Shown here: in pieces, positions 1-64,000 of the stretch | How positions within the stretch are numbered: the first letter of the stretch is position 1 | How the letters are laid out: each line of letters begins with the position of its first letter | Virus record (IMG/VR): IMGVR_UViG_3300026488_000025 | Location: 15,664-79,663 of that record | Source of the DNA: a virus | Length of the DNA: 64,000 nucleotides | Direction: 5' to 3' (one strand) | The notes under the pieces: generated by a model | The model's database searches: none | Told to the model about the DNA's origin: nothing | Seen by the model: the letters and a program-made list of their open reading frames with translations, nothing else | Position numbers and translations under genes: made by a program

Positions 1-696
1 TGAATACTCACCTTTAAGTTTACGAGATTTAGCTTCGATTGATTTTCTAACAATAGAGAATCCAACTTCTTTCATATCGTAACCTAATAACTCAGCTTCG
101 TTAGTTGGTAAAGAACCAGTATAACCTTTAAGAATCTTTCTGAAAGAAAGTTCGTTTGAGTAAGTAGCAGTAACATCAGTATCAGCAGTTGTAAAAGAAA
201 CAGTTGCTTGTCCTTCAGCATCATATGCTCTATCTACATCAACAAGAACAAGTGAACCTTCAACATAAATTACAGTACCAGTAGCAGCAGAAACAGAACC
301 AGTTACAGTATCTCCAATTGCAGGAACAGTAGCCATATCTAAAATTTGTCCACCTTTGATAGGAGAAACTCTTCCACCAGTGTTATCATTTACATTAGTT
401 CCACCACCAGTATAACGAAAGTTAAGTGAGTAGATAAATCCAGTTGGTGTATTAAGTGGTTGAACACCTAAAAGGTCGTTTGCGATAAGCGCAGGCATTA
501 CTCTACGAGCAAGTGGCATAAAGATTGGTGTGAATTGAGTAACATCAGAAGCGATAGTTCCCTCTGCAAGTAGTTTACTTTCTTCAACTTGTTGATTCTC
601 AAGCATAATTGCCATTGTTGATTTTTCTGATTCAGCAAGTGCTGGCATCTTTTCAGACTCGATTAAATCAATATATTTTTCTGTTAATAGTTCCAT
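1..696 (-). CDS. gp23: Major capsid protein gp23, N-terminal part (runs off the window)
   Basis: Manual translation from ATG 696: MELLTEKY...LENQ...FTPIFMPLARRVMPALIANDLLGVQPLNTPTGFIYSLNFRY, the T4 gp23 signature; follows gp22. Confidence 0.93.
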   Translation of the reverse strand, partial: MELLTEKYIDLIESEKMPALAESEKSTMAIMLENQQVEESKLLAEGTIASDVTQFTPIFMPLARRVMPALIANDLLGVQPLNTPTGFIYSLNFRYTGGGTNVNDNTGGRVSPIKGGQILDMATVPAIGDTVTGSVSAATGTVIYVEGSLVLVDVDRAYDAEGQATVSFTTADTDVTATYSNELSFRKILKGYTGSLPTNEAELLGYDMKEVGFSIVRKSIEAKSRKLKGEYS

Positions 697-755
697 ATTA
701 TTTCTCCGTTTGTGTTTATTTGTATTATTTATAAAGTATTAGAAAAGTCTATATA

Positions 756-1517
756 CTAGTATAAGTGTCTAGCACTTGTTTGATAAAGCGCACCAGTTGT
801 TGTTTTTTCTACGATAACTTCTTCAGTTTCTTGTTTCTTTTCAGTAACAATTTCAGCAGGAGTTTCATCGATAACGATTTTTGCTTCAGTAACTTTTACA
901 TCACTTACAGTTGATTTAATAGCATCAAGTTGAGCCATAAATTTTGTAGGGTTTTTAATGTCAAAATCAAGTGTTTCAGCAAGTTTTACGAATTTTTCTT
1001 TTTGAATAACTGTAAGTCCAGCCATTTCTTCCTGAATAAGTCCAGTTTTAAGAAGTTCTTCATTTTGTGCTTTAAGTGTTACAATTTGTTCTACTAATTC
1101 ATCGTTAGACTCGTTAGCTTCGCCAAGTGCTACAACTACTTCATTGTCATCTTCAGCTTTAGCTTCAGATATGTGCATTAAATCTACACCTGCAGTTAAT
1201 AATAAAGAATTAAATCCTTCAAGTACAGCGTCCATTTTTTCTGTTTTAACAGCTTCTTCTATTGCAATTTCGTTTTCAGTCATAAATGTTTCAATAACTT
1301 GGTCTAAATATGCATCTAGTTTATCTGCTAGTTCAGCTTTGTGTGTAGCAATTTCTTCGTTAATGTATGTTTCATATTCTGCTTGTTTTGCTTCTACGAT
1401 TGCCATAGCTTTTTCAGATGATTTAACATCTACCATAGAATCAAAAGATTCAAGAAGTTCTGATTTCATATCACTAGTAAATACTTCGCTATCTAGTTTT
1501 TCTAAAATAAGTTCCAT
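756..1517 (-). CDS. gp22: Prohead core scaffolding protein
   Basis: Acidic coiled coil with KLDAYLDQVIETFMTENEIAIE motif; lies between protease and capsid genes. Confidence 0.85.
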   Translation of the reverse strand: MELILEKLDSEVFTSDMKSELLESFDSMVDVKSSEKAMAIVEAKQAEYETYINEEIATHKAELADKLDAYLDQVIETFMTENEIAIEEAVKTEKMDAVLEGFNSLLLTAGVDLMHISEAKAEDDNEVVVALGEANESNDELVEQIVTLKAQNEELLKTGLIQEEMAGLTVIQKEKFVKLAETLDFDIKNPTKFMAQLDAIKSTVSDVKVTEAKIVIDETPAEIVTEKKQETEEVIVEKTTTGALYQTSARHLY

Positions 1518-1665
1518 TGTTGTTCCTCCGTTGGTTGTTTTTACTAAACTTTAATAATTTAAAGTCGTAAATCATTTGTATTTATAAGAGATAATTGGAG
1601 TGTTTGGGTGTTTTTGAGAGAAAGAATATAGACCTCGTTAAAAGTCTATATAGTGTATTCGTGGT

Positions 1666-2625
1666 TTAAGCGTTCTTCATAGCATCAATTAGTTCTTGTG
1701 CTTTTTGTCTTTTTTGTAGTAGCTCTTCTGAAACTTCTTCAACGATGATTTCTTCTTTAATTTTTACCTTTTCTGTCACTGGTACAGATTTAGCGAATTT
1801 AAGTCTATTAAGCTCACCTTCAACCTTAGTGAATGATTCTGTTACATATTTCTCGTATTTCTTCATTTGTTCAGCAAGTTCATAAGTAGCTAATTCAGCG
1901 AATTCAGCAAGTACTTCTTCTTTGTCTTCGTGTGATAAATCACATAAGATAGATACGCCTCTTGCTTCTAAGATGTCTTTAAGTATAGAAAGATTTTGGA
2001 AATCGCTTACTTCCTCATTAACTTCTTTAGATTCATTAATAACTGTACCAGGTAATTCACACTCACCTACACAACCATTTTCTAAAATTTCGAATTCTTT
2101 TTCAGTTAAAACACCTTCAACGATTCCCATCATTTCTGCATTGTAATCTGATTGACCTTGGTCAGGAATAATATCGTATGTACTTAGTTTGAAATCTTCA
2201 ACTAAACCCGATGATGATACTTTACCAACACCACGACTTGATACAGACATTTTAATACCGGCATCAATTAATGTTTTTAGTTGGTTAGCTTTAGGATTAT
2301 CTAATAGGAATGCTTCTCCCATTACATATTTTCTGTCATCAGAAATATATAGTTTACTAATTTTAGCAACTGCTTCCATCATATCTACATTAGCTCTTGG
2401 TGGGTGATTGAGTTCCATTAAAGAATTACTAGCACCTTTACTTAATGTGTCTTGGTATTTCTTAACTTGGCTTTCCCAAATCGTTCTAGGGTAAACTCTA
2501 CCATTTTTGTTCTTCTCACCTATTGTACTGAAAATCCCTGAAATCTTGTATCTAGGAGTGCTAGATGATTCAGTTAATTCCTGTTCAAAAGTTACTTGGT
2601 TTTCTTCTTCGTAATATAATTTCAT
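1666..2625 (-). CDS. gp21: Prohead core protease
   Basis: ISGIF, NKNGRVYP, ELNHP, VSSRGVG motifs. Confidence 0.93.
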   Translation of the reverse strand: MKLYYEEENQVTFEQELTESSSTPRYKISGIFSTIGEKNKNGRVYPRTIWESQVKKYQDTLSKGASNSLMELNHPPRANVDMMEAVAKISKLYISDDRKYVMGEAFLLDNPKANQLKTLIDAGIKMSVSSRGVGKVSSSGLVEDFKLSTYDIIPDQGQSDYNAEMMGIVEGVLTEKEFEILENGCVGECELPGTVINESKEVNEEVSDFQNLSILKDILEARGVSILCDLSHEDKEEVLAEFAELATYELAEQMKKYEKYVTESFTKVEGELNRLKFAKSVPVTEKVKIKEEIIVEEVSEELLQKRQKAQELIDAMKNA

Positions 2626-2643
2626 TTTATACCTCTGTTAATT

Positions 2644-2913
2644 TTAATCTTCAGTAGTAGCAGGTTTTTCAGTTTCAGTTGGCGTTTCTTCAACTGGAGT
2701 TTCTACTTCAGTTTCAACTGGAGTTTCTTCAACTGGTTCTGATATTTGAGCAAATGTTTCTTTAGCTTTCTGAAATGTTTCTAATTCTGCTGCTTTAGCT
2801 ACTATCGTAGGATGATTTCTTAGTTTATCATCTAATGTTTGCTTCACTGCTTTACTAAATTCAGAAAACTTTTTATCGTTTGCTAAATCTATAACTTCTG
2901 TTTTATTTTCCAT
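2644..2913 (-). CDS. Small acidic prohead core protein (gp67/68 position)
   Basis: Synteny between portal and protease; Glu/Thr/Pro-rich tail. Confidence 0.5.
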   Translation of the reverse strand: MENKTEVIDLANDKKFSEFSKAVKQTLDDKLRNHPTIVAKAAELETFQKAKETFAQISEPVEETPVETEVETPVEETPTETEKPATTED

Positions 2914-2967
2914 TTTTGAATCCTTTAAATTCGTTGTTTTGTTATTCTCTATTATTTATAAGAGATT

Positions 2968-4491
2968 CTACCACTGCTCATCGCCTTCTTCTGCTGCTGC
3001 ATAGAAACGAGCATAGATAGGGTCATCTTTTTCTTTATCTATTTCTTCTGATAATTCTTGAATTTCTTCATCCGTCATCTTAAAGATTTCTTTGAATACA
3101 AATCTATGAGAGAAAATCTTACCAACATATTCTTCAATGTCTTGGTACTGCGATATTCTCTCTGATAATGTTTCTCTATTCATTTTGTCATAGAAAACAT
3201 TTTCAGTACTAAAACGAATAATAAGATTTTTTTGTACTATATTCCACTCATCTAATGTCATAAGACCTTTAGATAGCATTTGTCTTTTAAGAAGCTCATA
3301 GAATACTTGTAAGAATGTTTTTCTAACACCTGAAACGAATGCATAGAATTTAATTTCTTCTCTTGAATTTGAACTATCATCGAATGTAAATTCTCCAGTC
3401 GATTCTTCATCATTAATTCTATCAGTAGGTACTTTCAGTGCAGTATATAATTTTCTTTTAAAGTAAAGAATATCTGCTAGTTCACCTAAGTTTCCAGTTT
3501 CATCGATTGTATCAACCGTTGTACCTTTTTGTCCATCACGGTTAGGGAACCAATAGTCTTCCGTCAAAGCAGCGACATGCTGCTGATTAGCAATCGTACC
3601 TGATTCTACATCATAGAATTTCTTGTACTTGAATTTATTTTGGGTCTTAATCATTACCTCTTCGGCTTTCTTGTTGTTAAGGTTGGCAACATCAACATTA
3701 AAAACTCTACGAGATACAGAACGACTAAATCTCATTGGAATTAACATATCTTCAAGCGTCTGTAGCATATTTGCTGGTTTAATAGCTTTATGTAAATGAC
3801 CCAAAATAAGTTGTTCGTGGTAGATACCTGAATCTATTCTTATAACCTCTTCTTTATCGAACCACTCTGTATTAGTAGCAGAGTGAAGCATATAGTTATT
3901 CGTATTTTCATAATCTTTATCATATTCCCATCTATCTTTTGAATAGTTGAAAAATAAACCTAACGGGTTGATTATTCTAAGTTTTTTGATACCTTCAGAT
4001 TCTTTGTTCTCTTCATACGAACAATGTAGATTTAACTGACCATCTACATAAAACTGCTTATAAAGACTGTGTAGATTTTTTTCGATGTTCATCATACTAG
4101 AAATTTCTTCAAATTCTTTAGTGATTGTATCTTGCACACTAATAGGTGTATCTGAATCAGTATAATCAATTTCAATAGGGTGTTTTTGGTCTGTTGGAGT
4201 AAAGATGCTTTCATTAACAATTTCTGTAATTGCTGCTTCAACTTCAGGTGAGTTGGCAATTCTTCTGTATTGGTTAATAAGCTCTGTTTGTTTCTTTAGG
4301 TACGATTGTTTCTTAGACTGATTAAGAAATCTGTTACCTTCGTTGGCATCAAAGAATCCAGTTGGCGCGAGGTCTTCGAAGCTGTCAAGATTGCTGTCAA
4401 TTCTATCGATTTCTGGCGTACTTGAATATTCAGCTTTATTGTCTTCAGTTCTCTTTAAGAACGGTTTTGTTATACTTTCTAATAAAGTCAT
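2968..4491 (-). CDS. gp20: Portal vertex protein
   Basis: YVDG, HKAIKPANMLQTLED, RRVFNVDV, EDYWFPNRDGQKGT, YFKRKLYTALKVP. Confidence 0.96.
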   Translation of the reverse strand: MTLLESITKPFLKRTEDNKAEYSSTPEIDRIDSNLDSFEDLAPTGFFDANEGNRFLNQSKKQSYLKKQTELINQYRRIANSPEVEAAITEIVNESIFTPTDQKHPIEIDYTDSDTPISVQDTITKEFEEISSMMNIEKNLHSLYKQFYVDGQLNLHCSYEENKESEGIKKLRIINPLGLFFNYSKDRWEYDKDYENTNNYMLHSATNTEWFDKEEVIRIDSGIYHEQLILGHLHKAIKPANMLQTLEDMLIPMRFSRSVSRRVFNVDVANLNNKKAEEVMIKTQNKFKYKKFYDVESGTIANQQHVAALTEDYWFPNRDGQKGTTVDTIDETGNLGELADILYFKRKLYTALKVPTDRINDEESTGEFTFDDSSNSREEIKFYAFVSGVRKTFLQVFYELLKRQMLSKGLMTLDEWNIVQKNLIIRFSTENVFYDKMNRETLSERISQYQDIEEYVGKIFSHRFVFKEIFKMTDEEIQELSEEIDKEKDDPIYARFYAAAEEGDEQW

Positions 4492-4522
4492 ATAATCACC
4501 TTTGTTTATGATTATTTATAAC

Positions 4523-5269
4523 TTAGTTCTTATGTATAATCCCTTCTTTAACGAGGCGGTTTATTTCTTTCATATTCTTTTTGACTCTTTCATAATATAG
4601 ATTATTGTGCCACCCACCATTGTATTTACTGATAGCTCCAAAATACGGGTTTCCTCGATTCTCTCTAACTGCTCTGTCATAATTGTATTTAAGGTATGAG
4701 TGTGCTACGATAGTATTGAAATGAATATCACCTAAAAGTTTACTAACAAGCACCGTATCTAAAAGAGAGAAACCATAATACTCTTTGTATAGTTCTTTAT
4801 TCTTATCTAGGACTCTATTTGCCCATTTAAGGACTTGTTTGTCTTTTTTATCATTGATGCCATCGTAGTATTTCGGGTTATTTACTATTTTAGTGAATTT
4901 ATTGATTTTTCTTTTGATTTTTGTAAATTTTTGTGTTAGTCTATGAGGTACATACAGATAATAGTAATTCTCGTGCATATAAGATTCTTTCAACATCATT
5001 TCTCTTGCCGTTATTACTCTAGTTTGTAAAACACCGAGTGATGCTTCAGTCAAACCTGAATATTTGCTGTGTATTTGTTGGTCGCCTACTATATTCTTCC
5101 CGGCTGATGATTCTGTAAGTGCCATAGCACATAAAGTTTTCTCAAAAGAGTGTCCATCGATAGCCTTCATTTCTAAACCAGTATTATACACTTCATTTAG
5201 GACACTTATCTGGTATTCCGAATAACCGTATAAAAAAGTAGATAACATTATAATTAAAATCTTCTTCAA
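4523..5269 (-). CDS. Putative lytic transglycosylase/lysozyme-like protein with signal peptide
   Basis: N-terminal hydrophobic signal; ALTESS catalytic-like Glu; GVLQ; AISKYNGG. Confidence 0.6.
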   Translation of the reverse strand: MKKILIIMLSTFLYGYSEYQISVLNEVYNTGLEMKAIDGHSFEKTLCAMALTESSAGKNIVGDQQIHSKYSGLTEASLGVLQTRVITAREMMLKESYMHENYYYLYVPHRLTQKFTKIKRKINKFTKIVNNPKYYDGINDKKDKQVLKWANRVLDKNKELYKEYYGFSLLDTVLVSKLLGDIHFNTIVAHSYLKYNYDRAVRENRGNPYFGAISKYNGGWHNNLYYERVKKNMKEINRLVKEGIIHKN

Positions 5270-5311
5270 ATAAATCCTTTATGTAGTATTATAACATACA
5301 AAGACTTAAAG

Positions 5312-5986
5312 CTAGATGAATTTAGAAGCTTTAAGTGGGTAGTACTTTCCGTGTTGGAAATAAGGCATTTCTATACCTTTACCAGAGATTTTTTCAGTAA
5401 CAAGGACTTTAAAGTTAAGCTCTCGTTCTAGTTCTCCCGGGTTGTTGAACTCATTCTTTGATTTTTTCTCTAATAGCACAAGATTATCTGGTACGATACC
5501 TTGAATATACGGATTAACACAAAACCACACGAAGCCTTTTCTTTGGGTCTTGTCGCCGAATCTGTAAATAGGTACATCACCTAAATCACGACTGAATTGT
5601 TGGACTTGTTCTTTGTTCATACTCTTGAAGAACATTACATATTCTGCATCTTTAGCATCAATCAATACTTTAGGCGAAACAAATTTCTCGAATTTCTTAG
5701 GTGAGTCTGTTTGTCTTCTTAGTAGATAAGGGACTTCATTACTCCTACGAGGTTTCAGTACATTCGTTAGATACTTAGCATCTGCCGAAGTAATTTCTTC
5801 ATAATTCACAAAAGTAGGTAAATCCTTATCATCTATTTGTATGTACCAGTTGAACGGCATTCTTGTGCTGATATATTCTTGATACGGTATCTTATTATTT
5901 TTCGCTGCTGTAAGAAACTCGTTATAAGCTGTTACATCATAATAATCATCAAATGTTATATAAACTTTACTCATTGGTGCCCTCAC
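5312..5986 (-). CDS. Hypothetical protein
   Basis: 224-aa ORF in a gene run. Confidence 0.6.
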   Translation of the reverse strand: MRAPMSKVYITFDDYYDVTAYNEFLTAAKNNKIPYQEYISTRMPFNWYIQIDDKDLPTFVNYEEITSADAKYLTNVLKPRRSNEVPYLLRRQTDSPKKFEKFVSPKVLIDAKDAEYVMFFKSMNKEQVQQFSRDLGDVPIYRFGDKTQRKGFVWFCVNPYIQGIVPDNLVLLEKKSKNEFNNPGELERELNFKVLVTEKISGKGIEMPYFQHGKYYPLKASKFI

Positions 5987-6230
5987 TTATTAGAAGCATT
6001 GTAGAAACCTTAACCATTAGTCCAGTGTACTCATCATAGATTAATATAGCTTCATTTTTCGAAATACCTAATGTAGATGCAATCTCGACCATCATTTCTG
6101 CTATTAACGGTTCTATTATACTATTAAGTTCATCTGCTGTCAATACATCTATTTTTGCTGCTATGATATTGTCGATGTTGTATTCTTCTTCTATGAAGCG
6201 GATAACAGTTACTTGTGCATCATTAATCAT
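5967..6230 (-). CDS. Hypothetical protein
   Basis: ORF overlapping both neighbours. Confidence 0.55.
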   Translation of the reverse strand: MINDAQVTVIRFIEEEYNIDNIIAAKIDVLTADELNSIIEPLIAEMMVEIASTLGISKNEAILIYDEYTGLMVKVSTMLLISEGTNE

Positions 6231-6745
6231 TTCTTTCTCCTTTTCTTAACGCTCATCTTCCAAGCATCACTTGATGAGATTCCCATAAAATGTTCGCCTC
6301 TAAGCTCCACCACTTTCAAGTAGCTTTCGTGTGGAATCAAAATACCTTTCTTACTTATTCTCTTATTTATATATTTTCTTAGTGCTGGAGCACCACTCTT
6401 AGCAAGTAACTTTAACATTCCCTGATAAGTAAAATCTAAAGGTTTTCCTGCTTTAATATTTCTTTTGTTTCTTCTTAGTATAATCTTCATTAAATTCTTT
6501 CTTACAGAAGGTGGTATCCAGTGCCAGTTTAATGCAAGAGTATGTCTGCTATTTCTACCTAGTATCATTGCCATAGGGGTAGCATCATACGGTGATTTCT
6601 TATCTTTTGCATTATAAGAATACATTATTATTTGTCCAGGCTGGAAATCTGAAGCCTTTAGTATTTTAGGTTTTTTTGCTAAATGTTTTACTAAATCAAA
6701 AGCTTCTTTCTCGTTACTCGTTAGTTTTTTTCTTATTTTACTCAT
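6227..6745 (-). CDS. gp2: DNA end protector protein
   Basis: PGQIIMYSYNAKDK..PYDATP and ALNWHWIPP resemble T4 gp2. Confidence 0.75.
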   Translation of the reverse strand: MSKIRKKLTSNEKEAFDLVKHLAKKPKILKASDFQPGQIIMYSYNAKDKKSPYDATPMAMILGRNSRHTLALNWHWIPPSVRKNLMKIILRRNKRNIKAGKPLDFTYQGMLKLLAKSGAPALRKYINKRISKKGILIPHESYLKVVELRGEHFMGISSSDAWKMSVKKRRKK

Positions 6746-7118
6746 TCGGTACTCCTAGTATTGCACTAATTTTTTCTTTGAGGACTTGTGGTGTAAACGG
6801 CTTGACAATGTAGTTATTCACGCCTGCTCGCAAAGCTTCGAGAACGCTCATTTTCCCACCCTCTGTCGTAACCATTACAATAGGTATCTCTTTATTCACT
6901 ACACGAACTTTTTTAACGAATTCTAGTCCATTCATTACGGGCATATTCCAATCTGTGATAATAATATCGAAAGGTTTATCGAATGAAGCTAGTGTATAAG
7001 CTTCAAATGCTTCTTCTCCATTGATTGCTTTCGTGACATCTTTGTACTCTAACCTAGCTAGTGTATTGGCAATAATCCTCAGCATCGTTGTGCTATCATC
7101 TACAATTAGTATTTTCAT
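6738..7118 (-). CDS. cheY: CheY chemotaxis response regulator (probable start 7118)
   Basis: MKILIVDDS, ITDWNMP, VTTEGGK, AGVNNYIVKPFTPQVLKEK, very like Helicobacter/Campylobacter CheY. Confidence 0.9.
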   Translation of the reverse strand: MKILIVDDSTTMLRIIANTLARLEYKDVTKAINGEEAFEAYTLASFDKPFDIIITDWNMPVMNGLEFVKKVRVVNKEIPIVMVTTEGGKMSVLEALRAGVNNYIVKPFTPQVLKEKISAILGVPNE

Positions 7119-7131
7119 ATAAATATTTATA
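7118..7131. promoter_or_regulatory. Palindromic pair of overlapping divergent T4-type late promoters
   Basis: TATAAATATTTATA contains TATAAATA on both strands, between cheY and gp4. Confidence 0.7.
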
Positions 7132-7142
7132 AAGGATTCAGA

Positions 7143-7643
7143 ATGGCATTCAAGAAAAAAACTCTCAAACAAGGTTATTTTACTCCAAAATTCCCAGACA
7201 AATATATTATTACAGAAAAGAGCATCACGAAAGGGAATGGTATTAGGTATATGAGTGGATGGGAAAGAATGTTTTTTGATTTCTGTGACCTGAACCCTAA
7301 TGTACTATCTTGGAATTCTGAAGGTATTCAAATTCCTTATATCTCACCATTAGATAATAGACAGCATACATATTATCCTGATGTGTATCTTGAGGTTAGA
7401 AGAGCTGATGGTTCAGTAGAGAAATCTTTAGTGGAAATTAAACCTAATGCTGAGCGTATGCCCCCTAAGGAACCTAAGAAGAAAACAGAAAAGAGTAAAG
7501 CTAGGTATATGAAACAATGTCAAACATTTTTAGTGAATCAGGCGAAATGGGAACAGGCGGAAAGGTTTTGTAATGATAATGGTATTACTTGGAAGATTAT
7601 GGATGAATACTCTTTGGGTATAAAAAAACAACCAAAGAAATGA
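7143..7643 (+). CDS. gp4: Head completion nuclease
   Basis: P..PDKY, Y.SGWE..F..FCD.NP, WNSE, YYPD, VEIKP, VNQAKW. Confidence 0.9.
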   Translation: MAFKKKTLKQGYFTPKFPDKYIITEKSITKGNGIRYMSGWERMFFDFCDLNPNVLSWNSEGIQIPYISPLDNRQHTYYPDVYLEVRRADGSVEKSLVEIKPNAERMPPKEPKKKTEKSKARYMKQCQTFLVNQAKWEQAERFCNDNGITWKIMDEYSLGIKKQPKK

Positions 7644-7804
7644 AATTCAAATTAGAAGATACATCATACGAATCAATATTAGAAGTAAGAAAAGCACTAC
7701 AAGATTACAAATATACAGTAACACTTGATAACATTTATACAGTCGAAGGTGAATCAAAAGGTATTATAAGCAATCTTCAATTCGTGATAATAACAGTCTT
7801 ATAA
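7640..7804 (+). CDS. Small hypothetical protein (54 aa; not in ORF track)
   Basis: ATGA overlap with gp4 stop; open to TAA 7804. Confidence 0.45.
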   Translation: MKFKLEDTSYESILEVRKALQDYKYTVTLDNIYTVEGESKGIISNLQFVIITVL

Positions 7805-7890
7805 ATACATTTAATAAGAGGAATCTTGTTTGAACTAACTCTTCGCGGTCTTTAGTTCAAACAAGATTCAGGCCGCGAACCACTCTTATA
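7800..7890 (+). promoter_or_regulatory. Late promoter plus structured endonuclease leader, copy 1
   Basis: TATAAATA 7800; 18-bp inverted repeat 7821-7838/7852-7869; loop complementary to 7870-7879; TAAGAG/CTCTTA frame. Confidence 0.8.
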
Positions 7891-7912
7891 ATTTACTTAT
7901 AGGAGTTCTCTA

Positions 7913-8683
7913 ATGAACCTTACAGAAATATTACACGAATTCAAATCACATAACCTTAACATAATCGATGAATCTAAACTTATAGAGTATATAGACTTTT
8001 GCATATCTCACAATCAAAATAACAAAATAATGTACAAAACAGCACACCATCACATTCTACCACAAGCAGTAAAACTACCATTTGGTAACTTCAGCGACCT
8101 CAAATCAAATCCTTGGAACGGCGTGCATTTACTACACAAAGACCATTATGACGCACACTTTCTACTTTGTCAATCAATAGAGCATTATAGCATAGTGAGT
8201 TCATTTTATGCTATGAATAATAAAGATTTAAAGAATAAGAGATTAGATAAAAATGATATGGTTTCTGAAGATGTTACGGAATTGTTATTAAGAGATAGAA
8301 CTAAACTAGTAACAGCAGAATATCTATTAAACGGTGAATATACTTCTATAGCTAAAGAAGTGGGTAAGAAAGCATCTATAACGAAAAGAAAAGGATTTAT
8401 AAAAGATGGGAACCTGACTACGATAGCTAAAGAAAGCGGAAAGAAAAGAACAGCTACAAATAATGGTAGAGCTATTACAGTTGTTATTTACAATATTAAT
8501 AATGAAGTTATTGAAGAGTGTAACGGTACTTTCTTTGCTTTTTGTAAAATACATTCATTGGATTATACATCGTTAAAGAACGCGTCTAAAGATAGTAGAT
8601 TATTCAAGACAAATCTAAGTAAAGCAAGAGCTATAAACCAAGGAAAAGAAAAGTTTATAGGTTGTTATACAGAAACTAAATAG
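7913..8683 (+). CDS. Free-standing HNH-type homing endonuclease
   Basis: AHHHILP...N..HL..KDHYDAHFLL, a MobB/MobE-like HNH motif. Confidence 0.75.
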   Translation: MNLTEILHEFKSHNLNIIDESKLIEYIDFCISHNQNNKIMYKTAHHHILPQAVKLPFGNFSDLKSNPWNGVHLLHKDHYDAHFLLCQSIEHYSIVSSFYAMNNKDLKNKRLDKNDMVSEDVTELLLRDRTKLVTAEYLLNGEYTSIAKEVGKKASITKRKGFIKDGNLTTIAKESGKKRTATNNGRAITVVIYNINNEVIEECNGTFFAFCKIHSLDYTSLKNASKDSRLFKTNLSKARAINQGKEKFIGCYTETK

Positions 8684-9013
8684 TTATTTCTCCTCCTTAA
8701 TAAATGTATCAGTTTCCTGAGCCATAGCAATCTCTTTGAATGTTCTAATTTGCTTCTTCTTTTTTGGTTTCTTGAATATAGCTGTATCGGGTGCTGTACC
8801 TAAGTCTGCTGATGCTGTTACTTCCTGAATACGATATGCTCTTTTCATAATCATTTCTCGTTCTTCTATATTAAAAGAACCATATAACAGTTTTTCATCA
8901 TATTTATTATCCTTTATTATCTGAGCAATTAAATCTAGTCTATTATCATTTTTTAGAGGGCTCTTAAAGTATTCTTTTGCTAGTTTCTGTATATCTTTTT
9001 CTATTGTGTGCAT
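8684..9013 (-). CDS. Hypothetical protein
   Basis: ORF with GGAG SD. Confidence 0.55.
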   Translation of the reverse strand: MHTIEKDIQKLAKEYFKSPLKNDNRLDLIAQIIKDNKYDEKLLYGSFNIEEREMIMKRAYRIQEVTASADLGTAPDTAIFKKPKKKKQIRTFKEIAMAQETDTFIKEEK

Positions 9014-9022
9014 ATCAATCTC

Positions 9023-9394
9023 CTAAGACTCGTATATTCTATAAATGTAATACGGAATCATTCCACCATATTCAAAATCTACCATTTTAGCACAAGCTAA
9101 TCTAATTGGTGCATCACCTGTAATTAAATCTTCATTATCTTCCATAATTGCATCATCTGTCATTAAGAAGAAATCTTTACCTTTCTTATCGATACCAGTC
9201 ATATAAACAAAACCATTTTCTGCTACTAACATTTTGATATTAGCATCTGGTCTTTCTATAATAATTCTCTGATTAGCATAAGCACTCTCGTGATTGATAT
9301 ATGCTTTCTTGATGGGTTTTATGTTTGAAACAAGATATTTTCTTACTTTGTCCCAAATTACACCTTCGTTTACAAATTCGCTAAATTTTTTCAT
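9023..9394 (-). CDS. Putative internal head protein
   Basis: N-terminus MKKFSEFVNE resembles T4 capsid-targeting sequence MKTYQEFIAE. Confidence 0.55.
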   Translation of the reverse strand: MKKFSEFVNEGVIWDKVRKYLVSNIKPIKKAYINHESAYANQRIIIERPDANIKMLVAENGFVYMTGIDKKGKDFFLMTDDAIMEDNEDLITGDAPIRLACAKMVDFEYGGMIPYYIYRIYES

Positions 9395-9412
9395 ATTAAT
9401 CTCCGTTTAAGT

Positions 9413-10897
9413 TTATTTATACTCTTCTTTTCTTATAGCATAACTGTCAATTCTTACAACTAACCAAGTTAAGGCGAGATAAGTTATTTCAAGAACAAAG
9501 GTCATTAAAAGATTTATCATCTTTAATAAAGCTAACAGTTCTATACCAAGCAACTCAGCAGTAAAATTAAGTGCTTTGTTAGTTTCTCCTACTTGTTTCT
9601 CATTCAATTCAATCTTTGCTTGTTCTTTTGTGTCTTCTAAACTAGTAATCTTATCTTGAAGTACTTCTACTTTTTTATTGATAAGTTCAACCTTACCTGC
9701 TTTAGAGCTAATGATAATAGTTTTCTTTTCTTGAACCTTAGAAATTTCATCATTCATTCTATTAATTTGAATCTGTAAGTTTCTTTTCATAGTCTTATAG
9801 TTCTTAGGTAAATCACTTATCCTAACTTTAGTATTAGTTATTTTATCTCTTATACTAGAAATACTTGAATCTAATGCACTAAGCTGTAATTGGATATTCT
9901 TCTCTACCTCAGGTATAGTGTTTTTTACTGTTAAGATTCTACTATTTGCTGTTAGAATCTGTTTATCGATAAATTTAATTCTACTATCACCCATCGAAAT
10001 GGTCTTAGCATCACCAACAGTCGATACGGCTAGACTCGAATAGATTCCTACACTAGATACGAATACCATCCCCACTAATGATGCTACTAGCACCATTCTG
10101 AGCATATAGTGATTGAAGTAAAATGCTATTTTGTCTTGCCATATTTTACCTATTTTTTCTTTATCAACACCTACTGAAAGAATTTTTATGATAGCCATCT
10201 TAGCTACATATAAAGAAACAATAATAAATGTTACCTGCGAAGGGTCTAAACGATGGTATGTTTCTTTCCAACCATCGATGTCAAACGATATAGCACTAGC
10301 AGCAATCATCAACATACTAACCATAACAATAAATCTTAGTGACATAACAAAATCTAATGTACCAGATACAACCCTAGAAGTGGTTTCAATAACAGTTTTT
10401 ATGGTGCTCTCAAATTTCGATACTTCTGGTTCTAAGGTATCCGCATCTTTGAAAGGCACAAAATCATCTTCGCATATAGAAAGTAGGTCATCTATTTCAT
10501 CTTTTGATAATACCCTAGGTTCAGGTTTCTCTGGTTTTTTGGGCTCCATTAGGTCTATATCTAGGTCTACTGTACTAGCAATGACGGTATCTAAATCAAT
10601 TATTTCATAAACCGTGTCTTCAATATTTGGGTAATCGTACGGTTTTACTTCGTTCAAAGGTATGTCATCAGCATCATCAGCTTCGTCGCTATGAAGGTCT
10701 TCTATGACTAGTGGTTCGTTGTTCACTGGAATACTTTCTCTATCAGGCTGAATGGTATTTGTACGCTCGAAATACTGAGGGAATGCCGCTTGAAGAGAAA
10801 CATTATCATTATCATCTCCGTGGAATAGTTTGTAATGTTTTCCGGCAAAAGTAATACCGACTGAATTAAATGGTTGTTCTGATAAATCTACTTTCAT
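9413..10897 (-). CDS. Membrane protein with long coiled coil
   Basis: Three to four hydrophobic segments flanking a coiled coil; acidic N-terminus. Confidence 0.6.
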   Translation of the reverse strand: MKVDLSEQPFNSVGITFAGKHYKLFHGDDNDNVSLQAAFPQYFERTNTIQPDRESIPVNNEPLVIEDLHSDEADDADDIPLNEVKPYDYPNIEDTVYEIIDLDTVIASTVDLDIDLMEPKKPEKPEPRVLSKDEIDDLLSICEDDFVPFKDADTLEPEVSKFESTIKTVIETTSRVVSGTLDFVMSLRFIVMVSMLMIAASAISFDIDGWKETYHRLDPSQVTFIIVSLYVAKMAIIKILSVGVDKEKIGKIWQDKIAFYFNHYMLRMVLVASLVGMVFVSSVGIYSSLAVSTVGDAKTISMGDSRIKFIDKQILTANSRILTVKNTIPEVEKNIQLQLSALDSSISSIRDKITNTKVRISDLPKNYKTMKRNLQIQINRMNDEISKVQEKKTIIISSKAGKVELINKKVEVLQDKITSLEDTKEQAKIELNEKQVGETNKALNFTAELLGIELLALLKMINLLMTFVLEITYLALTWLVVRIDSYAIRKEEYK

Positions 10898-10908
10898 ATT
10901 ATACCTCT

Positions 10909-11226
10909 CTAGTTTAGTTCTATTCTTATTTCGTTTTCATCGTGCTCGATAGTATATTTGTCGTAGACTCCATCAACCAACATAAAGGCACTCTCTGCAT
11001 CTTTAGCTTTAAAAAATACTAAGGTTTTACCTTTCTTAGTCGGTTTCTCTAATTTGATTTTGTAACCAAATTCTCTGATAATCTGAATAGGATTAGCTTC
11101 AGCTTCAATTAAGGTTTCCATCTTAGATTTCGGTGCTTCTTCACTCTGAACCTCTTGTGGTGCTTCTGTTATTGCTATTGCTTCGTTTGTGATTTTTGAT
11201 TCTAATAAATTTCTAAATGGTTTCAT
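10909..11226 (-). CDS. Hypothetical protein, possibly internal head protein
   Basis: MKPFRNLLE N-terminus. Confidence 0.5.
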   Translation of the reverse strand: MKPFRNLLESKITNEAIAITEAPQEVQSEEAPKSKMETLIEAEANPIQIIREFGYKIKLEKPTKKGKTLVFFKAKDAESAFMLVDGVYDKYTIEHDENEIRIELN

Positions 11227-12416
11227 ATATGTACTCCGTTACTGTTTAATATTTTCCTCATATCTGCTGATGATATTTTCTCGAAATTCTTGATATAAGC
11301 TTCTTTGATTTTAATTTTCTCTTCTGCTTCAGTCTGTTTTAATGCTTCACCTAAAGGTCCTGATTTTCTAATAACTGCAGACCTGATTTCAGAATCTACG
11401 GCTATTGTATCGAAAATTTCATTAATTTCTATATCGAATAGACTGTCTAGCATACTAAACATACCTACCATATATCCCTTCTCAGGTGATTCTGGATAGT
11501 GTCTTGCCATTTCTTCAGCTCTATCTATTGTGGCTTCAAGAACATTATTCGATAGAGCTTCACCTTCTACTTCTGCGAACAAGAAAATCAGTAACCACTG
11601 CGATAACGGATTTCTACCTATCATTGTTATTGCTTGTGAGATTGTAGAAATCTTTTTCGTGAATTCTTGTTGGTTATTCACAAATTTCAATATATTATAT
11701 ACTAGCTCTGGTCGTGTTTTAATATACTCTTCGATTTGTGTAGTACTAGCATCTTGTTTCAGTAAGACCATTAGCTGTAGAATAATAACCCGCGTGGCAT
11801 CTTTGATGCTCTTACAAGTCTTAATCTCAGGTTTACCAATATAGTATCCCTGGAAATATTCAAAACCAAAATCTATATATTTTTTGTAGTCTTCTACTGT
11901 CTCAATCTTCTCTGCTAATAGCGTAATACCCATCTTTTTAAATTTAGGTATCAGTTTTACGAGATTTTCTTCGTTTACTGTCTGAATATCTATTTTCAAT
12001 ATGTTCACATACTTCCATAATGGATTAAATTGCTTAAGCATTTCTGAAGAAGCATCAAAATCATCAACGGCTATAATAAAACCTGCTTGTTTTAGTAAAC
12101 GGACTTTCGAAACTACTTCGGGTGTAACATCTATTGTTTCAAGTAGTTCTATAACATATTTGTCATAATCGAGCATATCAAGTATATCGTGCTGTAGCAT
12201 TTCTTCATCCACATTTAAGAAACCTAATCGGTCTTCTAATACATTATCTATGTTTAAATGAGTCAAAAGATTAAATAAGACTTTTGATGTTGCTGCTATA
12301 TTAGACGGAAAATCATCGATGCCCCGAGGATTATCTCGATATAATAATTCATAACCTATTAATTTTCCGTGTAGGTTCTTAATAGGTTGTCGTGCTATAA
12401 AGACATCTGTAGCCAT
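11223..12416 (-). CDS. EAL-HDOD domain protein (YuxH/PdeH-like c-di-GMP phosphodiesterase family); probable start 12416
   Basis: VFIARQPI, GYELLYR, FLNV, AVDDF, KID, LAEKIET, FQGYY, followed by HDOD helices. Confidence 0.85.
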   Translation of the reverse strand: MATDVFIARQPIKNLHGKLIGYELLYRDNPRGIDDFPSNIAATSKVLFNLLTHLNIDNVLEDRLGFLNVDEEMLQHDILDMLDYDKYVIELLETIDVTPEVVSKVRLLKQAGFIIAVDDFDASSEMLKQFNPLWKYVNILKIDIQTVNEENLVKLIPKFKKMGITLLAEKIETVEDYKKYIDFGFEYFQGYYIGKPEIKTCKSIKDATRVIILQLMVLLKQDASTTQIEEYIKTRPELVYNILKFVNNQQEFTKKISTISQAITMIGRNPLSQWLLIFLFAEVEGEALSNNVLEATIDRAEEMARHYPESPEKGYMVGMFSMLDSLFDIEINEIFDTIAVDSEIRSAVIRKSGPLGEALKQTEAEEKIKIKEAYIKNFEKISSADMRKILNSNGVHI

Positions 12417-12441
12417 AGTGACCTCGTTTTGTGAGTATTTA

Positions 12442-13206
12442 TCAAAAAGACAAACCGTTCGGTACAAGGTTTAAAATATCTACATCATCTACCTCTCCCG
12501 AACAATGACCAAATTCCTTGAATGAGCAATAACCACATAAAGGTGAGACTTTTTTAGGATATCTCTCCCCATTCTCACAAGATTTTGTATCGGCATATAA
12601 ATCTTTAATAAGCTGTGTTAAATCTTTTCTGTGGAATGTTTCGTGTCTTTGAGTACCGTGTTCTACATAGATAAAAGCAGTCTGAACCTCGTTGATGTGT
12701 GGATATTCAGTAAATGCCCACACAGCGTATGTTTTCATTTGGTCGTTGGTGAAAAAACGAGTATCAGTACTCTTATCTTTACCTGATTTATAGTCATCGA
12801 TAAAAATCTTATCTCCTTCCCACCAGTGAACATCGATAGCACCACGAATCCAAGAAGTTTTATCCCAATAGTCGCACGATACTAGTTTAGCATCTATGAT
12901 TTTGAAAGCAAACTTTTGTTCGTTGATATAATTTTGTTTAATAATGTTAGCCCATATTGGACCTTCTTTGAATTTATTTACAGATACAAGAGCAAGTGCT
13001 TTCTCTTCTGGTGTAAATATTTTATTCGTTTTGAAATCGGGACGGTCATCGTTGTACTCTAAACATTCGTGAATATATGAACCTTTATATAGAGCTAGAT
13101 TCGGTTCGAATGGAACCTTAACCTTGTCAATGTATTGTAGTTTAAATTTCATCGGACAAGTTCTAAAACTATCTAATCTTGAATGTGAGTATGGTGAGAA
13201 TTTCAT
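12442..13206 (-). CDS. Cas4/RecB-like PD-(D/E)XK nuclease
   Basis: SHSRL..F..CP, GAID, DYKSG, QMKTY, CGYCSF...C (four Fe-S Cys). Confidence 0.8.
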   Translation of the reverse strand: MKFSPYSHSRLDSFRTCPMKFKLQYIDKVKVPFEPNLALYKGSYIHECLEYNDDRPDFKTNKIFTPEEKALALVSVNKFKEGPIWANIIKQNYINEQKFAFKIIDAKLVSCDYWDKTSWIRGAIDVHWWEGDKIFIDDYKSGKDKSTDTRFFTNDQMKTYAVWAFTEYPHINEVQTAFIYVEHGTQRHETFHRKDLTQLIKDLYADTKSCENGERYPKKVSPLCGYCSFKEFGHCSGEVDDVDILNLVPNGLSF

Positions 13207-13423
13207 CTATATTTCCTTCAGTTCTTTTGTTGTTCTATCAAATGAGAAATGTTTATTCTCTGTGTGGATGTGGACTTCTTTTTTTTCGATTTTATAATTT
13301 ACGGGTCTTAATTCTGTTTCAAATCTGAAATATGATAGAATTATTTGTAGTTCATTCTCTGACATAATCTTTCCTTTGTCTCTTTATATGTAATATTATA
13401 ACATAAAGAACCTTAGAGGTTCC

Positions 13424-14095
13424 TTAATCTATTAGATATATTTTATAAGCAACGATATTTCTGTCATACCAATAGAAGCTATTCTTCCAATAAGCATATT
13501 TAAGAATAATTGAGTTTCTTTTGTCGATTTTTACCTCAAACGATGTTTTATAAAGTTCTTCGCTTTCTTGTTTCTCTTTCTCTATCCAATCTACTGAATA
13601 TTTCCAAATAACATTCTTATTTTCATTAATATAACCTCCAAGAACACCATTCTTCATAATTGTTTGCTCGAGAACTCTATCATAACCATAACTAAATCTA
13701 TACTGAATAGCACCTTTTAATATTGTTGGTCTTAATACAATACCACCATTTAGTGATTCTTCATCGTATGATAATTGGTCTACATATAGTTTTTTAACTT
13801 TGCCAAATAATATTACATCTGTATATAAAACATTATAAGGGTCCATTAAGACTGTATAATCTGCTAAATAATCGATGTACTCTGTATTATTTGTTTTAGC
13901 AACATTGTATTCACCTTTAACTTTATGTGTTGTAATTCCTGCTTTGATAGCAGTTTCGAGTTTTAAATTTGTTGATTCTACTTCTGTGTGAGGTGTTGAA
14001 GATGTTGAATACCCACCCTCTCCGAATGTTTTTAAATGTGTTACATCAAATCCTGATAAACTTAATGCTAGTAGCAATATTAGTAATGTTTTCAT
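13424..14095 (-). CDS. Putative outer-membrane beta-barrel protein (probable start 14095)
   Basis: Signal peptide MKTLLILLLALSLSG after GGAG SD; alternating beta-strand pattern; aromatic C-terminal strand. Confidence 0.5.
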   Translation of the reverse strand: MKTLLILLLALSLSGFDVTHLKTFGEGGYSTSSTPHTEVESTNLKLETAIKAGITTHKVKGEYNVAKTNNTEYIDYLADYTVLMDPYNVLYTDVILFGKVKKLYVDQLSYDEESLNGGIVLRPTILKGAIQYRFSYGYDRVLEQTIMKNGVLGGYINENKNVIWKYSVDWIEKEKQESEELYKTSFEVKIDKRNSIILKYAYWKNSFYWYDRNIVAYKIYLID

Positions 14096-14123
14096 TGTTT
14101 CTTCTCCTATATATTTAAGGTAT

Positions 14124-14357
14124 TTATAAGAATAGGTGTGGTTTGTCTTCTTTGATTTTGACAATTTCTTCATTTGAAATCAAAACAATATTAGCAAGAC
14201 GCAAATCTTTCTCTGTTTTATGTGTCCTATATGAAATTGTAAAGTGAAAATTTTCTTCTAACATAGATACAGCACAAGCATCTTCTTTAGAATGTTTAAG
14301 ATATCCAATATAACCTTCTAAATAAACCCACCCTTCTGGAGCGTTTCGCAACATCAT
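14124..14357 (-). CDS. Small protein with C-terminal KPHLFL tag
   Basis: ORF; shared C-terminus. Confidence 0.65.
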   Translation of the reverse strand: MMLRNAPEGWVYLEGYIGYLKHSKEDACAVSMLEENFHFTISYRTHKTEKDLRLANIVLISNEEIVKIKEDKPHLFL

Positions 14358-14557
14358 AAGAAAGCATCCGGGTATGATTGCATTATCTCTTCGACTGTCT
14401 TCTTATCTACTACTTCGCCTCGACCATAATCAGAAGAGAATCCTGAAATTTTGAAATTTAATATCTGATATGAGTTCTCATTCCGTTTCTTTATGAGAAT
14501 ATCGGGAATTGTTATATTGTGAAATTCTTCTGATATGTCTAATAATTTTGCTGTCAT
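14354..14557 (-). CDS. Small protein ending YPDAFL
   Basis: ORF with SD; tag-like C-terminus. Confidence 0.6.
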   Translation of the reverse strand: MTAKLLDISEEFHNITIPDILIKKRNENSYQILNFKISGFSSDYGRGEVVDKKTVEEIMQSYPDAFL

Positions 14558-14566
14558 AATATTTCC

Positions 14567-14899
14567 TTATAATAATAGGTGAGGTTTGTCTTCATAGATT
14601 TCATTCAGTCTTACTTTCATCGATTCTAATCTCTCTAATGCGTCCACAACGGCTTCGATTTTATTTACTTGTTGTGCCATCTTATCTGTGATTTTCTCCC
14701 AACATTCTTCTTCTGATTTATATATTGCTTGAGTAGTGTATTTTTTGTCATCAGTAACATATACAAATTTCTTGGTTATTCTTATTACCTTTTCTGGAGT
14801 TAATTCACTCCAATCTCTCTCATAATCAACCATCCACAACGGATTTGTTTCAAAATATTCTTTTATTTCGTTTCGTTTCATCTGTGCTAATGGAGTCAT
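14567..14899 (-). CDS. Small protein with C-terminal KPHLLL tag
   Basis: ORF with AAGGA SD. Confidence 0.65.
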   Translation of the reverse strand: MTPLAQMKRNEIKEYFETNPLWMVDYERDWSELTPEKVIRITKKFVYVTDDKKYTTQAIYKSEEECWEKITDKMAQQVNKIEAVVDALERLESMKVRLNEIYEDKPHLLL

Positions 14900-14908
14900 A
14901 ATATTTCC

Positions 14909-15166
14909 TTATAAGAATAAATGAGGTTGATTCATCTGAATAGTTTCAACCTCATCAGTACTAAGAATTTCTATACCCATCTGTGAAATTGAATGAGGTG
15001 AATTACCGCTGTCGTGCCATCTAATCTTGCTTGTTCCTGTCCCGCCGATTATTTCATAATGCAAGTAATTAAGTCTATTTCGTACTACCCTCATAAGTAA
15101 TCTATTAAACATAAAAAATGTACCTACTGGTATGACTCTAATTTCTATATTATATTTCGGTTTCAT
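14909..15166 (-). CDS. Small protein with C-terminal QPHLFL tag
   Basis: ORF coupled to the upstream gene. Confidence 0.65.
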   Translation of the reverse strand: MKPKYNIEIRVIPVGTFFMFNRLLMRVVRNRLNYLHYEIIGGTGTSKIRWHDSGNSPHSISQMGIEILSTDEVETIQMNQPHLFL

Positions 15167-15483
15167 ATTTTGTCTACCATTACAAATGCTACATTTTCAT
15201 CAGAGAAATTTGTTAGTGCTTTCGTAAGAACTACATAACGGCTTCTTGTTACTGTCTGTTTTCCTGACATATCTATTAAATGTTTCGTACCTGCTTTACG
15301 AGATTCATCATTCGTTATTGTTTTCTCATATTGCTCTTTCTTAACGATAATACCATATTTGTATTTCTCATCGATTTTGTTCCAATCTTTACCAGTTTCT
15401 TCGAGGCATAAAGCAACTTGCTCAGGACCCGTTAGTTTTTGTAGTTTTTTGTGTGCTTTCTTCATTGCGGTTTCAAATGTCAT
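15163..15483 (-). CDS. C-terminal fragment of split Thg1-like protein
   Basis: HKKLQ.L...EQ....EETGKDWN....YKYG matches the Thg1 C-terminal domain; own promoter and SD. Confidence 0.7.
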   Translation of the reverse strand: MTFETAMKKAHKKLQKLTGPEQVALCLEETGKDWNKIDEKYKYGIIVKKEQYEKTITNDESRKAGTKHLIDMSGKQTVTRSRYVVLTKALTNFSDENVAFVMVDKI

Positions 15484-15535
15484 TTCTTATCCTTCTTTTT
15501 GTTTATATGTAGTATTATAACATAAACTACCTTAA

Positions 15536-16390
15536 TCAACTCTTAACTGCGTACCAACCATCCAATTCTCTATTAGATTGTTTTCTTGCCTTCTTGCTAT
15601 CAATCTTTTTGTTTGTTTGATATGACTTTTTGAGTAGATACATTTCTAAATTATATTCTTCACATTTCTGCACGAAATCTCCGTGGCTTTCAAATATAAG
15701 AACATCATCCTTATTATATACAAATATTTTCAGTGCCATACCATTTTTGTTGCCTGGTAACGAACCTAAAGACTTGTATAAATCTTTATTATTATGATAA
15801 TCTTCTGAAGGCACTCTAGTTTTCACTCCAGTGGATATAATTTCAACTGCTACTGTCCCTTTAGCTACACCCACGAAATTGCCACTATCAAAATCTTCTT
15901 TAGATATGCTTGTAGTTTCTCCGTTTATTGATACAGCTACCATACCTTTAGTATTATGTTCATACTCGCCTGTTGCAAATTCTTCTGAAGACACTCTTAT
16001 ATGACCTTCTTTTGTTTTGACAACTACGCTATTTCTATTGGTATTTGCCGCTTTTATTATATCTTCTTTGGAGAACTTATATTGTAGATTATTTTCATTA
16101 ACATAACCCCAGCCACCTATACCACCAACCTTTAAATTATAGGTATCTTTTCGTTTAATAAATTCTTCTGTTACTATCTCATTTTCTTTAGCATAAGATT
16201 CTTCTTTGGTGTTGTATGCAAATATTTCTACTATTTCAAATTGAGATTTACTGTATTTTCTAATTGAATCTCCTAAATGAGAATCAGAGTTAGCGTGGCC
16301 TTTGAATCTATTCTTTAGCGTATCTTCTGTTACACCTATGTATATTTTACAGTTTAATTTATTCGTAATTTGGTACACTTTATGTTTCAT
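15536..16390 (-). CDS. GIY-YIG (Seg-like) homing endonuclease
   Basis: VYQITNKLNCKIYIG, R..GH, E, YNLKVGG. Confidence 0.85.
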   Translation of the reverse strand: MKHKVYQITNKLNCKIYIGVTEDTLKNRFKGHANSDSHLGDSIRKYSKSQFEIVEIFAYNTKEESYAKENEIVTEEFIKRKDTYNLKVGGIGGWGYVNENNLQYKFSKEDIIKAANTNRNSVVVKTKEGHIRVSSEEFATGEYEHNTKGMVAVSINGETTSISKEDFDSGNFVGVAKGTVAVEIISTGVKTRVPSEDYHNNKDLYKSLGSLPGNKNGMALKIFVYNKDDVLIFESHGDFVQKCEEYNLEMYLLKKSYQTNKKIDSKKARKQSNRELDGWYAVKS

Positions 16391-16441
16391 CCCATTCTCC
16401 TAAAAGTCTATATACTACTATTTATAGAGTACGAGATACTG

Positions 16442-17092
16442 TTAAGAATTGGATTGTTCCATATAGTATTTTGCTAAAGTTGCTTGTGACCATAAAGATT
16501 TACTGTTTTTGATGCAATCCCTAATTCGCCACATTACTGAATTGAATGCTTCTTCATCTGAATCAACACCATACATTCTCGTATCGAAATAAGCATTACC
16601 TACTTTATTATTTTGGATATTTAAAATATAATCAATATCTTCCTGTTCTGTATAAGAAGTAATATTCATTTCATAATATTCATTTGCAATATCACCTAAA
16701 TGTTTATTGAATCTCATTGTAGTGTAACCTGCAATCAATGAACACATTTTTTGAACCCTACCACCATACGAGTGCTCCCATAGAGCTTTGTTAGTGCCTT
16801 TGTGATTCTCTTTAGTCATTAATGATGGAATAATAAGCGTAATCTCATCTGATTGCTGATATACACAAACTGCTTGGTATTCTTTAGCGAGGTCAAGCGA
16901 TGTCAATTCAAAAGCCTTAGATAAAATATCATCAAATGGTTTTTTGAAACCCTTAGTAAACTTAGAAAATTTATGACCATCTATACGAACGATGATATGC
17001 TTTTCTGATTCAATTCTTGTTTCATAATCAGCTTCTAAACCTTTCAGTCTTCCACCTAATGATTCTGTGTTGTTTTTGATACTTTTCTTCAT
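16442..17092 (-). CDS. Thg1-like tRNA-His guanylyltransferase, N-terminal catalytic fragment
   Basis: IVRIDGHKFSKFT, YQQSDEITL, GRVQK, FDTR, WR..DC.KNS. Confidence 0.88.
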   Translation of the reverse strand: MKKSIKNNTESLGGRLKGLEADYETRIESEKHIIVRIDGHKFSKFTKGFKKPFDDILSKAFELTSLDLAKEYQAVCVYQQSDEITLIIPSLMTKENHKGTNKALWEHSYGGRVQKMCSLIAGYTTMRFNKHLGDIANEYYEMNITSYTEQEDIDYILNIQNNKVGNAYFDTRMYGVDSDEEAFNSVMWRIRDCIKNSKSLWSQATLAKYYMEQSNS

Positions 17093-17157
17093 CTTTCTTT
17101 CCTTCTCTCTTTATATGTAATATTATAACATAATGAACCTTAAGGTGTACTGAACCG

Positions 17158-17541
17158 CTAGAATGGTACTTCTGATTCTACATAAGCACCCGTATCAGCA
17201 TAAAATATACCAGTACTCGAACCTATATGACCTTTACCTAAAAACTCCCAACACTCATCTATCGTATCAAAATATTTAACACCTAAATCGCTTGAATCTG
17301 CTTTATACTTTTTGTCTTTGTTCATTTCACCAAGCGTATGTTTGTATTCGTGAACCTTATAAAACTTATCTAATGATTCGTATTTAGGTGTGTAAACTTT
17401 TGGTTCTTCTAATCTTAAACCAACGAAATAATCGTACTTATGATATTCTTTGAGTACATCAAATACTTCTCTAGCATCTATCTGTGACCCTTGAAAAACT
17501 AAAGTGTTTTCGTTCTCTCTTTCTTCATATACTTTATGCAT
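17158..17541 (-). CDS. Hypothetical early protein
   Basis: ORF in early-promoter cassette region. Confidence 0.55.
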   Translation of the reverse strand: MHKVYEERENENTLVFQGSQIDAREVFDVLKEYHKYDYFVGLRLEEPKVYTPKYESLDKFYKVHEYKHTLGEMNKDKKYKADSSDLGVKYFDTIDECWEFLGKGHIGSSTGIFYADTGAYVESEVPF

Positions 17542-17843
17542 TATTCTTCCTCTTTAAAAAATTCTGCGAACATTTTCATAAACTCTTTATTTTCAGTAGG
17601 TGACTTATCATAACCAATAACTTCATTTTCCATACGATAAAGTTTTCTATCAATCTTTGTAACTTCTCTTTGTAGTTCAAATCTTGTATTGTACGGGTCG
17701 TATTTTTTATTGAAACGGCTTAATTCGCCTTGACATTTAGGAATCTTTCTCATTTGTATTATTCTATCGTTACAGACATCTAAATCTTTTTGAATCTCTC
17801 TTTGTGTTTGTACCAAATATTTGTATTCTTGAACTAAATTCAT
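17541..17843 (-). CDS. Hypothetical early protein
   Basis: ORF directly after promoter and SD. Confidence 0.55.
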   Translation of the reverse strand: MNLVQEYKYLVQTQREIQKDLDVCNDRIIQMRKIPKCQGELSRFNKKYDPYNTRFELQREVTKIDRKLYRMENEVIGYDKSPTENKEFMKMFAEFFKEEE

Positions 17844-17898
17844 CTTGTTTCCTTTATCTCTCTTTATATGTAATATTATAACATAAAGAACCTTAAAG
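17837..17898 (-). repeat. Early promoter-SD-ATG cassette, near-identical copy at 18642-18703
   Basis: About 62 nt with one mismatch; TTAAG..TATGTTATAATATTACATATAAAGAGAG..AAAGGAAAC..ATG. Confidence 0.8.
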
Positions 17899-17899
17899 G

Positions 17900-18271
17900 C
17901 TACTGAAAATCTATTGTAGTGTCTGTTATTTGCTTTTTCGTGTTTGTTCTGTCATTTAATGCACTTTGAAATAACCCAATAACATTAACATCAACGAAAT
18001 GGTCATCTGGTATATTGGTAAGGAATTCGCTAAATAGTTCATATAAATTCGTAGGGATATTTTGTTCGTGATATTCTACTCCAATATCATTGTAATAGTT
18101 TTTTATTGAGAGCATTCGTGAATTTCTGTTTAGTGGTTTTCTACTCTTTTTGTAATTCATTGGTACATCTTTCCCGAGGATTTTCATATTATTTTTCCAT
18201 TTCTTAGAATTCATTCCTTCGCAATCTGCACAATCGCACGATGCAGGATAGCTACAGCTTCGATAAATCAT
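17900..18271 (-). CDS. Hypothetical protein
   Basis: ORF with Cys-rich N-terminus. Confidence 0.5.
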   Translation of the reverse strand: MIYRSCSYPASCDCADCEGMNSKKWKNNMKILGKDVPMNYKKSRKPLNRNSRMLSIKNYYNDIGVEYHEQNIPTNLYELFSEFLTNIPDDHFVDVNVIGLFQSALNDRTNTKKQITDTTIDFQ

Positions 18272-18274
18272 TTC

Positions 18275-18499
18275 TTATCCTTTGTAACCAGTATCTTTGA
18301 TTTCTTTTTGAATAGCATCAAATAATTCTGTTTCATTTCTACTAACAATAAACATCATAGAATCATCACGAAATTTAGGCCATAGATTAAAAATATACAT
18401 TTCATCATTGTACCTTGGCATCATAAGTTCTTCGAATTTATCTGCGTTTACTCTGTTACTACAATACTTAACTAATATATTTAATTCTGAAAATTCCAT
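18275..18499 (-). CDS. Hypothetical protein
   Basis: ORF with SD. Confidence 0.5.
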   Translation of the reverse strand: MEFSELNILVKYCSNRVNADKFEELMMPRYNDEMYIFNLWPKFRDDSMMFIVSRNETELFDAIQKEIKDTGYKG

Positions 18500-18708
18500 T
18501 ATCTTCTTCCTTTACTAATAGTTCTATCCATTTTATCTTCTAGCATCATTAACATATTACCAAAATAACTAATCTCATCTGGTGTTGTTGCTAAATCCAA
18601 ATCTTTTTGTGTATCTTTGATTTTCTGTGTTAGTTCGTTGTAATTCATCTTGTTTCCTTTATCTCTCTTTATATGTAATATTATAACATAAAGGACCTTA
18701 AAGCTTTA

Positions 18709-18969
18709 TTAACCTATACAGACATATTCTTTTAAATCGCCTTCCACATAAAAATGATAATCTTCATCAGCAATAATGTCCATATTACCATCAAACCGTT
18801 CTACCGAAATCCAACCATTTGGTACTTTTCTGAATCCATTACCTTCATCATCTTTTGCTGTCACTATTTCTAAATCTTGTGGTAGTTCTTGTAGTAATGC
18901 TATCGTATCTTTTACTGTCATTATATTCCTTATATTACTTATAAAAATAAATGTGGTTTGTTTTCGCAA
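18709..18969 (-). CDS. Hypothetical protein (true start probably MTVKD)
   Basis: MTVKD..LQELPQDLEI...DDEGNG, a common small phage protein pattern. Confidence 0.55.
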   Translation of the reverse strand: MRKQTTFIFISNIRNIMTVKDTIALLQELPQDLEIVTAKDDEGNGFRKVPNGWISVERFDGNMDIIADEDYHFYVEGDLKEYVCIG

Positions 18970-19208
18970 ATATCTTTGTATTGGCTGTTTGCTGTTTTAA
19001 GGGCTGTTCTCCATTTTTTCATTTGAACCTTAAATTTTTCTTTCGTTGTACCTTTGTTCTTAGAGGCTACTTTCTTATTGAGGTATGCAATCCTAAGCTT
19101 TAGACCTTCAAAATCTGCTTCTTCTTTTGTGCTGTACCCTCTAGTTTCCCATTTGGATGTGCTTGTCTTGAATGGGTATTTCCAAGCATCGACAATAAAT
19201 ATTTCCAT
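18939..19208 (-). CDS. Small protein with C-terminal KPHLFL tag
   Basis: ORF; shared C-terminus. Confidence 0.6.
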   Translation of the reverse strand: MEIFIVDAWKYPFKTSTSKWETRGYSTKEEADFEGLKLRIAYLNKKVASKNKGTTKEKFKVQMKKWRTALKTANSQYKDICENKPHLFL

Positions 19209-19549
19209 TATTTTCTTCTTTTTCGTTCGATTTCAAAAACATCGTTACCTGAATCGATAAGCAATGTCGTGCTGTATCTGCATCGTTCTTGGTCATTGAA
19301 TTTTAGAGCAACATCCCATTCTTTGATGTAGTTCTTATTTTCTTCGTCCCAAGTAGCTATATCAATCTGAGGTACTACATTCCAGTATCCAGAATCAGTA
19401 AACTTGATTTGAAAAGTCATCTGTAAATCGCCTTTACAATACACATAAAACTTTCTAGCTGTAGATGTATTATTGACACCAAATTCTTCTCTAATATCGC
19501 CTTCAATTTCAATCAAATCGTCGCTTGCGCCATAAATTTGTACTTTCAT
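19208..19549 (-). CDS. Conserved phage hypothetical protein
   Basis: YGASDDLIEIEGDIREEF motif common in phage proteins. Confidence 0.6.
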   Translation of the reverse strand: MKVQIYGASDDLIEIEGDIREEFGVNNTSTARKFYVYCKGDLQMTFQIKFTDSGYWNVVPQIDIATWDEENKNYIKEWDVALKFNDQERCRYSTTLLIDSGNDVFEIERKRRK

Positions 19550-19552
19550 TAT

Positions 19553-19915
19553 TTATCCTTTAATCTCTAATTCTAATTGTTTGATTTCTTCTTGAAGTTT
19601 TTCTACTTTGTATTCACAAGAAGCTTTTCTTGCCTTTAGTGATGCTACTGCTTTATCTGCATCAGAAACTTTGCGTGTCTTAATATACTCTATTAGTATA
19701 GGTCTTAATGGTTCAATAGTCTTATCCATCGAATCTTCATCTACTGTGATTAATACGCAATCTGCATATATTTTAAGTAATGCATCATCTTTGTGTTGAG
19801 AAAAGTGTCTTTTGAGATAACCTAGAGTACTCCAAGTTTTACCTTTTTTAGTGAAAGTAACCCACATACCACCAGTTGAAAATTTATCATCTAAATTTTT
19901 TACTTTAATAAACAT
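19553..19915 (-). CDS. Hypothetical protein
   Basis: FSTGG...FTKKGKTW...LKRH; downstream of early promoter. Confidence 0.55.
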   Translation of the reverse strand: MFIKVKNLDDKFSTGGMWVTFTKKGKTWSTLGYLKRHFSQHKDDALLKIYADCVLITVDEDSMDKTIEPLRPILIEYIKTRKVSDADKAVASLKARKASCEYKVEKLQEEIKQLELEIKG

Positions 19916-19968
19916 TTTATATCCTTTTATATTATATGTATTATAACATATAAGACCTTAAGGCCTTA

Positions 19969-20196
19969 TTAAGAATATATGTTTTGGTTGTATGGTTTAG
20001 GGTTGGATTTAGAGAGTTCGAGGTTCTCTTCGCTCAAGTCTATGATTACTTGGCTGTATTGTAGAAGAAGAGTGGTTAGTAGTTTTACATCATCACCCGT
20101 TGTATTTTCGAAATCGAGTTCATCGAATTCTTCTTTCATACTACCTAAGGTAGCTTTAAGGGTATCAATGAGAGCCCTATTGATAGGGACAATCAT
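19969..20196 (-). CDS. Hypothetical protein
   Basis: Coupled to clpX stop. Confidence 0.45.
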   Translation of the reverse strand: MIVPINRALIDTLKATLGSMKEEFDELDFENTTGDDVKLLTTLLLQYSQVIIDLSEENLELSKSNPKPYNQNIYS

Positions 20197-21446
20197 TATT
20201 CAGATTCCTTCGTTTTGAACTTACCTCTACTGTAATCCACATTAAGTGATTTACCTTTGAATTCGTTGATATTATACATCGTGTCTAGCATAATCGATTC
20301 AAGAATCGTTCTAAGGCCACGAGCTCCTGCCTTTTGTTCAAGTGCCATATCAGCAATTTGGTCGATACTTTTTTTACTGAAACCTAAATCTACATCGTCC
20401 ATTGTGAATAATGTTTTGAACTGTGAAATAATGTTGTTGCTAGGCTCTGTTAAAATTCTAACCATTTCTTTCTTTGTAATCATTTCTAATTCAGTATGGA
20501 TTGGGAAACGACCCATTAGCTCAGGAATCATACCATAAGCAATAAAATCTTCATTCGTTACTGATTCTTTTTGAGTTTTTTTCTTATCATCAAAATTATA
20601 ACCAATAACATCATTGTCCTTTAGTCTTGCTTTAATAACATCATCCATACCATCGTATGCACCAGCACAGATAAACAGAATATTTGTAGTGTCGATTTCT
20701 ACTGTCTTACCTGCATTAGGATTTGATTTGTTTCTATCGATAGGAACCTGAACCTTAGAACCTTCTACTAATTTAAGAAGCTCTTGTTGTACACTAGCAC
20801 CACCGACATCACGACCACGACCACCAGTCTTAGCAATTTTATCTACCTCATCGATGAATACGATACCACGCTCACACGCTGCGATGTCTTCGCCCGAATC
20901 TTGATACAATCTATACAGAATACTAGAAACATCTTCTCCGACATAGCCAGACTGTGTTAATGATGTGCTATCTGTAATAGCCATTGGAACATTTAGTGCC
21001 TTAGCAATCGTTTGTGCAAGTAATGTTTTACCTGAACCAGTGGGCCCAATCATCAAGATATTTGATTTTTGTACATACTCGCCTGTCTTAAGCTTGAGTA
21101 ATCTTTTGTAGTGGTTATATACAGCTACAGCAAGAACTTTTTTGGCTTGATTTTGACCTATAACGGCCTCATCTAATGTATTTTTTACTTCTACTGGAGA
21201 GAATACATCCCAATCGATTAAATCAGTGCTTTCTTCTGGTGTATCAGAAAAAATATCCATATCTTTTGTACCGAGAACATCTGATGCAACAGCTACACAC
21301 GATTTACAAATACTGACATCATCAGCTACGATGATAACATTTTCTTTTGTTTCTTTTTGTTTACAGAAACTACACACTTTTGTTTCGTTCTCTTTGCTTT
21401 CTTTACTCATTAATCTCGTCCTTTTCTTTTCTAATTGATTCACCAT
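20196..21446 (-). CDS. clpX: ClpX-like AAA+ unfoldase
   Basis: CSFC zinc domain, VIGQ, KSNILMIGPTGSGKT, GYVGEDV, IDEVDK, PELMGR, GARGLR. Confidence 0.92.
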   Translation of the reverse strand: MVNQLEKKRTRLMSKESKENETKVCSFCKQKETKENVIIVADDVSICKSCVAVASDVLGTKDMDIFSDTPEESTDLIDWDVFSPVEVKNTLDEAVIGQNQAKKVLAVAVYNHYKRLLKLKTGEYVQKSNILMIGPTGSGKTLLAQTIAKALNVPMAITDSTSLTQSGYVGEDVSSILYRLYQDSGEDIAACERGIVFIDEVDKIAKTGGRGRDVGGASVQQELLKLVEGSKVQVPIDRNKSNPNAGKTVEIDTTNILFICAGAYDGMDDVIKARLKDNDVIGYNFDDKKKTQKESVTNEDFIAYGMIPELMGRFPIHTELEMITKKEMVRILTEPSNNIISQFKTLFTMDDVDLGFSKKSIDQIADMALEQKAGARGLRTILESIMLDTMYNINEFKGKSLNVDYSRGKFKTKESE

Positions 21447-21813
21447 TTTGTAACTTAATAATATTGGCTCTTAGTTTCATTCCACCAAAGATGTGTAGAA
21501 CATAAAAGAAGCTTAATACCGGGTAACCTAATCCTGCTAACATAATAAACACTAAAGTATCTAAAGTGCAATCGAACCACAAAGGCACTGATAGTTTCCA
21601 TTCATTGTCTGCTTCGTATATTGTTTCAGCTAGTACTGGTACACTACCAAAAGTACCAGCTAATGCTGTTAGCCAAAACACAAAAATAGATACAGCAACG
21701 AACCCGCTAATATCGTAAACTGTACCAACTATTAACAGGCTGATTAATATTGTATTTGTTGCAATGTATTTAATCATCCTAGTAGCATCTGAAATATTCT
21801 TCGTTCTTTCCAT
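21403..21813 (-). CDS. Membrane protein
   Basis: Several hydrophobic segments. Confidence 0.55.
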   Translation of the reverse strand: MERTKNISDATRMIKYIATNTILISLLIVGTVYDISGFVAVSIFVFWLTALAGTFGSVPVLAETIYEADNEWKLSVPLWFDCTLDTLVFIMLAGLGYPVLSFFYVLHIFGGMKLRANIIKLQNGESIRKEKDEINE

Positions 21814-21849
21814 TGATTCTCCTTACTTCATATTATATCGTAATATAAC

Positions 21850-22338
21850 TTAATATTTTATTAAATCTTTGATAGGTTTACAATCTACACCTACTGAATT
21901 AAGCAATTCTACGCCACTCAAATCTCTGTATGCTTCATCATAGATAACCTTAACGATTCCTGATTGTTTCATTAATTGAGCACATTCAGTACAAGGACTA
22001 TATGTGACATAAACAGTACAACCTTCTGTGGCAATACCGTTTTTAGCACAAAAAGCAATTAAATTCTTCTCTGCGTGTACGACATTTGGGTTACTGATAA
22101 TACCTTTACCTTGGCACGATTCGCATCTTCTTTCTTCATAAGATGATACTGTACCTGAACCATTACAGTCCAAACAATCTTTCTCACATTTGTTATCTGT
22201 ACCTGATATAGTACCATTATAACCTACACTAAGAATTCTACCATCTTTTTCAAGAACAGCACCTACTTTTTTTCTAATACACGAGGACATTTCTGCCCAA
22301 ACATAGGCAGTGTCCATCATAGGTTTGATAAATTTCAT
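21850..22338 (-). CDS. dCMP deaminase
   Basis: VGAV, GYNG, HAE, PCTEC motifs. Confidence 0.9.
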   Translation of the reverse strand: MKFIKPMMDTAYVWAEMSSCIRKKVGAVLEKDGRILSVGYNGTISGTDNKCEKDCLDCNGSGTVSSYEERRCESCQGKGIISNPNVVHAEKNLIAFCAKNGIATEGCTVYVTYSPCTECAQLMKQSGIVKVIYDEAYRDLSGVELLNSVGVDCKPIKDLIKY

Positions 22339-22634
22339 TATCTATATCCTTTTCTAGTTAATCTATGCCAATTCGGGCATTCCTTTCTTTTGAAGTGAAT
22401 TTCCCAATATACATTTACGAAATTACCATCACATAACCCTTGAACCATATTCCAATCGAAAACTCTGTTTTTAATATAGAGGTTATAAAAACTTCTATTC
22501 TCCCAATGAACTAATTGAAACATAGTGGGTTCTAAAATATAGTTGTAATATTCGTATCTTTCTTGATTATACATTTCATATCGCTTATAAGCACAATCTC
22601 TATTTCTTGTATAAGTACACTTTCTTATTTTCAT
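22338..22634 (-). CDS. Hypothetical protein
   Basis: ORF with AAGGAG SD. Confidence 0.45.
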   Translation of the reverse strand: MKIRKCTYTRNRDCAYKRYEMYNQERYEYYNYILEPTMFQLVHWENRSFYNLYIKNRVFDWNMVQGLCDGNFVNVYWEIHFKRKECPNWHRLTRKGYR

Positions 22635-22657
22635 TATGCTTCTCCTTATAGCTATCG

Positions 22658-23080
22658 CTAGTCGTTCTTCGCTGTTAATTGGTGAATAAGAACACCAATA
22701 TCAACATTTTCTTGGAACTGCTCTACTAAAAAGTTTTCTTCTTCTTCATCAAGTGGATTAGCTTTAGCCATTTTCTTCAGTTTAGCTAGTGCAGCATTTA
22801 CTTGTTTGATAGCAATACCTTCTGATTTGGCTTCTTTCTTAATCTCGCCTTGAGCTTCTTTAATCTCTTTGATTTCAAGGTCATAAGCTAACATTTGTTT
22901 CGCAAAATCAATAGTGAGATTTTCAGTCGAAACTTCTCTATCTACAATATATTTTTCAACCATTTGGTCTTCTAACGATTTCTCTGGTTTTGTCTCTGGA
23001 ATCGTTTCTAATGGCCCCATACCGTCATTTCCTGTTGTATCGATACTATCGAAAATATCATCTAATCCTAAATCTTCCAT
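22658..23080 (-). CDS. DsbA/GapR-like dsDNA-binding protein (probable start 23080)
   Basis: IKEIKEAQGEIKKEAKSEG..IKQVN pattern; AAGGAG SD before MEDLG. Confidence 0.5.
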   Translation of the reverse strand: MEDLGLDDIFDSIDTTGNDGMGPLETIPETKPEKSLEDQMVEKYIVDREVSTENLTIDFAKQMLAYDLEIKEIKEAQGEIKKEAKSEGIAIKQVNAALAKLKKMAKANPLDEEEENFLVEQFQENVDIGVLIHQLTAKND

Positions 23081-23081
23081 A

Positions 23082-23561
23082 TTAATGTTCTCCTTGAAGT
23101 TTTTGTTTTGTATTTGTGTATAGTGCTGTATCGTTACCGAATTCCCAAAATTCATAAGCAGCGATTAAAGAATCATTATAATGAGGGTGTGTTACACTAA
23201 AGTTAAAGTTAAAGATGACTTTCTGTTTTCTATCATCAAATCCTATACTTGATACATTGTTCATATTAATATAACGATGTTCTCCTAATTCAGGTTCTAA
23301 CCAATCATCTGTAAGATTCGCTACAATAATATCTTCATATACAGAACTTTCATTCTCCTGAATATTCCAATATAAGTAATCAGGCACATCTATACCTGAT
23401 TTAAGTGTACGAGGGTTGTTGAAGTGAAAAATCACTTTATCATTATCTACAAAGATTGTAGAAACATTGTCTAGGTTTACGGGTCGTTGGTCTTTAATAC
23501 TAAATAAATCCATCTTCTCTATCCTCTCATTCTTATAATCTTCTCTGCGATATAAGACCAA
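23082..23561 (-). CDS. Hypothetical protein with internal duplication
   Basis: VNLDNVS..KVIFHFN and INMNNVS..KVIFNFN. Confidence 0.55.
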   Translation of the reverse strand: MVLYRREDYKNERIEKMDLFSIKDQRPVNLDNVSTIFVDNDKVIFHFNNPRTLKSGIDVPDYLYWNIQENESSVYEDIIVANLTDDWLEPELGEHRYINMNNVSSIGFDDRKQKVIFNFNFSVTHPHYNDSLIAAYEFWEFGNDTALYTNTKQKLQGEH

Positions 23562-24019
23562 AAGTAATCACCTTCGATACCATCTTTCATAGCGAATATC
23601 ACAATATCAGAATCAGTTAAAGCCGAAGCGTTATCGTGCATAATAAGTTCATTCAAAATGTTTTTTGTTCCAACAGTATTATTAAATGAAATACTTGCTG
23701 TTTTGTCAATACCAGAAATATCTTGCGTGATACCTTGGCATCTACGAATCATTTCTTTACGGTCAAAATCTTCTCGAGTTTCTTTAGTCTCTGTCTCTCT
23801 TGCAGTCATTTGTTCATCAAAGATTTGGTCGAAGACTTTAGTTAAGTCACCAAATAGACCATTAAATGCATCTGAAGCACCTGGTTTAAAGGTAGTCTTA
23901 GTTTCTTTAACTACATTTTCAGTTTCCGTCTTTACGGTTTCTGCTGTTTTTTTGATTGTTTCTAAAACATCTGTGAATACAGATACTAATTCATCGGGGA
24001 TTTCTATTTCTACTTTCAT
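23519..24019 (-). CDS. Hypothetical protein
   Basis: ORF after early promoter. Confidence 0.55.
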   Translation of the reverse strand: MKVEIEIPDELVSVFTDVLETIKKTAETVKTETENVVKETKTTFKPGASDAFNGLFGDLTKVFDQIFDEQMTARETETKETREDFDRKEMIRRCQGITQDISGIDKTASISFNNTVGTKNILNELIMHDNASALTDSDIVIFAMKDGIEGDYFWSYIAEKIIRMRG

Positions 24020-24062
24020 TATCTTTCCTTTGTGTTGTATTATAACATTCTATTACTTAATT

Positions 24063-24254
24063 TTATTTAACTATTTTGATTTTACCTGAATTCGCAATTA
24101 ACATACCGAATCCTACTAATGCTCCAATAAATGGCATAATAATACCAACGATGTGTACAAACGGGTTCATTTTATATTTCGGTGATGGTTTGAAAAAGTA
24201 ATAAACATTTAAGAACCAACCGTATAATACGATTAAACTAAAAATAACACTCAT
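24063..24254 (-). CDS. Small membrane protein
   Basis: Two TM segments; GW..N...GI..P.IGA pattern. Confidence 0.5.
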   Translation of the reverse strand: MSVIFSLIVLYGWFLNVYYFFKPSPKYKMNPFVHIVGIIMPFIGALVGFGMLIANSGKIKIVK

Positions 24255-24267
24255 AATCTCTCCTTCT

Positions 24268-24561
24268 TTAAATTTGTAGTCTTTGACTTATTATTGTTCT
24301 TCTATCATTTTCGGGAATGTTATGCATATTAATTGTATCAGGTGTATCATTTTCATCACAATATCGAGTCGCGCTAGATAGAGTGTTAAATATACGATGT
24401 CCTGGGACTTCTTTACCCATTTTGGTGTCTTCAAAACAAACAGAAAGAAATTTAATACCATCATCATAGATGTACATTTCTGAAACTGTTTTACAGTCTT
24501 CTGAAGCTATCCAGTATTTTTTGTTTTTAATACCAATCATCTTAATCCTCCCACTCATCAC
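24268..24561 (-). CDS. Hypothetical protein
   Basis: ORF. Confidence 0.45.
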   Translation of the reverse strand: MMSGRIKMIGIKNKKYWIASEDCKTVSEMYIYDDGIKFLSVCFEDTKMGKEVPGHRIFNTLSSATRYCDENDTPDTINMHNIPENDRRTIISQRLQI

Positions 24562-24889
24562 ATTGTTGCATTACATAATCCATTTCTGCTTTTGAACGCA
24601 TATAAGATGTAAGATAGCCGTCAATGTTAGATGCTCCTACTGGATTTGCTGAGTGAATATTCCAAGTAAATGTATCAGGAATAAATTCACCTGACATATC
24701 TAAGTCCATTTCAATTAGCCATTTAACAATAACCATCGAAGTGTCATCACCACCTAAATCGTGGTCCCAACTTATAAAATCAGGACAACCGAAACGAGTT
24801 AAGTACTCAATAGTTTCTTCGCTTGAACGAGTAATTTTGTCAAAAGTTCCTTTAGGATTTCTAATATCATCTACATATAACTTTCTCAT
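24542..24889 (-). CDS. Cyclic-phosphate-processing receiver-domain protein
   Basis: LYVDDIRNP, ISWDHDLG, IHSANPVG motifs. Confidence 0.75.
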   Translation of the reverse strand: MRKLYVDDIRNPKGTFDKITRSSEETIEYLTRFGCPDFISWDHDLGGDDTSMVIVKWLIEMDLDMSGEFIPDTFTWNIHSANPVGASNIDGYLTSYMRSKAEMDYVMQQCDEWED

Positions 24890-24949
24890 CTTTCTCTCCT
24901 TTTAATCTTTATATGTAATATTATAACATAACTTAACTTAAAAACTCCT

Positions 24950-25051
24950 TATAAATAAGAGTATAAGAGATACTACATATACTTTCTAACTCTTAGTCGG
25001 GTTCTTAGAAAGTATATGTAGTGTGAACCCGACTAACCTCACACTCTTATA
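24950..25051 (+). promoter_or_regulatory. Late promoter plus structured endonuclease leader, copy 2
   Basis: TATAAATA 24950; 20-bp inverted repeat 24970-24989/25005-25024; 24993-25004 complementary to 25025-25036. Confidence 0.8.
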
Positions 25052-25073
25052 ATAAAAATATAGGAGTCTTCAA

Positions 25074-25709
25074 ATGACTACACAACAAGAAAATCAAGTA
25101 ACACTATACATAGCAACTCATAACAAAACAGGTCTTAAGTATTTCGGTAAAACAACAGTTTATTTTACTGAAGAACTACTCCAAGAAAAATATCACGGAA
25201 GTGGTAAATATTGGGTTAGGCATCTTAAAAAACACGGTGATGATGTGACTATGGAAATCTATGGTATATATGCATTGGATGAAGTAAAAGAAGTTGCATT
25301 AAAGTTTTCTGAAGAAAACAATATAGTAAAATCTCATAAATGGTCAAACCTTAAGTTAGAAAATGGTTTAGATGGAGGTTCAACTATATGGTCAGAGAAG
25401 TCAAAAATCAAAAATAGTATTAGTCACCTCGGAGTCAAAAATAGTATGTACGGAAAGACTCATTCTTTAGAAACGAAGCTTCTTTTAGGTAAACAGTCCT
25501 CACTAAGAACTCAAGGTTCTGATAATCCAAATGCTAAAAAGTGGAAAGTAACTAATCCAAACGGTATAATATTTATTGTTGAAGGAGGTATTATCGATTT
25601 TTCCAAAAAACATAATTTACCTACTACTACTTTAGCAACAATGGCTAAAGAAAATAGAATAATGAAATCCGGTAAATTAGTGGGTTGGAAGTGTGAATTT
25701 CTTACTTAA
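25074..25709 (+). CDS. GIY-YIG-like homing endonuclease with NUMOD3 motif
   Basis: LYIATHNKTGLKYFGKT, YHGSG.YW, N...ENG.DGG, NSMYGKTHSLETK. Confidence 0.75.
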   Translation: MTTQQENQVTLYIATHNKTGLKYFGKTTVYFTEELLQEKYHGSGKYWVRHLKKHGDDVTMEIYGIYALDEVKEVALKFSEENNIVKSHKWSNLKLENGLDGGSTIWSEKSKIKNSISHLGVKNSMYGKTHSLETKLLLGKQSSLRTQGSDNPNAKKWKVTNPNGIIFIVEGGIIDFSKKHNLPTTTLATMAKENRIMKSGKLVGWKCEFLT

Positions 25710-25879
25710 AGCAGTTATTTGCACCTAAATCTAGTGCTTGAATCTTTCTATTTGCTTCATCTTGTTCAGCTTGTGTACTAGCAAAGACAAATTCCATTAA
25801 TAATTCTCTATACATTCTTTCCTCCTTTTCCTTCTATTTATATGCATATAAATACATCATATATACTTTCGAAACCAAT

Positions 25880-26596
25880 ATGGAGACAATTATGATATTA
25901 GGACCTAGTGTAACGCACAAATTATCTTTAATAAGATTTACTAAACTTGAAGAAGAATGCTTAGAAATACACGGCGACCAATTTAACTATGATTCTTTCG
26001 TATTTACTAATATGAGATTACCGTCCACTATAATATGTAATATATGCAAAACATCATTCGATACATCTATGGACGCTCACATAAACAAAAAGTCTGGATG
26101 CAAAAAGTGCAAATCAACTAAACCTCAGCTAACACTCGATACGATTAAAAAGAGAGTCAAAAAATGTCACGGCGACAAATACACTATACTTAGTAGCGTG
26201 TTTACCGGCATAACAAACAAACTACTAATCAGATGCAACACTTGTAAATCAGAATATCTTCAAGTAGCCGATAGCATAACTAGAGGTATTGGTTGTGCAT
26301 CTTGCAATAAGACTGGTTTTAATGACAATAAACCTGCTACGCTATACTATATAAGTGTAGCTAATACTGCATTTAAAATAGGTATAACTAATAGGACAAT
26401 AAAGGAACGATTTGGTAAAGATTTTAGTAAAATACGAGTTATAGCAACAAAACATTTCGATAAAGGTGTAGATGCTCGTTTAGCAGAACGAGAAATCATA
26501 CTAAAATATAGAGAATGTCGCTATTTAGGCGAAAATCTACTAATGAACGGTAATACAGAATTATTTTATATGGATGTACTACAAGGTAAGCTTTAG
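25880..26596 (+). CDS. Zinc-ribbon (DUF723-like repeat) putative homing endonuclease
   Basis: Repeated HGD.Y...IIC..C...H....GC..C, then LYY..KIGITNR..ER..G.TE. Confidence 0.65.
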   Translation: METIMILGPSVTHKLSLIRFTKLEEECLEIHGDQFNYDSFVFTNMRLPSTIICNICKTSFDTSMDAHINKKSGCKKCKSTKPQLTLDTIKKRVKKCHGDKYTILSSVFTGITNKLLIRCNTCKSEYLQVADSITRGIGCASCNKTGFNDNKPATLYYISVANTAFKIGITNRTIKERFGKDFSKIRVIATKHFDKGVDARLAEREIILKYRECRYLGENLLMNGNTELFYMDVLQGKL

Positions 26597-27664
26597 TAGT
26601 GCTTCCATCCCTTTATATATGTTATTATCTATTAGTGAATTTATTTGTTCTTTGGTGGCACCCATTTTCACTAAATCATTAAAATCTTTTACTTTATGTG
26701 GTACCTTTTTAGGCCACACAAAAACTTTGTGCCCCGCTTTTGCATAATTTATAAGCTCTATTCTAGCTCTATCATCTATATTATTATTATCTAAACAGAA
26801 TATCGGTTCCTTCAGTTCATCAATCCTATCTTTAGATAATTGCGCACCCATCTGAGCTATAGCATTAGGTTTAAAAGTAGAAAGTGTGTCATATACAGAC
26901 TCCGTAATATATACGGGCTCATCTTTTTTAATATTCGACCAATTCCAGACCTTCCAACCAATATTCTCAGGTAGAAGCACCACTCTGAAATCTTTTTTCT
27001 TGAATGCCAATGCTTGAAAGCCGTACCATAGACCGTTTTTCCATTTGAGTGGTATAACGATGTAATCAGGTAGAGAAAACTCTCTAGCATCAAACGCTAG
27101 AGTCCCTAGACTGTATAGCCAATCCTCTTTGGGTTCTATCCCTCGATTTCTCAGGTACTGAACTGCTTCAGGAAAATCTTTGAGATTCGGTAGAGGAATT
27201 TCTTGAACGAGCTTATCAGGCTTAGGTTCTGCTTCTAGCTCTGTCATTTTCTGTGTGATAATGTTATCGATTACCAGAGGGGCGCTTGTGGGTTTGGTTT
27301 CTTTCTCTATCACTAAGCGATTAAAACCTTCTGATTGATTTTCTTTTTTAAACTGAGGAAATAATGAAGGATGATAATCTCTTAAATAAGAATACATATT
27401 TCCAGTATAATCGCAGTTCCAACATTTTATAGCATCGCCATCAAATCCCGATTTCGTGAAAAGGTGTAATCGTTTCTTTGAACGAGAGTGAGCAGAGTCT
27501 CCACAGATATCGCATCTACAAGCATAATCCTGAGGTGTTTCTGTACCTAAATCAGAAGCACTATGAACTAATTTCCAATATTTAACATTAATGGGGTCAA
27601 GTCTTGCCAATAGTTCTCCTTTTTGGGGTTTATAAATACAAGTATAAATAAATTTATATAACAT
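26579..27664 (-). CDS. gp61: DNA primase (true start probably TTG 27610)
   Basis: CRCDICGDS..KKR..CWNC zinc finger; YLRNRGI; Toprim ESVYD and LDN..D; KDFND. Confidence 0.88.
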   Translation of the reverse strand: MLYKFIYTCIYKPQKGELLARLDPINVKYWKLVHSASDLGTETPQDYACRCDICGDSAHSRSKKRLHLFTKSGFDGDAIKCWNCDYTGNMYSYLRDYHPSLFPQFKKENQSEGFNRLVIEKETKPTSAPLVIDNIITQKMTELEAEPKPDKLVQEIPLPNLKDFPEAVQYLRNRGIEPKEDWLYSLGTLAFDAREFSLPDYIVIPLKWKNGLWYGFQALAFKKKDFRVVLLPENIGWKVWNWSNIKKDEPVYITESVYDTLSTFKPNAIAQMGAQLSKDRIDELKEPIFCLDNNNIDDRARIELINYAKAGHKVFVWPKKVPHKVKDFNDLVKMGATKEQINSLIDNNIYKGMEALLKLTL

Positions 27665-27686
27665 TATATCTAAGAGGTACTTAAAA

Positions 27687-27974
27687 ATGATACAAAACGA
27701 AGCTTTACAAGCAGAATTTTCTAAGCTAGAAGCACTAACAACAAAGTCGTATGCAAATCATATTATGATGAACTCATTAAAAATGTTAGGTTCTAAGAAA
27801 TCAGAATCTAAAGATGTGCTTGATGAAAAAGATTATAAGTTATTGAATTCATATAAGTATCCTGATAGATTAATCAAGATGTTAGAACACAACTCTGCTC
27901 GTTTTGAGGCAGAGGGTTCATTTGGTGTGTCATTTGCGAAGTTAGCACTTCAAGGACACGATATTACTTTCTAA
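27687..27974 (+). CDS. Hypothetical late protein
   Basis: Preceded by TATAAATA and GAGG. Confidence 0.5.
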   Translation: MIQNEALQAEFSKLEALTTKSYANHIMMNSLKMLGSKKSESKDVLDEKDYKLLNSYKYPDRLIKMLEHNSARFEAEGSFGVSFAKLALQGHDITF

Positions 27975-29050
27975 AAGAAGTCAGCCAATGAAGTTTCTAC
28001 TTCAGCTCCCGAAATATAAAAATCAGATGCATTAGCAAATAACTCCCCTAGACTATATTTTAACAGAAAATCATTAATCTTCTTAGCATTGAATTGAATC
28101 GTTTGTTCTTTGAAATCTTTAACGACTGGATTATAAATGTAATCAGGAATAGCATCGAAACTAGTTAAGATATAATTCAAATCGTAATTCTTTCTATACA
28201 TAACATTCTCGCTTAAATTTACTTCCAAATCTTGAACGAATTTTAATGCACCTTTCTCACCGAATGGCACTGTTTTGTATATGTCTTTGATGTCTGACAT
28301 CTGACCTTTTTTCTTTCCTGCTGTAATTTTCTTAAAGACTGTGAAATCACTCATAAGTTTTTCGCTAATACTAAGTTTTAGAAACTCTGGTACGCTTGTA
28401 GTGTAAATTTCATTCTCTTTGAGATACGAAATAAATGTTGGACTGAATGCTGTCCTACTTTTAATATTTGGAATATTATCGACTGCATCACCTAAACATC
28501 TGTGAAGTATAGCATAATCTTCAGCTTCTTCTGGTGTCATTGATACAAAATCTTTTTTAATAGGTCTGTATTGTTTAACGCCTCTGTGTTTAAGTAATTG
28601 AAAGAAATCTTTATCTTCACTTAAAATAGTCACATTGTAAATAGGGCTGTATTCTTTTGCTATAACAGCAATACCATCATCTGCTTCAGTCTTATCTAAC
28701 CCAATAACTTTGAATGGGAATGCTTCTTTCATAGTATCTGTCAATTCATTAAGAACTACATAAAGAGTTTCCCAATTAATATCAGATTCAGATTTATCTC
28801 TGTTGCCTTTGTATTCCGGGTAAACATCTTTTCTCCAAGAACCAAAACCATCTAAGAATATAACTACTTCATCACTTTTAAATCGTTTCATACTGAAGCG
28901 TAGTGAATTTAGTACCATATGGAATAGCATACTCTGAAAGTCAGCTGTTACATATTTTCCATCTTTTTTTGAGGGTTTTGATAGGTGAATGGCCGTATGG
29001 ACCATTCTTGAAGAAAGATGACCGAAATCTACTAGTAGTAAATTTTTCAT
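27971..29050 (-). CDS. rnh: RNase H / 5'-3' exonuclease (T4 rnh type)
   Basis: LLVD, WRK..YPEYKGNR, EADD, SEDKDF.QL, GDAVDNIP. Confidence 0.9.
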   Translation of the reverse strand: MKNLLLVDFGHLSSRMVHTAIHLSKPSKKDGKYVTADFQSMLFHMVLNSLRFSMKRFKSDEVVIFLDGFGSWRKDVYPEYKGNRDKSESDINWETLYVVLNELTDTMKEAFPFKVIGLDKTEADDGIAVIAKEYSPIYNVTILSEDKDFFQLLKHRGVKQYRPIKKDFVSMTPEEAEDYAILHRCLGDAVDNIPNIKSRTAFSPTFISYLKENEIYTTSVPEFLKLSISEKLMSDFTVFKKITAGKKKGQMSDIKDIYKTVPFGEKGALKFVQDLEVNLSENVMYRKNYDLNYILTSFDAIPDYIYNPVVKDFKEQTIQFNAKKINDFLLKYSLGELFANASDFYISGAEVETSLADFF

Positions 29051-30078
29051 ATATTATCCTTTATATGTTTCAAATATGTAGTGCGGTTTATTATACTAAA
29101 ACTATCTACATATTTTTGTTTATTTTTCAATAACCTGAAGTTATCAACTGTGCTTTTATACTGTTTTGCTATTAAATAGTTAGCAAAATCATTTTTCCTC
29201 ATATAGATACCATCCACAAGAAAGAAGTATTTAGCATCAATAGTTGTATAAGTATTATCAGTTTCGTAAGTAGGTTTAGTTATCTCTACTAATTTATCTG
29301 TTTTTATATCCCAAGCAGTAACTATGTTTTGTTTTACGCTTTTAAGTTTCCCTAGTTTATATTCTTCTGAAGAAACCTTTATAGTATTGCCTTTTTCGTC
29401 TTTGACGCATACTTTATTACTGGAATTATGGCTATAATTCTGTTTATTCTTATAATATTCTTGTTTCGTTACTGATATGTTATTACCTTTTTTATCTACA
29501 ACTACAACTCTACCTTTAGTATGAAATAAATGAATATCACTATCATATTGGTCTTTATTTACTGTAATATTTTCGCCTGTTCTTATAAGTTTAACATTAA
29601 CCTTACCTTTAGCAACACCTACATAACTAGGATTTGCTTTAAACTCTTCTACTGTGACTCGCTTTTTATCGCCAGTTTCTAAATCTATAATAGTTGTAGT
29701 ACCAAGTTTGTCTAGCGATATTTGTTGCATAGATTGTTGCTTTAGTGCACCATAAGTAGTAGAATCAATAACACCTTTCATATCGTTCTTGTGAGTCATA
29801 CCCCACCAAGCATAAGTAGTAGATGGTTCATCTAAAGCTTGAGCTAATAGAGAATGAGCAATGTAGTGGTCTTCGCACAATAATATAGCACGATTCCACA
29901 CATAGTCTTTAAGATTACTATAATCTGGAAATAATGCTTGTGGTAGAATGTGATGGTTCTCTGTTTGGTTCTTGATATATATAGACTTATTATTATTACA
30001 AAAGTCTATATACTCTATTAGTTTTAACTGGTTTTTAACTCTAACATTTTTGAAATATTCTAGCATAATGACCTCCAA
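29047..30078 (-). CDS. HNH-type homing endonuclease
   Basis: ENHHILPQ..FP...N..L...DHYIAH; repeated C-terminal modules. Confidence 0.75.
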   Translation of the reverse strand: MEVIMLEYFKNVRVKNQLKLIEYIDFCNNNKSIYIKNQTENHHILPQALFPDYSNLKDYVWNRAILLCEDHYIAHSLLAQALDEPSTTYAWWGMTHKNDMKGVIDSTTYGALKQQSMQQISLDKLGTTTIIDLETGDKKRVTVEEFKANPSYVGVAKGKVNVKLIRTGENITVNKDQYDSDIHLFHTKGRVVVVDKKGNNISVTKQEYYKNKQNYSHNSSNKVCVKDEKGNTIKVSSEEYKLGKLKSVKQNIVTAWDIKTDKLVEITKPTYETDNTYTTIDAKYFFLVDGIYMRKNDFANYLIAKQYKSTVDNFRLLKNKQKYVDSFSIINRTTYLKHIKDNI

Positions 30079-30124
30079 AAGTCTATATAGTATTATTTAT
30101 ATAGACCGTTCAAGAAATCAAGTG

Positions 30125-31159
30125 CTACAACCCATTAAGGAAATCCAAATCATCATCTGATTCAGTTGCTGGAACTGGAGTCGTTTGACCCGCGTCTGCA
30201 TTGAGTGTTGTTTCGACTGGTGCACTAACAACTGGTGTTTCAACTACTGGAGTTGGTGTTGTAGTTACTGGTTGAACTGCTAGTGGGTCTATTACTGTTT
30301 GTGCAACTGTCGTAGTAGGCTCTTGTGCAACTGTCGTATCGGCTACTTGTCCTAGTGTACTTGCAACAAGTTGCTTGAATACGATTGGGTCAAGAAGTTT
30401 CGGTGTGTAAGTTTCACAAACCCATTTAAGTGACTTAGCACTTTCTTCATAAGTTTTGAATGCTTCTGGTTGCTTGAATTCCATTAAATCAACAGCGTTC
30501 TCTGTGATGTCTTTGATAGCAGCGTCTGCATCAGCATAAACTGAAGTTGCAACATCGATTGTAGTGTCATCATAATTGAAGAAACCTGACGCTTTCTTAA
30601 TTTTTAGTTTGATGTTATTACCAACTAATGGATTGAATAACTCTTTTGGAGTTTCACCAAGTGCTCTATCTTGCTCAGATGGATTAAGTGCTGCCATAAA
30701 CTTATCGAAAAGTTTTGTACCAAATTTCCATAGTTTGATTTTACCATTGTTCTCAGGGTTAGCAGGGTCATTAACTACTAAGATATTAACATAGTAATTC
30801 ATTTTACGAGAGAAGTTTTTCGCTTCAGTCTTTGCTTCATCTGTACCTAGTGCATAGATTGCTCCCCATAACTTAGAGGCAGGACACGGCTGGTCGATTG
30901 TTTCAGGTGATGTGTTTAAGTACCATCTTTTTTTCTTATTTACTGCATCCCAAGATTGAACTGCGTGTGAATAAACTTTAATGAAAGGTAAACCTTTTGG
31001 GTCTAATAGTAAGCGAATGATTGCTACACCGTTGTCATTTTCATCTCTTGAAAGTGTCCAGAATCGGTCATCTTTGTATGATTTTTTTTCAGTACCTAGT
31101 GTACCTGGTGCGAGTGTTTTTGATAGTTCTGCGAATGATTGATTGAAATCTAATGCCAT
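30125..31159 (-). CDS. gp32: Single-stranded DNA-binding protein
   Basis: DDRFW, G.AIIR, YYVNILVVNDPANPENNGK, KFG.K.F, NYD, acidic tail DDDLDFL. Confidence 0.92.
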   Translation of the reverse strand: MALDFNQSFAELSKTLAPGTLGTEKKSYKDDRFWTLSRDENDNGVAIIRLLLDPKGLPFIKVYSHAVQSWDAVNKKKRWYLNTSPETIDQPCPASKLWGAIYALGTDEAKTEAKNFSRKMNYYVNILVVNDPANPENNGKIKLWKFGTKLFDKFMAALNPSEQDRALGETPKELFNPLVGNNIKLKIKKASGFFNYDDTTIDVATSVYADADAAIKDITENAVDLMEFKQPEAFKTYEESAKSLKWVCETYTPKLLDPIVFKQLVASTLGQVADTTVAQEPTTTVAQTVIDPLAVQPVTTTPTPVVETPVVSAPVETTLNADAGQTTPVPATESDDDLDFLNGL

Positions 31160-31460
31160 TGTGTATTTCTCCTAACGAAATCTTAACGAGTATCTTAAAG
31201 ATACTTTTATACGAATGCCAACTTAAAGATGGCTTTAAACGAATTTTAACGAATGTCCTAAAGACAAAATTACTCTAAATAGTACTTCCTATAAGTACTT
31301 CCACGAATAATCCAATGTCTATATACATATCTATTTATAAACTTTATTTCTGAACATATTATATCAAGTTTTTACTTAATAACGATACGCTTATCAAAGA
31401 TTCTAAACTTCTCGTTCATTCTCTTTGTGTACAGTATTATAACAAAAAAGGACTTAATTT

Positions 31461-32402
31461 TTGTATATAAATACTATCAAAATGGAGAACTCTATGGAAT
31501 TAATCACCGAAGAAGAATTAAGAAGAATCGATGAAGCAACTACAATCAATGACCTTGTTAATACAGAAATACTAATTACTAGTATGGAAAGAATTGTACA
31601 AAAAGATAGTATTGCTTATCAAGTATCAGATATTAGAAAAATGGCAGGCCCAACTGGTCGTGTTAATGGATATTTAAGAGATAAAACATCAGATAAGATG
31701 ATTGTAAAAACAGCACTTGTAGAAGCTGTGTCAAGAACGATTAAATCTGAATTCACATTAGAAGTTCTTAAAGATAATGCAAGATTATATGGTGAAGATT
31801 TTCACGAAGTTCTTGCTTATTACTTCATAGATGAACTTGCTTATACAATCGATGCAGATTTTATCGATATGACTAAACTTGCTTCTAAAAAGAGTACAGC
31901 TTTATCTTTTGACTCTAGCTTTGATAATAACATTTATGATGTTGTTACACAAGTTTTCGCTAAAATAAACAAAGAAAGAGTTGCACTTGCTACACGCTCT
32001 AAACGCCCACTAAAAACTTGGGCAGTTGTTTCACCAAATATTGCTTCATTGCTTATGAATAACAGTATTCTTGCTCAAGATTTAGATAAAGGTGATTCAG
32101 GTGTTTCTCTTTTAGGTTCATTTGCTGGTATGGATATCTACTTAGATAATACGCATACGGATGTAAAAGATTATGTTCTTTTAGGTGTTAAAGGAAATGG
32201 TTTTGCTAAAGGTGCTACGACTGTAAGCCCTTATGAGAGAACTTTCTTTACATCACAAGACCAATTATCAGGTGAGAGAAATTACTTTATGCTAGATAGA
32301 ATAGCTATGATTCAAAACCCATCGGATACATTAGGTGATGACCTTTCAAGTATGCTAGTGTCATTTGAGATAGATTTAAGCCAATTAGCGTTATACGCAT
32401 AA
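31461..32402 (+). CDS. gp23/gp24-like capsid protein paralogue
   Basis: MAGPTG, SR.IKSEFTLE, ID.DFI, VVSPNIAS, G.DIY.D, PY; late promoter upstream. Confidence 0.7.
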   Translation: MYINTIKMENSMELITEEELRRIDEATTINDLVNTEILITSMERIVQKDSIAYQVSDIRKMAGPTGRVNGYLRDKTSDKMIVKTALVEAVSRTIKSEFTLEVLKDNARLYGEDFHEVLAYYFIDELAYTIDADFIDMTKLASKKSTALSFDSSFDNNIYDVVTQVFAKINKERVALATRSKRPLKTWAVVSPNIASLLMNNSILAQDLDKGDSGVSLLGSFAGMDIYLDNTHTDVKDYVLLGVKGNGFAKGATTVSPYERTFFTSQDQLSGERNYFMLDRIAMIQNPSDTLGDDLSSMLVSFEIDLSQLALYA

Positions 32403-32412
32403 GGAGATAGAT

Positions 32413-32535
32413 ATGTTAATTTTTAGTGAATTTGTACAAGAAGGTACAGAAAGCAAAGAGTGTGATTGTGGTTGTAAGGGTGATGAAAGCAAATGTAAAT
32501 GTGAAGATTCTTGCTCTTGTAGAACAAAAAAATAG
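32413..32535 (+). CDS. Metallothionein-like Cys-rich peptide with capsid-targeting-like N-terminus (not in ORF track)
   Basis: AAGGAG SD; MLIFSEFVQEGTESKECDCGCKGDESKCKCEDSCSCRTKK. Confidence 0.65.
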   Translation: MLIFSEFVQEGTESKECDCGCKGDESKCKCEDSCSCRTKK

Positions 32536-32550
32536 TAGTATATAGACATT

Positions 32551-32787
32551 ATGAATGCTCTATATGATTTGATATACGATTGGCTAGACAAAGATGCCAA
32601 CTCTATTGATTTTTGGGGTATTATAGCCGATGAATACGGCATATTTTATGAAGAAGGTAAAATAGATGATGTCGATGATTTAGTAACAAGGCTCTCTAAG
32701 AAGCAACTAAAGAAGTTTGCTAAAGATTATATTACTGACCCAGCGAGAACCAGACAAAAATTAGGTAAATATGCCGACCTATTGTAG
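32551..32787 (+). CDS. Small protein ending KLGKYADLL
   Basis: C-terminus shared with the ankyrin proteins. Confidence 0.6.
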   Translation: MNALYDLIYDWLDKDANSIDFWGIIADEYGIFYEEGKIDDVDDLVTRLSKKQLKKFAKDYITDPARTRQKLGKYADLL

Positions 32788-32788
32788 A

Positions 32789-34126
32789 TTAGTTAGTCAA
32801 TAAGACTAACTTGTCCGAACTCCTCGTAACCCCTACATACATTAAGCGAAACATTAAATCATCTTGTTCCTTACTCTTACCCTGCATACCTTGAATATCT
32901 CTTACATCTAAGTAAACAGAACAAAAAGATGAACCTTGTAGTTTGTGTAATGTACTTGCATAATGGTACTTGATTTCAATAAATTCTTCTTTCAAAGCGA
33001 AGAACTCTTGCCATAATTCTTTCTTGAATTCACCCTTAGCCATCTTTGCATCGTTAGCTACTTTTTGAGTAATACCATAGAAGTCTTGCTCTGAAGATGG
33101 GTCTATGATGTCAATACTTTTGTTGTCTTTATCGGCACATTTCCAGTAGTTAATCGTTTGACCTTTCATCTTTTTAGAACTTTTTATTACTCCCATTAAC
33201 TCAACACTTTGTCCATTACTATGAACCATTTCTTTTTGTGTACCTTTATCAATAACATTTGGTTGTTGTAGTACAATAGTGTCACCAGGTTCTAAGAATT
33301 TCTTATCAGGGAACATAGTTTTTCTGATTCCAAAATTGTAAGTATTCACCAAACTGTTTGTAAATGAACCTACAATTTTTGTAGTCAAAGTATTACTATC
33401 AGTAGCATAAATATTTAAGAATTCTCCTATCTCTTGGTACATAGGGATATCAGGATGTCTAGCAAGAATCTTACTGATTGGTGGGTATTTTTTCAGTTCG
33501 ATACATCTTCTAAGGTCTGTAGCAAGTTTAATTAATGGATTATCTTTTGCTTGTCTAACGATTTCTGTTAGTTCGTATGAGTGAGATTCTGGTAGTTCGT
33601 GCATCTTACCTGACACTACGGGTAGTTGGTATTTATCCCCTACTAGCAGTACAGCTTTGACTCTTCCCGAGTCGATAGCATCTTCTACATACTCGAACAA
33701 CTCTGAACCTACCATCGACTTCTCATCGATTATGAGCAAGTCACATTTCATTTTCTTGATACCAGGGTCTGTGTTCACTTTAAGGACTTGTTTACCAGTA
33801 TTGTAATCATTTTCGATTTTTAGTTTAAGGAATGAGTGTATAGTACTTGCTATAATTTCATCTTCTGCTCTTTTGTCGCCTGTATTGTATTTCTTAGCAA
33901 TATTCTTAGCTACTTCAAGTGAAGCGTGGGTAGGTGTCGTAATGGCAATCTTCCATCCTAAGAACTTGAAATAATTGATTATATAGAGTATAGAGAAAGT
34001 TTTACCTACTCCGGCACCACCAGATAATTCAACAATACTATCTCTAGTAATGTCCATATCTTTGGCTTCGATGAGGTCTTGAATGAGAGGCGTAACAACC
34101 TCTTCTTGGTGTGTAGTTAGTTCCAT
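32789..34126 (-). CDS. dda: Dda-like SF1B DNA helicase
   Basis: GGAGVGKT, TPTH, STIHSFL, IIDE.SM, GDKYQLP, LTEIVRQ, HKLQGS, YVGVTR. Confidence 0.9.
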   Translation of the reverse strand: MELTTHQEEVVTPLIQDLIEAKDMDITRDSIVELSGGAGVGKTFSILYIINYFKFLGWKIAITTPTHASLEVAKNIAKKYNTGDKRAEDEIIASTIHSFLKLKIENDYNTGKQVLKVNTDPGIKKMKCDLLIIDEKSMVGSELFEYVEDAIDSGRVKAVLLVGDKYQLPVVSGKMHELPESHSYELTEIVRQAKDNPLIKLATDLRRCIELKKYPPISKILARHPDIPMYQEIGEFLNIYATDSNTLTTKIVGSFTNSLVNTYNFGIRKTMFPDKKFLEPGDTIVLQQPNVIDKGTQKEMVHSNGQSVELMGVIKSSKKMKGQTINYWKCADKDNKSIDIIDPSSEQDFYGITQKVANDAKMAKGEFKKELWQEFFALKEEFIEIKYHYASTLHKLQGSSFCSVYLDVRDIQGMQGKSKEQDDLMFRLMYVGVTRSSDKLVLLTN

Positions 34127-34179
34127 TAGTATCCTTTATGTCGTATTATAACATAAAAGTACTTAATACATTTTAGTAC

Positions 34180-34524
34180 TTAGTATCTACTTGGTAAATC
34201 TTTTTGTGTCTTCATTGGCCCAAAATTAAAATATTTCTTACCACTGATTCTTACGGCGAAATAATAAGCATAAGCAGCAGTTCTATTCCAGATATTACTA
34301 AACCAATTCGATGCTCTTTCTGCATCTTCTAGCATAGCATCTAAAAATGATTTGTCTGCATATTTTCTGTCTTTGTTCTCACCACCTCTCCAGTAGTAAA
34401 AGTCGTGATGATTACAAGATGCCTTGAAGAAGAATTGTGGAGGCGTAAAACCCATTCCTTTACCACCACATCCGTTAGTGATTTCTGATTTTTGTTTATC
34501 TGTTAATTGACTGTATTTTAGCAT
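34180..34524 (-). CDS. Conserved phage protein, phospholipase A2-like/DUF1353-like
   Basis: NGCG..F..SCNHHDFYY..GG..DR..AD..F..M. Confidence 0.55.
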   Translation of the reverse strand: MLKYSQLTDKQKSEITNGCGGKGMGFTPPQFFFKASCNHHDFYYWRGGENKDRKYADKSFLDAMLEDAERASNWFSNIWNRTAAYAYYFAVRISGKKYFNFGPMKTQKDLPSRY

Positions 34525-34580
34525 ATTATATACCTCCGTATTTAGAGATATTTATAGAAGGAGTGTATTATTCTTAAAAA

Positions 34581-34846
34581 TTAGATTGAATCGTTTATGA
34601 TGTTTTCGTTTACTGGCATCTCCGAAGAGAACATTATCAATTTAATGCCGAAGGAACCATCTATTTGCTCATAGATAAGACACATTTATTTGATATGTGT
34701 ATCGAGTTATTCATTATCATAACTGAAAAGTTGAACTCATTTCGATGCTTATAGCATCAGGCTTTGTCTTCAACTCTGACTGTAACAGCTTCCATTTAAG
34801 TTTCCTTAATAATTAAGTTTGATGTATTCATAAACTGTAATTCTAA
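34581..34846 (-). ncRNA. Y-RNA-like ncRNA copy A (long), downstream of Ro60
   Basis: 5' TTAGA-ATTACA-GTTTATGA-ATACATC pairs with 3' TCATAAAC-GATTCAA-TCTAA; many internal hairpins; no ORF. Confidence 0.65.
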
Positions 34847-34998
34847 TTTTTAACAATAATAATTTAAAGAAGTATCATTATTTATAGACCCGATAAGAGG
34901 TCTATTTAAGTATTAAACTTTGCACTTACCAAATTTACGAAGCAATTTACAAAGTAAACAGTTCTTACGCATCCAATTTAACATAGTTCTCCTTTGTA

Positions 34999-36522
34999 TT
35001 AAAGTTTGATTGCTAGAATCTCATCGATTAATGCGTTTGAGTTTTTCCACATCTTCGGAATTACGCTTAACATCTTGTCCGAAAATCCTGAAACTTCCAG
35101 AATGTCATTAGATAATTTCATTGGTGTGTCACCGCCGTATCCTTGAAGATTCCAGAATAGTATCTTAACATTTGGGTTGATTTTTCTATATGCTGTTACT
35201 GCTTGTTTGAATGAACCTAAACTATTTGATTGCATATCTGTTAGGATAACAATTTTATCTACGAATGTTTTCGTTTTCACTAAATCTGCCATACTAGCAT
35301 TAAGATTTGTACCATATCCTTGTGTGTTTGTTCTCTTAATGAAATCGAACGGAGAACCACTGATATCCACTCTACGAGCATTGTCTGCCCATAAGTAACC
35401 TAATGTTTTGGTTTTATCTAATCCCACTAACATACTTGCCATTAAAATCTTACCGATTTTGAATGGGCTCATTTCTGTAGCACTTGAACCCCATCCTGAA
35501 CTACCCATTGAACCTGACTCATCTAGTAACAGTGCTACACTCTCACCTTCATCAACGATTGGGATATTCTTTGCTGAAATAATGAAACCTGCTTCGATAC
35601 CATCTAATAGTTCTTTTTGTAAGATTCTATCGAATGACATTGCTTCTACTGCTTCTGCTGCTTGAATAAATCTGAATGGAAGTACCATAGATTTACGACA
35701 CGCTTTCTCATTTCTGAATAACAATGAAAGTTTTGTAATCATTGCTTGTCTATCTGATTGGTCGAAACCATCAAGAGTTTCTAAGATATTTTTAAGGTTT
35801 TTAAGACCAGCCATATATCCTAGTTTTCCTTCGATTAACATACTGAAATAGTTTTGAGCTCTTGATTCACCAGTTGATTGAGCATTAACTGTTTGAGCAG
35901 TAACGATGTTCTCTAATGTTCCTTCGATTAATCTTTTGAATACATCTGTATCTTTTGCTTTACCTTTTGCTACAAGAGTTTCTGGATTTGGACGAGCAAG
36001 TTTAACGATGTCACGAAGTTTAATCTTACCTGAACCACCTGAATATTTCTTTAATTGATACTCATCAAATTTTGACTCAAATACATCTTTGATTGCTCTA
36101 CGAAGAGAATTTGGAATCATTTTACCTTTATTGCGAGTATTGAATAAAGCAACCATTTCCATAGCATCATCAGGTCTTACAATAGTTTTAGTAAGAGCAC
36201 TTCTTAAATAATCAGTACCTTTAACATTTTCTGCTAAGATAGCACCCATTATATGTGATACAGTTCTAAGATTACCTTCATTACGAACATAAACTGCTGC
36301 TTTTGCTGCGAACTCTGAATCGCCTTCAGCAACCATACCTATAATACGATTGATTCTATCTGATTCTGATTCGTAATATGAATTACCATTTACCATACTT
36401 GATAAGATAACTGAAGCTAACTCTTTACGAGCATCTTCATATTTGTATGCTACACCACCTGCTAAGTTTGTAGTTTCTGCTTTTTTCTCTGTTTGATTGA
36501 TTGTTTCGTTGAATTTTGCCAT
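34999..36522 (-). CDS. Ro60/Rsr-like TROVE + vWA RNA-binding protein (probable start 36522)
   Basis: TTNLAGG.AY, AVYVRNEGNLR, RPDD, FDEYQL.KY, A.LKNL.NI, VLPFRF, LLDESGSM, LTDMQ, GFSDK. Confidence 0.9.
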   Translation of the reverse strand: MAKFNETINQTEKKAETTNLAGGVAYKYEDARKELASVILSSMVNGNSYYESESDRINRIIGMVAEGDSEFAAKAAVYVRNEGNLRTVSHIMGAILAENVKGTDYLRSALTKTIVRPDDAMEMVALFNTRNKGKMIPNSLRRAIKDVFESKFDEYQLKKYSGGSGKIKLRDIVKLARPNPETLVAKGKAKDTDVFKRLIEGTLENIVTAQTVNAQSTGESRAQNYFSMLIEGKLGYMAGLKNLKNILETLDGFDQSDRQAMITKLSLLFRNEKACRKSMVLPFRFIQAAEAVEAMSFDRILQKELLDGIEAGFIISAKNIPIVDEGESVALLLDESGSMGSSGWGSSATEMSPFKIGKILMASMLVGLDKTKTLGYLWADNARRVDISGSPFDFIKRTNTQGYGTNLNASMADLVKTKTFVDKIVILTDMQSNSLGSFKQAVTAYRKINPNVKILFWNLQGYGGDTPMKLSNDILEVSGFSDKMLSVIPKMWKNSNALIDEILAIKL

Positions 36523-36603
36523 TGTGTTCTTTCCTTTGTTTAATTCTCTTACGAGATAATGTTGAAGTGTCCTCACTTCACCTTGTGTGTTCTTTTAGTA
36601 ATA

Positions 36604-36722
36604 TTAGATGAAATCTACCAAGATGTCATTCCCGAGGGAATGTTGTGGTTTGACCCACGAGTTCAAATTAAGAGTTTGTGTGCTGCAATCAGCGCGATGT
36701 AATCTGTGGTATGTAATTCTAA
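36604..36722 (-). ncRNA. Y-RNA-like ncRNA copy B
   Basis: TTAGA-ATTACA-TACCACAGA-TTACATC ... TCTTGGTA-GATTTCA-TCTAA; internal cloverleaf-like arms. Confidence 0.7.
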
Positions 36723-36744
36723 CATTACTAAAAGAACTTAGAAA

Positions 36745-36823
36745 TTTTTTGATGAAATCGAATTTGATGTATATGTGTAATTCAATTAATTTGCGATGTA
36801 ATCAAAATCTGTAATTCAAAAAA
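36745..36823 (-). ncRNA. Y-RNA-like ncRNA copy C (minimal)
   Basis: TTTTGA-ATTACA-GATTTTGA-TTACATC ... TCAAATTC-GATTTCA-TCAAAA. Confidence 0.65.
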
Positions 36824-36845
36824 TTTATAAGTTCTCTTTGTTCGT

Positions 36846-36873
36846 AGATGTATTATAACGAAAGTTTACTTAA
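36846..36873 (-). promoter_or_regulatory. Early promoter upstream of ncRNA C, ncRNA B and Ro60
   Basis: TTAAG-N9-CGTTATAATACATCTAC, a variant of the repeated early motif. Confidence 0.65.
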
Positions 36874-36947
36874 TTTTTGTGTAATTAAGTATTTTCTATC
36901 CATCTTTCTTTTCTTATATGTATTTATATAGACCAAAAGTCTATATA

Positions 36948-37703
36948 CTACTTATGTTTACACTTATCGAAATGCCATTGTTTCATTCCATTAATCTTTC
37001 CAGACTTATTGCAGTGAGGACAAGTAACTGTCTCTCTATTCTTAGCACTATCACTCATTTGTTTCTTAGTACAATCAGAGTGTTCTTTATCTAAGAATGG
37101 TTTAGAAGATATTATAACTCCATCAGCATATAGTTTTTTCATAAGTTTGGATTGTTTCTCTTTTCTTTCCTCTGAATGTTTCTTGCCTAGACAAGGATGA
37201 ATCTCTCTATTCTTAGCACTATCACTCATTTGTTTCTTAGTACAATCAGAGTGTATCTGATTGTACATAGGATTACCAACACCTGCTTTTACTTTTCTCA
37301 TCTTATTTTTTGTTTCTTCTGAATGAGATAGATTAAGATTATATGTTTCATAATGTTTTGAATTATACTTTCCTGACCCATTCATTCTTCTAATTGCTTT
37401 ACTCATCTTTCGTTCACCATAAGTATAAGAGATAGATTTGTAGTGTTTCCAAATAAGTATATGACATATAAAGTGCTCTCTAGCGGTAAGAAGAATGCTA
37501 TTCCATTTATTAGACCTTAGGTCACCATATTCAGGAAACATAGATTCGGGTAGAATATGGTGATTCTCAAAGTATATATACTCATCTTCAGATTTTTTAA
37601 GTTTCTTACGATTCTCATTTTGGGCATTGTTTATTATGCTAAGGTATAATTTGCCATATTTGGTTTCTTGTTTAAGGTGTGATTGTATTTCTGTAAGTGT
37701 CAT
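36948..37703 (-). CDS. HNH homing endonuclease with NUMOD3 repeats
   Basis: ENHHILPES.FP, LTAREHFICH, duplicated HSDCTKKQMSDSAKNRE, CPHC. Confidence 0.82.
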   Translation of the reverse strand: MTLTEIQSHLKQETKYGKLYLSIINNAQNENRKKLKKSEDEYIYFENHHILPESMFPEYGDLRSNKWNSILLTAREHFICHILIWKHYKSISYTYGERKMSKAIRRMNGSGKYNSKHYETYNLNLSHSEETKNKMRKVKAGVGNPMYNQIHSDCTKKQMSDSAKNREIHPCLGKKHSEERKEKQSKLMKKLYADGVIISSKPFLDKEHSDCTKKQMSDSAKNRETVTCPHCNKSGKINGMKQWHFDKCKHK

Positions 37704-37723
37704 AGAAGACTCCTATAATAAAT

Positions 37724-37816
37724 TATAAGAGTTGATTTCCAGGTCTGTTACTTATTATGATATAGACCTGGAAGAGTATATCATAATAAGTAACACTCTT
37801 ATTATCTGTATTTATA
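37724..37816 (-). promoter_or_regulatory. Late promoter plus structured endonuclease leader, copy 3
   Basis: TATAAATA at 37816-37809; 19-bp inverted repeat 37746-37764/37777-37795; loop complementary to 37737-37745. Confidence 0.8.
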
Positions 37817-38007
37817 TAGTACTATTCTTTGACTCACTCAATAACTCTTCTAAATCAGATAGAGCAAATTCGTATCCCTCTAATAAACCTTGAAGATAAG
37901 CATCATTATATTCATTATTACTTTTACTTATACCTTCATTGGTTACGCTTACCATAATTCTATAAGAATCAATCAATTTTTCAAGTTTCTCGTTCATACT
38001 TTTCCTT

Positions 38008-38721
38008 TTACCAGATTTCCCAAAGTACTGATTTGCTAAGAGCGTGAGTCTTAACCTCAGCATCCCAATCTCTAGCATCACACCACTTTCTGATATTCTG
38101 TCTGTCCATTGAAGAAGCATACTTTTGGGCATATTTTCTTCTTTTGCCGTCATTATAAAGAGTCATTCTTTTCCAATCAGGAAGAGGTTTACCATAGAGA
38201 TATGTAGTACCTTCTCCGTGGTTATTAACAGAAACCTTGTTGTTTCTTGTTTTCTCTTTAGTCCAATCTAAGCGAAGTTCACCAGTCATTCTTACTTTCT
38301 CAACGAAAAAATCTTTGTAAGTAGCACTCACTAATCTGAAAATATCTCTCTTATCAGTGGTACACCATTTTCCGTTATTGAAGAAAGCTTCAAAAGTAAT
38401 AGTATTCTCAACATCGCTTAAGAATGTTTTGTAGTGGACTCTTACTTTGAAAGTCTTCACATATTCAGGATAACTCCCGTTTGTGTAACCATAAAAAGAA
38501 CCACTGTAAGTGTGTTCTGTAATAGTACTATTTGTAAGAATTTCAGGTTTGTTTCTGCATCTGTGATTTCTAGGAATATCTTCTGTTTCATCGAAGTTTC
38601 TTAGTATAGCACGACCTTTGTCTCTTATTGTGTTGTTTCTTGATGTTTTTCTGCGTCTGTTTCCTTTACGGTCCCAGCCACTAACATTTTCTTTCCATAA
38701 TCCGTTCATTGTGAACCTCAT
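38008..38721 (-). CDS. Basic hypothetical protein (probable start 38709)
   Basis: 237-aa ORF; GAGG SD before MNGLWK. Confidence 0.6.
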   Translation of the reverse strand: MRFTMNGLWKENVSGWDRKGNRRRKTSRNNTIRDKGRAILRNFDETEDIPRNHRCRNKPEILTNSTITEHTYSGSFYGYTNGSYPEYVKTFKVRVHYKTFLSDVENTITFEAFFNNGKWCTTDKRDIFRLVSATYKDFFVEKVRMTGELRLDWTKEKTRNNKVSVNNHGEGTTYLYGKPLPDWKRMTLYNDGKRRKYAQKYASSMDRQNIRKWCDARDWDAEVKTHALSKSVLWEIW

Positions 38722-38973
38722 AAAGCATAAATTTAAACATTTCTGTTTAGAGCTTTATTTAGATAACACCTTTACCTTTAACTGTTTTCATTTTAGTTTC
38801 CTTATATAAATAAACTAATACTAGCTGTTACGATAAAACCTACAACAGCACCATTAACATCACCGATTAACCAACCGATTGCTGCACCTATCATCCAGAA
38901 CACTAAAGCATTTGGGTTTATATTCATTTCTCTTCCTTTTAATATAGTATTATAACATAACAATTCTTAAAGC

Positions 38974-39303
38974 CTACTGAAAGGCTCCATAAGCTTCTTT
39001 AGCTTTAACTGCGTTGTTTAATTCTCTGTAATCTTCTAGTGTGTCTAATGTCTTGATGTAGTTTTGTGTATCTATCTGCACTTCTGCTTCTACACCAGCA
39101 CCTGCTTTGTAAGCTTCTATTTTACCTTCTTGTACTTCTTTAGCTACTGCTAATGTTTCCATATCAGTAAGCTCTGTCTTTTGTGTTTTATCTGCTTTCT
39201 CTGCTTTCTCTAACGCTTTATCTCTAATATCATCGAGATTTACTGGTACTTCTGGTTTTGGATATACTGGTTGAATACCTATTGGTTGTGTGCCTTGTAT
39301 CAT
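38974..39303 (-). CDS. Hypothetical protein
   Basis: AAGGAG SD; late promoter upstream. Confidence 0.55.
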   Translation of the reverse strand: MIQGTQPIGIQPVYPKPEVPVNLDDIRDKALEKAEKADKTQKTELTDMETLAVAKEVQEGKIEAYKAGAGVEAEVQIDTQNYIKTLDTLEDYRELNNAVKAKEAYGAFQ

Positions 39304-39324
39304 AATAGTCTCCTTTAAGAATAT

Positions 39325-39633
39325 TTATAAGAAAATATGTGGATACCCTTCTGTTATTCTATCCACTATTTCCTGTGTTTTTTCGTTCTCTTCTATGAAA
39401 TGCATTGAACCATCAAGAAAAGTGAGAACGAATGCCTGTTCTGCTTCTAGCTTCGTTTCAAATAAATCCTCACGGACGACTCGTATATCAGCAAATTGTT
39501 CCTGACCAATGTACTGCTTGAATCGAATCACATTCCCTCTGATATGCTCTACCTCTATCTCTTTGGGGTATTCTACCAGCATAGTAGAATTGCTGTACCA
39601 GTAGTTTTTTCCTTTCTGAATATGTTCTATCAT
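39325..39633 (-). CDS. Small protein with C-terminal YPHIFL tag
   Basis: Shared C-terminus. Confidence 0.6.
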   Translation of the reverse strand: MIEHIQKGKNYWYSNSTMLVEYPKEIEVEHIRGNVIRFKQYIGQEQFADIRVVREDLFETKLEAEQAFVLTFLDGSMHFIEENEKTQEIVDRITEGYPHIFL

Positions 39634-39637
39634 AAGG

Positions 39638-40084
39638 TCATAGCTCTATCGTTGTGTCGTGCTTTACCTCTCGGTGTGTAACGACCTCTTCTTCAACGGG
39701 TTTTGGTGGAGCCTTCGGCCTATGTAATGGAGGTAACGAAGCAGGGGCCTTCTGAGGTCTAGGTAGATTATTCTTCTTCCATTCTTCATTCGATTTATTT
39801 AGTTTATCAGAAGAAATCTTATCAATGATTTTATATAGCCGTTTTGCTGTACTAACACTGCAATAACCCTTTATAGCGTATTCCCTATACAAACTCGGGC
39901 CAGCAAAATATCTATTTGCTATCCATATTGATTTACCATTTAATGTACAAGTACAATCACTCACATCCTTGATAATATAATCGCCATCAAGAGCAGTACT
40001 AATGAATTCTTCTACGATAGGATTATATTTCTCATTTCTTGACCAAGACGCTGGCGTGAATAATCTAGCGAAAAAAGAATTCAT
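39638..40084 (-). CDS. Hypothetical protein
   Basis: ORF. Confidence 0.55.
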   Translation of the reverse strand: MNSFFARLFTPASWSRNEKYNPIVEEFISTALDGDYIIKDVSDCTCTLNGKSIWIANRYFAGPSLYREYAIKGYCSVSTAKRLYKIIDKISSDKLNKSNEEWKKNNLPRPQKAPASLPPLHRPKAPPKPVEEEVVTHREVKHDTTIEL

Positions 40085-40278
40085 TACGAATCTCGTTTCT
40101 CGTTACGGATGTCTCTTGCTTTTCCTTTTTCTTCTTTTCCTAATGAATCAACAAAATCAGATGCTTCATCTGCGAATTCAGCACCTTTATCTAATATAGT
40201 ACTAAGACCTTCTAAGGCTCCTACTGCTAATGTTTTTGCTGTTTTCTTTACTACGGCTTGTGTGATTTTTCCAAACAT
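40084..40278 (-). CDS. Hypothetical protein
   Basis: ORF after early promoter. Confidence 0.5.
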   Translation of the reverse strand: MFGKITQAVVKKTAKTLAVGALEGLSTILDKGAEFADEASDFVDSLGKEEKGKARDIRNEKRDS

Positions 40279-40344
40279 ATTAAGTCCTTTCGTGTTATAT
40301 ATAGTATTATAACATAAAAGTCCTTAAGGTTTTATTAAAAAGAG

Positions 40345-41334
40345 CTAATAGGGATTATTTATTGTTTTTTCTATTTCTTCAAATAAAGGTAGATTTTCTA
40401 AAAATATTCGTACAACCTCAGGGTCGAAAGATTTTCCTGATTCTGCTTTGAAATGCTCTGTTATTTTTTCATAAGACCAAGCCTTTCTATAATCTTTATC
40501 CATTCTTAGAGAATCAAAAACATCTATAATAGCTACGACTCGAGCCCATATATGAATCTCTTCACCTTTTAATCCTTTTGGGTAACCTGAACCATCCCAT
40601 TTCTCGTGGTGTTGTTCGGCAATAATAACAACCATCTTATGTAAAAAAGAATCAGATTCCTTGAAGAATCTTGCTCCTTTTACTGTGTGTTGTTGTACTA
40701 ATTTGTATTCTGATTCTGTTAATCTTGTAGGTTTACCTAATATCGATTGAGGTATACCAATTTTACCTATATCGTGCATAGGTGCCGTTAATCTCAAATC
40801 TCGAGCTACTTTCATTCCTAGACCCATTTCTAAAGCAAGATGATAACTCCACTCACTAATTCTTAAAGCTTTAGCACTAGAAAAATTAATGTGTGCGTTT
40901 ACAATATTAGAAATAGTAGTAAACATTTCTTTGTGTGTTTCGTACATCTGTATATTATCATTCACTGCACAAGTAACATCTGTCCTAATACTAATATATT
41001 CTTTGGGGTTTAATTTTCTTATTATAGTATAGAAAAAAACTATTTCGCCTCTCTTAGAAACATTCTCTATGAGTCCCGTCCAAGTCTGGCCTCTAGCGAT
41101 AGTAGTCCACAAATCTTCAAAAATTTTCGGTTCATACTCATCAGGTAAAAGAAAGCTGTGAGTCCGACCCATAACTTCTTTTTTTGTATAACCCATTTTT
41201 TCTAGTAGGTTATTGTTAATAGATGTTATATTACCTTTGAGGTCTGTGGTGCTTATATAAAATACTTCGTCCACTATTGACTGAATATCAATAGTCTTCG
41301 CTGTTACTCCGAATATACCACATAAATTAAACAC
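40345..41334 (-). CDS. PAS + HD-GYP cyclic-dinucleotide phosphodiesterase-family protein
   Basis: TDLKGNI..GY...E.MG.H PAS; MHDIGKIGIP, HHEKWDGSGYP, IIDVFDSL. Confidence 0.88.
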   Translation of the reverse strand: MFNLCGIFGVTAKTIDIQSIVDEVFYISTTDLKGNITSINNNLLEKMGYTKKEVMGRTHSFLLPDEYEPKIFEDLWTTIARGQTWTGLIENVSKRGEIVFFYTIIRKLNPKEYISIRTDVTCAVNDNIQMYETHKEMFTTISNIVNAHINFSSAKALRISEWSYHLALEMGLGMKVARDLRLTAPMHDIGKIGIPQSILGKPTRLTESEYKLVQQHTVKGARFFKESDSFLHKMVVIIAEQHHEKWDGSGYPKGLKGEEIHIWARVVAIIDVFDSLRMDKDYRKAWSYEKITEHFKAESGKSFDPEVVRIFLENLPLFEEIEKTINNPY

Positions 41335-41345
41335 ATTGCTTCTCC

Positions 41346-41954
41346 TTAGACTGTTCTATCTCTATACATTTCAATAGTTGCTACCAATACAAAGTTCGGG
41401 TTTACTTCACCGTAAATATTACGATAATTTAATCTCATTTTAAAAATCTTTGGGACAAGCATAGCATCATTACTTTCAAGTATCATACCGTGATGATTAG
41501 TACCTAATACTAATAGATTGTTTACAAATCTATCTACTACATAATCAGTAGGAAATAGGAAATAATCTCCAACCCAAGTGTCATCAGGTGCTGAAGCAGC
41601 AGTTATATATTGAACTGTTCCCTCTACCATATTAGCATTACCTTTGCCATCACCAGTAGGTAAAGGTGTATTAGCAGGTAAAATAACTTCCCAATCTAAT
41701 GTATCACCTAGAATAGCGTTTTCCCATATAATCATACCATCTTTTAAGTGAATATCATCTATGAACTGGCAATCAACTGATTTCTGTGTAGTTGGAGTAA
41801 CTGTATTATTAAGTACAAGAGGTGTACCATCACCTACTACTCCGTTTACTGAATCATCTCCAGAAGAAGTGAAGTATAACATTGTACCTTCAATTCTTGG
41901 TGTACTTGATGTTTTAGCTGTACCATCTGGTTGTAAATATCTACTTTTTTTCAT
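41346..41954 (-). CDS. Putative virion structural protein
   Basis: Beta-rich; in operon with the fibre gene. Confidence 0.45.
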   Translation of the reverse strand: MKKSRYLQPDGTAKTSSTPRIEGTMLYFTSSGDDSVNGVVGDGTPLVLNNTVTPTTQKSVDCQFIDDIHLKDGMIIWENAILGDTLDWEVILPANTPLPTGDGKGNANMVEGTVQYITAASAPDDTWVGDYFLFPTDYVVDRFVNNLLVLGTNHHGMILESNDAMLVPKIFKMRLNYRNIYGEVNPNFVLVATIEMYRDRTV

Positions 41955-42913
41955 TATTTGTATCTCCCGTCTAAGTGTCTGTCTTTATACTGAATTCTCT
42001 CAACTGCATCACCAGTTCTCATATCAATAGTTCTATCATTGAATTTTACGAATCTACAATTTTTAACCCAATACTCGAAAGTTCTTGGATTCCAAGCTCC
42101 CCATTCATTCCATTCTAAATACTTTATATATAGGTATTTACCATCTTCAAAAGTACCAAATTCTTTACCTACACCACGATTATAGTCTGAACCAATAACT
42201 AAAGTATTACCTAAGTTATCATCATTTTCTACTGTTACTTTAACACCAGAAAGATAGTTTTTATTACCCGAAATACTTAATTTACCATCACTTTCCCACG
42301 AGTCTGAATCTTCATACCAAGTATTTATGAATCTCTGAATATCATCTATATCTTCACCTTGACTATATCCCTCTATAAAAAGTTCAACATAAGCATTTGT
42401 GCTTTCAGCTGTTATTACCACTTGGATATCACGAACTTTATTATTGAAATCCAACTCTAAAGTCTGTCTTTTAACTAGATTTTCACCTGGTAAAACAAGA
42501 CCGTCTCCCGTAATAATAGTAACTTCTACATCAGAAGTACTAGGTATAACATATAAAGAAGAAACTTTACCTCTAAAATGTTTAATCATTCTGTGGTCTT
42601 CTTTGATATAGAATCTATCTCTTACAAAGTAATATATACTTTTTGAGTCGTTGAAATCTTCTGTATTATCAATTACTATTCTGTTATAGTTATTTGCCAC
42701 AACAAGAGCAGCATCATTACTTGGTAAATCGAATTCATCTTCCATAATCACTAAAATACTCTGATATATAAGAGGTGTAATCTCTCCTACATTATCAGCT
42801 ATTTCTTCTCTTGAGCCAACTTCATTGAAGGCTCTTCTTTCACCAGGTTCTACATCGGCACCCGTGTTACCTATATTTACTACATCTAAACTAATATTTT
42901 TAAAATAATACAT
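41954..42913 (-). CDS. Putative virion structural protein
   Basis: In operon with the fibre gene. Confidence 0.45.
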   Translation of the reverse strand: MYYFKNISLDVVNIGNTGADVEPGERRAFNEVGSREEIADNVGEITPLIYQSILVIMEDEFDLPSNDAALVVANNYNRIVIDNTEDFNDSKSIYYFVRDRFYIKEDHRMIKHFRGKVSSLYVIPSTSDVEVTIITGDGLVLPGENLVKRQTLELDFNNKVRDIQVVITAESTNAYVELFIEGYSQGEDIDDIQRFINTWYEDSDSWESDGKLSISGNKNYLSGVKVTVENDDNLGNTLVIGSDYNRGVGKEFGTFEDGKYLYIKYLEWNEWGAWNPRTFEYWVKNCRFVKFNDRTIDMRTGDAVERIQYKDRHLDGRYK

Positions 42914-42923
42914 TTTTTACCTC

Positions 42924-45900
42924 TTATGGTTGAATAATTTTTCTGAATTTTAAAGTAAGAGTTGCATTACTCAATCTTTCACCCATTATTCTTGCTTTTA
43001 ACTCGAAACCAGCATTAAAATTCATATTCTCTGTTGTATTTATAGTAACTCTTGTGCCCGAATTTGTAATATCTATACCAAGAACATTATTACTTGCTCC
43101 GTCTCTTAGGAATATTACATCATTTCTAGCATTTTCGTTACTTGAAGTTTGGAGATTCCAACCAGTCAAACACATATCTTCATCTATTAGTTTTGGTATT
43201 GAAGATGTACTTATCTGTGGAGTACAATTCATATAAGTATCTCTTTTATCTGTACCATTTTTATACATAATAACATCATAAACTCTATGACTTAAATATT
43301 TACCACGAACTGAATCATAGAAATACGGTTCTACTGCTTGACCTTGAGCGAAACCTGAACCATCATCTTGCTCCCAATAGTAAGTGTTACCATCAGTCGC
43401 TAATCTATTGGTTGCTTTTCCTATTACAGAAGGGAGAACTGTTAATGCCGCAATCGCTGCATCTTGTTGGACATTCTTATCGTGTTCGATAGCTATATCA
43501 GTTTGTAATGAACTAACATCAGTAGCTCTTGTATTTGCTTCATTATTAACTGCTACCCATAGATTAGTATCTTCCGTAGCTCTTGATGATGCTTCAGCAT
43601 TGATATTGCTTTGTAAAATATTATCATTTGAGTTTCTGATTGCTGCTTCATCAGAAACACTACCATTCAATACGATACCGTAATTCACGAAATCATTCTC
43701 TAAAGAATCAATATTGCTTTGTAGGTTGTTATCTTCGGTAGCTCTTGTATTTGCTTCAGCGTTGATATTTGCTTGTAATGTATTATCTGCTGTTACTCTA
43801 TTAGAAACTTCAGTATTTAAACTATTTTGTATAATATTTTCTTTATTTGTTGCTCTAGTAGTTTCACTTGATAAGTTGGCTGATAATGTACTCTCTGCTG
43901 TCATAGCTCTTGATACTTCATTCGATAAATCAGAAGAAATAATCGTAACAGTTGCATTAGTCGTATTGATACCTGCTTGTAATGTGCTTTCTGCTGATTG
44001 AGCTCTTACTACTTCTGAAGCTAAGTCATTAGTTAGAGTTGCATCAGATGCTGTTCTTGCACTTGTTTCTGCTGATATGTTATTTTGTAAATTTGTATCT
44101 GCAGATTGTCTTGTGCTTTCTTCAGAATCAATGTTGCCTTGTAATATAGTATCAGCAGTAGCTCTACTTGTAATTTCAGAATCGATACTAGCTTGTAATG
44201 TATTATCAGTAGTTCCTCTAGTAGCAATTTCTTGTGCTAAATCACTTTCAATAGTATTGCTTCTAGTATTGTTACTGATAACATAAGAAGCAAAAGCATC
44301 ATCATTTGTTTGGTCTACTGTATTGATTAAGTCCACAATCTCTTGGAAAGAATCTTTATCAGCACTTGAACCAGATAAGATTGAATCAATTCTAGCAGTT
44401 TCAGTATCGATATTTGTTTGTAAAGTAACATCTACGATTGCTTGTTGTGCTACTTCAGTTTCCAATGAACTAATTCTTGCTTTTTCAATATCAATATTTG
44501 CTTGTAAAATAATATCGCTATCATTTCTTGTAGTTGCTTCAGTTGTTAAGTTATTAGCTAATACACTCTCTGCTACCGTTGCTCTTGATACTTCTGTATT
44601 TAGATTGCTTTCTATATTGTTTTCTTTAGATGTTGCTCTTGATACTTCACTCGATAAGTCATTAGTTAAAATGTTATCATTAGCAAGTCTTGTAGCTGAT
44701 TCACTATCTAAGTTACCTTGAACTTGTGCTATTGAAGCATCAGTACTATTACTTAAAGAATCGATATTACTCTGAAGAGTCGCTTCAGAAGAAGTTGCTC
44801 TAGTAACTTCTGCGTTTAAGTTATTATTTAGAGTATTTTCTTCAGTCGTTGCTCTTACTGTTTCTGCGTTTAAATTAGTACCCAAAGTGTTCTCTGCTGT
44901 TGTAGCTCTTTGTACTTCATTTACTAAATTATTAGATAATGTTGTATCATTAGCAAGTCTTGTAGCTGATTCACTATCTAAGTTAGATTGAATTAAATTT
45001 TCTTTGGTAGTTGCTCTAGTTGTTTCTGTGTCTAGGTTATTTTGTAATGCGTTATCATTAGCAAGTCTTGTAGTTGATTCAGTAACAATATCTGTATTAA
45101 GGTCAGATTCAGCTGATACAGCTCTGTTATATTCTGCAGTTACACTTCCTTCGATAGTTGTACTTCTTTGGTCGTTACTTGTAACATAAGCAGCGAATGC
45201 ATCATCGTTACTTTGGTCCACTGTATTGATTAAGTTCACGATTTCAGTAAATGAATCTAAGTCAGCAGAAGCACCAGATAAGATTGAATCAATTCTTGCT
45301 TTCTCTATATCTAAGTTACTTTGGAGAGTCGTATCATTAGTTTCTCTAGTAACGCCTTCTGCGTCTAAATTTGCTTGAATAACATTATCATTAGCAAGTC
45401 TTGTAGCTGATTCACTATCTAAGTTAGATTGAATTAAATTTTCTTTAGATGTTGCTCTTGATACTTCACTCGATAAGTCATTAGTTAAAATGTCATCGTT
45501 AGCAAGTCTTGTAGCTGATTCACTATCTAAGTTAGATTGAATAAGTGTTTCTGCATCTGTTGCTCTTGTAACTTCTGTGTTTAAGTTGGCTGTAAGTGTA
45601 CTTTCTGCAGATGTTGCTCTTGACTCCTCAGAATCGATATTGCTTTGTAAAGTTGTATCATTAGTAAGTCTTGTAGCTGATTCACTATCTAAGTTAGATT
45701 GAATTAAATTTTCTTTAGTAGAGGCTCTACTAATTTCTGTATTAAGATTGCTTTGAACTTGAGCTATGTCTGCATCAACATTTATAGTTAAAGTGTCGAT
45801 ATTTGTTTGAAGTGTTGCTTCGGCAGTTGTTGCTCTTGATACTTCACTTGCTAAGTTAGTAGTTAAAGTTGTTTCAGCTCCAGTTGCTCTAGTTGTTTCT

Positions 45901-48900
45901 GTGTTAGCATCTGTTTCAATAGTTGTACTTCTAGCGTTGTTACTTGTAACATAAGCACTGAATTGGTCATCATTTTCAGTATCTACTGAATTGATTAAAT
46001 CTACAACTTCTTTGAATGAATCTAAGTCAGCTGTACTAGCAGATAAGATTGAATCAATTCTTGCTTTTTCAACATCTAAGTTATTTTGTAAAGTTGTATC
46101 ATCTGATAATCTCGTAGCACTTTCTGCGTCTAAGTTAGTTTGGATACTTAATTCAGAAGCAGTTGCTCTAGTTGTTTCAGCGATTAAATCGTTAGCCAAT
46201 GTAGTTTCTGCTGTCTCAGCTCTTGATACTTCACTTACTAAGTTATCTGTTAATAGTATCTCAGCATCTGTTGCTCTAGTTGTTTCTGTGTCCAAGTTAG
46301 TTTGTAATGTATTATCATTAGAAAGTCTTGTAGCAGTCTCAGCATCGATGTTTGCTTGTAATGTATTATCATTAGAAAGTCTAGTAGCAGTCTCAGCATC
46401 GATGTTTGCTTGAAGTTGAACATCAACTGCAGTTCTTCCTGCTTCAACTGTATCTATATTAGTTTGAAGTTGAATGTCTGCTGCTGCTCTAACATCTAAT
46501 TCAGTAGCTATAGAGTCTTCCATAATATGGATTGAAGCATTAACATCTGTTTCTAGCACATCATAGTTAGTCTGCATAATAGTATCAGTAGCAATAGCTC
46601 TTGAAATTTCTGAATCTAAATCATCTCGAAGTATAGACTCTGCAGTAGATGCTCTTGAAGTCTCTATATCGATATTATCCTGAAGAATAGTGTCTTCTGA
46701 AATTCTTGAAGTAACCTCCGAATCGATACTAGCTTGTAATGTATTGTCATTTACTTCTCTCACACCAATTTCTGCCGATAAATCTGCTTCAACTTGCGAA
46801 ATCTTGATGTCATTAGAGTTTACATAAGAATTGTGATTACCTTCAACTTCATTGATTGCTAGAACTAAACTAGTTTTATCATTTGTTGCTAATGTTAGAA
46901 GAGAACCTTCAACTGATTTAGCTCTTGATTCTTCTGTATCGATGTTTGCTTGAAGCATAGTATCATCTGCATTTCTTTGTATTGCTTCAGTATCTAAGTT
47001 AGATTGAACTGTATCGATATTACTTTGTAATACAATATCTTGTGAGTTAGCATTAGCAGAAACAGTATCTAAGTTAGATTGAACTGAATCAACATTTGCT
47101 TGAATAATAATATCATTAGCAAGTCTATCAGAACTCTCTGTAACAAGATTTGCTTCGATTCCAGCACTTCTATTATCATTGTTTAATACATATCCAGCAA
47201 GTGCTTGGTCATTAACAGTATCAACTGAATTAACTAAAGCAACCATTTCTGTGAATGAGTTAAGGTCGGCACTTGAACCACTAAGAATATCATCAATTCT
47301 ACTTTTTTCAGTCGCTAATGCAGTACTGATATTAGTATCTTCTTGTGTTCTTTGTTGTGTTTCTAATGATACTGTTGCTTCAATAGCAGAACTTCTCGTA
47401 TCATTTGTACTTTTATAATCTAAGATAGTAGCATTAACATCATTAACAGCACCAGTAAGTGTACTTTTTTCTAAAGTATCTAAATTTGATAAGTCACCTT
47501 CAACTGATTTAGCTCTTGCTTCTTCTGAATCGATATTAGATTGAAGAAGATTATCTGCTGCTAATCTTGTATTGTTTTCTGCAGTTATAGAACTTTCGAT
47601 TCCAGTACTTCTAGTATTATTATCTTGCACATAGTTGTTGTGATTACTTTCAACTTCATTGATACTTGCAACTAAGTTTTCTTTTCTATCTGTTGTAAGG
47701 TCTAAAAGTACACCTTCAGTATTTGTAGCTCGTAGAGATTCTGTATCAAGGTTTGTTTGTAAAGTATTATCTGCAGAAATTCTATTAGATTCTTCTACAT
47801 CTATATTAGCTTGTAGTGCATTATCATTAACAGTTCTTGTATTTGCTTCAGAATCTAAATTGCTTTGTAAAGTATTATCTGCAGAAATTCTTGAATTAGT
47901 TTCAGTATCTAAGTTTGCTTGAAGTTGTGAGTCTTCTGCTAATCTAGTAACACCTTCAGAAGTTAAATCTGCTTCAATTTGTGTACTTCTTGTGTTGTTA
48001 GAAAGAACATAAGAATTGAATGTATCATCATTTGTAACATCAACGGAATTGATAATATCAACAACTTCTTTGAATGTGTCTGCATCAGCAGTACTACTTA
48101 GTAGTATAGCATCAATTCTTGCTTTTTCAGTATCTAATTCTGCTTGAAGTATACCATCTTCTGTTATTCTATCAGCGATTTCGCGACTTACTGAAGTTTC
48201 AATATTTGTACTTCTTTGGTCGTTTAAAGTCTTATAAACAGAAAGCTTATCATCAAGTACTGTCTCAGCTGTGATAGCTCTTGACTCTTCAGTATCTATG
48301 TTATCTTGTAATAAAGTTTCAGCTGTGATAGCTCTTGACTCTTCTACATCTATGTTATCTTGTAAAAGTGTTTCGGCAGTAATTGCTCTTGACTCTTCTA
48401 CATCTAAGTTATCTTGTAGTAAAGTTTCTGCTGCTATTGCTCTTGATTCTTCATTATCCAAGTTATCTTGCAATACAATTTCTGCAGAAGTTGCTCTTGA
48501 CTCTTCGTTGTTGATATTGTCTTGAAGAACATCATCACGGTCTTTTGAATCTATTTCTAAAGCTCTTTGCTTACCTTCTAACTCATCGATAGCATCTTGT
48601 ACTTTATCTCCTGTTAGTCTGTTTCCTGAGCTCTTAGCTGTATCATAAGTAACTACCATACTATCAATTCTGTTAGAAGAATCGGTAATAGTTTTAAAAG
48701 TTAGAGATTGTACATCATTTTCAGTAACAACGACATCCTCATCGCCTTCATTTCCTATTCTCCATTTTGAAGAAGCAGCAGTATCATAAATAATACTCCC
48801 GTTAGCTGAATCAGTACTTTCTACTGTGATTCCTGAACCATCAATAGTAAAACTATCTCCACCTTTATGTAGAACAATATTTTTATCTTCGATTTCCATA

Positions 48901-49316
48901 TTAGTTGTACTAATTTGAGTGCTTTCACCTAGGACTAAAAGATTTCCAGTAACCATAACATCTTGCTTGAAAGAGGCATTTTCTAAAACTTCCAGTTCGC
49001 CTTGTACTAAAAGGTCTCCAGTAAAATCAATATTCCCAAGAACCTTAAGGCTTTCTGAAATCGTTACTAAACCCGTTTGGCTATTTACTGTAAAAACATC
49101 TGCCGAACCATCAGTATTTTGTACCACAAGATTACCACCTTTAGTAGTAATAGTACCATCTTCTGCTATTTGCGTATGGTCATTAACATCTAATGCATTT
49201 ACTCTATAATCTAGTTCTTCATCTAATTTCGCTGGCGTAACCTGGTCATCACCTATTTTTTCAGTTGGTATCGATTGGTCTAATAACCATTTACTTGCGT
49301 CAATTCTAGTTGCCAT
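42924..49316 (-). CDS. Very long fibre protein (2130 aa) with coiled-coil repeats
   Basis: Dozens of 18-aa E..RA..AE..LQ.N(I/L)D repeats punctuated by EKARIDSILS.S.ADLDSF.E.V.LIN.VD units. Confidence 0.75.
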   Translation of the reverse strand: MATRIDASKWLLDQSIPTEKIGDDQVTPAKLDEELDYRVNALDVNDHTQIAEDGTITTKGGNLVVQNTDGSADVFTVNSQTGLVTISESLKVLGNIDFTGDLLVQGELEVLENASFKQDVMVTGNLLVLGESTQISTTNMEIEDKNIVLHKGGDSFTIDGSGITVESTDSANGSIIYDTAASSKWRIGNEGDEDVVVTENDVQSLTFKTITDSSNRIDSMVVTYDTAKSSGNRLTGDKVQDAIDELEGKQRALEIDSKDRDDVLQDNINNEESRATSAEIVLQDNLDNEESRAIAAETLLQDNLDVEESRAITAETLLQDNIDVEESRAITAETLLQDNIDTEESRAITAETVLDDKLSVYKTLNDQRSTNIETSVSREIADRITEDGILQAELDTEKARIDAILLSSTADADTFKEVVDIINSVDVTNDDTFNSYVLSNNTRSTQIEADLTSEGVTRLAEDSQLQANLDTETNSRISADNTLQSNLDSEANTRTVNDNALQANIDVEESNRISADNTLQTNLDTESLRATNTEGVLLDLTTDRKENLVASINEVESNHNNYVQDNNTRSTGIESSITAENNTRLAADNLLQSNIDSEEARAKSVEGDLSNLDTLEKSTLTGAVNDVNATILDYKSTNDTRSSAIEATVSLETQQRTQEDTNISTALATEKSRIDDILSGSSADLNSFTEMVALVNSVDTVNDQALAGYVLNNDNRSAGIEANLVTESSDRLANDIIIQANVDSVQSNLDTVSANANSQDIVLQSNIDTVQSNLDTEAIQRNADDTMLQANIDTEESRAKSVEGSLLTLATNDKTSLVLAINEVEGNHNSYVNSNDIKISQVEADLSAEIGVREVNDNTLQASIDSEVTSRISEDTILQDNIDIETSRASTAESILRDDLDSEISRAIATDTIMQTNYDVLETDVNASIHIMEDSIATELDVRAAADIQLQTNIDTVEAGRTAVDVQLQANIDAETATRLSNDNTLQANIDAETATRLSNDNTLQTNLDTETTRATDAEILLTDNLVSEVSRAETAETTLANDLIAETTRATASELSIQTNLDAESATRLSDDTTLQNNLDVEKARIDSILSASTADLDSFKEVVDLINSVDTENDDQFSAYVTSNNARSTTIETDANTETTRATGAETTLTTNLASEVSRATTAEATLQTNIDTLTINVDADIAQVQSNLNTEISRASTKENLIQSNLDSESATRLTNDTTLQSNIDSEESRATSAESTLTANLNTEVTRATDAETLIQSNLDSESATRLANDDILTNDLSSEVSRATSKENLIQSNLDSESATRLANDNVIQANLDAEGVTRETNDTTLQSNLDIEKARIDSILSGASADLDSFTEIVNLINTVDQSNDDAFAAYVTSNDQRSTTIEGSVTAEYNRAVSAESDLNTDIVTESTTRLANDNALQNNLDTETTRATTKENLIQSNLDSESATRLANDTTLSNNLVNEVQRATTAENTLGTNLNAETVRATTEENTLNNNLNAEVTRATSSEATLQSNIDSLSNSTDASIAQVQGNLDSESATRLANDNILTNDLSSEVSRATSKENNIESNLNTEVSRATVAESVLANNLTTEATTRNDSDIILQANIDIEKARISSLETEVAQQAIVDVTLQTNIDTETARIDSILSGSSADKDSFQEIVDLINTVDQTNDDAFASYVISNNTRSNTIESDLAQEIATRGTTDNTLQASIDSEITSRATADTILQGNIDSEESTRQSADTNLQNNISAETSARTASDATLTNDLASEVVRAQSAESTLQAGINTTNATVTIISSDLSNEVSRAMTAESTLSANLSSETTRATNKENIIQNSLNTEVSNRVTADNTLQANINAEANTRATEDNNLQSNIDSLENDFVNYGIVLNGSVSDEAAIRNSNDNILQSNINAEASSRATEDTNLWVAVNNEANTRATDVSSLQTDIAIEHDKNVQQDAAIAALTVLPSVIGKATNRLATDGNTYYWEQDDGSGFAQGQAVEPYFYDSVRGKYLSHRVYDVIMYKNGTDKRDTYMNCTPQISTSSIPKLIDEDMCLTGWNLQTSSNENARNDVIFLRDGASNNVLGIDITNSGTRVTINTTENMNFNAGFELKARIMGERLSNATLTLKFRKIIQP

Positions 49317-49345
49317 TAATATTCTCCCGTATTGTATTATTTAAA

Positions 49346-51322
49346 CTATTTATACTTGTAATGAAAAGTAATAGTTTGACCTTCAGTAGGTATTTGGTAC
49401 ATAATAACTGCTAAATGTTCTTTATCTAAATTATAATCTTCGCCTTCAGTTAATCTCATACCTGCATTATAAACTGCTAGTCCTTCGAATGTATCAAAAT
49501 CCACATAGAAAATGTTTTTCTCACCATCACCTAGCATTAGTTGAACATAACTAGTGTACTCTGATGCTAAGACTGATAATTCCACAAATCTCTTATAAGC
49601 TACTTTTATAATAGACCCATCGTATGATTCTGTAGCAAGTTTGATTGTAGGTGGGTTAGCTGGTTTAAGATACACTTTTTCTACAACATCATCATTTGCA
49701 CAAGGAGAATCTACACTAAAACCATTACATTCTATCGTGTAATCTGAATTCTCTCTTTGGAATAAACCACCATCATAAACTTGAATATTTACTACATCAC
49801 CATATTTTAATGTAAATTCTGTATTTACACCATCACTAATGAAAACTTCTTGCTCAGCTCTGTATTCGGAATCTACTATTATAAAACAATATCTAATAGT
49901 AAAATACTCACCATCTAAAGGCATTGTAAGAAATATTATTGTATCGTTTTCTATAATATAATCATTACCATATTCTAATAAGAAACCTGAACCATATATT
50001 TCAACATCGAAAATTTCTTTGTGGTCTAATGCCAAAAAGTTAGTCGCACCATCACCATTCCAATTAATGCTAAGACATTTGATTAACTGCTTACTACCAG
50101 TCCCACCTGCTCCTACCCCAGCACCAGCACTTCCACCAGTCCCACCGTCATCAGTACCCAAAGACCAGTCTAAGGTTCTTCTAAGGTCTACACTAAACAT
50201 CATAAAGAAATCTGATTGATTGTCTTCAGGTTCAATATCTTGTGGATTAATAGTATAAGCATATCTATTATACATAAACAGAACGGGGTCGCCGTGTGCA
50301 TCTGTTTTTGTCACTAATGTCTGATTATAAGGAGCAAAAATAAGTCCTGCATCACCATCATAATCAGATTTAAAACCAACGATTACTGTGTCTTCATCAG
50401 CACCATAATCTTGATAGATTTTTACTGTTCCTATTCTACCTAAATAAATTTCATCTTTATTTGTATTATAATGTGTTAATTGTGGTATCAAAGCATCAGC
50501 GATACCAGGTGAAACGATAGCATATCCTCTATTAGGTTTATGTGTTTTATTACATATATCAGTAATACATCGTGTTATTCTAAATGCTATGTGCTGGAAT
50601 TTTTCAAAAGTGTTACCTTCAATATTTCTTATAACAAGGTCATCGATAGGTCTAGCTACTGTCTTTAAGTAAGCTATAAGCTCTCTATCCATTTCAGCTC
50701 TAATCTGTGAAGCCATCATATCAGAAATCACATTTTCAAAACCTTTATTATGTATTTTCTTTATATCTTGTATAACCTCAAGTGATGTCTTTGCTTTAAT
50801 CTTATTTGTTTTAGCTTCGAGTGAATGTTGGTTAAATTTTAGGTTGATATTATTGTATTTTTCAGTAGATGTATATCCTTCTAGGACTCTTCGTGTGAAA
50901 GCCTTAGATGAGTAAACTGCTTTGATTCTTTTACCATCAATATTTTCAAGAGGAATGAAATCGCTGAACTGGCTTAATAATTTTACAACTATTAATTTTT
51001 CATTCATATATAAGATAGTCCCTTCCCCATTTTTGTTTCCTCTGACTAAATCTCCTACTTCATATCCTTTCCCAGCTAGTTCTTCAACCATTAGTGTTTT
51101 AGTTTCATCATAAAGAGAATCTTCTGCACCAGTCAAATATGATTCAATACTATTCACTATTCCCGTAGGTTTTTCTAAGGGTTGGACATTACTGATATGG
51201 TAAAAAAGTGTGTTAGGGTAAGTTTCGTGCGTGATAGGTTTTAGAATTGATTCAACATCTGCTAAATTATTTTCTTGTAGTGAGTTGTATTCTATGATTG
51301 CTTTGAAGTCTTCTATTTTCAT
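49346..51322 (-). CDS. gp23/gp24-like capsid protein fused to C-terminal beta-rich repeats
   Basis: VQPLEKPTG, E.DRE.I, IVSP, DAGLIFAPY, RYAY..NP; Gly linker; three (G/S)DG..N.F repeats. Confidence 0.7.
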   Translation of the reverse strand: MKIEDFKAIIEYNSLQENNLADVESILKPITHETYPNTLFYHISNVQPLEKPTGIVNSIESYLTGAEDSLYDETKTLMVEELAGKGYEVGDLVRGNKNGEGTILYMNEKLIVVKLLSQFSDFIPLENIDGKRIKAVYSSKAFTRRVLEGYTSTEKYNNINLKFNQHSLEAKTNKIKAKTSLEVIQDIKKIHNKGFENVISDMMASQIRAEMDRELIAYLKTVARPIDDLVIRNIEGNTFEKFQHIAFRITRCITDICNKTHKPNRGYAIVSPGIADALIPQLTHYNTNKDEIYLGRIGTVKIYQDYGADEDTVIVGFKSDYDGDAGLIFAPYNQTLVTKTDAHGDPVLFMYNRYAYTINPQDIEPEDNQSDFFMMFSVDLRRTLDWSLGTDDGGTGGSAGAGVGAGGTGSKQLIKCLSINWNGDGATNFLALDHKEIFDVEIYGSGFLLEYGNDYIIENDTIIFLTMPLDGEYFTIRYCFIIVDSEYRAEQEVFISDGVNTEFTLKYGDVVNIQVYDGGLFQRENSDYTIECNGFSVDSPCANDDVVEKVYLKPANPPTIKLATESYDGSIIKVAYKRFVELSVLASEYTSYVQLMLGDGEKNIFYVDFDTFEGLAVYNAGMRLTEGEDYNLDKEHLAVIMYQIPTEGQTITFHYKYK

Positions 51323-51528
51323 TGATAATACCTTTTAGTATTATTTATAAAAGAATTTGGTAATTTGTACCATTTTAGTGTTTAATTCTATTAAAACCTT
51401 TTATAATAAGAGTATAAAGACAAACAAAGGAGATAGAATGTTAAGATTTATAGGAAAAGTAGTTTTAAAAGTTTCAGAAGTATTGTTACCGTATGAGATA
51501 GGTGTATTTGTTCCTCTTATAGAGGAGA

Positions 51529-51855
51529 TTATAAAAGTAGGTGAGGCATATTTTCTTTCACAAGATAAAAAGAAGGACGAGGAATAAAAATCTCGTAATC
51601 AAATATATATGCTTCATCCATTTCAAAAGTTTTAGTATTAGAAAAGAATTGGAAAATTAATTCTTTTCCTTCAAGTAGTGCTCTGACGCCTTCATCTATA
51701 TAATTATAATCTGACCATTCATAATCATCATCATCATATCCGTATTCATATTCTTCATTAGAATTATATAGCTCATTATCGCAAGTAATCATAAATGGAG
51801 AAAGTTTTTGGATATGTTTTGTGTTTAAGAATAAATTGTCTGTTTTGAAATTCAT
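51529..51855 (-). CDS. Small protein with C-terminal MPHLLL tag
   Basis: Shared C-terminus. Confidence 0.55.
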   Translation of the reverse strand: MNFKTDNLFLNTKHIQKLSPFMITCDNELYNSNEEYEYGYDDDDYEWSDYNYIDEGVRALLEGKELIFQFFSNTKTFEMDEAYIFDYEIFIPRPSFYLVKENMPHLLL

Positions 51856-51868
51856 GCGAGTTCCTGAG

Positions 51869-51945
51869 TGGTACCCCCATCTGGACTCGAACCAGAAGTA
51901 TCATCCTTAGAAGGGATGTGCATTATCCAATTATGCTATGGAGGC
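51869..51945 (-). tRNA. tRNA-Arg(UCU)
   Basis: Cloverleaf; anticodon loop CTTCTAA; CCA. Confidence 0.9.
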
Positions 51946-51954
51946 AAATAAGTT

Positions 51955-52062
51955 AGAGATAAAAACGAAAAAGATGTAATTGGTCACCAGACTTCAATAG
52001 CCCGAATCGAACGGGCACTTCGTTTTCCAAATAAGCGATGTAATCTTTTTCTATAATTCTCT
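51955..52062 (-). ncRNA. Y-RNA-like ncRNA copy D with tRNA-like D and T arms
   Basis: AGAGA-ATTATA-GAAAAAGA-TTACATC ... TCTTTTTC-GTTTTTA-TCTCT; internal GCCCG-TTCGATT-CGGGC T-arm. Confidence 0.7.
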
Positions 52063-52098
52063 TAATTAATACTACTTTAATAATATCAATTAAAAGAA

Positions 52099-52174
52099 TG
52101 GTGCCGGTTAGAAGATTTGAACTCCTGGCCTATTGTTTACAAGACAATTGCTCTACCATCTGAGCTAAACCGGC
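52099..52174 (-). tRNA. tRNA-Thr(UGU)
   Basis: Loop CTTGTAA; CCA. Confidence 0.9.
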
Positions 52175-52231
52175 ATATTGAAATGGGCTTAATGAGTAAG
52201 ATATAGTTCTCTCTGCCATAATAGTGCTCAG

Positions 52232-52306
52232 AAGCGGGGGTTGGATTCGAACCAACGACCTCAAGGTTATGAGCCTTACGAGCTACCGGACTGCTACTAC
52301 CCCGCA
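52232..52306 (-). tRNA. tRNA-Met(CAU), initiator-like, no encoded CCA
   Basis: Loop CTCATAA; 1-72 mismatch; GCGGGG acceptor. Confidence 0.8.
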
Positions 52307-52334
52307 TCTCAACACTATATATGTTATTTATAAA

Positions 52335-52410
52335 TGGTTGCGGGAGAAGGATTTGAACCTACATCGTTTCGGCTTATGAGACCGATGAGTTACCAGTACT
52401 CTATCCCGCA
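52335..52410 (-). tRNA. tRNA-Met(CAU), initiator-like
   Basis: Loop CTCATAA; CCCGCAACCA 3' end. Confidence 0.85.
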
Positions 52411-53115
52411 ATATTTTTTGAATTTCTCAGTTTTCTCGACTGGTCAGCGTTACTTAAAGATACTGACTTACCCTACGATTGTTTATGATATAATTCTAAC
52501 CTTTAACAGTACAAAGCGTTAAGTTTCAGATATCCGAAGACCTTGTTCATAACGCTTTGTACTATTAAAAATACAAAAAAGTAATCTGTTATTGATTAAC
52601 CACGATACCTTATTCTTAATACTTCCTTAACGAATCGGAGATAAGGGTAACAAGTTTTTTACTCAAGGTTCAATAACTGTATTATCATTGCGACTCTTCA
52701 TCGACTAAATATTTCTACACTTCTCGTTTGTGCTTCAAATACATTGATTACTTTTTATGTCTTTCTTCTTTTGTAGTAACATTATAACATAGTGTTACTT
52801 AATTTTTGTTTAATAAATTGTGCTACATAAAGGTTTCGACCCTTTCAAATTCTCATAGAAATGTAACATATTGTTTACAATCAAATTTACTGGCACATTG
52901 TCAAGAGGTGTAAATAGATTATATTTTCAAGGACTGTCTAATCCTCTGCTCTATTGTATCAAATGTACGAGGAGAGTATCCACTTATAACCGTGACAAAG
53001 GCTACTAACAAAATACCTAGATACAGATATTCTTTTAGTAACTTTCTCTTTATATGTAGTATTATAACATACAAAGACTTAAAATATACTGAATTACTAA
53101 AAGAAGAGAAAAGAA

Positions 53116-55245
53116 TTACAGTAAATCGTTCCTCTCTTCTACCATCAGTACAAGCGACTCAAATAATTCTTCAGAACTTTTTTCCATCTTTTGTAGCGTT
53201 TCTTCTATACCAGGGTTGAATTTGTCTTTCATTCGCAAATTTATTGCCTCTTGTGCCTTCTCGTGGACATTTTGGTGGAACTTATTGATACCAGAAAAAT
53301 ATCTTGATTTACCGTACATTGTCTTACCTTCACCCAAGAACCATTTACCAAATCGGCAATCCGTGTGTTTGGACATAGTTTTATTTTCTGCTCCAAGGAT
53401 GGCATCATAAGCGTTTATTTTAAATATAAGATGCTCTATTTTTGTTAGAGAAACGATAATATCCTCAGAAATAACATTATTTCTTGCTGTATTATTGTTA
53501 TTCAGATTGCTTAGAACACTGATACGGTCATTAAGGTCTTCTGATACCGATGAAGCCTCACCAATAGATTTCATCATATTTTCTGTGCTTTCGTTCATTT
53601 CCGATGTATTTTGTTTAACCACATTAATACTAGCTTCTACATTTTTTGTAGCAGTCTGTGTTCTTTCTGCTAGTTTTCTTACCTCATCAGCAACAACAGC
53701 AAATCCTCTACCGTGTTCCCCTGCTCTTGCTGCTTCAATCGCTGCATTAAGTGCTAGTAAATTCGTTTGTTCTGAAATATCTTTAATAAGCTCAATAACG
53801 CTTGATATTTCATTTACTGATTCCTCTAGCTGCTGTGCAGATTCGGCTGTTCCTGTCATACCCTCTGATAATACCTGCAATGTATCTACCATCGTGTCTT
53901 TTGACGCAGTTAAAGAAGTAAAATCGTGTACTGCCTCTGTATTAAAATCATTTATTGTAGAAAGCTTAACCGTACTTTTTGAGAGAGCTTCTTTAATATC
54001 AGAAAGGTTATTAGTAGCTCCACCTGCCATTAAAGAATTTATACTAAGATTTAGTTCATTATCTTTTTGACCTAGTGCTAAATCTTTAGCTCTTTCTCTG
54101 ATTTCTTCATCTGATTTTGTTCTTTGTGTATCGGCTTCATTTAATGATGAGAATAAATTATTTATGCTTTGTTCTATTTCAGAAACCTCATCGGTACCAG
54201 TAACTACAATACTATTATTAAAATTATTAGAATCCTCTAAAATATTTTTCATACCCTCTATTCTAGTGATAAGGTTATTAGCAAATTTGAAACCTAGAAA
54301 AGACATCACTAGAGCAAATATTAGAGCTATTCCCATTTTTGTGAGCATCATCGTTAATAAATGTGATTTTTCTATGGCTGCATCTTTTTGGAGCACTTCA
54401 CCTAGAGTGATTTCTAATTCTCTAAGAGCATCAATCTTTCTCGTTATCGTCCTAAACCATTCACCTGGATTTGAGTCTAATGCAGTACCAGGCCCTCTTG
54501 CTAACAACATATTTCTCGTTCTCTCTACCTTGATATACTCTGGTGATATTTTGATGGAATCGAGAAGCTTTGTAGTCTCTGGTGTAGCTAGAGAACCGAA
54601 TTCTTTCAGGAATTTATTCTGCTCTGACACTAATACCACAAATTTTGAGAATGACTCTGTGCTGAATTGATTTTTTGTTAATGAACCCGTTACAACAGCT
54701 CTTTCTTTTCCTGCTAGTTCTTTTGAAGAGCTTAGATAACCTATCACGCTCATCTTTTTAATCGTTTCTGTATCTTTAGCTATGAATTTCGATAAGTTGA
54801 TAGCATCCAAATAAGTCCTATTCATAGTGCTAAAATATTGGACAACATCTTTCACTTCAATACTAAGGTTGTCTATACTGTTTCTTTTGTATGATATGTT
54901 ACTGTAAGACTGTAATGCTTTAGAGAATATCATCTTGCTGTCTTTATTAGGGAAATCAATATCTTTTACATCGTTGTAAGAAGAATCTACTTTGCTCCTA
55001 ATGTCTCGTATCTCTGACCTAAAATTTTTACCTTTTGAGCCTACGAAACCTGCAGAAGCACCTCTTTCTTGTTGTAGAAAATGTACGAGTTTGTTGATTT
55101 TGTTGTTTTCTGTGATTGTTTTTTCTAGTGTGGATATTGCTGTATAATCTCTGTATTCAGAAAATGTAAGGTAACTAAAACCTAATATAACAATAATTAC
55201 TGGTAGGACGGTGAGGGTTCTAAGTTTTGATGATATGTTTTTCAT
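53116..55245 (-). CDS. Methyl-accepting chemotaxis protein with NIT-like sensor and CZB domain
   Basis: Two TMs; LVH.LQQERG.S and KE.AGKERA (NIT); [37 protein letters not shown]; [15 protein letters not shown] (CZB). Confidence 0.92.
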
Positions 55246-55289
55246 ATTATGCTCTTTCTATTGATTTAACAATATTTATAGAGGCCTTA

Positions 55290-57006
55290 TCTTCATAAGG
55301 GCTTTTTTGAAACATCAGCAATTAAATCTGAATTAAGTTGTTTCTCACTTGGTTTTAGTTTTACTTCCTACTGACTGTTAAAGTAAGAATTTTTCATAAA
55401 ATAATCTATATAAGGTAATGTACACTTCCCTAAGTAAATTAATCTGCATTTTTTCAGCTTAACTAATTCAAAAATTTTACTTCTACGATGCCTCGAAAGA
55501 ACATCCTAAGATGCACTTGTGAAAACATTATAGAGAGTTTACGGACTTTTACCGCAGAAGATTGAACTTAATCAAAATCGTTACCTCGTGCAGACTCTAA
55601 CACACGATATGTTTTCTTATTGTTTTTAGTTGCAACATATTACAACAATAGCGTCCGACTCCACGCATCTTCGGACAAAGTTCTCTATTTTACGACTTAC
55701 CTTTTGTAGAGATAAAAGAGATTAATAAATTTCCAGTCATCGAATCTGGCACCCGTTGAATATACTAAATGCTACAAACATCGAGTAAATAATCAGGTTC
55801 GCCCACGCATTATAAACTTTTATAGATGTTGCCTACTCGGTGAGGATTATCACTACCTCTAGGTTGAATATCTCCAACTAGGTTCCGTTGTTTATTTTTA
55901 GGTCAAATCGTAAAAACCTTTGTTCTTTTTGACATTACATCGTTATCTATATCGGAACTAGACCCGAATCCCTCATCATTACAATGAGTACACTAAGTAT
56001 TTTGTGCTATATAGGTATTTAACATTTTCGATTAAATTAAAGGATTTGCACCTTTCTGTTCAGCCGCTTTTACCACAATTTCCCAGAAGGAATTGAACCC
56101 TCATAGCCACTTACTTGTTACTAAAAAATTTAATCTTCTATTTTTAGGTCTGGTTTCAAGATTCCTCTACACCCAATTACTACACCAATCTAAGGCGTAA
56201 CCCTCAACCCTATCAAGGTCGTTTCACATTATTTCGTTAATAGACACTTGCCAGCGATGCCGATTGTGAAGTCCTAGCCGTGAGGCGAGACAACCCAAGA
56301 CACTATCACTGGATGCCGTTATTAACTCAATAAAACTCTAACCATCCAGACTCCGATAGTTCCGCTACAATAACGGCCGTGGATTCGAACCTTAATAGAG
56401 TTTTATTGAATTAACATTGAATAACTATTATCTGTTCCACTTTATTCAAAAAGTTCAGCTGTGTTTCATCAGGTATTCTCAATTTTTTCAATTCGCAAAA
56501 CCAACTTCTATTTCCTTGTACTTCGGAATTTCTGTTGTTGTTTGATTAAAATATAAACAGTTCTTGAACATCATTTATACTTTCGACTTCTTTGAACTCG
56601 GATACTTCCTCTCTGTTCCTAAACCAAACGAGATTCGAACTCGTAACCTTCTCCGACCGTAGTGGGAAACGCTTTAACCATTTTAGCTTTTGGTGCTTTG
56701 TCTATTAATCAATTCTTACTGTGTATTTTGAGGTAATTAATCTCTAAATACTTTATAAAGATATAATAAATTTGGTAGTTTACATCTAGTCGAAATCCTC
56801 TTTCAAGGTACGAACAAGACAAAATTTATATCTTTATAAAGTACTCTATTAACTCAATAAAACCAACTTCCCAATTTCACTTTAGGAGCCATAACTAAGA
56901 TAGATGATGGTAAGTCATATCCCAAAGTTATGCTTTCTAGGCTACTTTATCGACAGCTATTTGAATCACCACGATTCCCTAGTACTGTTTGGTTTTATTG
57001 AATTAA
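55290..57006 (-). ncRNA. ORF-free island of multiple structured RNA modules, including tRNA-like elements
   Basis: No ORF of 60 aa or more; long bracketing stems; several T-loop hairpins; three tandem early promoters upstream. Confidence 0.55.
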
Positions 57007-57011
57007 CTCTC

Positions 57012-57262
57012 TTTATATGTAATATTATAACATAACCTTACTTAAAGTAAGATTAAATTCGATAAGAAACGCTCACATCTTGAACTTAATCAGATTCACT
57101 CATTTTGAGTAAATGACTCGGACTTACTTTCTTCTCTTATAGTACAATTATAACATAAAGTTACTTAAAAGTAACTGAAGTTTTTGATAAATCATAGAAC
57201 TTATAAAGAGAAAGTCTATATCCTCTTTATATGTAATATTATAACATAAGTAACCTTAGAGG
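57012..57262 (-). promoter_or_regulatory. Three tandem early promoters
   Basis: TATGTTATAAT motifs at about 57022-57035, 57146-57157 and 57237-57248. Confidence 0.7.
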
Positions 57263-57287
57263 CTACTTAACTTAGTAGCTTGTGGTA

Positions 57288-57860
57288 CTATATATTATAG
57301 TGCTCTTTAATTTCTTCAATGCTTTTTATATGCCTATCACCACGGTACTTTATATTACCAGTTTGCTGGATTCCCTCGTTAATGAGTTCTAAACCTTCAT
57401 CTAAATCGATGAATGAAACTATGTTATCATAATCACTAAGAGGAACTAAAGATTTTTTTATTTTGTGTATTAGCCCTTTGGTCCTTGTAGCGTCATAAAC
57501 TCTAGGTAAAACTATTACTGAATTATCATAACACAAAACTAACTCGCTTACCTTTAGTTTATACTTACTGTATTGTGTGCTATCACTATATACAGCCTCA
57601 GAAGAAGCATATACAAACTTTGCATCTATGTCCACACTTAAATACAGCATAGTTTTTGATAGCTCTAAGATGTCATTGTATAAATCCTCTGAATCTTCAG
57701 GTTCTGTTGGGGAGGCTAAATGTAGTATTATATCTATGTCTTTTCTGTGCCTATATAAAGAATAAGGTTTTTTAATCTTTTCAAACTCATATTTATTGCT
57801 ATATTTAGTAATAAAATTCTTACCAAGAAAACCAGTCCAACCAGTTATAAGAATCTTCAT
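57288..57860 (-). CDS. NAD-dependent epimerase/dehydratase
   Basis: ILITGWTGFLG, HLA, YASSEAVY, YSKYK. Confidence 0.8.
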   Translation of the reverse strand: MKILITGWTGFLGKNFITKYSNKYEFEKIKKPYSLYRHRKDIDIILHLASPTEPEDSEDLYNDILELSKTMLYLSVDIDAKFVYASSEAVYSDSTQYSKYKLKVSELVLCYDNSVIVLPRVYDATRTKGLIHKIKKSLVPLSDYDNIVSFIDLDEGLELINEGIQQTGNIKYRGDRHIKSIEEIKEHYNI

Positions 57861-58315
57861 CTATCTTTACCTAATTGTATATACCATATACCAATAGTAG
57901 CAAATTTTTCAATATTACGGAGAATAAAAACAAAATCACTCATATCTCGGGGAGCTATGAAAGCAATCTCCATCATCTCCATTATTTGTTTGTCATCATC
58001 TAATAGGTGGCCTATACCTAATTTCTCATAACCATATTTACCAGCATTACAGATAATAATCTTTCCTTGTTTGGCACCAAAATGTTTACAAGAAAATTTT
58101 AGTTGCTCTAATCTGTGTATGATAAAACCTGCAACACCATAGATATATACAGTATTCCCTTCAGAGGCTAGGCCTCCTGCTACATTCAGTAAATTGCTTT
58201 CACCTAAACCACAGTTTATTACTTTAGCTTTACTAGGAAAATTTTGTTCATTCCACATATCTGCGTGTAAAAGGTAATCAGTTTCTTTTAACTGTTTACT
58301 TAATTGTAATCTCAT
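57857..58315 (-). CDS. Transketolase-like protein, pyrimidine-binding subunit
   Basis: NCGLGESN...AGGLASEG, F..R.EQLK, GH...DD. Confidence 0.75.
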   Translation of the reverse strand: MRLQLSKQLKETDYLLHADMWNEQNFPSKAKVINCGLGESNLLNVAGGLASEGNTVYIYGVAGFIIHRLEQLKFSCKHFGAKQGKIIICNAGKYGYEKLGIGHLLDDDKQIMEMMEIAFIAPRDMSDFVFILRNIEKFATIGIWYIQLGKDR

Positions 58316-58973
58316 TGATATCCTTTAATTCTTTGTAGTGCCATTTGACTGAATCTTCTTCCATTTCTTTGACGCCTTGACCTTTGGTAGTTTTGAATAA
58401 TAATGCTGTTGGTGTGTATCGTTCTAGTATTTCTTGGATAAGATATTCGCTCATTTCATCATCTATAATCAGCACATCCCAACCATTACTAGATAGAATA
58501 TCAGCTATAGTGTTAATATTTTGGCTCAATATGGAATTTGTATTACCAGTTAATTGCATATCATTACAATCAACACACAATAACACATCTTTCTGGTGGT
58601 GCCCTATGAATTGAACGGCTTCCAATGTAGGTCCCATCTGAAAGGCACCATCACTAAGATTCACAAAAGTTTTCTTGTCATTAAACATCAGTCCACCAGC
58701 TACACCTAAAGCATTACCCAATGTTTCTTCACTAAAATTAACAAAATCTATCTCTTCGTGCTTAACACCATAGGATAAAGGTTGCTGTACTAATCCCATT
58801 TCTTCCCAAATAACATAATATGCTTGAGAACCAAAAGGTTTACCAATGCTGATATTCGTATTCTTGTAGTCTAATTCAGGTAAAATATTTTTGAGGTATG
58901 AATATTGTGATAAGGCACTAGGGATATGTCTTAGATTATTTTGGATGCTGTACTCTAACAATTTCTTAATCAT
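58296..58973 (-). CDS. Transketolase-like protein, N-terminal ThDP-binding subunit
   Basis: HIPSALS, LGNALGVA.G, LSDG..Q.G..EA, D.N..Q, TTKG.GV..ME...WH. Confidence 0.75.
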   Translation of the reverse strand: MIKKLLEYSIQNNLRHIPSALSQYSYLKNILPELDYKNTNISIGKPFGSQAYYVIWEEMGLVQQPLSYGVKHEEIDFVNFSEETLGNALGVAGGLMFNDKKTFVNLSDGAFQMGPTLEAVQFIGHHQKDVLLCVDCNDMQLTGNTNSILSQNINTIADILSSNGWDVLIIDDEMSEYLIQEILERYTPTALLFKTTKGQGVKEMEEDSVKWHYKELKDINEITIK

Positions 58974-59053
58974 CTATTTCCTTTACGAGTATTATATCAT
59001 AAAAGTACTTAATAGGTGCTGTTGTACATTATGTCCTATTCCAATATACTTTG

Positions 59054-59126
59054 TCTAACTGGCAGGTAACGCTCCTGCTATCCCTTAGGCCCAAGCTAAG
59101 TGGGATGACTTTTTCCCTACAGCTAG
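59054..59126 (-). tRNA. tRNA-Pro(UGG), atypical T-loop, no CCA
   Basis: Loop CTTGGGC; T-arm GCAGG-AGCGTTA-CCTGC. Confidence 0.65.
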
Positions 59127-59147
59127 ACAAAATATACTATTTCTAAA

Positions 59148-59224
59148 TGGTGCTGATAGTAGGGTTCGAACCTACAGTCTCTTGATTACAAAACAAGGGC
59201 CTTATCCAGTTTAGCTATATCAGC
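59148..59224 (-). tRNA. tRNA-Thr(UGU)
   Basis: Loop TTTGTAA; CCA. Confidence 0.85.
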
Positions 59225-59234
59225 ATTTATATTT

Positions 59235-59308
59235 TGGTGGAGATAGAGGGAATCGAACCCTCGTTACTACATTGCAAGTGTAGTGTAATCCCGTTATACT
59301 ATATCCCC
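59235..59308 (-). tRNA. tRNA-Ala(UGC)
   Basis: Loop CTTGCAA; G3-U70; CCA. Confidence 0.88.
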
Positions 59309-59310
59309 AA

Positions 59311-59386
59311 TGGCGCCCACGGTTGGTTACGCTCCAACTCCTCTAGTTTTTCAGACTAGCGATTCTACTAAGTTATCTTCGTAGGC
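59311..59386 (-). tRNA. tRNA-Phe(GAA), atypical T-loop
   Basis: Loop CTGAAAA; T-loop AGCGTAA; CCA. Confidence 0.78.
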
Positions 59387-59396
59387 ATTTATATTT

Positions 59397-59470
59397 TGGT
59401 ACTCATACTAGGATTCGAACCTAGATTATCCGATTATCGGTCGAATGTTCTACCATTGAACTATACGAGC
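59397..59470 (-). tRNA. tRNA-Ile(GAU)
   Basis: Loop CCGATAA (C33); CCA. Confidence 0.8.
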
Positions 59471-59474
59471 ATAT

Positions 59475-59548
59475 TGGTTCGGATATGGAGAATCGAACTC
59501 CAACTGCTACTTCCCAAAAGTAGTGTGATACCATTTCACTATATCCAA
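59475..59548 (-). tRNA. tRNA-Pro(UGG)
   Basis: Loop TTTGGGA; CCA. Confidence 0.85.
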
Positions 59549-59551
59549 TTA

Positions 59552-59625
59552 TGGTGGAGACACGGAGAGTCGAACTCCGAACTCAACATTGCAAGTGTTG
59601 TGTAATCCCATTTTACTATGTCCCC
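59552..59625 (-). tRNA. tRNA-Ala(UGC)
   Basis: Loop CTTGCAA; CCA. Confidence 0.88.
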
Positions 59626-59629
59626 AATT

Positions 59630-59704
59630 TGGTTGTTCTTAGAAGATTTGAACTTCTGACCTATCCCTTATCAAGGGAGTGCTCTACCACTGAGCTAAAG
59701 AACA
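59630..59704 (-). tRNA. tRNA-Ile(GAU)
   Basis: Loop TTGATAA; CCA. Confidence 0.85.
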
Positions 59705-59709
59705 TTATT

Positions 59710-59784
59710 TGGTACTCGATAGGGGAGTTGAACCCCTCTCTCTGACTTGAAAAGACAGCGACCTTACCGATAGTCGAATCGAGC
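59710..59784 (-). tRNA. tRNA-Glu(UUC)
   Basis: Loop TTTTCAA; CCA. Confidence 0.82.
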
Positions 59785-59886
59785 ATATATTTTAACAATT
59801 TGAAGATAATTTTATGAAAGATAGAAATCTGAAGTTTCAAGTCTTTCAAGAAATTACTTCTCAAAAGACCTGTTTGAAGAGGTTCT

Positions 59887-59997
59887 TTAAGAAATAGTTT
59901 CCGTTTCGGGAATAAAGGCAATTTCTGCCGGTGTAAAGGCAATAATAGATTCAATAGTAATAGTTGTTTCAATAGTTTCGATTGTAATTGTTCTCAT
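59887..59997 (-). CDS. Ile/Thr-rich leader-like peptide 1 (36 aa)
   Basis: AAGGA SD; MRTITIETIETTITIESIIAFTPAEIAFIPETETIS. Confidence 0.55.
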   Translation of the reverse strand: MRTITIETIETTITIESIIAFTPAEIAFIPETETIS

Positions 59998-60058
59998 ATT
60001 ATTTCCTTTTTTGTTTTTTAATTTTATTTAATTATTTTATAGTCTTATATGACATTTA

Positions 60059-60133
60059 TGGTGGACCCACTAGGTATCGAACCTAGTTCTCTGTGTTAAA
60101 AGCACAGTACTTCACCATTAAAGTTTTAGGTCC
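60059..60133 (-). tRNA. tRNA-Lys(UUU)
   Basis: Loop CTTTTAA; CCA. Confidence 0.85.
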
Positions 60134-60137
60134 TTAA

Positions 60138-60213
60138 TGGTGTATCTGGAAGGAATCGAACCTTCGACCGGTAGGTTAAAAGCCCACTACTCTGACCGCT
60201 GAGTTACAGATAC
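60138..60213 (-). tRNA. tRNA-Lys(UUU)
   Basis: Loop CTTTTAA; CCA. Confidence 0.88.
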
Positions 60214-60342
60214 ATCTAAAAATAAGTTATTCGTTTATTTAAAGATGCATTCTAGGTTTATAACTATCTACCTAAACAACATCTATGATTTTTGCTATCT
60301 TCATAGTGTTTCCTTTTATTTTATTTGAGTTAGAATACTCTG

Positions 60343-60414
60343 CTCCGGGAGTCAGAATCGAACTGACCTTTGTATGATTAACAGTCACGCGCATCGCCTT
60401 GATGCTGTCCCGGA
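60343..60414 (-). tRNA. tRNA-Asn(GUU), no encoded CCA
   Basis: Loop CTGTTAA; TCCGGGA acceptor. Confidence 0.75.
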
Positions 60415-60435
60415 GCACAATATTCTAAAATTATA

Positions 60436-60509
60436 TGGATGAGATACCAGGGCTCGAACCTGGGATAATCGAGTCAAAGTCGATTGTAATGCCACTTTAC
60501 TATATCTCA
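60436..60509 (-). tRNA. tRNA-Gln(UUG)
   Basis: Loop CTTTGAC; CCA. Confidence 0.85.
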
Positions 60510-60518
60510 ACATTTTTA

Positions 60519-60602
60519 TGGTGTAGACTGGTGGACTCGAACCACTCCCCTAAAGACAAGATTTACAGTCTTGCTGCCGTATCCGAACGACTTTCAATCT
60601 AC
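60519..60602 (-). tRNA. tRNA-Tyr(GUA)
   Basis: Loop CTGTAAA; variable arm; CCA. Confidence 0.82.
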
Positions 60603-60606
60603 ATTT

Positions 60607-60681
60607 TTACCAAATTGTCATTATCATTGGTAATACTTTTATTGCTAAACCTAACACTATTAATTCTACAATCAATCTCAT
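60607..60681 (-). CDS. Small hydrophobic peptide (24 aa) between tRNAs
   Basis: AAGGA SD; MRLIVELIVLGLAIKVLPMIMTIW. Confidence 0.4.
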   Translation of the reverse strand: MRLIVELIVLGLAIKVLPMIMTIW

Positions 60682-60696
60682 TAAATTCCTTTATTC

Positions 60697-60772
60697 TGGC
60701 GGTCTATATCGGTTCTGACCCGATTACCTTTCCCGTGACAAGGGAATGCTCTTCCAATTGAGCTAATAGACC
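60697..60772 (-). tRNA. tRNA-Asp(GUC)
   Basis: Loop TTGTCAC; T-loop GTCAGAA; CCA. Confidence 0.82.
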
Positions 60773-60775
60773 TTT

Positions 60776-60850
60776 TGGTGATTCCTAGGGGAATTGAACC
60801 CCTCTCTGCGAATTGAAAGTACGCTGACCTTACCGATAGTCGAAGGAACC
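60776..60850 (-). tRNA. tRNA-Glu(UUC)
   Basis: Loop CTTTCAA; CCA. Confidence 0.85.
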
Positions 60851-60991
60851 ACTATTGTATTTGCTTTTACTATGCAAGAGATACAGTCCGGCATAAACTC
60901 TGTGAAGAGAAAGTTGAAAAGATAAATTTGATTTTTTTGAAGAAGTTTCGATGAAAGTTCCTTCAAAAAGGAACCTCATCTAAGAAGGTCC

Positions 60992-61120
60992 CTATTGGGT
61001 AATTTGTTCCTGCGCCGGATTATAATTAAAATCATAATCGATTTCAGCATTAAAGGCTGGAGTAATAGTTTGTTTATAATCAGTTGTAAAAGTAATTTCT
61101 TTTGTAATGATAGTTTTCAT
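60992..61120 (-). CDS. Ile/Thr-rich leader-like peptide 2 (42 aa)
   Basis: AAGGAG SD; MKTIITKEITFTTDYKQTITPAFNAEIDYDFNYNPAQEQITQ. Confidence 0.55.
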   Translation of the reverse strand: MKTIITKEITFTTDYKQTITPAFNAEIDYDFNYNPAQEQITQ

Positions 61121-61162
61121 ACTATTCTCCTTGTTTATATTTGTTGTATTTATAAGACTCAA

Positions 61163-61321
61163 AAAGTCTATATACTCTCTTATTGTTTGTAGATGTATTA
61201 TAACATAGTGTTACTTAATTTCTACTTAACTTAGAAAAGAATTTAAACCTTTTAAAGTCTATATACTCTCTTTCGTTTTGTAGATGTATTATAACATAGT
61301 GTTACTTAATTTCTACTTAAC
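61163..61321 (-). repeat. Tandem duplicated early promoter unit upstream of the tRNA cluster
   Basis: TGTAGATGTATTATAACATAGTGTTACTTAATTTCTACTTAAC occurs twice, each preceded by AAAGTCTATATACTCTC; a third promoter near 61390-61416. Confidence 0.75.
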
Positions 61322-61452
61322 CTTGTGATTTCTTTTCAGAAAAACATTTAAAGACTCCGATGAGTTCTTAAATAGTCTTCCTCTTTATACGGTGTATTAT
61401 AACATACAGTTACTTAAAATAAGATTGAAAATATATCGAATTTATCTGTCTA

Positions 61453-62343
61453 TCAACTCAAACCATTATTTATTATATTAATAGCTTGAGTATTCTTTGG
61501 GTATTTACCCCAATTTATGAACTCATCCAGTTCCTGTTTGACTATTGCATTCTCTTCTACACTTAGATAAATATTGACTTCTTGTTTTTCTTCATCATCA
61601 GAACCAAAAATCCGAAACAAGACTTTAAATCTATTGGGTATGCTCATTTTTAGTAATACAGAAAAATAGTCATAATGGTATATAGGGAAATTACTATCTA
61701 TACCATCCCCTAAATATGCATTTGCGAAATTATGCTCAAATGCATCAAGAATCGATACTCTTTTGGTTAGTACTTCTATAGCAAGTTCTTCGCAGAAATG
61801 TTGAAGACTTCTACCTACTATTTTATTTGTACTACTAATACCTTTTTTAGCTATATTTATGCTTTCTTCCAACCATAATCTAGCAAAATCTTGATTCTTT
61901 GTGTAAATAAAAAAAGTGTCATAATGTTCTTTGTAGCTTGTTTCTAAAATACTCTCAAACCAGTACCCCATCATTTTCGACTGCTCATTAAGTAAGCCTG
62001 CTTTAAAAACATAAGTTTCGCCATTTTTTATCTGTGGTAAAGCGCTTGATACATAAACATCGGGGTCTAAAAATACATACCCATCTAAATCTGGATATTC
62101 ATTAACTACAAAATTAAATACTTCAGGCATTAACAAGAAAAAACACTCTTTTTTATAGTAAAATTTGTCATTCGTAAGCTCTATATTAAGTAGAGTTACA
62201 TTATCGTATTTTTCAATAAACTTAGACAGCTCTTTAGGTATTATAGAATTATTGTGATTGACCAAAAACATTTTATAATCGATATTAAAATTTTTATGGA
62301 TTGACTCAACTAATATAACTAACTGTGGTACTAGTCCAGGCAT
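61453..62343 (-). CDS. Putative GT-A glycosyltransferase
   Basis: LVESI, YVFLDPDVYV (DxD), late HY motif. Confidence 0.55.
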   Translation of the reverse strand: MPGLVPQLVILVESIHKNFNIDYKMFLVNHNNSIIPKELSKFIEKYDNVTLLNIELTNDKFYYKKECFFLLMPEVFNFVVNEYPDLDGYVFLDPDVYVSSALPQIKNGETYVFKAGLLNEQSKMMGYWFESILETSYKEHYDTFFIYTKNQDFARLWLEESINIAKKGISSTNKIVGRSLQHFCEELAIEVLTKRVSILDAFEHNFANAYLGDGIDSNFPIYHYDYFSVLLKMSIPNRFKVLFRIFGSDDEEKQEVNIYLSVEENAIVKQELDEFINWGKYPKNTQAINIINNGLS

Positions 62344-62527
62344 ATTCTCAAATGGGGTTATTATAGTGATATTATACTCCTTTAGAATATAACTTACCTT
62401 AAAGCAACCTTAAAGATTGTACTTTTGTCGTAAGATGTCACAAAGAGAATGAAATCAGATTCGAAAACCTTTGTCTTCCCCTTTATATGTAGTATTATAA
62501 CATACAAGGACTTAAAAACACCTTAGT

Positions 62528-63142
62528 TTACAATAAATCGGCGTATTTACCTAATTTCAGTCTAGTGCTTCTATAATCTGCGAAAAGTTTCTTGATAGCC
62601 TTATTCGAAGCTATATCCTCAGCCTTTTTACCTTTATGATTTTCTATTTCTAAATCGGGGTTATGCTTAAGGTATCTCTCAATGAATCCATCACGACCTA
62701 ATTCTGATGCCATCATCAAAGCCGTATATCCCTTATCATTTATGTGGTTAATATCTGCTCCAGCTTTGATTAAGGTTTCTATCACTGCTCTTGACCCTCT
62801 CATTCCTGCTCTCATTAATGGTGTTGTCCCTTGGTTGTTCTCTACATCTGGATTTATGCCACCTTTCAGTAACATTTTTACTAGAGTAAGATTATTTGTA
62901 CTAGCACTTTCGTGTAATAGAGTGTCACCATCTTCATCAGCGTAGTCACCTTTTACCTTGATGTTGCTCATCAGTAATTTTAATATTTTATCACCACAAC
63001 CCATATTAATGGCTGTGAAAATAACCTCATCTCCACCAGCATCTTTGTCATCAGCTCTAAGGCCTGTAGCAAGAATCTTTTTTGTTAGGCTTATATCCTC
63101 TGATACAACAGCATCAACTAGTTTTTCTACATCGTATTCCAT
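62528..63142 (-). CDS. Ankyrin-repeat protein ending KLGKYADLL
   Basis: GDTLLH, GTTPLM, GYTALM repeats. Confidence 0.9.
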   Translation of the reverse strand: MEYDVEKLVDAVVSEDISLTKKILATGLRADDKDAGGDEVIFTAINMGCGDKILKLLMSNIKVKGDYADEDGDTLLHESASTNNLTLVKMLLKGGINPDVENNQGTTPLMRAGMRGSRAVIETLIKAGADINHINDKGYTALMMASELGRDGFIERYLKHNPDLEIENHKGKKAEDIASNKAIKKLFADYRSTRLKLGKYADLL

Positions 63143-63624
63143 TAGTCATCTCCTAGTAAAGCAGCATATTTTCCGATTTTTTTGTTCTTCTCGTGTTCTA
63201 TAATTAAAGGGCTGTATTGTGAGTATTTTGCTTTGACCATATCCCTTACTGAACCATCACGATATGCCGATAAATCAAGATTCGGGTTGTACCTTAATAA
63301 CAGCTTAAATATTGTGCTAGATACCTTATTGAATAGTGCCATATGCACAGGCGTTACACCTTGTGCAGTCTGAAAATCTATATCTGCTCCAGCTTCTAAT
63401 AAGGTTAGAATCGTTAGATAATCTCCTGAGTAAATTCCCCAAGCGAGAATCGATTGCCCCATTTCATCAACGATACTAGTATCAGCACCTTTACTCAATA
63501 AATGTTTAACAGCCCTAGCATCTCCATCACGAGAAACCTTTTTGAGGGCAGTATCACCATCATTATTTACAAAATTTACATCGCCAGCTTGTTCTATATA
63601 TGCATCTAAATCATCGTTACTCAT
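63142..63624 (-). CDS. Ankyrin-repeat protein ending KIGKYAALLGDD
   Basis: GDTAL, LL.AGAD, GVTPVH. Confidence 0.88.
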   Translation of the reverse strand: MSNDDLDAYIEQAGDVNFVNNDGDTALKKVSRDGDARAVKHLLSKGADTSIVDEMGQSILAWGIYSGDYLTILTLLEAGADIDFQTAQGVTPVHMALFNKVSSTIFKLLLRYNPNLDLSAYRDGSVRDMVKAKYSQYSPLIIEHEKNKKIGKYAALLGDD

Positions 63625-64000
63625 TATATATCTCCTAGTAAATCGGCATACTTGCCTAGTTTTTTATAGTTTTTGTTTGTTAAATCATCTAATTCTTTAA
63701 GAGCTCTTTTCTTTTTGAATGATACAGCATACTCTCTCGGTGTAGTGTCGTACTCATTTCTGATAGTAACATCTGCTCCAGCTCTTAGAAGCATTTTGAC
63801 GGCAGGACCACGATTCTGAGCAACAGCATTAAATAAAGCTGTTCTCTTTTCGTAACCTCGTATATCTATATCTGCACCAGCTTTAAGAAGCATCTTGATG
63901 ACCGTAGTATTACCATTATGTGAAGCAAATATCAAAGCGTTATCGTTTTCATCATCAAGCTCATTCACATCTATACCAATCTCGATAAGATATTTTATTA
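63624..64000 (-). CDS. Ankyrin-repeat protein ending KLGKYADLLGDI (start probably beyond the window)
   Basis: NALIFAS..G, LLKAGAD, RTALF, LLRAGAD. Confidence 0.85.
   Translation of the reverse strand, partial: IKYLIEIGIDVNELDDENDNALIFASHNGNTTVIKMLLKAGADIDIRGYEKRTALFNAVAQNRGPAVKMLLRAGADVTIRNEYDTTPREYAVSFKKKRALKELDDLTNKNYKKLGKYADLLGDI

Follow-up and report, generated by a model that had tools for sequence, protein, structure and literature searches.

A portable RNA leader cassette, possibly bistable, precedes homing endonuclease genes in uncultured T4-like phages

Three endonuclease genes in a 64,000-nucleotide window of a 79.7-kb phage contig are each preceded by the same compact cassette, which recurs in other uncultured phages and constitutes a real, widespread and uncatalogued family of RNA leaders. 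We interpret the element as a cis-acting, bistable translational leader that would limit endonuclease output from late transcripts, a reading to which we assign a probability of about 0.55. Among the roles entertained in an initial annotation of this DNA, a regulatory switch is the one that the evidence favours: the leader contains alternative helices, these covary across the family, the competing folds are nearly equal in energy, and the wobble pairs are biased towards one strand.

Judged from its sequence, the phage is a deep-branching, uncultured T4-like myovirus; its portal protein is 43% identical to the portals of Vibrio phage phiKT1024 and of Campylobacter phages. The late promoter box TATAAATA, which occurs upstream of structural genes, is enriched in the window (31 observed against 14 expected), and 17 tRNA genes lie in two minus-strand clusters (51872-60850). 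A 12-nt motif, ATA(T/C)TACATATA, has 16 matches in the window against 1.45 expected, 14 of them on the minus strand (for example 13385-13396, 15504-15515, 17112-17123, 24910-24921, 53051-53062, 57014-57025 and 62484-62495). The sites that were placed fall in gaps separating minus-strand genes, and the motif is probably a piece of an early or middle promoter or of a transcript start region. Segment A of cassette copy 2, described below, agrees with this motif across 12 nt, perhaps by chance.

The initial annotation had proposed a shared architecture at three loci, and we observe it at 7800-7915 and 24950-25076 on the plus strand and at 37701-37816 on the minus strand. In 5′ to 3′ order, TATAAATA is followed after 5-7 nt by TAAGAG, segment A, CTC, segment B, A′, B′, a tail of 3-7 nt and CTCTTAT, after which come a short loop, TAGGAGT, 5-6 nt and the ATG of the endonuclease. 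Segment A measures 18, 20 and 19 nt and segment B 10, 12 and 9 nt in copies 1, 2 and 3, respectively; A′ abuts B and B′ abuts A′ without linkers. As had also been recognised, A and B are unrelated between copies yet self-complementary within each, A:A′ and B:B′ being perfect or containing one G·U pair.

In copy 1 (plus strand), the T4-type late promoter box TATAAATA occupies 7800-7807 and is followed by AATAAGAG (7813-7820), which complements CTCTTAT and is where the late transcript is predicted to begin; it would provide the 5′ strand of a helix, P0, and thus serve as an anti-anti-SD. Segment A (7821-7838, 18 nt) is the 5′ arm of a long AT-rich helix. The conserved CTC together with segment B (7839-7851, with B at 7842-7851) forms the loop of hairpin A and also supplies the 5′ arm of helix B, which is GC-rich, while A′ (7852-7869) is both the 3′ arm of helix A and exactly the loop of the B hairpin. 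B′ (7870-7879) has one G·U with B and is joined by a 3-nt tail (7870-7882 in all) to the anti-SD strand CTCTTATAA (7883-7891), whose partner is either 7813-7820 or 7897-7905, the latter being the SD arm TTATAGGAG of an RBS-occluding hairpin. Copy 2 (24950-25073, plus strand) comprises the promoter box (24950-24957), TATAAGAG (24962-24969), A (24970-24989), CTC (24990-24992), B (24993-25004), A′ (25005-25024), B′ (25025-25036), the tail (25037-25043), the anti-SD (25044-25051) and the SD arm (25059-25066). Copy 3 (37704-37816, minus strand) has the box at 37816-37809, AATAAGAG at 37803-37796, A at 37795-37777, CTC at 37776-37774, B at 37773-37765, A′ at 37764-37746, B′ at 37745-37737, the tail at 37736-37732, the anti-SD at 37731-37723 and the SD arm at 37718-37710.

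The pattern CTCTTAT..TAGGAG occurs three times in the window against 0.11 expected and in none of 100 shuffles, and in the whole 79.7-kb contig it is found solely at the three cassette loci; a covariance-model search of the contig likewise returned the three window copies and no others. The leaders fold with z of about -5.7 to -6.1 relative to dinucleotide shuffles. At Rfam gathering thresholds the window yields tRNAs only, and the leader gives sub-threshold, long-hairpin look-alikes.

All three cassettes lead into nuclease genes. The gene behind copy 1 (7913-8683, plus strand) encodes an HNH homing endonuclease of 256 residues, that behind copy 2 (25074-25709, plus strand) an endonuclease of 211 residues with NUMOD3 and a GIY-YIG-type N-terminus, and that behind copy 3 (36948-37703, minus strand) a mobE-like HNH and NUMOD3 homing endonuclease of 251 residues. 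HNH motifs are present in the first and third, whose PHROG matches are phrog_12434 and phrog_655. The second matches phrog_314 and NUMOD3; a Pfam search did not call its catalytic domain, and the N-terminal GIY...YFG motif was read by eye. Searching PDB sequences with the nucleases gave no informative matches. A common gene upstream of copies 1 and 3 was considered and rejected, the two small preceding ORFs being unrelated, and a search of IMG/VR for endonuclease-free relatives that would mark insertion boundaries found no close relative of the flanking gene.

Both plus-strand endonuclease genes sit within small plus-strand islands of selfish-looking genes amid minus-strand phage genes (7118-7804 and 25847-26747). 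The island near copy 1 includes a TnsA-like endonuclease (7143-7643) and that near copy 2 a DUF4379 zinc-finger protein (25880-26596), and each has its own TATAAATA (at 7118 and 25847), some 17-25 nt before the ATG and without a structured leader. An ORF with a cREC_REC (cyclic-phosphate-processing receiver) domain (E = 5.5e-20; 24542-24889, minus strand) adjoins copy 2 divergently.

The initial annotation had called for a family search for association with endonuclease genes, and this search bears the association out: at least 50 copies are present in uncultured phage contigs, almost all before homing endonuclease genes. A strict promoter-TAAGAG-CTCTTAT pattern scan of IMG/VR gave 49 loci, and 43 non-redundant elements were parsed, all in gene orientation and with the identical order A, B, A′, B′. 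Their architecture scores range from 20.5 to 31, whereas none of 430 shuffles exceeds 13.5. Combinations of A and B are distinct in 39 of the 43, and the A segments fall into 33 clusters. A covariance model built from P0 and A:A′ (R1) found 50 sense-strand copies in 42 sources. The cassette is also present on two short MAG-binned contigs, one Campylobacterota and one Cloacimonadota. The Campylobacterota contig (L390, 1.7 kb) bears a bona fide copy, and this copy, taken with the resemblance of the portal to those of Campylobacter phages, may be a weak hint at the host group. Run against seven cultured T4-like phages (Vibrio phiKT1024, Pelagibacter HTVC008M, P-SSM2, S-CRM01, S-PM2, Syn9 and Aeh1), the covariance model found nothing; a BLAST match in Vibrio phages was rejected as a cassette, as it is merely a capsid late promoter.

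Across the family, 33 full-length downstream ORFs belong mostly to homing endonuclease PHROGs (phrog_314 in 14, phrog_655 in 9 and phrog_12434 in 8, with phrog_19446, phrog_7168 and others besides), and Pfam matches among the downstream ORFs include NUMOD3, GIY-YIG, SegE and T5orf172. This spread over several nuclease families upholds the earlier suggestion that the module is portable and can stand ahead of both HNH and GIY-YIG classes. The gene context 5′ of the cassette varies as well, co-directional and opposite neighbours being about equal in number, and about a third of copies, window copies 1 and 2 included, are antiparallel to their neighbours. The cassette is thus a portable unit, usable in either orientation, before unrelated nuclease families.

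Variants of the cassette were also seen. A longer sub-type (L072:7289-7413, L164:4383-4500, L135:692-813, L168:126-252 and L423:1477) has an extra bulge dividing helix A into two stacked parts, and several U·G pairs are added on the sense strand. The copy at L162:4783-4887 (minus strand) has apparently decayed: it retains the promoter, TAAGAG, A, B and A′ in full, but its B′ is cut short and it has no anti-SD.

Helices A and B are borne out by covariation. In the 50-copy alignment, every one of the 18 A:A′ pairs shows double-sided changes, and 96.1% of cells pair; A:A′ scores 0.668 for covariation, whereas shuffles give 0.157 (none of 500 reaches 0.668) and slid partners at most 0.11. For B:B′, a register-exact parse gives 97.9% pairing, compared with 25-45% for slid strands, and all four Watson-Crick types appear at most positions. 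Non-Watson-Crick cells in the two helices comprise 40 G·U and 8 A·C on the gene strand (binomial p = 3e-6), an asymmetry that points to selection on the mRNA strand, although strand-biased deamination could inflate the G·U excess; the counts for helix B alone, 8 and 3, do not settle its strand.

The two helices share the interleaved order of an H-type RNA pseudoknot, that is, 5′ arm 1, 5′ arm 2, 3′ arm 1 and 3′ arm 2. The initial annotation had judged a pseudoknot to be sterically impossible, which holds for the full-length helices, made mutually exclusive by zero-length linkers, but goes too far for a partial pseudoknot, in which B:B′ with about 6-7 A:A′ pairs is possible. The linker from B to A′ is 0 nt in 43 of 43 members and that from A′ to B′ 0 nt in 24 and 1-2 nt in 19, with stem A ranging from 13 to 24 bp across the 43. 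Unlike in an H-type pseudoknot, where the stems form simultaneously and loops cross the grooves, the zero-length connecting loops and the first stem of 18-20 bp forbid the full knot by a geometric argument, as distinct from a three-dimensional model, and the helices are alternatives. Exchange between A and B has a computed barrier of 18-23 kcal/mol, so high as to be locked, and constrained folding of 43 leaders puts the cost of forcing B:B′ at 5.5 kcal/mol.

One member departs from this plan. At L160:3334-3445 (minus strand), the spacer between A and A′ is inverted and reads B′ then GAG instead of CTC then B; B′ therefore occurs twice and helix B cannot form. The downstream ORF of 240 codons is intact despite the inversion. 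This copy is evidence of DNA-level flipping or template switching at a quasi-palindrome, and template-switch correction, likewise at the DNA level, could be partly responsible for how perfect the arms are. Spacer orientation is conserved in 49 of 50 copies.

The element had been held to differ from the simple SD-occluding hairpins of other homing endonuclease genes. It in fact contains one, formed by CTCTTATAA with TTATAGGAG in the short minimum-free-energy fold: since CTCTTATA(A) complements (T)TATAGGAG via one U·G, the cassette includes an SD-occluding hairpin, and what it adds to the plain form is a 5′-terminal competitor strand and the A/B module. CTCTTAT(A) is the anti-SD; in predicted folds its local pairing with (TA)TAGGAG occludes the RBS, and it is also the exact complement of (T)ATAAGAG. 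The pairing CUCUU:AAGAG is perfect and CUCUU:AGGAG uses one U·G, an arrangement that works solely as sense-strand RNA. By folding, the SD is buried in a stable local hairpin of 8-10 pairs. The shorter fold gives this hairpin in all three copies, and the minimum-free-energy fold of the full-length late transcript gives it in copies 1 and 3, with P0 and A:A′ in copy 2. Across the family the RBS hairpin takes two registers, over the SD, as in the window, or over the spacer from SD to AUG, and both use the TTATAA part of the anti-SD.

T4 late transcripts begin about six bases past the promoter box. In 41 of 43 members, 5-8 nt separate TATAAATA from TAAGAG, so the late mRNA is predicted to begin with (T)ATAAGAG; this start would lie at the outer edge of P0 and leave the 5′ terminus flush in a helix. 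Constrained folding of the 43 members places P0 with A:A′ 0.8 kcal/mol above the best fold containing A:A′. Once B:B′ has formed, P0 costs a further 2.7 kcal/mol in the 43 leaders, because stacking on A:A′ is lost. In the Boltzmann ensemble of the late transcript, the anti-SD is on the 5′ end with p = 0.36 and on the RBS with p = 0.56, values that become 0.02 and 0.86 when TAAGAG is deleted in silico. The exchange between P0 and the RBS hairpin has a computed barrier of 5.7-9.1 kcal/mol and should be fast. Pairing of the anti-SD with the 5′ end is similar in late and read-through transcripts (0.36 against 0.31 in the ensemble calculation), so nearest-neighbour models do not reproduce the classic late-only logic of I-TevI.

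Because P0 hardly varies, the evidence for its covariation comes from three sequences. In L146:2610-2710 and L173, whose A and B are unrelated, the 5′ strand reads ACAAGAG and the anti-SD CTCTTGT, and the RBS-side arm matches the C, a change from T:A to C:G that is compensated in all three strands. In L127:5553, P0 contains a G·U, which is compatible on the sense strand only and is A·C on the opposite strand. Scans for further P0 variants found TAAGAA/TTCTTAT in coding sequence only and, among the matches listed, ACAAGAG/CTCTTGT only in L173 again.

We propose that the endonuclease mRNA begins with this element as its leader, within a self-contained cassette of late promoter, leader and RBS, which would travel with homing endonuclease genes of unrelated families. 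With the anti-SD CUCUUAUA on the RBS, a local hairpin would form and translation would be off; with it on UAUAAGAG at the 5′ end of the late transcript, helix P0 would form and the RBS would be free. A:A′, stacked on P0, would clamp the 5′ end to the anti-SD and favour the open state. B:B′, by contrast, would take A′ as its loop and leave A single-stranded, so that the clamp would be lost and the closed state favoured. Given two pairings for the anti-SD and the A/B alternatives, the RNA would therefore be a poised two-state device. Within this scheme, the point at which transcription starts, the consequence for translation and any trigger are inferred. Because A′ is made before B′ and the barrier is some 20 kcal/mol, helix A should win in sense RNA, and the model suggests that helix B should form there only rarely unless A is masked as A′ emerges. 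Helix B is conserved and covaries although it is disfavoured by the folding order of sense RNA; its role could be in antisense read-through RNA, where it folds first, or as a ribosome- or helicase-gated alternative.

A more ambitious version of this scheme, which we put forward only tentatively, treats the A/B module as a kinetically locked RNA 'memory' that would set the fast toggle between SD, anti-SD and anti-anti-SD by allostery. The first helix to form would be held by a barrier of about 20 kcal/mol, placing the choice during synthesis, and it might be made by a ribosome occupying a start-stop mini-ORF, by a helicase or by which way the region is transcribed. If true, the module would define a class of cis-riboregulator not seen before, one that spreads horizontally with selfish nuclease genes as their plug-in. 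Two other forms of control were considered and set aside. In copy 1 and copy 3, a TAA within the TATAAATA box is the stop codon of an upstream ORF (7802-7804 for ORF 7640-7804; 37814-37812 for ORF 37812-38153); coupling to a terminating upstream ribosome was rejected, as such a stop was seen for these two window copies only and is not a general feature of the family. A transcription terminator or attenuator was rejected because a scan with loops of 3-8 nt found no terminator-like sites; B′ is followed by a U-poor tail of 3-7 nt and then by CUCUUAU, with no immediate U tract.

Other explanations account for parts of these data. An antisense RNA, made from a backward late promoter or by read-through from a neighbour, could fold on the opposite strand and pair with and silence the leader. 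The cassette is indeed globally quasi-palindromic, reading TATAAGAG ... CTCTTATA on either strand; B:B′ would form first in such an RNA, which would give helix B a purpose; and the third of copies that run antiparallel to their neighbours would suit it. The sequence TATAAATT is also found on the antisense strand within the RBS hairpin in 12 of 43 members, but it is a by-product of the extended RBS hairpin in those 12 and is missing from the window copies. We consider this explanation unlikely, as none of the 43 members has a consensus TATAAATA in antisense between -40 and +300 relative to the ATG, and the three window copies lack even a match at 7 of 8 positions. Further, the wobble pairs fit the sense strand (40 against 8), the U·G of the RBS hairpin and the G·U of L127 become A·C mismatches in antisense RNA, and the covariance model scores 56-99 bits in sense against 21-24 in antisense, a weak comparison in that the model includes the RBS. 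Of similarly low probability is a stability or processing element, in which P0 and A:A′, as a quasi-continuous duplex of 26-28 bp, would shield the late mRNA from decay that depends on its 5′ end, or would be cut by host RNase III in a way that determines what becomes of the message, with translation control secondary. The 5′ terminus predicted to lie flush in a helix would fit, as would the length of A:A′, which at 18-20 nearly perfect base pairs exceeds what juxtaposing the strands requires; the pairing of anti-SD with RBS, its triple covariation and helix B would be left unexplained. Such a function is compatible with a translational leader and does not exclude it.

The remaining explanations carry less weight still. 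The interleaved inverted repeats might be a DNA-level feature, for example a recombination hotspot formed by a hairpin or cruciform, or else a trace left by template switching, with no RNA function; the near-perfect arms, the fast turnover of their sequence and the spacer inversion in L160, itself a DNA event, are what such a feature would produce. We nevertheless find this improbable, and the cruciform for mobility raised in the initial annotation loses ground to the same wobble asymmetry of 40 G·U to 8 A·C, which favours selection on the mRNA strand. The position of the element is moreover fixed relative to promoter, RBS and ATG, its spacer orientation is kept, and repeats of 18-20 bp with a 13-nt spacer extrude cruciforms poorly. 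A ribosome-sensed attenuator, with TAAGAG as a weak SD for a tiny ORF in A, would supply helix B with its missing trigger: a ribosome there would block A, B:B′ would form and the endonuclease RBS would close. An ATG lies 5-12 nt after GAG in 26 of 43 members (about 16% expected, as estimated from composition), a count inflated by related A sequences (33 clusters), and opens ORFs mostly of 1-3 codons; in copy 3, an internal ATG at 37784-37782 opens one of 9 codons. Copy 2, however, has no start codon there and copy 1 only TTG, TAAGAG is a poor SD, and A:A′ should close in a fraction of a second, all of which makes this mechanism quite improbable. Least credible, and hardly to be entertained, is the idea that the RNA is a guide-like or other partner of the nuclease. 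A conserved scaffold that carries variable sequence has a superficial likeness to a guide, but both segments are fully paired in cis, and homing enzymes of the HNH and GIY-YIG classes use protein domains to recognise DNA. The target search that had been suggested (at most 3 mismatches for A and 1 for B) found no second A or B site for the three copies in the 79.7-kb contig besides short chance matches, and the sole recurrent match, a 12-mer of copy 2 A, belongs to the separate intergenic motif described above.

As a bistable translational leader, the cassette may be set beside several known systems. In hok mRNA of hok/sok, the 5′ and 3′ ends fold back on each other, metastable hairpins and a translational activator element are present, 3′ trimming activates the message, and an antisense RNA controls it in trans. 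Like the cassette, it is the mRNA of a toxic protein in which access to the RBS depends on long-range pairing of the 5′ end and on exclusive helices that fold sequentially; unlike in hok, no such antisense partner or processing is evident in the cassette, and the sequences are unrelated. Bacterial leader attenuators use a three-strand logic of anti-antiterminator, antiterminator and terminator. There, as here, one strand has two possible partners and upstream structure biases the choice; in the cassette, however, the output would be RBS occlusion and not termination, and exclusion between A and B is geometric and does not come from shared nucleotides.

The closest relatives are the late-promoter and RBS-hairpin controls of I-TevI, I-TevII, I-TevIII, segB and Aeh1 mobE (PMC2988022). 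These share with the cassette a T4-type late promoter, an SD-burying hairpin, a homing endonuclease gene downstream and a presumed restraint of translation. In the T-even and Aeh1 systems, the late promoter lies in or beside the hairpin and late transcripts are without its 5′ arm (PMC2988022). In the cassette, by contrast, the promoter is 75-95 nt upstream, with TATAAATA 83-94 nt ahead of the anti-SD arm in the three window copies, so both hairpin arms lie inside the predicted late transcript, and relief would have to come from a third strand at the transcript 5′ end; a two-helix interleaved module of 60-75 nt, without counterpart in the T-even and Aeh1 systems, stands between that strand and the anti-SD. 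Among the 'fractured genes' of ocean metagenomes, Dassa et al. (2009) described 5′-UTR hairpins of free-standing endonuclease genes, with TATAAATA and two complementary stem-pairing motifs in DNA of uncultured T4-like phages, upstream of GIY-YIG and other endonuclease ORFs (PMC2677866). They are presented there as regulatory hairpins only, with no interleaved helix, three-strand competition or family-wide covariation reported in the text (PMC2677866). Those hairpins were probably the first sighting of this or a sister cassette. The best reading of the cassette is as an elaboration of the T-even endonuclease RBS hairpins.

The leaders form a structured RNA family with very strong covariation that is absent from Rfam. 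They would offer a clean natural case of helices that exclude each other by geometry, without shared bases, coupled to a three-strand RBS switch, and at about 100 nt they are short enough to be dissected directly by biochemistry and to be reused as a synthetic switch of translation. The system would gain in interest should the A/B lock turn out to be decided during transcription. Homing endonucleases need to be expressed sufficiently to spread yet remain harmless to the phage that carries them, and the promoter-in-hairpin trick of the T-even phages is, to our knowledge, the sole control of their expression to have been worked out. The cassette may represent a different and more elaborate solution to the same problem in a large group of uncultured T4-like phages.

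Follow-up and report, generated by a model that had tools for sequence, protein, structure and literature searches.

A modular C-terminal tag on unrelated proteins of T4-like and N4-like phages and its genomic link to a MoxR/DUF2201 module

Nine otherwise dissimilar proteins encoded by one phage record share a PHLFL-type ending that, judging from its sequence pattern, works as a portable short linear motif, ~10–13 residues long, at the C-terminus. The evidence shows that this tag is real and modular, that it stands strictly at the C-terminus and under selection as a peptide, and that the genes bearing it are linked in the genome to a module encoding a MoxR AAA+ ATPase and a DUF2201 protein. 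Comparison with other phages indicates that this PH tail is the local form, or dialect, of a tail widespread among marine phages, ...[YH]-P-E-hydrophobic-F-I-COOH (the PE tail). The initial annotation, which had described the PHLFL-type endings, missed their membership of this far commoner family, and a literature search found no published description of the tail.

In large phages, the small accessory genes are mostly without a known function and offer no handle for study. If between a tenth and a third of a phage's proteins carry one tag, such orphan genes would be managed as a group, whether docked, processed, timed or delivered, and the tag would provide a single experimental handle (peptide pull-down) on the orphan proteins. 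New here are the N4-like carriers, the exclusion of phage ClpX and of the clamp as general readers, the statistics on DUF2201/MoxR linkage, and a second contig with the PH dialect.

PH-type tails in the phage record

The window, which is the whole stretch of DNA analysed (64 kb), belongs to an IMG/VR virus record (G000) of 79,663 bases that is ~33% complete according to CheckV. By its sequence the record (GC 33%) is best described as a distant T4-like phage, with T4-type genes for Portal_T4, Gp23 and S77 prohead protease, as well as gp32, RNase H and primase, and a gp23 that reaches only ~25% identity to the closest cultured phage. The gp45-type clamp families PF02916 and PF09116 are both absent from the record, and the phage's own DNA polymerase does not lie on this fragment of the genome. 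Its unusual cargo includes a ClpX, which bears a zinc-finger N-domain, an EAL-HDOD protein, a NIT-MCP-CZB chemoreceptor and a TROVE/Ro protein. A scan for sigma-70-type promoters returned 38 matches against 42.5 expected, which is no enrichment.

All seven open reading frames (ORFs) that the initial annotation had listed with these endings were found where it placed them, on the minus strand of the window. They encode a protein of 77 residues ending in IKEDKPHLFL (14124..14357), whose stop codon overlaps a TATAAATA box; one of 67 residues with the Asp variant IMQSYPDAFL (14354..14557), whose stop overlaps the start of the following gene (ATGA); one of 110 residues ending in IYEDKPHLLL (14567..14899); one of 85 residues ending in IQMNQPHLFL (14909..15166); and a basic protein of 89 residues ending in ICENKPHLFL (18939..19208). 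The sixth, of 102 residues (39325..39633), ends in ITEGYPHIFL with a stop that again overlaps a TATAAATA box, and its gene is part of a co-directional series downstream of the gp23 homologue, with intervening genes that have no annotation. The seventh, an acidic protein of 108 residues ending in VKENMPHLLL (51529..51855), is encoded directly upstream of the gp23 major capsid gene. Two further carriers lie in G000 just left of the window, also on the minus strand, with 240 residues and the ending YIKECYPHLAL (L001:5939-6661), and 124 residues and the ending ADRWPDLVL (L001:7534-7908). An identical spacer, TAAGGAAATATTATG, is common to two of the window tails.

The pattern P[HD][LIA][FLAV]L was searched over the G000 proteome (118 crude gene calls, 24,048 residues), and it occurred nine times at a C-terminus and never internally. 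Given nine observed C-terminal occurrences against 0.0012 expected (Poisson P ~1e-32), a chance origin of the PH endings is excluded. The view that the carriers are otherwise dissimilar held up, in that an all-against-all BLASTP comparison without the last 10 residues gave a best E of 0.065 (nine-sequence database), and with the tails kept the alignments were limited to the last 10–21 residues. The nine carriers had no matches in Pfam or PHROG, phmmer found no tail-bearing homologue of them in eleven phage proteomes, and in an ESM Atlas search all scores were below 0.8. A homologue search with the 240-residue carrier returned a sole match, which was the protein itself on a contig of 331,651 bases. 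At the DNA level, E-[DN]-K-P-H-L-F-L-stop had one chance match in IMG/VR, inside another gene, and the shorter [DN]-K-P-H-L-F-L-stop had at least 119 matches in metagenome contigs, all single and unclustered.

The conserved unit of the PH tail is hydrophobic(-13)-x-x-[IVW](-10)-x-E(-8, in six of the nine)-[DNG]-[KYQMW]-P(-5)-[HD]-[LIA]-[FLAV]-L(-1). The shared PHLFL-type ending of the initial annotation therefore stands, with the amendment that the unit is longer than was described there and extends back to position -13. In an AlphaFold2 single-sequence model of the 110-residue carrier, a long C-terminal helix (residues 63–104) is predicted to stop just before K-P; the model is of low confidence (mean pLDDT 58.5), and we used it for the helix boundary only, where the block-mean pLDDT is 71–83 over residues 71–100. 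The proposal that the ending is selected at the protein level is borne out by the codons for residues -6 to -1, which carry a mean of 1.34 bits at positions 1 and 2 and of 0.68 bits at position 3. Synonymous variation in the window tails is likewise as first reported, with CCT, CCA and CCG, CAT and CAC, and TTA, CTA and TTG all used.

A wider PE tail in T4-like and N4-like phages

The PE tail, in the form hydrophobic-K-x-x-[YH]-P-E-hydrophobic-F-I-COOH, ends 8–30% of the ORFs in the T4-like and N4-like phages found. Among IMG/VR relatives of the window by portal protein (39–44% identity), [LIMY]-K-x-x-[YFH]-P-E-[YFLV]-[FY]-[IV]-COOH occurs on several unrelated ORFs, with eight PE-tail ORFs in 26 kb of one of them (G004), and a tail carrier of 55–74 residues is encoded just upstream of the portal gene. 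Further tail-rich records were recovered by a degenerate DNA scan. The N4-like G006 (103.5 kb, with terminal repeats, CheckV 100%), whose terminase is 71% identical to that of Alteromonas phage AD45-P1, bears the tail on 51 of 173 ORFs. There are 15 tails in G010, also N4-like, 22 by the strict motif in G007 and 14 in G009, the last two not being assigned to a type. The cultured, T4-like Vibrio phage Va1 bears it on 79 of 343 ORFs, and here P-E stands at positions -5/-4 in those 79 ORFs as against 0–2 ORFs at each other offset tested.

With the tail removed, the 51 carriers of G006 fall into 48 BLAST clusters, and across genomes the carriers include the Pfam domains DUF285/BspA LRR, DUF7448, ProQ_C-like, Pol-beta nucleotidyltransferase and DnaJ zinc finger, in proteins that span 42 to 379 residues. 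Since the G006 carriers are mostly unclustered and the Pfam folds are unrelated, the tag is modular and the carriers are not homologous along their length. An apparent DNA_pol_B carrier was discarded; it is a mid-polymerase fragment of G007 that ends in PEYRI and is probably a chance match to the regular expression.

The same preferences are seen in the PH and the PE tails, which favour hydrophobic residues at -13 and -10, Lys at -9, Glu or Lys at -8, Tyr, His or Lys at -6, and Pro at -5, and both are hydrophobic from -3 to -1. They differ in two respects only, which are the replacement of Glu(-4) by His or Asp and of Ile(-1) by Leu. In the tails of G000, G006 and Va1 alike, codon positions 1 and 2 are far more informative than position 3, and Pro is encoded by each of its four codons and Glu by each of its two. 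This periodicity, together with free synonymous use, places selection on the peptide. In cellular genomes, K-Y-P-E-[YF]-F-I-stop gave 42 matches, mostly single and at about chance level, so the tail is no obvious mimic of a common host motif.

Genomic linkage to a MoxR/DUF2201 module and a candidate reader

Few gene families are common to the T4-like and N4-like carriers, and a MoxR-type AAA+ ATPase and a DUF2201_N/DUF2201 protein are two of them. In the DUF2201 protein, an HExxH zincin domain at the N-terminus is joined to a vWA domain at the C-terminus whose MIDAS site is intact, and both HExxH...H and DxSxS...T...D (MIDAS) are invariant over 89 DUF2201 sequences. MoxR and DUF2201 genes are present in all six tail-rich genomes that we examined in full (Va1, G006, G007, G009, G010 and G045), and DUF2201 in each of the eight tail-rich genomes with a completeness of 37% or more, the two beyond the six being G017 and G025.

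The tagged proteins, as putative clients, are genomically linked to this module. Three to five of the six nearest neighbours of DUF2201 are tail genes in each of five genomes (combined p ~0.001), and the gene directly after MoxR is tail-bearing in four of five. Among IMG/VR loci, tails lie within 10 kb in 21 of 32 with close DUF2201 homologues, compared with none of 48 with distant homologues. The module is not sufficient for tails, since it also occurs with few or none of them (three in AD45-P1, none in G001 and about none in G035). Both the co-occurrence and the adjacency of tails and module are confounded by phylogeny and by shared accessory or early placement.

Neither a MoxR nor a DUF2201 gene is present in G000 itself (79.7 kb, 33% complete), and the link of the module to the window's record is made through G045, a contig of 146.5 kb that we take to be of the same lineage. 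G045 was recovered only via its DUF2201 gene, when DUF2201 loci were scanned for the PH dialect, and it carries 18 PH/PD tails with the MoxR and DUF2201 genes interleaved among the PH-tail genes; a ClpP gene is also present. The two contigs have nearly the same GC content (0.330 in G045, 0.329 in G000) and a family of 44–99 bp repeats in common at 85–97% identity. They have only one protein in common, and their T4-like gene sets are complementary, with terminase, sheath, tube, baseplate, ribonucleotide reductase and clamp loader on G045, and portal, capsid, protease, gp32, RNase H and primase on G000. Together these features suggest that G045 and G000 are apparently different parts of one phage lineage. 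Covariation of the MIDAS site with the dialect was considered and rejected; G045 DUF2201 has P344A and G365L beside MIDAS residues, and two of nine unusual substitutions so placed is what chance gives among conserved positions.

Since the tail behaves as a portable C-terminal tag, a shared docking function would be its most economical reading. The initial annotation had proposed a docking tag or degron that routes many proteins to one partner; the tag and the docking role hold as a probable reading of the endings, and phage ClpX and gp45 fall away as general readers (see below). On an amphipathic helix end, the stretch [KY]-P-[H/D]-hydrophobic-hydrophobic-L-COOH would act as a common address or docking label on unrelated accessory proteins. 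We infer that the reader is a single partner, as well as which protein it is and how it acts. One common reader of the tag probably exists; that there is one partner with the MoxR/DUF2201 pair as the leading candidate we hold at even chances, and the assignment of the reader to the phage-encoded MoxR/DUF2201 pair is tentative.

MoxR-class ATPases work with vWA adaptors on the tails of their clients, as in CbbQO and NorQD, and histidine is a poor ligand for a Mg-MIDAS site. Predicting the complex of G006 DUF2201 (89-row alignment) with Mg, Zn and a 36-residue tail peptide (94-row alignment) gave an ipSAE of 0.00 in both runs, a value that counts as evidence on binding in neither direction. The MIDAS sites of vWA domains bind extended peptides by an acidic residue, and MoxR-vWA conflict systems with peptide-processing zincins are known (PMC7159879). 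In the mechanism that we propose, the metal-ligand residue at -4 (Glu, His or Asp) and the hydrophobic free C-terminus would dock on the vWA/zincin protein, after which the ATPase would remodel the client, or the zincin would trim it, so that the whole set of accessory proteins would thereby be handled as one group. In its fullest and more doubtful form, this would be a protein-sorting or processing system of the phages' own, found in no fewer than two unrelated morphotypes (T4-like and N4-like), in which a MoxR AAA+ ATPase and a zincin-vWA protein might recognise a C-terminal tag on 8–30% of proteins, with at least two distinct dialects, P-E...I and P-H...L, defining private client sets.

Should the MoxR/vWA-zincin pair be the reader, this module, widespread in N4-like and other phages, would gain a function where none is assigned at present. 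The cultured Vibrio phage Va1, with its ~79 tagged proteins, makes the system testable, and the exchange of Glu for His and of Ile for Leu in the window's lineage is a natural specificity swap that can be used to find the reader.

Alternative readings and comparison with known systems

A reader supplied by the host, host proteases included, is a serious alternative to the phage-encoded pair, since it would explain why the tail is common to unrelated phage types. In the protease version, the tail would be a degron or tether for an AAA+ protease, either host ClpXP, ClpAP, Lon or FtsH or the lineage's own ClpX with the ClpP of G045, and would serve the timed removal of accessory proteins, or the LRR-type carriers would act as adaptors. 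The many small proteins with a hydrophobic free C-terminus fit such a role. So does the lineage itself, which encodes a zinc-finger ClpX in the window and a ClpP on G045, and which is both the one with its own ClpX and one with its own tail dialect. The initial annotation had named phage ClpX as a possible partner, and as a general partner it fails; it was not found in the complete G006, nor in G004, G007, G009, G010 or Va1, and a single tail occurs over the 1.2 Mb of 80 phage loci with a ClpX. The ClpP of Va1, compared with ten other genomes, had a match in G008 only, G045 having a ClpP too, and the invariant P-E/H makes the tail a more specific signal than the nonpolar C-terminal degrons that are known. 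We regard the degron reading as unlikely, though it is the strongest of the rivals set out here.

There may also be no reader, with the carriers forming one very old, fast-diverging family of paralogues, or with the tail serving as a structural cap or oligomerisation element. The carriers are mostly small and stand in tandem arrays, a few recent paralogue pairs occur among them, and helix and tail could belong to one fold. Against a common fold or ancestry, clearly unrelated Pfam folds are found among carriers of 42 to 379 residues, conservation ends abruptly ~13 residues from the C-terminus, and the motif never occurs internally. This makes the absence of a reader improbable.

Two of the remaining rivals start from T4 itself. 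In the first, the tail would be a capsid-targeting signal cut by the T4-type prohead protease at [IV]-x-E, seven residues from the end, and its bearers would be loaded into the head for injection. Such a site is present at -10 to -8 in six of the nine tails of the record, where one carrier lies directly upstream of the capsid gene and another downstream on the same strand, and the 55–74 residue carrier of the relatives sits just upstream of the portal gene. However, the tail is abundant in N4-like phages without a match to the T4 portal family (a search of G006 gave no T4 portal), E(-8) is not conserved among the G006 tails, the T4 signal is N-terminal whereas the tail is C-terminal, and fifty to eighty packaged species per virion are implausible, which leaves this reading very little probability.

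In the second, which is slightly less probable again, the tail would be a clamp-binding peptide for T4 gp45 or host DnaN, comparable with the C-terminal tails of T4 gp43, gp33 and gp55. In favour of this, the tail is short, hydrophobic and C-terminal and has an L-F core, and T4-like carriers encode a gp45-like clamp (G004, and by annotation Va1). The gp45 clamp, another partner suggested in the initial annotation, is nevertheless untenable as a general one. No gp45-like protein was found in the N4-like G006 with its 51 tails, the C-terminal piece of the Va1 DNA polymerase, which aligns to RB69 residues 549–889 of 896, ends in RETESLDDW instead of the tag, the RNase H-like exonuclease of G004 ends in LAWDW, and fifty to eighty clients per genome are implausible. 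Finally, a translated DNA or RNA signal at gene ends (promoter, ribosome-binding context or recombination site) has a negligible chance of being correct, even with genes tightly packed, TATAAATA boxes overlapping two window tails and the spacer TAAGGAAATATTATG identical in two, given the three-base periodicity of conservation, in which wobble positions vary freely and every synonymous codon is used, the varying stop codons with uninformative downstream bases, and the presence of the tail also on the last gene of a co-directional block.

Among known systems, the capsid targeting sequence of T4 (IPI-III, Alt) is likewise a short peptide common to unrelated small proteins of a T4-like phage, with a possible [IL]-x-E site nearby here; it is N-terminal there and C-terminal here, and the present tag also occurs in N4-like podoviruses. 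The tails of T4 gp43, gp33 and gp55 resemble it as short hydrophobic peptides at the extreme C-terminus of unrelated T4-like proteins, and they differ in that the Va1 polymerase tail is another (SLDDW) and that the tag occurs in phages without a gp45-type clamp. The ssrA degron of ClpX, and the C-terminal tether by which SspB attaches to the zinc-binding domain of ClpX, share with it the principle of a C-terminal free-carboxylate peptide that routes diverse proteins to one AAA+ machine, and a ClpX is encoded in the window. There is no sequence likeness to LAA or LRVVK, and phage ClpX is missing from most tail-rich genomes.

The MoxR/vWA systems differ in having one client, compared with 9 to ~80 unrelated putative clients per genome here. 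The module in these phages also occurs where there are no tails, and the PH dialect has His in place of the acidic residue. The MoxR-vWA conflict systems (PMC7159879) resemble it in having a zincin, which is here fused to the vWA domain. As in CbbQO–Rubisco, NorQ–NorD, RavA–ViaA and the MIDAS–UBL pairing of midasin, the tail-rich genomes examined in full encode a MoxR-class ATPase, together with a vWA protein whose MIDAS is intact, beside the candidate clients, and the client motif would be of the same kind, combining an obligatory metal-ligand residue, hydrophobic flanks and a free C-terminus.

Intergenic repeats and a possible shared lineage

The virus record and G045, a separate 146.5 kb contig with tails of the same P-[H/D]...L form, have a family of intergenic repeats in common, each copy spanning about 45–100 bp. 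Copies are found in the window at 13368–13427, 17085–17142, 17839–17915, 18643–18713 and 24882–24955, and left of it in the same record at L001:1522–1591 and 3186–3257. Many G045 copies are 85–97% identical to these, with examples at 92278–92335, 98759–98833 and 109981–110050. The repeats sit just ahead of genes on the minus strand, where they could act as promoters or regulatory cassettes. They are also the best evidence that G045 and the virus record represent one phage lineage. If the window's ClpX, which has a zinc finger (20196–21446, minus strand), and the ClpP of G045 (143251–143892, minus strand) belong to one genome, this would constitute a complete phage-encoded ClpXP.

Tail variants, a second ending and late-promoter-like boxes

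Next to the DUF2201 gene of G045, half of the candidate tail reader pair, are the tail variants ...FPGWFI (123207–123506) and ...NPHSIL (125573–125890), which show more drift at tail positions -4 and -2. Another C-terminal ending, ...[LM]-x-K-L-Y-K-D, also recurs: it was seen in three ORFs of one portal relative (L006 and L008), and one ORF of the T4-like portal relative G004 (6828–7346) ends in the form LLYKD; these ORFs may be paralogues or carry another tag. On the minus strand of the window, two tail-bearing genes have stop codons that overlap T4-late-promoter-like TATAAATA boxes, at 14128 and 39329; the virus record has 26 such boxes on this strand.

Other genes of the window

The gp23 homologue (49346–51322, minus strand, 658 aa) matches the Pfam Gp23 model only across residues 23–378, with about 280 C-terminal residues extending beyond it. 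Two host-like signalling genes, also on the minus strand, encode an EAL-HDOD protein (11223–12467) and a NIT-MCPsignal-CZB chemoreceptor (53116–55245). The TROVE/Ro-like protein (34999–36576, minus strand) carries a MIDAS-type DxSxS motif at residue 352, and the window therefore encodes one vWA-type protein; a protein of Va1, a cultured T4-like Vibrio phage, is 52% identical to it.

A tail carrier common to T4-like and N4-like phages

One conserved protein of 288–379 aa, with no Pfam match, bears the tail in both T4-like and N4-like phages: Va1 (MK387337.2, 29648–30787), the N4-like genome G010 (72627–73493) and Alteromonas phage AD45-P1 (80683–81576). In Va1 and G010 it adjoins MoxR. AD45-P1 has just three tail carriers, of which this protein is one, and it may therefore be the ancestral client.

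What the first reader, a model, noticed from the sequence alone, without database searches (positions are those of the whole stretch)
34581..36873. Phage Ro60 operon with a family of covarying Y-RNA-like ncRNAs
Seen: an early promoter (about 36850) precedes two ORF-free elements (36745-36823, 36604-36722), the TROVE/vWA gene, and a third element (34581-34846). A fourth copy sits 15 kb away among tRNAs (51955-52062). All share outer stem-GA / ATTAYA / 8-9 nt inner stem ending GA / (T/A)TACATC ... ACA / complementary inner stem / GATTTCA-like / TC-outer stem. The inner stem covaries: GTTTATGA/TCATAAAC, TACCACAGA/TCTTGGTA, GATTTTGA/TCAAATTC, GAAAAAGA/TCTTTTTC. The enclosed cargo ranges from about 30 to over 200 nt. 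Established: Ro60 binds the terminal stem of Y RNAs, whose other module recruits effectors such as PNPase. Inference: these are Y RNAs with an unfamiliar Ro-binding internal loop and interchangeable effector modules, forming a phage-encoded Ro60 RNP system.
Basis: partly seen in the sequence, partly recalled or inferred. Interest (0 to 1): 0.92.

Follow-up and report, generated by a model that had tools for sequence, protein, structure and literature searches.

The report
Phage Ro60 gene with diverged Y RNAs
A large T4-like phage carries a gene for the ring-shaped RNA-binding protein Ro60 and four small RNA genes that share one conserved two-helix "handle" around very different inserts; they are diverged relatives of bacterial Y RNAs (YrlA/YrlB) that the standard RNA catalogue misses, and the same family recurs beside related Ro60 genes in dozens of phage contigs.

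Summary
Four copies on the minus strand (E1-E3 flanking the TROVE/Ro60 gene, E4 in a tRNA cluster) share outer helix, conserved internal loop, 8-bp inner helix, UUACAUC(G), insert and the return strands. A covariance model built from nine short copies finds the family only beside Ro60 genes of this clade: 58 matches in 80 metagenome TROVE loci, all on the Ro60 strand. A separate descriptor scan gives 71 plus-strand and 0 minus-strand hits, with up to 7 tandem copies. Nothing significant appears in 1.5 Mb of decoy DNA, T4 or KVP40. Covariation is strong: 95% of cells paired against 61% when shuffled, and 14 of 15 pairs change on both sides.

The copies in relatives that carry an 83-98-nt insert give full-length but sub-threshold Rfam YrlA matches (33-42 bits; cut-off 69). 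Their two helices map onto YrlA stems 1 and 2, and the GAA core of the GNCGAA motif is kept.

So this is a diverged, multiplied phage branch of YrlA/YrlB-type Y RNAs, not a wholly unfamiliar handle. Ro60 binding and function remain inferred.

This scan met the same UUACAUC handle once before on another phage genome (e1-5957945), and comparable Ro60-like arrays with other handles on many others. Novelty: new variant of a known kind.

The parts
36847..36873 (-). Promoter-like motif (TTAAGTAA..N..GTTATAATACATC) about 20 nt upstream of E1
   Evidence: The exact 12-mer TTATAATACATC occurs three times in the window: here and twice upstream of the main tRNA cluster (61192, 61283). Six aligned sites share 19 invariant columns. 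The generic sigma-70 scan did not flag it.
36742..36826 (-). E1: short-insert Y-like RNA (YrlB-like). 11-bp outer helix, AUUACA / GAUUUCA loop, 8-bp inner helix, UUACAUC, 27-nt apical loop
   Evidence: R1 67 bits, E 6e-11
36596..36730 (-). E2: Y-like RNA with a 72-nt insert of four small hairpins. 13-bp outer helix; inner helix with a bulged C
   Evidence: Fold -36.6 kcal/mol, z -5.5; R1 44.5 bits. No Rfam tRNA or YrlA match at E<=10.
34999..36522 (-). Ro60 (TROVE + vWA/MIDAS) gene, 507 aa, starting MAKFNETI
   Evidence: Pfam TROVE 1.4e-20. DxSxS is invariant in alignment A1. PDB profile hit to phiLo Ro60, 3.6e-20. AF2 pLDDT 82. The 13 Foldseek hits at E<=0.001 are all Ro60 structures, TM 0.54-0.71.
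34879..34886 (-). T4-type late-promoter-like TATAAATA, 26 nt upstream of E3
   Evidence: The motif is enriched in the window (31 found, 14.3 expected; 23 on the minus strand). Its function is inferred.
34574..34853 (-). E3: long-insert Y-like RNA (12-bp outer helix, 220-nt multi-hairpin insert), downstream of Ro60
   Evidence: Fold z -3.5, closed by both helices; descriptor hit. The insert resembles no other long insert.
51955..52062 (-). E4: Y-like RNA with a T-arm plus mini D-arm ('tRNA elbow') insert, between tRNA-Thr and tRNA-Arg
   Evidence: R1 55.8 bits. The same 62-67-nt insert class lies in the Ro60-adjacent arrays of L170, L174, L178, L179, L202 and L236.

Best explanation
E1-E4 are stable small RNAs of one phage-specific branch of the YrlA/YrlB Y-RNA family, and are the partner RNAs of the phage's own Ro60.

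Each RNA is closed by a constant handle:
- an outer helix ending G-C, A-U;
- a bulged invariant A;
- one U:A pair that is sometimes C:G;
- a conserved 4x6 loop (UANA / GNUUUY);
- an 8-bp inner helix of free sequence;
- an asymmetric loop, UUACAUCG on the 5' side and A-rich on the 3' side.

Shown: the handle is conserved, covaries, is strand-specific, and travels with this Ro60 clade. It also aligns to YrlA stems 1 and 2.

Inferred:
- Ro60 docks on the handle. The fixed 8-bp spacing between two conserved loops suggests a single protein surface.
- The variable insert recruits or decoys other factors. The inserts are a short loop, a tRNA elbow, a full permuted tRNA mimic in relatives, or a 130-300-nt scaffold.
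- The RNAs are cut from the Ro60 operon transcript or from tRNA-cluster transcripts.
- The particle redirects host RNA decay or tRNA-handling enzymes during infection, as described for Rsr-Y RNA-PNPase and for Thermus phage phiLo.
For: - Structure: 92.5% of cells pair against 61% when shuffled (score 0.791 vs 0.188, 0/500). On 54 distinct sequences from metagenome loci (two loci repeat IMG/VR contigs already used), 95.2% pair against 60.7% (0.895 vs 0.224), slid controls reach at most 0.21, and 14 of 15 pairs change on both sides.
- Loop pair: 5' position 2 with 3' position 7 is U:A 75 times and C:G 8 times, with no exception.
- RNA strand: 25 G-U against 6 A-C pairs.
- Association: R1 gives 58 of 58 matches on the Ro60 strand in 80 TROVE loci. 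The descriptor gives 71 plus-strand and 0 minus-strand hits, in arrays of up to 7.
- Clade limit: there are no hits where TROVE is 33% identical or less.
- Distant copies lie in tRNA clusters on the tRNA strand: this window, phiKT1024, G005 and G007.
- Specificity: the best decoy scores are 24-26 bits in 1.5 Mb. T4 and KVP40 have none; Va1 has one.
- IMG/VR sequence pattern: the 6 hits with stems all lie on TROVE contigs or on a 10-kb fragment; the 16 hits without stems do not.
- Homology: RF02553 matches of 26-42 bits, nearly all full length, show T-arm, AS then D-arm order. In L174 420-556 both helices map to YrlA stems 1 and 2.
- The protein is Ro60.
- Published precedent: Y RNAs lie upstream of rsr and are processed from one precursor (PMC4201824); phage phiLo Ro60 binds two Yrl RNAs and PNPase (PMC12135203).
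Against: - There is no transcript, end-mapping or binding datum.
- The window's own four copies give no Rfam YrlA match at all.
- The strict GNCGAAN0-1G motif is absent; only GAA is kept.
- About a third of clade Ro60 loci that have upstream sequence show no adjacent copy. In G005 the copies lie about 100 kb from Ro60.
- None of the five records tested encodes RtcB, including the complete phiKT1024 genome. The effector is therefore unknown.
- The covariation alignments were fitted to the model, which favours pairing.
Confidence: 0.8

Rival explanations
1. The handle is mainly a processing signal. A double-strand-specific or phage endonuclease (RNase III type) would cut the two-helix stalk to release assorted small RNAs from polycistronic transcripts. 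Ro60 would then be only a neighbour, or would act on the inserts.
For: The elements lie in tandem within operon and tRNA-cluster transcripts. About two helical turns interrupted by conserved loops resembles T7 RNase III sites and rRNA processing stalks (from my own knowledge).
Against: The handle aligns to the YrlA closing stems that carry the proposed Rsr site. It occurs only in genomes with this Ro60 clade, and is absent from tRNA-rich T4 and KVP40. Host RNase III sites would not track one phage protein clade.
Confidence: 0.1
2. They are cis-acting leader elements through which Ro60 autoregulates its own mRNA, not trans-acting RNAs.
For: Most copies lie in the 5' leader of the Ro60 gene on the same strand.
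Against: Some copies lie 15-100 kb away inside tRNA clusters, and some lie downstream of Ro60 (E3; L178, L202). Arrays of up to 7 copies with tRNA-mimic inserts are not expected of a leader.
Confidence: 0.05
3. They are DNA-level elements: miniature inverted-repeat mobile elements, or recombination or homing sites with nested inverted repeats.
For: Nested inverted repeats flank variable 'cargo'. Homing endonuclease genes lie nearby, and one interrupts the TROVE gene in L118.
Against: Orientation bias relative to Ro60 is 71:0. G-U pairs outnumber A-C pairs. The unpaired loops are conserved while the stems covary. tRNA-like inserts match YrlA.
Confidence: 0.03

Closest known systems
YrlA / YrlB Y RNAs of bacteria and mycobacteriophages (Rfam RF02553; Chen et al. 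2014, PMC4201824)
   Same: They are encoded next to Ro60 on the same strand, often several in a row. The closing architecture is two helices with an internal loop. The GAA core sits at the end of the first helix. Relatives carry T-arm, AS stem and D-arm in the permuted order, and short-insert copies parallel YrlB.
   Different: The loop sequences are clade-specific (AUUAMA / GAUUUYA / UUACAUCG). The full GNCGAAN0-1G motif is absent. Scores are 26-42 bits against a cut-off of 69, and the window's copies give no match. There are up to 7 copies per array, and extra copies sit inside tRNA clusters. Insert classes not described for YrlA occur: elbow-only (62-67 nt) and 130-300-nt scaffolds.
Thermus phage phiLo Ro60 with Yrl1/Yrl2 (PMC12135203; PDB 9KOP, 9L5Y)
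   Same: A phage-encoded Ro60 with phage Y-like RNAs upstream. It is the best structural and sequence match of the window protein.
   Different: The proteins are about 19% identical. The phiLo RNAs were picked by a CGAA motif in a large bulge. There are two RNAs, not a multi-class family.
Deinococcus Yrn1 and metazoan Y RNAs (RF00019)
   Same: A terminal stem with bulges is the Ro60 site, and a variable module acts as the effector part (PMC4201824).
   Different: There is no sequence or model match. The conserved helix sequence differs.
Dictyostelium Class I RNAs (PMC7919456)
   Same: A short closing stem is followed by a conserved motif containing UUACAG, with a variable remainder.
   Different: Of the positions that paper calls nearly invariant (3, 6, 9-11), only the U at position 3 is conserved here; the position matching its invariant C is variable here, and positions 9-11 fall in the free-sequence inner helix. 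Not a member.

Membership tests
YrlA (Rfam RF02553) | Score at or above the Rfam gathering cut-off (69 bits) | tested here: not met
   The window copies give no match at E<=10. Relatives score 26-42 bits.
YrlA (Rfam RF02553) | Within 4 kb of a Ro60 gene on the same strand (criterion of Chen et al. 2014) | tested here: met
   E1, E2 and E3 meet it. E4 lies 15 kb away. All 58 CM matches in the metagenome loci are on the Ro60 strand.
YrlA (Rfam RF02553) | GNCGAAN0-1G motif near the 5' end | tested here: not met
   Only G-A-A is kept, at 87%, 70% and 100% in 54 sequences. It aligns to the model's CGAA.
YrlA (Rfam RF02553) | tRNA-like domain with T-arm, AS stem and D-arm in permuted order | tested here: inconclusive
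   Met in relatives (L115, L116, L137, L174, L236). In the window, only E4 has a T-arm plus a mini D-arm, without the AS stem. E1 and E3 have none, and E2 is unconvincing.
YrlA (Rfam RF02553) | Closing stem 1 - internal loop - stem 2 | tested here: met
   L174 420-556 aligns along the full model length with both helices paired. Covariation supports both helices.
Y RNA in general | Bound by Ro60 | not testable with these tools
   Only co-occurrence was shown.
Ro60 / TROVE protein | TROVE domain over the Pfam cut-off | tested here: met
   74.4 bits against a cut-off of 23.
Ro60 / TROVE protein | C-terminal vWA domain with the MIDAS DxSxS motif | tested here: met
   D334, S336, S338, T405 and D429 are invariant in 36 homologues. 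vWA domains appear among the Foldseek hits.
Ro60 / TROVE protein | HEAT-repeat ring plus vWA fold as in solved Ro60 structures | tested here: met
   The 13 Foldseek hits at E<=0.001 are all Ro60 (9KOP, 9L5Y, 2NVO, 1YVP, 2I91 and others), E 2.5e-15 to 1e-9.
Metazoan Y RNA (RF00019) | Rfam model match | tested here: not met

The most novel reading that the evidence does not exclude
The handle is a portable Ro60-docking tag. It would let these phages load a library of unrelated RNA modules onto one ring protein: tRNA elbows, full tRNA mimics, a possible anticodon-loop look-alike in E2, and 130-300-nt scaffolds. The result would be a multiplexed particle that decoys or recruits host tRNA-targeting nucleases, tRNA-processing enzymes or exonucleases in the phage-host contest over RNA.
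Probability: 0.3. Interest if true: 0.8.

Novelty: new variant of a known kind. Interest (0 to 1): 0.55.

Why it matters
Ro60 with Y RNA is a conserved but poorly understood RNA-surveillance particle. Its phage versions have only begun to be studied.

This family gives a sharply defined handle of about 55 nt, including an invariant bulged A, one covarying pair and a fixed 8-bp spacer. These features make precise, testable predictions for Ro60 recognition.

The work also shows that Rfam-based annotation misses Y RNAs in a whole clade of large T4-like phages. That clade includes cultured Vibrio phages (Va1, phiKT1024, pv27, phiTY18), in which experiments are feasible.

The range of inserts suggests that Y RNAs act as modular adaptors far more widely than the two-RNA bacterial paradigm implies.

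Tried and rejected
- A single-protein scan of IMG/VR found no relatives. The alignment-based scan did.
- The first, loose half-pattern scan of IMG/VR returned over 100 chance hits with no stems. These were reused as decoys.
- MAFFT could not align copies with unequal inserts, so the model was seeded from short-insert copies only. It therefore misses inserts longer than about 105 nt (the longest it matched); a Python descriptor covered those.
- The generic promoter and terminator scan was uninformative.
- Long inserts share no detectable sequence across lineages.
- No protein neighbour other than Ro60 is conserved across loci.
- RtcB is absent from five records.
- Rfam finds no YrlA above cut-off beside more distant phage TROVE genes either, so that search gave no positive control.
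- The resemblance to Class I RNAs was rejected on its invariant positions.

Full report
**What is in the window**

On the minus strand, a promoter-like motif at 36847-36873 is followed by these features:
- two ORF-free structured elements, E1 (36742-36826) and E2 (36596-36730);
- a 507-aa gene (34999-36522);
- a 23-codon Cys-rich ORF;
- a hairpin;
- a TATAAATA motif;
- a third element, E3 (34574-34853).

A fourth element, E4 (51955-52062), lies between tRNA-Thr and tRNA-Arg.

All four share this layout:
- an outer helix ending GA;
- AUUAYA;
- an 8-9-nt inner strand ending GA;
- WUACAUC;
- the insert;
- the inner return strand beginning UC;
- GWUUYHA;
- the outer return strand beginning UC.

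The half-pattern occurs 5 times against 0.15 expected. MFE folds close every copy with both helices.

**The protein**

The protein is a genuine Ro60.
- Pfam TROVE gives 1.4e-20.
- A 36-sequence alignment keeps the MIDAS residues invariant.
- A profile search of PDB sequences hits Thermus phage phiLo Ro60 at 3.6e-20 and Xenopus Ro60 at 5e-8.
- An AlphaFold model (pLDDT 82) matches only Ro60 structures at the top of the list: 9KOP, 9L5Y, 2NVO and 1YVP, with E down to 2.5e-15.

Neighbouring genes (gp32, a gp23-like gene, Dda helicase, homing endonucleases) mark a T4-like phage. The record is 33% complete. The same protein sits on a 331-kb contig.

**The RNA family elsewhere**

Vibrio phage phiKT1024 has a Ro60 that is 52% identical. 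It carries the same two-helix closure, with different helix sequences, just after a promoter upstream of its Ro60 gene.

IMG/VR contigs with clade Ro60 genes carry 1-5 copies in tandem on the Ro60 strand.

I built covariance model R1 from nine short-insert copies. Its results:
- It scores family members at 34-81 bits.
- It finds nothing else in the window's record.
- It reaches at most 24-26 bits in 914 kb of IMG/VR decoys and 575 kb of prokaryote decoys, all chosen because they match the sequence pattern.
- It finds nothing in T4 or KVP40, and one copy in Ro60-bearing Va1.

In 80 metagenome loci fetched with the Ro60 alignment, R1 gives 58 matches, all on the Ro60 strand. A separate Python descriptor that tolerates long inserts gives 71 plus-strand and 0 minus-strand hits in 30 loci. 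Arrays reach 7 copies and inserts run from 18 to 302 nt. No hit occurs where the TROVE protein is 33% identical or less.

A sequence-only scan of all IMG/VR gave 22 hits. The 6 with proper stems lie on contigs that hold Ro60 (4 contigs) or on a 10-kb fragment. The 16 without stems do not.

Copies far from Ro60 sit inside tRNA clusters on the tRNA strand. This holds in this window, phiKT1024, G005 and G007.

**Structure statistics**

| Set | Cells paired | Shuffled | Covariation score | Shuffled score |
|---|---|---|---|---|
| 17 IMG/VR and window copies | 92.5% | 61% | 0.791 | 0.188 |
| 54 distinct metagenome copies | 95.2% | 60.7% | 0.895 | 0.224 |

- In both sets, none of 500 shuffles reached the observed covariation score or the observed percentage of paired cells.
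- In the larger set, the slid controls scored at most 0.21, and 14 of 15 pairs changed on both sides.
- Both alignments are fitted to the model, which favours pairing. The descriptor scan and its 71:0 strand bias do not depend on the model.
- G-U pairs outnumber A-C pairs 25 to 6, so the structure is read on the Ro60 strand.

Within the '6x7 loop', 5' position 2 pairs with 3' position 7. The pair is U:A 75 times and C:G 8 times, with no exception, although single changes would have passed the filter. The invariant first A (54 of 54) is therefore a bulge.

The near-invariant bases are A-U-U-A-n-A, U-U-A-C-A-U-C-G, and G-n-U-U-U-y-A-U.

**Relation to known Y RNAs**

Rfam finds nothing but tRNAs in the window.

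In relatives, the copies with 83-98-nt inserts give RF02553 (YrlA) matches of 26-42 bits, nearly all spanning the full model (E about 1e-6 to 0.2). They have a canonical T-arm, a middle stem, then a D-arm, which is the permuted order that defines YrlA.

In the cleanest alignment (L174 420-556), the outer helix maps to YrlA stem 1 and the inner helix to stem 2. The handle's G-A-A falls on the CGAA of the GNCGAAN0-1G motif, which Chen et al. proposed as the Rsr site (PMC4201824). Other alignments slide by one helix, because the two junctions resemble each other.

The handle is thus a diverged YrlA closure, not a new invention. The short-insert copies parallel YrlB.

E4's insert (a T-arm plus GUC-UGGU-GAC) belongs to a conserved 62-67-nt 'elbow-only' class. 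In other phages this class sits within the Ro60-adjacent array. E2's insert has four hairpins but no model support for being tRNA-like. E3's 220-nt insert has no detectable relative.

**Mechanism**

The shown and inferred steps are set out under the best explanation. No RtcB gene is present in five records, including one complete genome. No other protein neighbour is conserved. Any effector is therefore probably supplied by the host, as with PNPase for Rsr and for phiLo Ro60 (PMC4201824, PMC12135203).

**Novelty**

- Phage Ro60 genes and phage Y RNAs are known: 22 phages in 2014, phiLo in 2025, and a note on jumbo phages in PMC7824862.
- I found no description of this handle, of arrays of up to seven copies, or of the insert classes. 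Rfam does not detect them.
- Earlier notes of this scan report the same UUACAUC handle on one other phage genome, and Ro60-like arrays with other handles on many others.

Noticed in passing
window 34913-34984 (-): A 23-codon ORF (MLNWMRKNCLLCKLLRKFGKCKV; four Cys, very basic) with a strong AAGGAG ribosome-binding site lies right after the Ro60 stop codon. Its conservation in other loci was not checked: the query typed was out of frame.
   Followed up: partly
window 36847-36873, 61192-61203, 61283-61294, 61391-61402, 19935-19946, 24034-24045 (-): A phage-specific promoter-like consensus, TTAAGTAAC..N..TGTTATAATACA, has 19 invariant columns in six copies. Three copies head the large tRNA cluster and one heads the Y-RNA/Ro60 unit.
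   Followed up: partly
window, 31 sites, e.g. 34549-34556, 34879-34886, 36921-36928, 52325-52332 (-): The T4 late-promoter motif TATAAATA is enriched twofold (31 found, 14.3 expected) and lies mostly on the coding strand. One site lies just before E3, and one lies before the small phospholipase-A2-like gene.
   Followed up: no
L114 1615-2003 (+); L117 2301-2682 (-); L112 7370-7488: Related phage contigs encode a tmRNA next to the Ro60 gene, with Rfam scores of 126 and 115 bits.
   Followed up: no
L118 1464-2003 and 3001-4101, with 2051-2290 (-): In one provirus-classed contig the Ro60 reading frame is split in two. A NUMOD-type homing endonuclease homologue lies between the halves on the other strand, which suggests an intron or a free-standing endonuclease insertion.
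   Followed up: no
window 34180-34524 (-): The 114-aa gene downstream of E3 has a sub-threshold match to prokaryotic phospholipase A2 (26.5 bits against a cut-off of 29.4). It is not conserved beside Ro60 in other loci.
   Followed up: partly
OM249648.1 94049-94127; MK387337.2 189742-189821: Cultured Vibrio phages phiKT1024 and Va1 carry copies of the handle RNA (51 and 50 bits). The phiKT1024 copy is unannotated in GenBank and lies directly before a tRNA-Thr gene.
   Followed up: partly
L227 1823-1886, L230 2693-2754, L228 67-123: More distant phage TROVE genes (about 30% identical) have partial tRNA-model matches just upstream and no YrlA match above cut-off. Other undetected Y-RNA branches are likely.
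   Followed up: no
window 36925-36950 and 34884-34905 (-): Two similar hairpins, each with stem arms reading TAGAC / GTCTA, bracket the Ro60 unit. Each overlaps a TATAAATA motif. They may be terminators.
   Followed up: no

What the first reader, a model, noticed from the sequence alone, without database searches (positions are those of the whole stretch)
55290..57006. 1.7 kb ORF-free island of stem-bracketed ncRNA modules behind three promoters
Three tandem early promoters (57012-57262) point into a region with no long ORF. Modules are closed by long stems. ATTAACTCAATAAAAC...GTTTTATTGAATTAA occurs twice (56321-56414 and 56848-57006) around unrelated GC-richer cargo. ACTTTATAAAGATATA...TATATCTTTATAAAGT brackets about 56750-56842, and TAGAGAGTTT...AAAGTTCTCTA brackets 55531-55687. 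Re-use of the same bracket with different inserts suggests a processed small-RNA array (inference: RNase III-type release).
Basis: partly seen in the sequence, partly recalled or inferred. Interest (0 to 1): 0.72.

Follow-up and report, generated by a model that had tools for sequence, protein, structure and literature searches.

The report
Phage island of structured non-coding RNAs
A giant T4-like phage from a hydrothermal vent uses its longest gene-free stretch, about 1.7 kb behind three copies of its standard promoter, for a row of folded RNAs (tRNA look-alikes and long-stemmed modules) that resemble known phage stable RNAs and Y RNAs but whose job is unknown.

Summary
The observation mostly holds. 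Window 55246-57287 is the longest ORF-free stretch (2,042 nt) in a phage genome of about 331 kb. Every other large gap in that genome holds RNA genes. Three copies of the phage's standard promoter cassette fire into it on the minus strand.

Three of the four "brackets" are real: stems of 19-21 uninterrupted pairs, where shuffles give 0.01 stems of 16 or more. Two of them share identical arms around unrelated cargo. The fourth bracket is not above chance.

New here:
- a tRNA-like gene (Rfam 42 bits) whose anticodon loop is replaced by a C(UACG)G tetraloop and which lacks CCA;
- a second orphan T-arm;
- a canonical T-loop inside module A, arranged in the order of a circularly permuted tRNA (YrlA order);
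- a strand-specific GC-rich hairpin.

The phage also carries 33 tRNAs, a tmRNA, a Ro60 (TROVE) gene and four Y-like RNAs. A related 224-kb phage has different but same-style stem-closed T-arm modules, plus a GOLLD RNA, in its ORF-free zones.

Best reading: an operon of stable structured RNAs. RNase III release is plausible but untested. There are no expression data, and these particular modules are not conserved in the relative. This scan has noted similar RNA arrays beside Ro60-like genes in other phages. This island lacks this genome's Y-RNA handle.

The parts
57222..57281 (-). Promoter cassette P3: upstream hairpin, extended -10 TGTTATAAT and conserved leader start
   Evidence: 1 mismatch to the 27-nt consensus; nhmmer E 1.4e-14; 7-bp upstream hairpin
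57145..57186 (-). Promoter cassette P2, a variant with an intact extended -10 and a divergent leader
   Evidence: nhmmer E 0.0012; alignment A1
57007..57074 (-). Promoter cassette P1. The predicted transcript start lies about 10 nt before module B, and no SD or ATG follows.
   Evidence: 0 mismatches; nhmmer E 7.4e-12. Most of the other cassettes in the 79.6-kb record are followed by AAGGA and ATG within about 10-30 nt; those before the two tRNA clusters (53045, 61380) are not.
56848..57007 (-). Module B: 19-bp closing stem with the same arms as A, and a 122-nt multibranched cargo
   Evidence: (z -4.0)
56746..56846 (-). Module C: 21-bp closing stem (18 perfect pairs plus G.U extension) and a 59-nt cargo
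   Evidence: (z -4.0)
56620..56696 (-). tRNA-like RNA X. It keeps the acceptor, D-arm (GG), variable loop and a perfect T-arm. The anticodon loop is replaced by 10 nt that close as C(UACG)G. No CCA is encoded.
   Evidence: Rfam RF00005 at 42.2 bits, E 4.7e-7; fold; missed by default ARAGORN; 30 of 33 true tRNAs encode CCA
56320..56416 (-). Module A: 21-bp closing stem. The cargo runs: short linker, T-loop GGUUCGAAUCC, 6-bp capped hairpin, 5-6-bp hairpin with an 8-nt G-rich loop. This is the order of a permuted tRNA (YrlA order).
   Evidence: (z -6.2 on minus against -3.65 on plus)
56243..56317 (-). Hairpin E: GC-rich (up to 55%), imperfect, 75 nt, directly 3' of A
   Evidence: -27.8 kcal/mol and z -2.5 on the minus strand, against z -0.66 on plus; GC profile
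56086..56102 (-). Orphan canonical T-arm (5-bp stem, loop UUCAAUU) with no recognisable rest of a tRNA
   Evidence: Besides X, one of only four 5/5-pair T-arms (eight at 4/5 or better) that lie outside ARAGORN-called tRNAs in 662 kb of sequence counting both strands. No acceptor partner found.
55531..55687 (-). Module D: weak stem-bulge-stem with GUCCGAAG on its 5' strand. The bracket is not significant.
   Evidence: z -1.8. Motif TCCGAAG occurs 19 times in 662 kb, two of them in the island; this is a post hoc count.
55272..55310 (.). End of the island: a hairpin whose T-run lies on the plus strand, then TATAAATA (T4 late-promoter type) before the chemoreceptor gene at 55245
   Evidence: Sequence read. 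Conserved at about 60% identity in the related phage (window 55343-55246 against L214 7888-7988).

Best explanation
The island is a dedicated non-coding transcription unit on the minus strand of a T4-like jumbo phage of about 331 kb.

How it most likely works:
1. Three tandem copies of the phage's standard sigma-70-type promoter cassette drive a transcript of about 1.7 kb. The promoter matches are shown; transcription itself is inferred.
2. The transcript folds into separate modules: B, C, tRNA-like X, A, hairpin E, a region with an orphan T-arm, and perhaps D.
3. The modules are cut apart and survive as small stable RNAs (inferred).
4. X and the T-arm elements offer tRNA-type handles for RNase P/Z-like processing and for proteins that bind the tRNA elbow (inferred).
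5. The 19-21-bp terminal helices of A, B and C lock both ends of each module. They act either as RNase III cutting sites or as protection against exonucleases (inferred).
6. A and B carry the same 16-bp helix around different cargo. This suggests a constant handle read by one factor, with variable cargo.

The likely roles are tRNA mimicry or decoying, or service as adaptor RNAs in the style of Y RNAs. This fits a phage that also encodes Ro60, four Y-like RNAs, a tmRNA and 33 tRNAs.
For: Non-coding status:
- No ORF, recoded ORF or SD-led small ORF is present.
- This is the longest ORF-free gap in 331 kb, and the next-largest gaps are tRNA clusters, Y-like RNAs or the tmRNA.

Promoters:
- P1 and P3 match a cassette present 46 times in the genome. 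Elsewhere it usually runs into SD+ATG; here it does not.

Structure:
- Stems A, B and C lie far beyond chance.
- In the whole 331 kb, four of the five stems of 16 bp or more with a loop over 50 nt are A, B, C and the Y-like RNA beside the Ro60 gene; the fifth (16 bp, 276-nt loop) looks like chance.
- The strand is the promoter strand. The minus strand folds better: -80.2 against -52.1 kcal/mol and z -3.1 against -1.9 for 266 nt; A z -6.2 against -3.65; E z -2.5 against -0.66.
- The one internal mismatch in the A/B handle is U.G on the minus strand and A/C on the plus strand.

tRNA-type content:
- X scores 42 bits as a tRNA. It keeps A14, A15:U48, G18G19 and the T-loop, but has a C(UACG)G cap instead of an anticodon loop.
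- Strict T-arms with all five pairs occur outside ARAGORN-called tRNAs only five times in 662 kb, and two of these are in the island.

Related phage G003 (224 kb):
- Its chemoreceptor gene is about 60% identical in nucleotides.
- It has ORF-free zones with six stems of 17-26 bp closing 79-155-nt cargo, and shorter-stemmed (11-bp) closed modules.
- Four of these modules hold one or two T-arms, one in the same T-hairpin-linker-hairpin order as A.
- It also has a GOLLD RNA at 110.7 bits.

T4 precedent: T4 rnaC, a stable RNA in the T4 tRNA cluster, also carries a canonical T-arm.
Against: - There is no expression or end-mapping evidence of any kind.
- None of modules A, B, C, E or X has a sequence homologue in the one related genome found or in any collection searched. 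No covariation test is therefore possible, and rapid turnover could also mean weak constraint.
- Rfam assigns nothing except X.
- The T-stem in A has only 2-3 of 5 pairs.
- The orphan T-arm region and X have unremarkable folding energies.
- No intrinsic terminator on the minus strand closes the unit.
- The island lacks the handle shared by this genome's four Y-like RNAs.
Confidence: 0.55

Rival explanations
1. Evolutionary debris in a hyperplastic region. On this view the island consists of decaying tRNA genes, tRNA-tRNA junctions and duplicated hairpins left by recombination between promoter cassettes, and has no function of its own.
For: - The modules are not conserved in the related phage G003, whereas tRNAs, the Y4 element, promoters and the chemoreceptor gene are.
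- X has a C2/U71 mismatch, A8, no CCA and no anticodon.
- A has a weak T-stem, and the orphan T-arm has no partner.
- The flanking 190-aa gene is an orphan among 5.8 billion proteins.
- Tandem promoter arrays also occur before an unrelated gene in a relative.
Against: - The genome is 91-97% covered by ORFs, and no other gap over 300 nt lacks an RNA gene.
- Three perfect 19-21-bp stems, a perfect T-arm and an exact C(UACG)G cap are not what drift leaves behind.
- The A and B arms are identical over 33 nt.
- Folding is strand-specific.
- Three promoters are kept in front of the island.
Confidence: 0.2
2. A DNA-level element. On this view the inverted repeats act as cruciforms or as recombination, replication-origin or packaging signals, or as ends of small mobile elements. 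The RNA would be irrelevant.
For: - The same terminal inverted repeat flanks two different inserts.
- Two other long inverted repeats in the genome bracket promoters at the DNA level.
- The region is AT-rich and lies behind promoters, as at T4 origins (my own knowledge).
Against: - The extra pairs and the internal mismatch are G.U only on the transcribed strand.
- Cargo folding is strand-specific.
- The arms occur nowhere else in 331 kb.
- The interiors are unrelated and there is no clear target duplication, so this is not MITE-like.
- Cumulative GC skew runs straight through the region.
Confidence: 0.08
3. A long structured 5' leader that controls the chemoreceptor gene at 53116-55245.
For: No minus-strand intrinsic terminator separates the island from the gene, so early transcripts may read through.
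Against: - The gene has its own TATAAATA box and SD directly upstream.
- That box and the adjoining hairpin are what is conserved in the relative. There the chemoreceptor gene is preceded by protein genes, not by such an island.
Confidence: 0.05

Closest known systems
Phage T4 stable RNAs rnaC and rnaD (species 1 and 2 RNAs) in the tRNA cluster
   Same: - Both are small structured RNAs of unknown function on the tRNA strand of a T4-type phage.
- T4 rnaC (139 nt) holds a canonical T-arm and folds with z -4.6, like X and the orphan T-arm here.
   Different: - No sequence similarity was seen.
- Here there is a separate 1.7-kb unit with its own triple promoter.
- Here there are 19-21-bp closing stems and an anticodon-less tRNA mimic.
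- The T4 RNAs directly follow tRNA-Arg.
Bacterial and phage Y RNAs of the YrlA/YrlB type with Ro60 (Rsr) (Chen et al. 2014, PMC4201824; bioRxiv 10.1101/312249; Thermus phage phiLo, PMC12135203)
   Same: - The 5' and 3' ends pair in a stem that closes a cargo.
- Module A has the YrlA order: variable linker, T-loop, capped acceptor-like hairpin, D-like hairpin. This amounts to a circularly permuted tRNA.
- The phage encodes a TROVE protein.
   Different: - The Rfam YrlA model gives no hit on A; the best hit in the island is 9.5 bits, elsewhere.
- A has no GNCGAA motif.
- A's T-stem is weak.
- The island lies 20 kb from the Ro60 gene.
- The island lacks the handle of this genome's own four Y-like RNAs.
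GOLLD and ROOL large RNAs of phages near tRNA islands (bioRxiv 10.1101/2024.12.08.627333)
   Same: - They occupy the same niche: ORF-free stretches beside phage tRNA arrays.
- The related phage has a GOLLD-like RNA with an embedded tRNA in its equivalent zone.
   Different: - No GOLLD or ROOL match appears in the island or the window.
- The GOLLD 3' signature is absent from all 331 kb.
- The island is a string of separate modules, not one ornate fold.
PeSLs, the composite stem-loop plus early-promoter cassettes of T4-type phages (PMC2839356, PMC4122927)
   Same: The three promoters are copies of a cassette repeated 46 or more times. In these three copies it has a small hairpin just upstream of an extended -10.
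   Different: - The hairpin is absent or shifted in many other copies.
- The cassette sequence is unrelated to coliphage PeSLs.
- A role in shuffling was not tested.
RNase III processing hairpins of phage T7 early RNA
   Same: Long hairpins between functional units of one early transcript. (This comparison rests on my own knowledge.)
   Different: - Here the stems are perfect, 19-21 bp, and enclose 55-122 nt of cargo. They are not simple bulged hairpins between mRNAs.
- Cleavage is untested.

Membership tests
tRNA (Rfam RF00005), for element X at 56620-56696 | Covariance-model score above the gathering score | tested here: met
   42.2 bits against 29, E 4.7e-7
tRNA (Rfam RF00005), for element X at 56620-56696 | Seven-nt anticodon loop presenting an anticodon | tested here: not met
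   The loop is 10 nt and folds as two extra pairs capped by UACG. Default ARAGORN rejects it.
tRNA (Rfam RF00005), for element X at 56620-56696 | 3' CCA encoded, as in this phage's working tRNAs | tested here: not met
   30 of 33 phage tRNAs encode CCA. X is followed by GGAAC.
YrlA Y RNA (Rfam RF02553), for module A | Covariance-model match | tested here: not met
   No hit on A. The best hits in the phage are tRNA-tRNA junctions at 16-21 bits against a gathering score of 69. There was also no hit at E<=10.
YrlA Y RNA (Rfam RF02553), for module A | Closing stem, then variable linker, T stem-loop, capped acceptor-like stem and D stem-loop, in that order | tested here: met
   Fold and reading of 56320-56416, compared with the layout in bioRxiv 10.1101/312249
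YrlA Y RNA (Rfam RF02553), for module A | Conserved T and D stems and loops | tested here: inconclusive
   The T-loop is canonical, but the T-stem has only 2-3 of 5 pairs. The D-like loop has G residues but not the A14/G18G19/A21 pattern.
YrlA Y RNA (Rfam RF02553), for module A | GNCGAA(N)G motif near the 5' end; gene next to rsr | tested here: not met
   The motif is absent from A. The TROVE gene lies at 34999-36576, 20 kb away.
This genome's own Y-like family (four copies beside Ro60 and in a tRNA cluster) | Shared handle GAAUUAYA, 8-9 nt, then (U/A)UACAUC | tested here: not met
   There are exactly four matches in the genome, and none is in the island.
GOLLD (RF02032) and ROOL (RF03087) | Covariance-model match; GOLLD 3' signature | tested here: not met
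   No match. The signature is absent from the 331 kb but exact in the relative. The quick genome search is insensitive, since it missed the relative's GOLLD.
T4-type stable RNAs of tRNA regions (rnaC-like) | Non-tRNA structured RNA with a T-arm, on the tRNA strand near tRNA clusters | tested here: met
   X and the orphan T-arm lie between tRNA clusters at 51869-52410 and 59053-60850, on the same strand. T4 rnaC has a T-arm.
T4-type stable RNAs of tRNA regions (rnaC-like) | Accumulates as a discrete stable RNA in infection | not testable with these tools
   No cultured phage and no usable RNA data
RNase III-processed array | Double-stranded stems of about two helical turns flanking the released units | tested here: met
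   19, 21 and 21 uninterrupted pairs
RNase III-processed array | Cleavage within the stems | not testable with these tools
   No end mapping is available, and no phage RNase III gene was found.
MITE or other small mobile element | Terminal inverted repeats around a similar interior, in several copies, with target duplication | tested here: not met
   The interiors of A and B are unrelated. The arms occur only at A and B in 331 kb.
CRISPR repeat mimic (RNA anti-CRISPR) | The arm equals a host CRISPR repeat | tested here: not met
   No array with this repeat start occurs in 185,579 species genomes. The scan was for exact matches only.
PeSL-type promoter cassette, for P1-P3 | Repeated composite of stem-loop and early-type promoter | tested here: met
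   46 copies. There are 6-8-bp hairpins upstream of P1, P2 and P3.

The most novel reading that the evidence does not exclude
A and B may be two members of an undescribed class of phage RNP RNAs. Each would carry a constant, sequence-specific 16-bp double-stranded handle joined to interchangeable cargo. One cargo is a circularly permuted tRNA mimic.

Together with the anticodon-less tRNA mimic X and the orphan T-arm, the island would then be an early-expressed battery of tRNA-elbow decoys or adaptors. Such RNAs could titrate or redirect host tRNA-binding enzymes or tRNA-targeting defences. They might work with the phage's Ro60.
Probability: 0.12. Interest if true: 0.75.

Novelty: new variant of a known kind. 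Interest (0 to 1): 0.55.

Why it matters
Phages with large tRNA sets often carry unexplained structured RNAs beside them: T4 rnaC and rnaD, Y RNAs, GOLLD and ROOL. None of these has a settled function.

This island packs several such RNAs behind one strong promoter block:
- a tRNA body whose anticodon has been neatly capped off;
- a permuted tRNA-like module;
- two modules that reuse one helix around different cargo.

The same phage also has Ro60, Y-like RNAs and a tmRNA. If the RNAs are expressed, the island offers a compact set of natural constructs. They could be used to ask what phage tRNA mimics bind and how stem-closed RNAs are released and stabilised. The island also points to a vent phage lineage, probably infecting Sulfurimonas-like hosts, with an unusually rich RNA toolkit.

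Tried and rejected
Coding explanations
- Alternative genetic codes (TAG=Q, TGA=W, TAA=Q) give no long ORF.
- No small ORF with an SD was found.

RNA family and motif searches
- Relaxed ARAGORN gave only weak, unconvincing cloverleaves apart from X.
- Rfam at E<=10 gave only X plus noise.
- The YrlA, GOLLD and ROOL models gave nothing in the island.
- X has no close paralogue among the 33 phage tRNAs.
- I looked for Ro60-type motifs. GUCCGAAG sits on the 5' strand of weak module D and UCCGAAG at 56527. TCCGAAG is enriched (2 seen against 0.06 expected), but the pattern was chosen after seeing the data, so I keep it only as a lead.

Ideas about the brackets
- CRISPR-repeat mimic for the A/B arm: no array found.
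- 'Module C holds a decayed promoter' rested on 25 of 37 matches by eye. A profile of 46 cassettes finds nothing in the cargo of B or C even at E 50, so I rejected it.
- No paralogues of the island or its arms exist elsewhere in the 331 kb.
- No phage RNase III or RtcB gene was found.

Searches for relatives
- No match in the phage collection.
- Flanking proteins and the capsid protein found no close relatives in IMG/VR.
- The flanking 190-aa protein is an orphan.
- A 15-mer scan with the arm sequence was unspecific.
- Promoter-pattern scans found only other pieces of the same phage and short contigs of relatives without the island.
- The relative G003 has no sequence homologue of the island.

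Sequencing runs and tools
- One DNA holder was listed, probably the source sample, and no RNA holder was listed. I did not lay reads.
The contigs of the four closest chemoreceptor homologues could not be inspected that way.

Full report
**Setting**

The window is bases 15664-79663 of a 79.6-kb IMG/VR virus record. Two further records from the same metagenome belong to the same phage. They are 146.5 and 105 kb, carry the same promoter cassette and have the same 33% GC. The three lengths sum to within 0.5 kb of a 331,651-bp contig on which the window's proteins are recorded.

The phage has a T4-type Gp23 capsid protein that is only about 25% identical to any cultured phage. Almost all genes lie on the minus strand. 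Its chemoreceptor gene is closest, at 35%, to Sulfurimonas proteins, and the only run holding the DNA is a hydrothermal-vent metagenome.

The RNA toolkit is large:
- 33 tRNAs covering all 20 amino acids;
- a tmRNA;
- a TROVE (Ro60) gene at 34999-36576;
- four elements sharing a Y-RNA-like handle.

**Checking the observation**

The stretch 55246-57287 has no ORF of 50 aa or more in any frame. It has none under TAG or TGA recoding and no SD-led ORF of 12 aa or more. At 2,042 nt it is the longest such gap in 331 kb. The next gaps (916, 474, 462, 396 nt and so on) are tRNA clusters, the Y-like RNA beside Ro60, or the tmRNA region.

The 'three early promoters' are copies of a 27-nt cassette with an extended -10, TGTTATAAT, and a conserved leader start. 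The cassette occurs 18 times in the 79.6-kb record holding this window and 46 times in the genome, nearly always on the minus strand. It usually runs into AAGGA and ATG within about 10-30 nt; the copies before the two tRNA clusters are exceptions. P1 (57008-57034) and P3 (57222-57248) are near-exact matches and P2 is a variant. After P1 comes no SD or ATG, only module B.

Stems A, B and C have 21, 19 and 21 uninterrupted pairs on the minus strand. Shuffles give 0.01 stems of 16 or more. A and B share 16-17 identical nt on each arm around unrelated cargo. The fourth bracket (55531-55687) is not above chance.

**What else is in the island**

- Rfam finds one tRNA-like gene, X (56620-56696, 42 bits). 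It keeps the acceptor stem, a D-loop with GG, a 5-nt variable loop and a perfect T-arm. Its anticodon loop is 10 nt and closes as two pairs capped by the extra-stable UACG tetraloop. It also lacks the CCA that 30 of 33 phage tRNAs encode. It has no close paralogue.
- I scanned all 662 kb (both strands) for strict T-arms: a 5-bp stem closed by G-C, with loop TTCRANN. Only five perfect ones lie outside ARAGORN-called tRNAs: X; a second one at 56086-56102; the Y-like element at 52000-52016; one in a 130-nt tRNA with an insertion; and one in a coding region.
- Module A contains a canonical T-loop. It reads: closing stem, short linker, T-loop, 6-bp capped hairpin, 5-6-bp hairpin, closing stem. This is the order of a circularly permuted tRNA, as described for YrlA.
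- Directly 3' of A lies a 75-nt GC-rich hairpin, E.

**Strand and chance**

All signals point to the promoter strand.
- The minus strand of 56160-56425 folds at -80.2 kcal/mol (z -3.1), against -52.1 (z -1.9) for the plus strand.
- A has z -6.2 against -3.65.
- E has z -2.5 against -0.66.
- The only internal mismatch of the A/B helix is U.G on the minus strand and A/C on the plus strand.
- In the whole genome, four of the five stems of 16 bp or more with a loop over 50 nt are A, B, C and the Y-like RNA next to Ro60; the fifth is a 16-bp stem with a 276-nt loop that looks like chance.

**Relatives**

No collection holds a sequence homologue of the island.

An alignment of chemoreceptor homologues led to a 224-kb viral contig, G003 (locus L214). 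Its chemoreceptor gene is about 60% identical in nucleotides. It shares tRNAs, the promoter-bracket hairpin and the handle-bearing Y-like element of the window's tRNA cluster.

G003 has no homologue of A, B, C, E or X. But its ORF-free zones hold the same style of object:
- six stems of 17-26 bp closing 79-155 nt of cargo, plus two modules closed by 11-bp stems;
- four of these modules with one or two T-arms, one in the T-hairpin-linker-hairpin order of A;
- an acceptor/T-arm minihelix with CCA;
- a GOLLD-like RNA with an embedded tRNA, at 110.7 bits and E 4e-30.

G003 also has a TROVE gene, 100 kb from its RNA zone, so distance from Ro60 says little. This phage has no GOLLD by model or by signature.

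**Interpretation**

The best reading is an operon of small stable structured RNAs, analogous to T4 rnaC and rnaD and to Y RNAs. T4 rnaC proved to carry a canonical T-arm when folded here.

How the modules are released is open. The stems are long enough for RNase III, but X and the T-arm make RNase P/Z-type punctuation equally likely. The stems could also simply protect the RNA ends.

The identical arms of A and B, with not one compensated difference in 33 nt, argue for either a sequence-specific handle or a recent duplication.

Membership in YrlA, in this genome's Y-like family, in GOLLD or ROOL, in MITEs and in CRISPR-repeat mimics was tested and not met.

The main rival is decay in a fast-turnover region. 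The non-conservation in G003 and the imperfections of X and A favour it. The compactness of the genome, the perfect stems, the tetraloop cap and the triple promoter argue against it.

**Limits**

- The modules have no relatives, so there is no covariation test.
- Earlier notes of this scan describe Ro60-like genes with arrays of stem-closed tRNA mimics in other phages. I used them as leads only. I checked the TROVE domain and the handle count myself.

Noticed in passing
L214 2247-2748 (G003:69284-69785), related 224-kb phage: GOLLD-like RNA at 110.7 bits, E 4e-30, below Rfam's gathering score of 150. It has an embedded tRNA at 2310-2379 and an exact GOLLD 3' signature. It sits directly upstream of the homologue of this window's Y-like element.
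   Followed up: partly
window 34999-36576 (-), plus 34821, 36696, 36795 and 52037: TROVE/Ro60 gene (Pfam 1.4e-20) and exactly four elements with one shared handle. One of them (51955-52062) has a T-arm and is conserved, handle included, in the related phage (L214 2753-2901), where a 23-bp stem closes it.
   Followed up: partly
window 53030-53105 and G000:6851-6927: Long inverted repeats bracket intact promoter cassettes. In the second case the downstream arm overlaps the start codon. Read-through transcripts would therefore hide the SD and start while promoter-proximal transcripts would not, as for T4 genes e and soc. The 53030 arms equal the outer arms of the Y-like RNA at 36589-36737.
   Followed up: partly
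L145 18547-18676 (G002, minus strand): A 130-nt tRNA (Rfam 43 bits) with a perfect 7-bp acceptor stem, T-arm and CCA, but about 58 extra nt between the anticodon region and the T-arm. ARAGORN misses it.
   Followed up: no
L145 19382-19739 (G002) and G003:181437-181818: Both phages encode a tmRNA. In G003 it lies next to the TROVE gene.
   Followed up: no
L214 7609-7648: Minihelix made of a 7-bp acceptor stem and a T-arm, ending in ACCA (a tRNA 'top half'), just upstream of the relative's chemoreceptor gene.
   Followed up: no
window cassettes, alignment A1: An invariant TAAG lies 11 nt upstream of the -10 hexamer in all 15 aligned cassettes. That is too close for a -35 element and matches the spacing of the T4 MotA box, so the cassettes may be activator-dependent (middle-type) rather than purely early.
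   Followed up: no
L205 700-1110 (Ga0164313 contig): A relative carries four tandem promoter cassettes, with the same leader/anti-leader hairpin as after P3, in front of an AAA-ATPase gene. Tandem promoter blocks therefore seem to be a movable unit in this lineage.
   Followed up: partly
window 52499-52572 (-): A 23-bp hairpin with a 28-nt loop lies in the leader of the first tRNA operon, between its promoter and tRNA-Met.
   Followed up: no
window 53116-55245 (-): Full-length NIT-MCP-CZB chemoreceptor behind a TATAAATA box. Four metagenomic homologues at 43-48% identity, and a homologue in the related phage G003 (49% to one of them), stand apart from the Sulfurimonas group at about 35%. The gene therefore seems to be held by a phage lineage.
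   Followed up: partly
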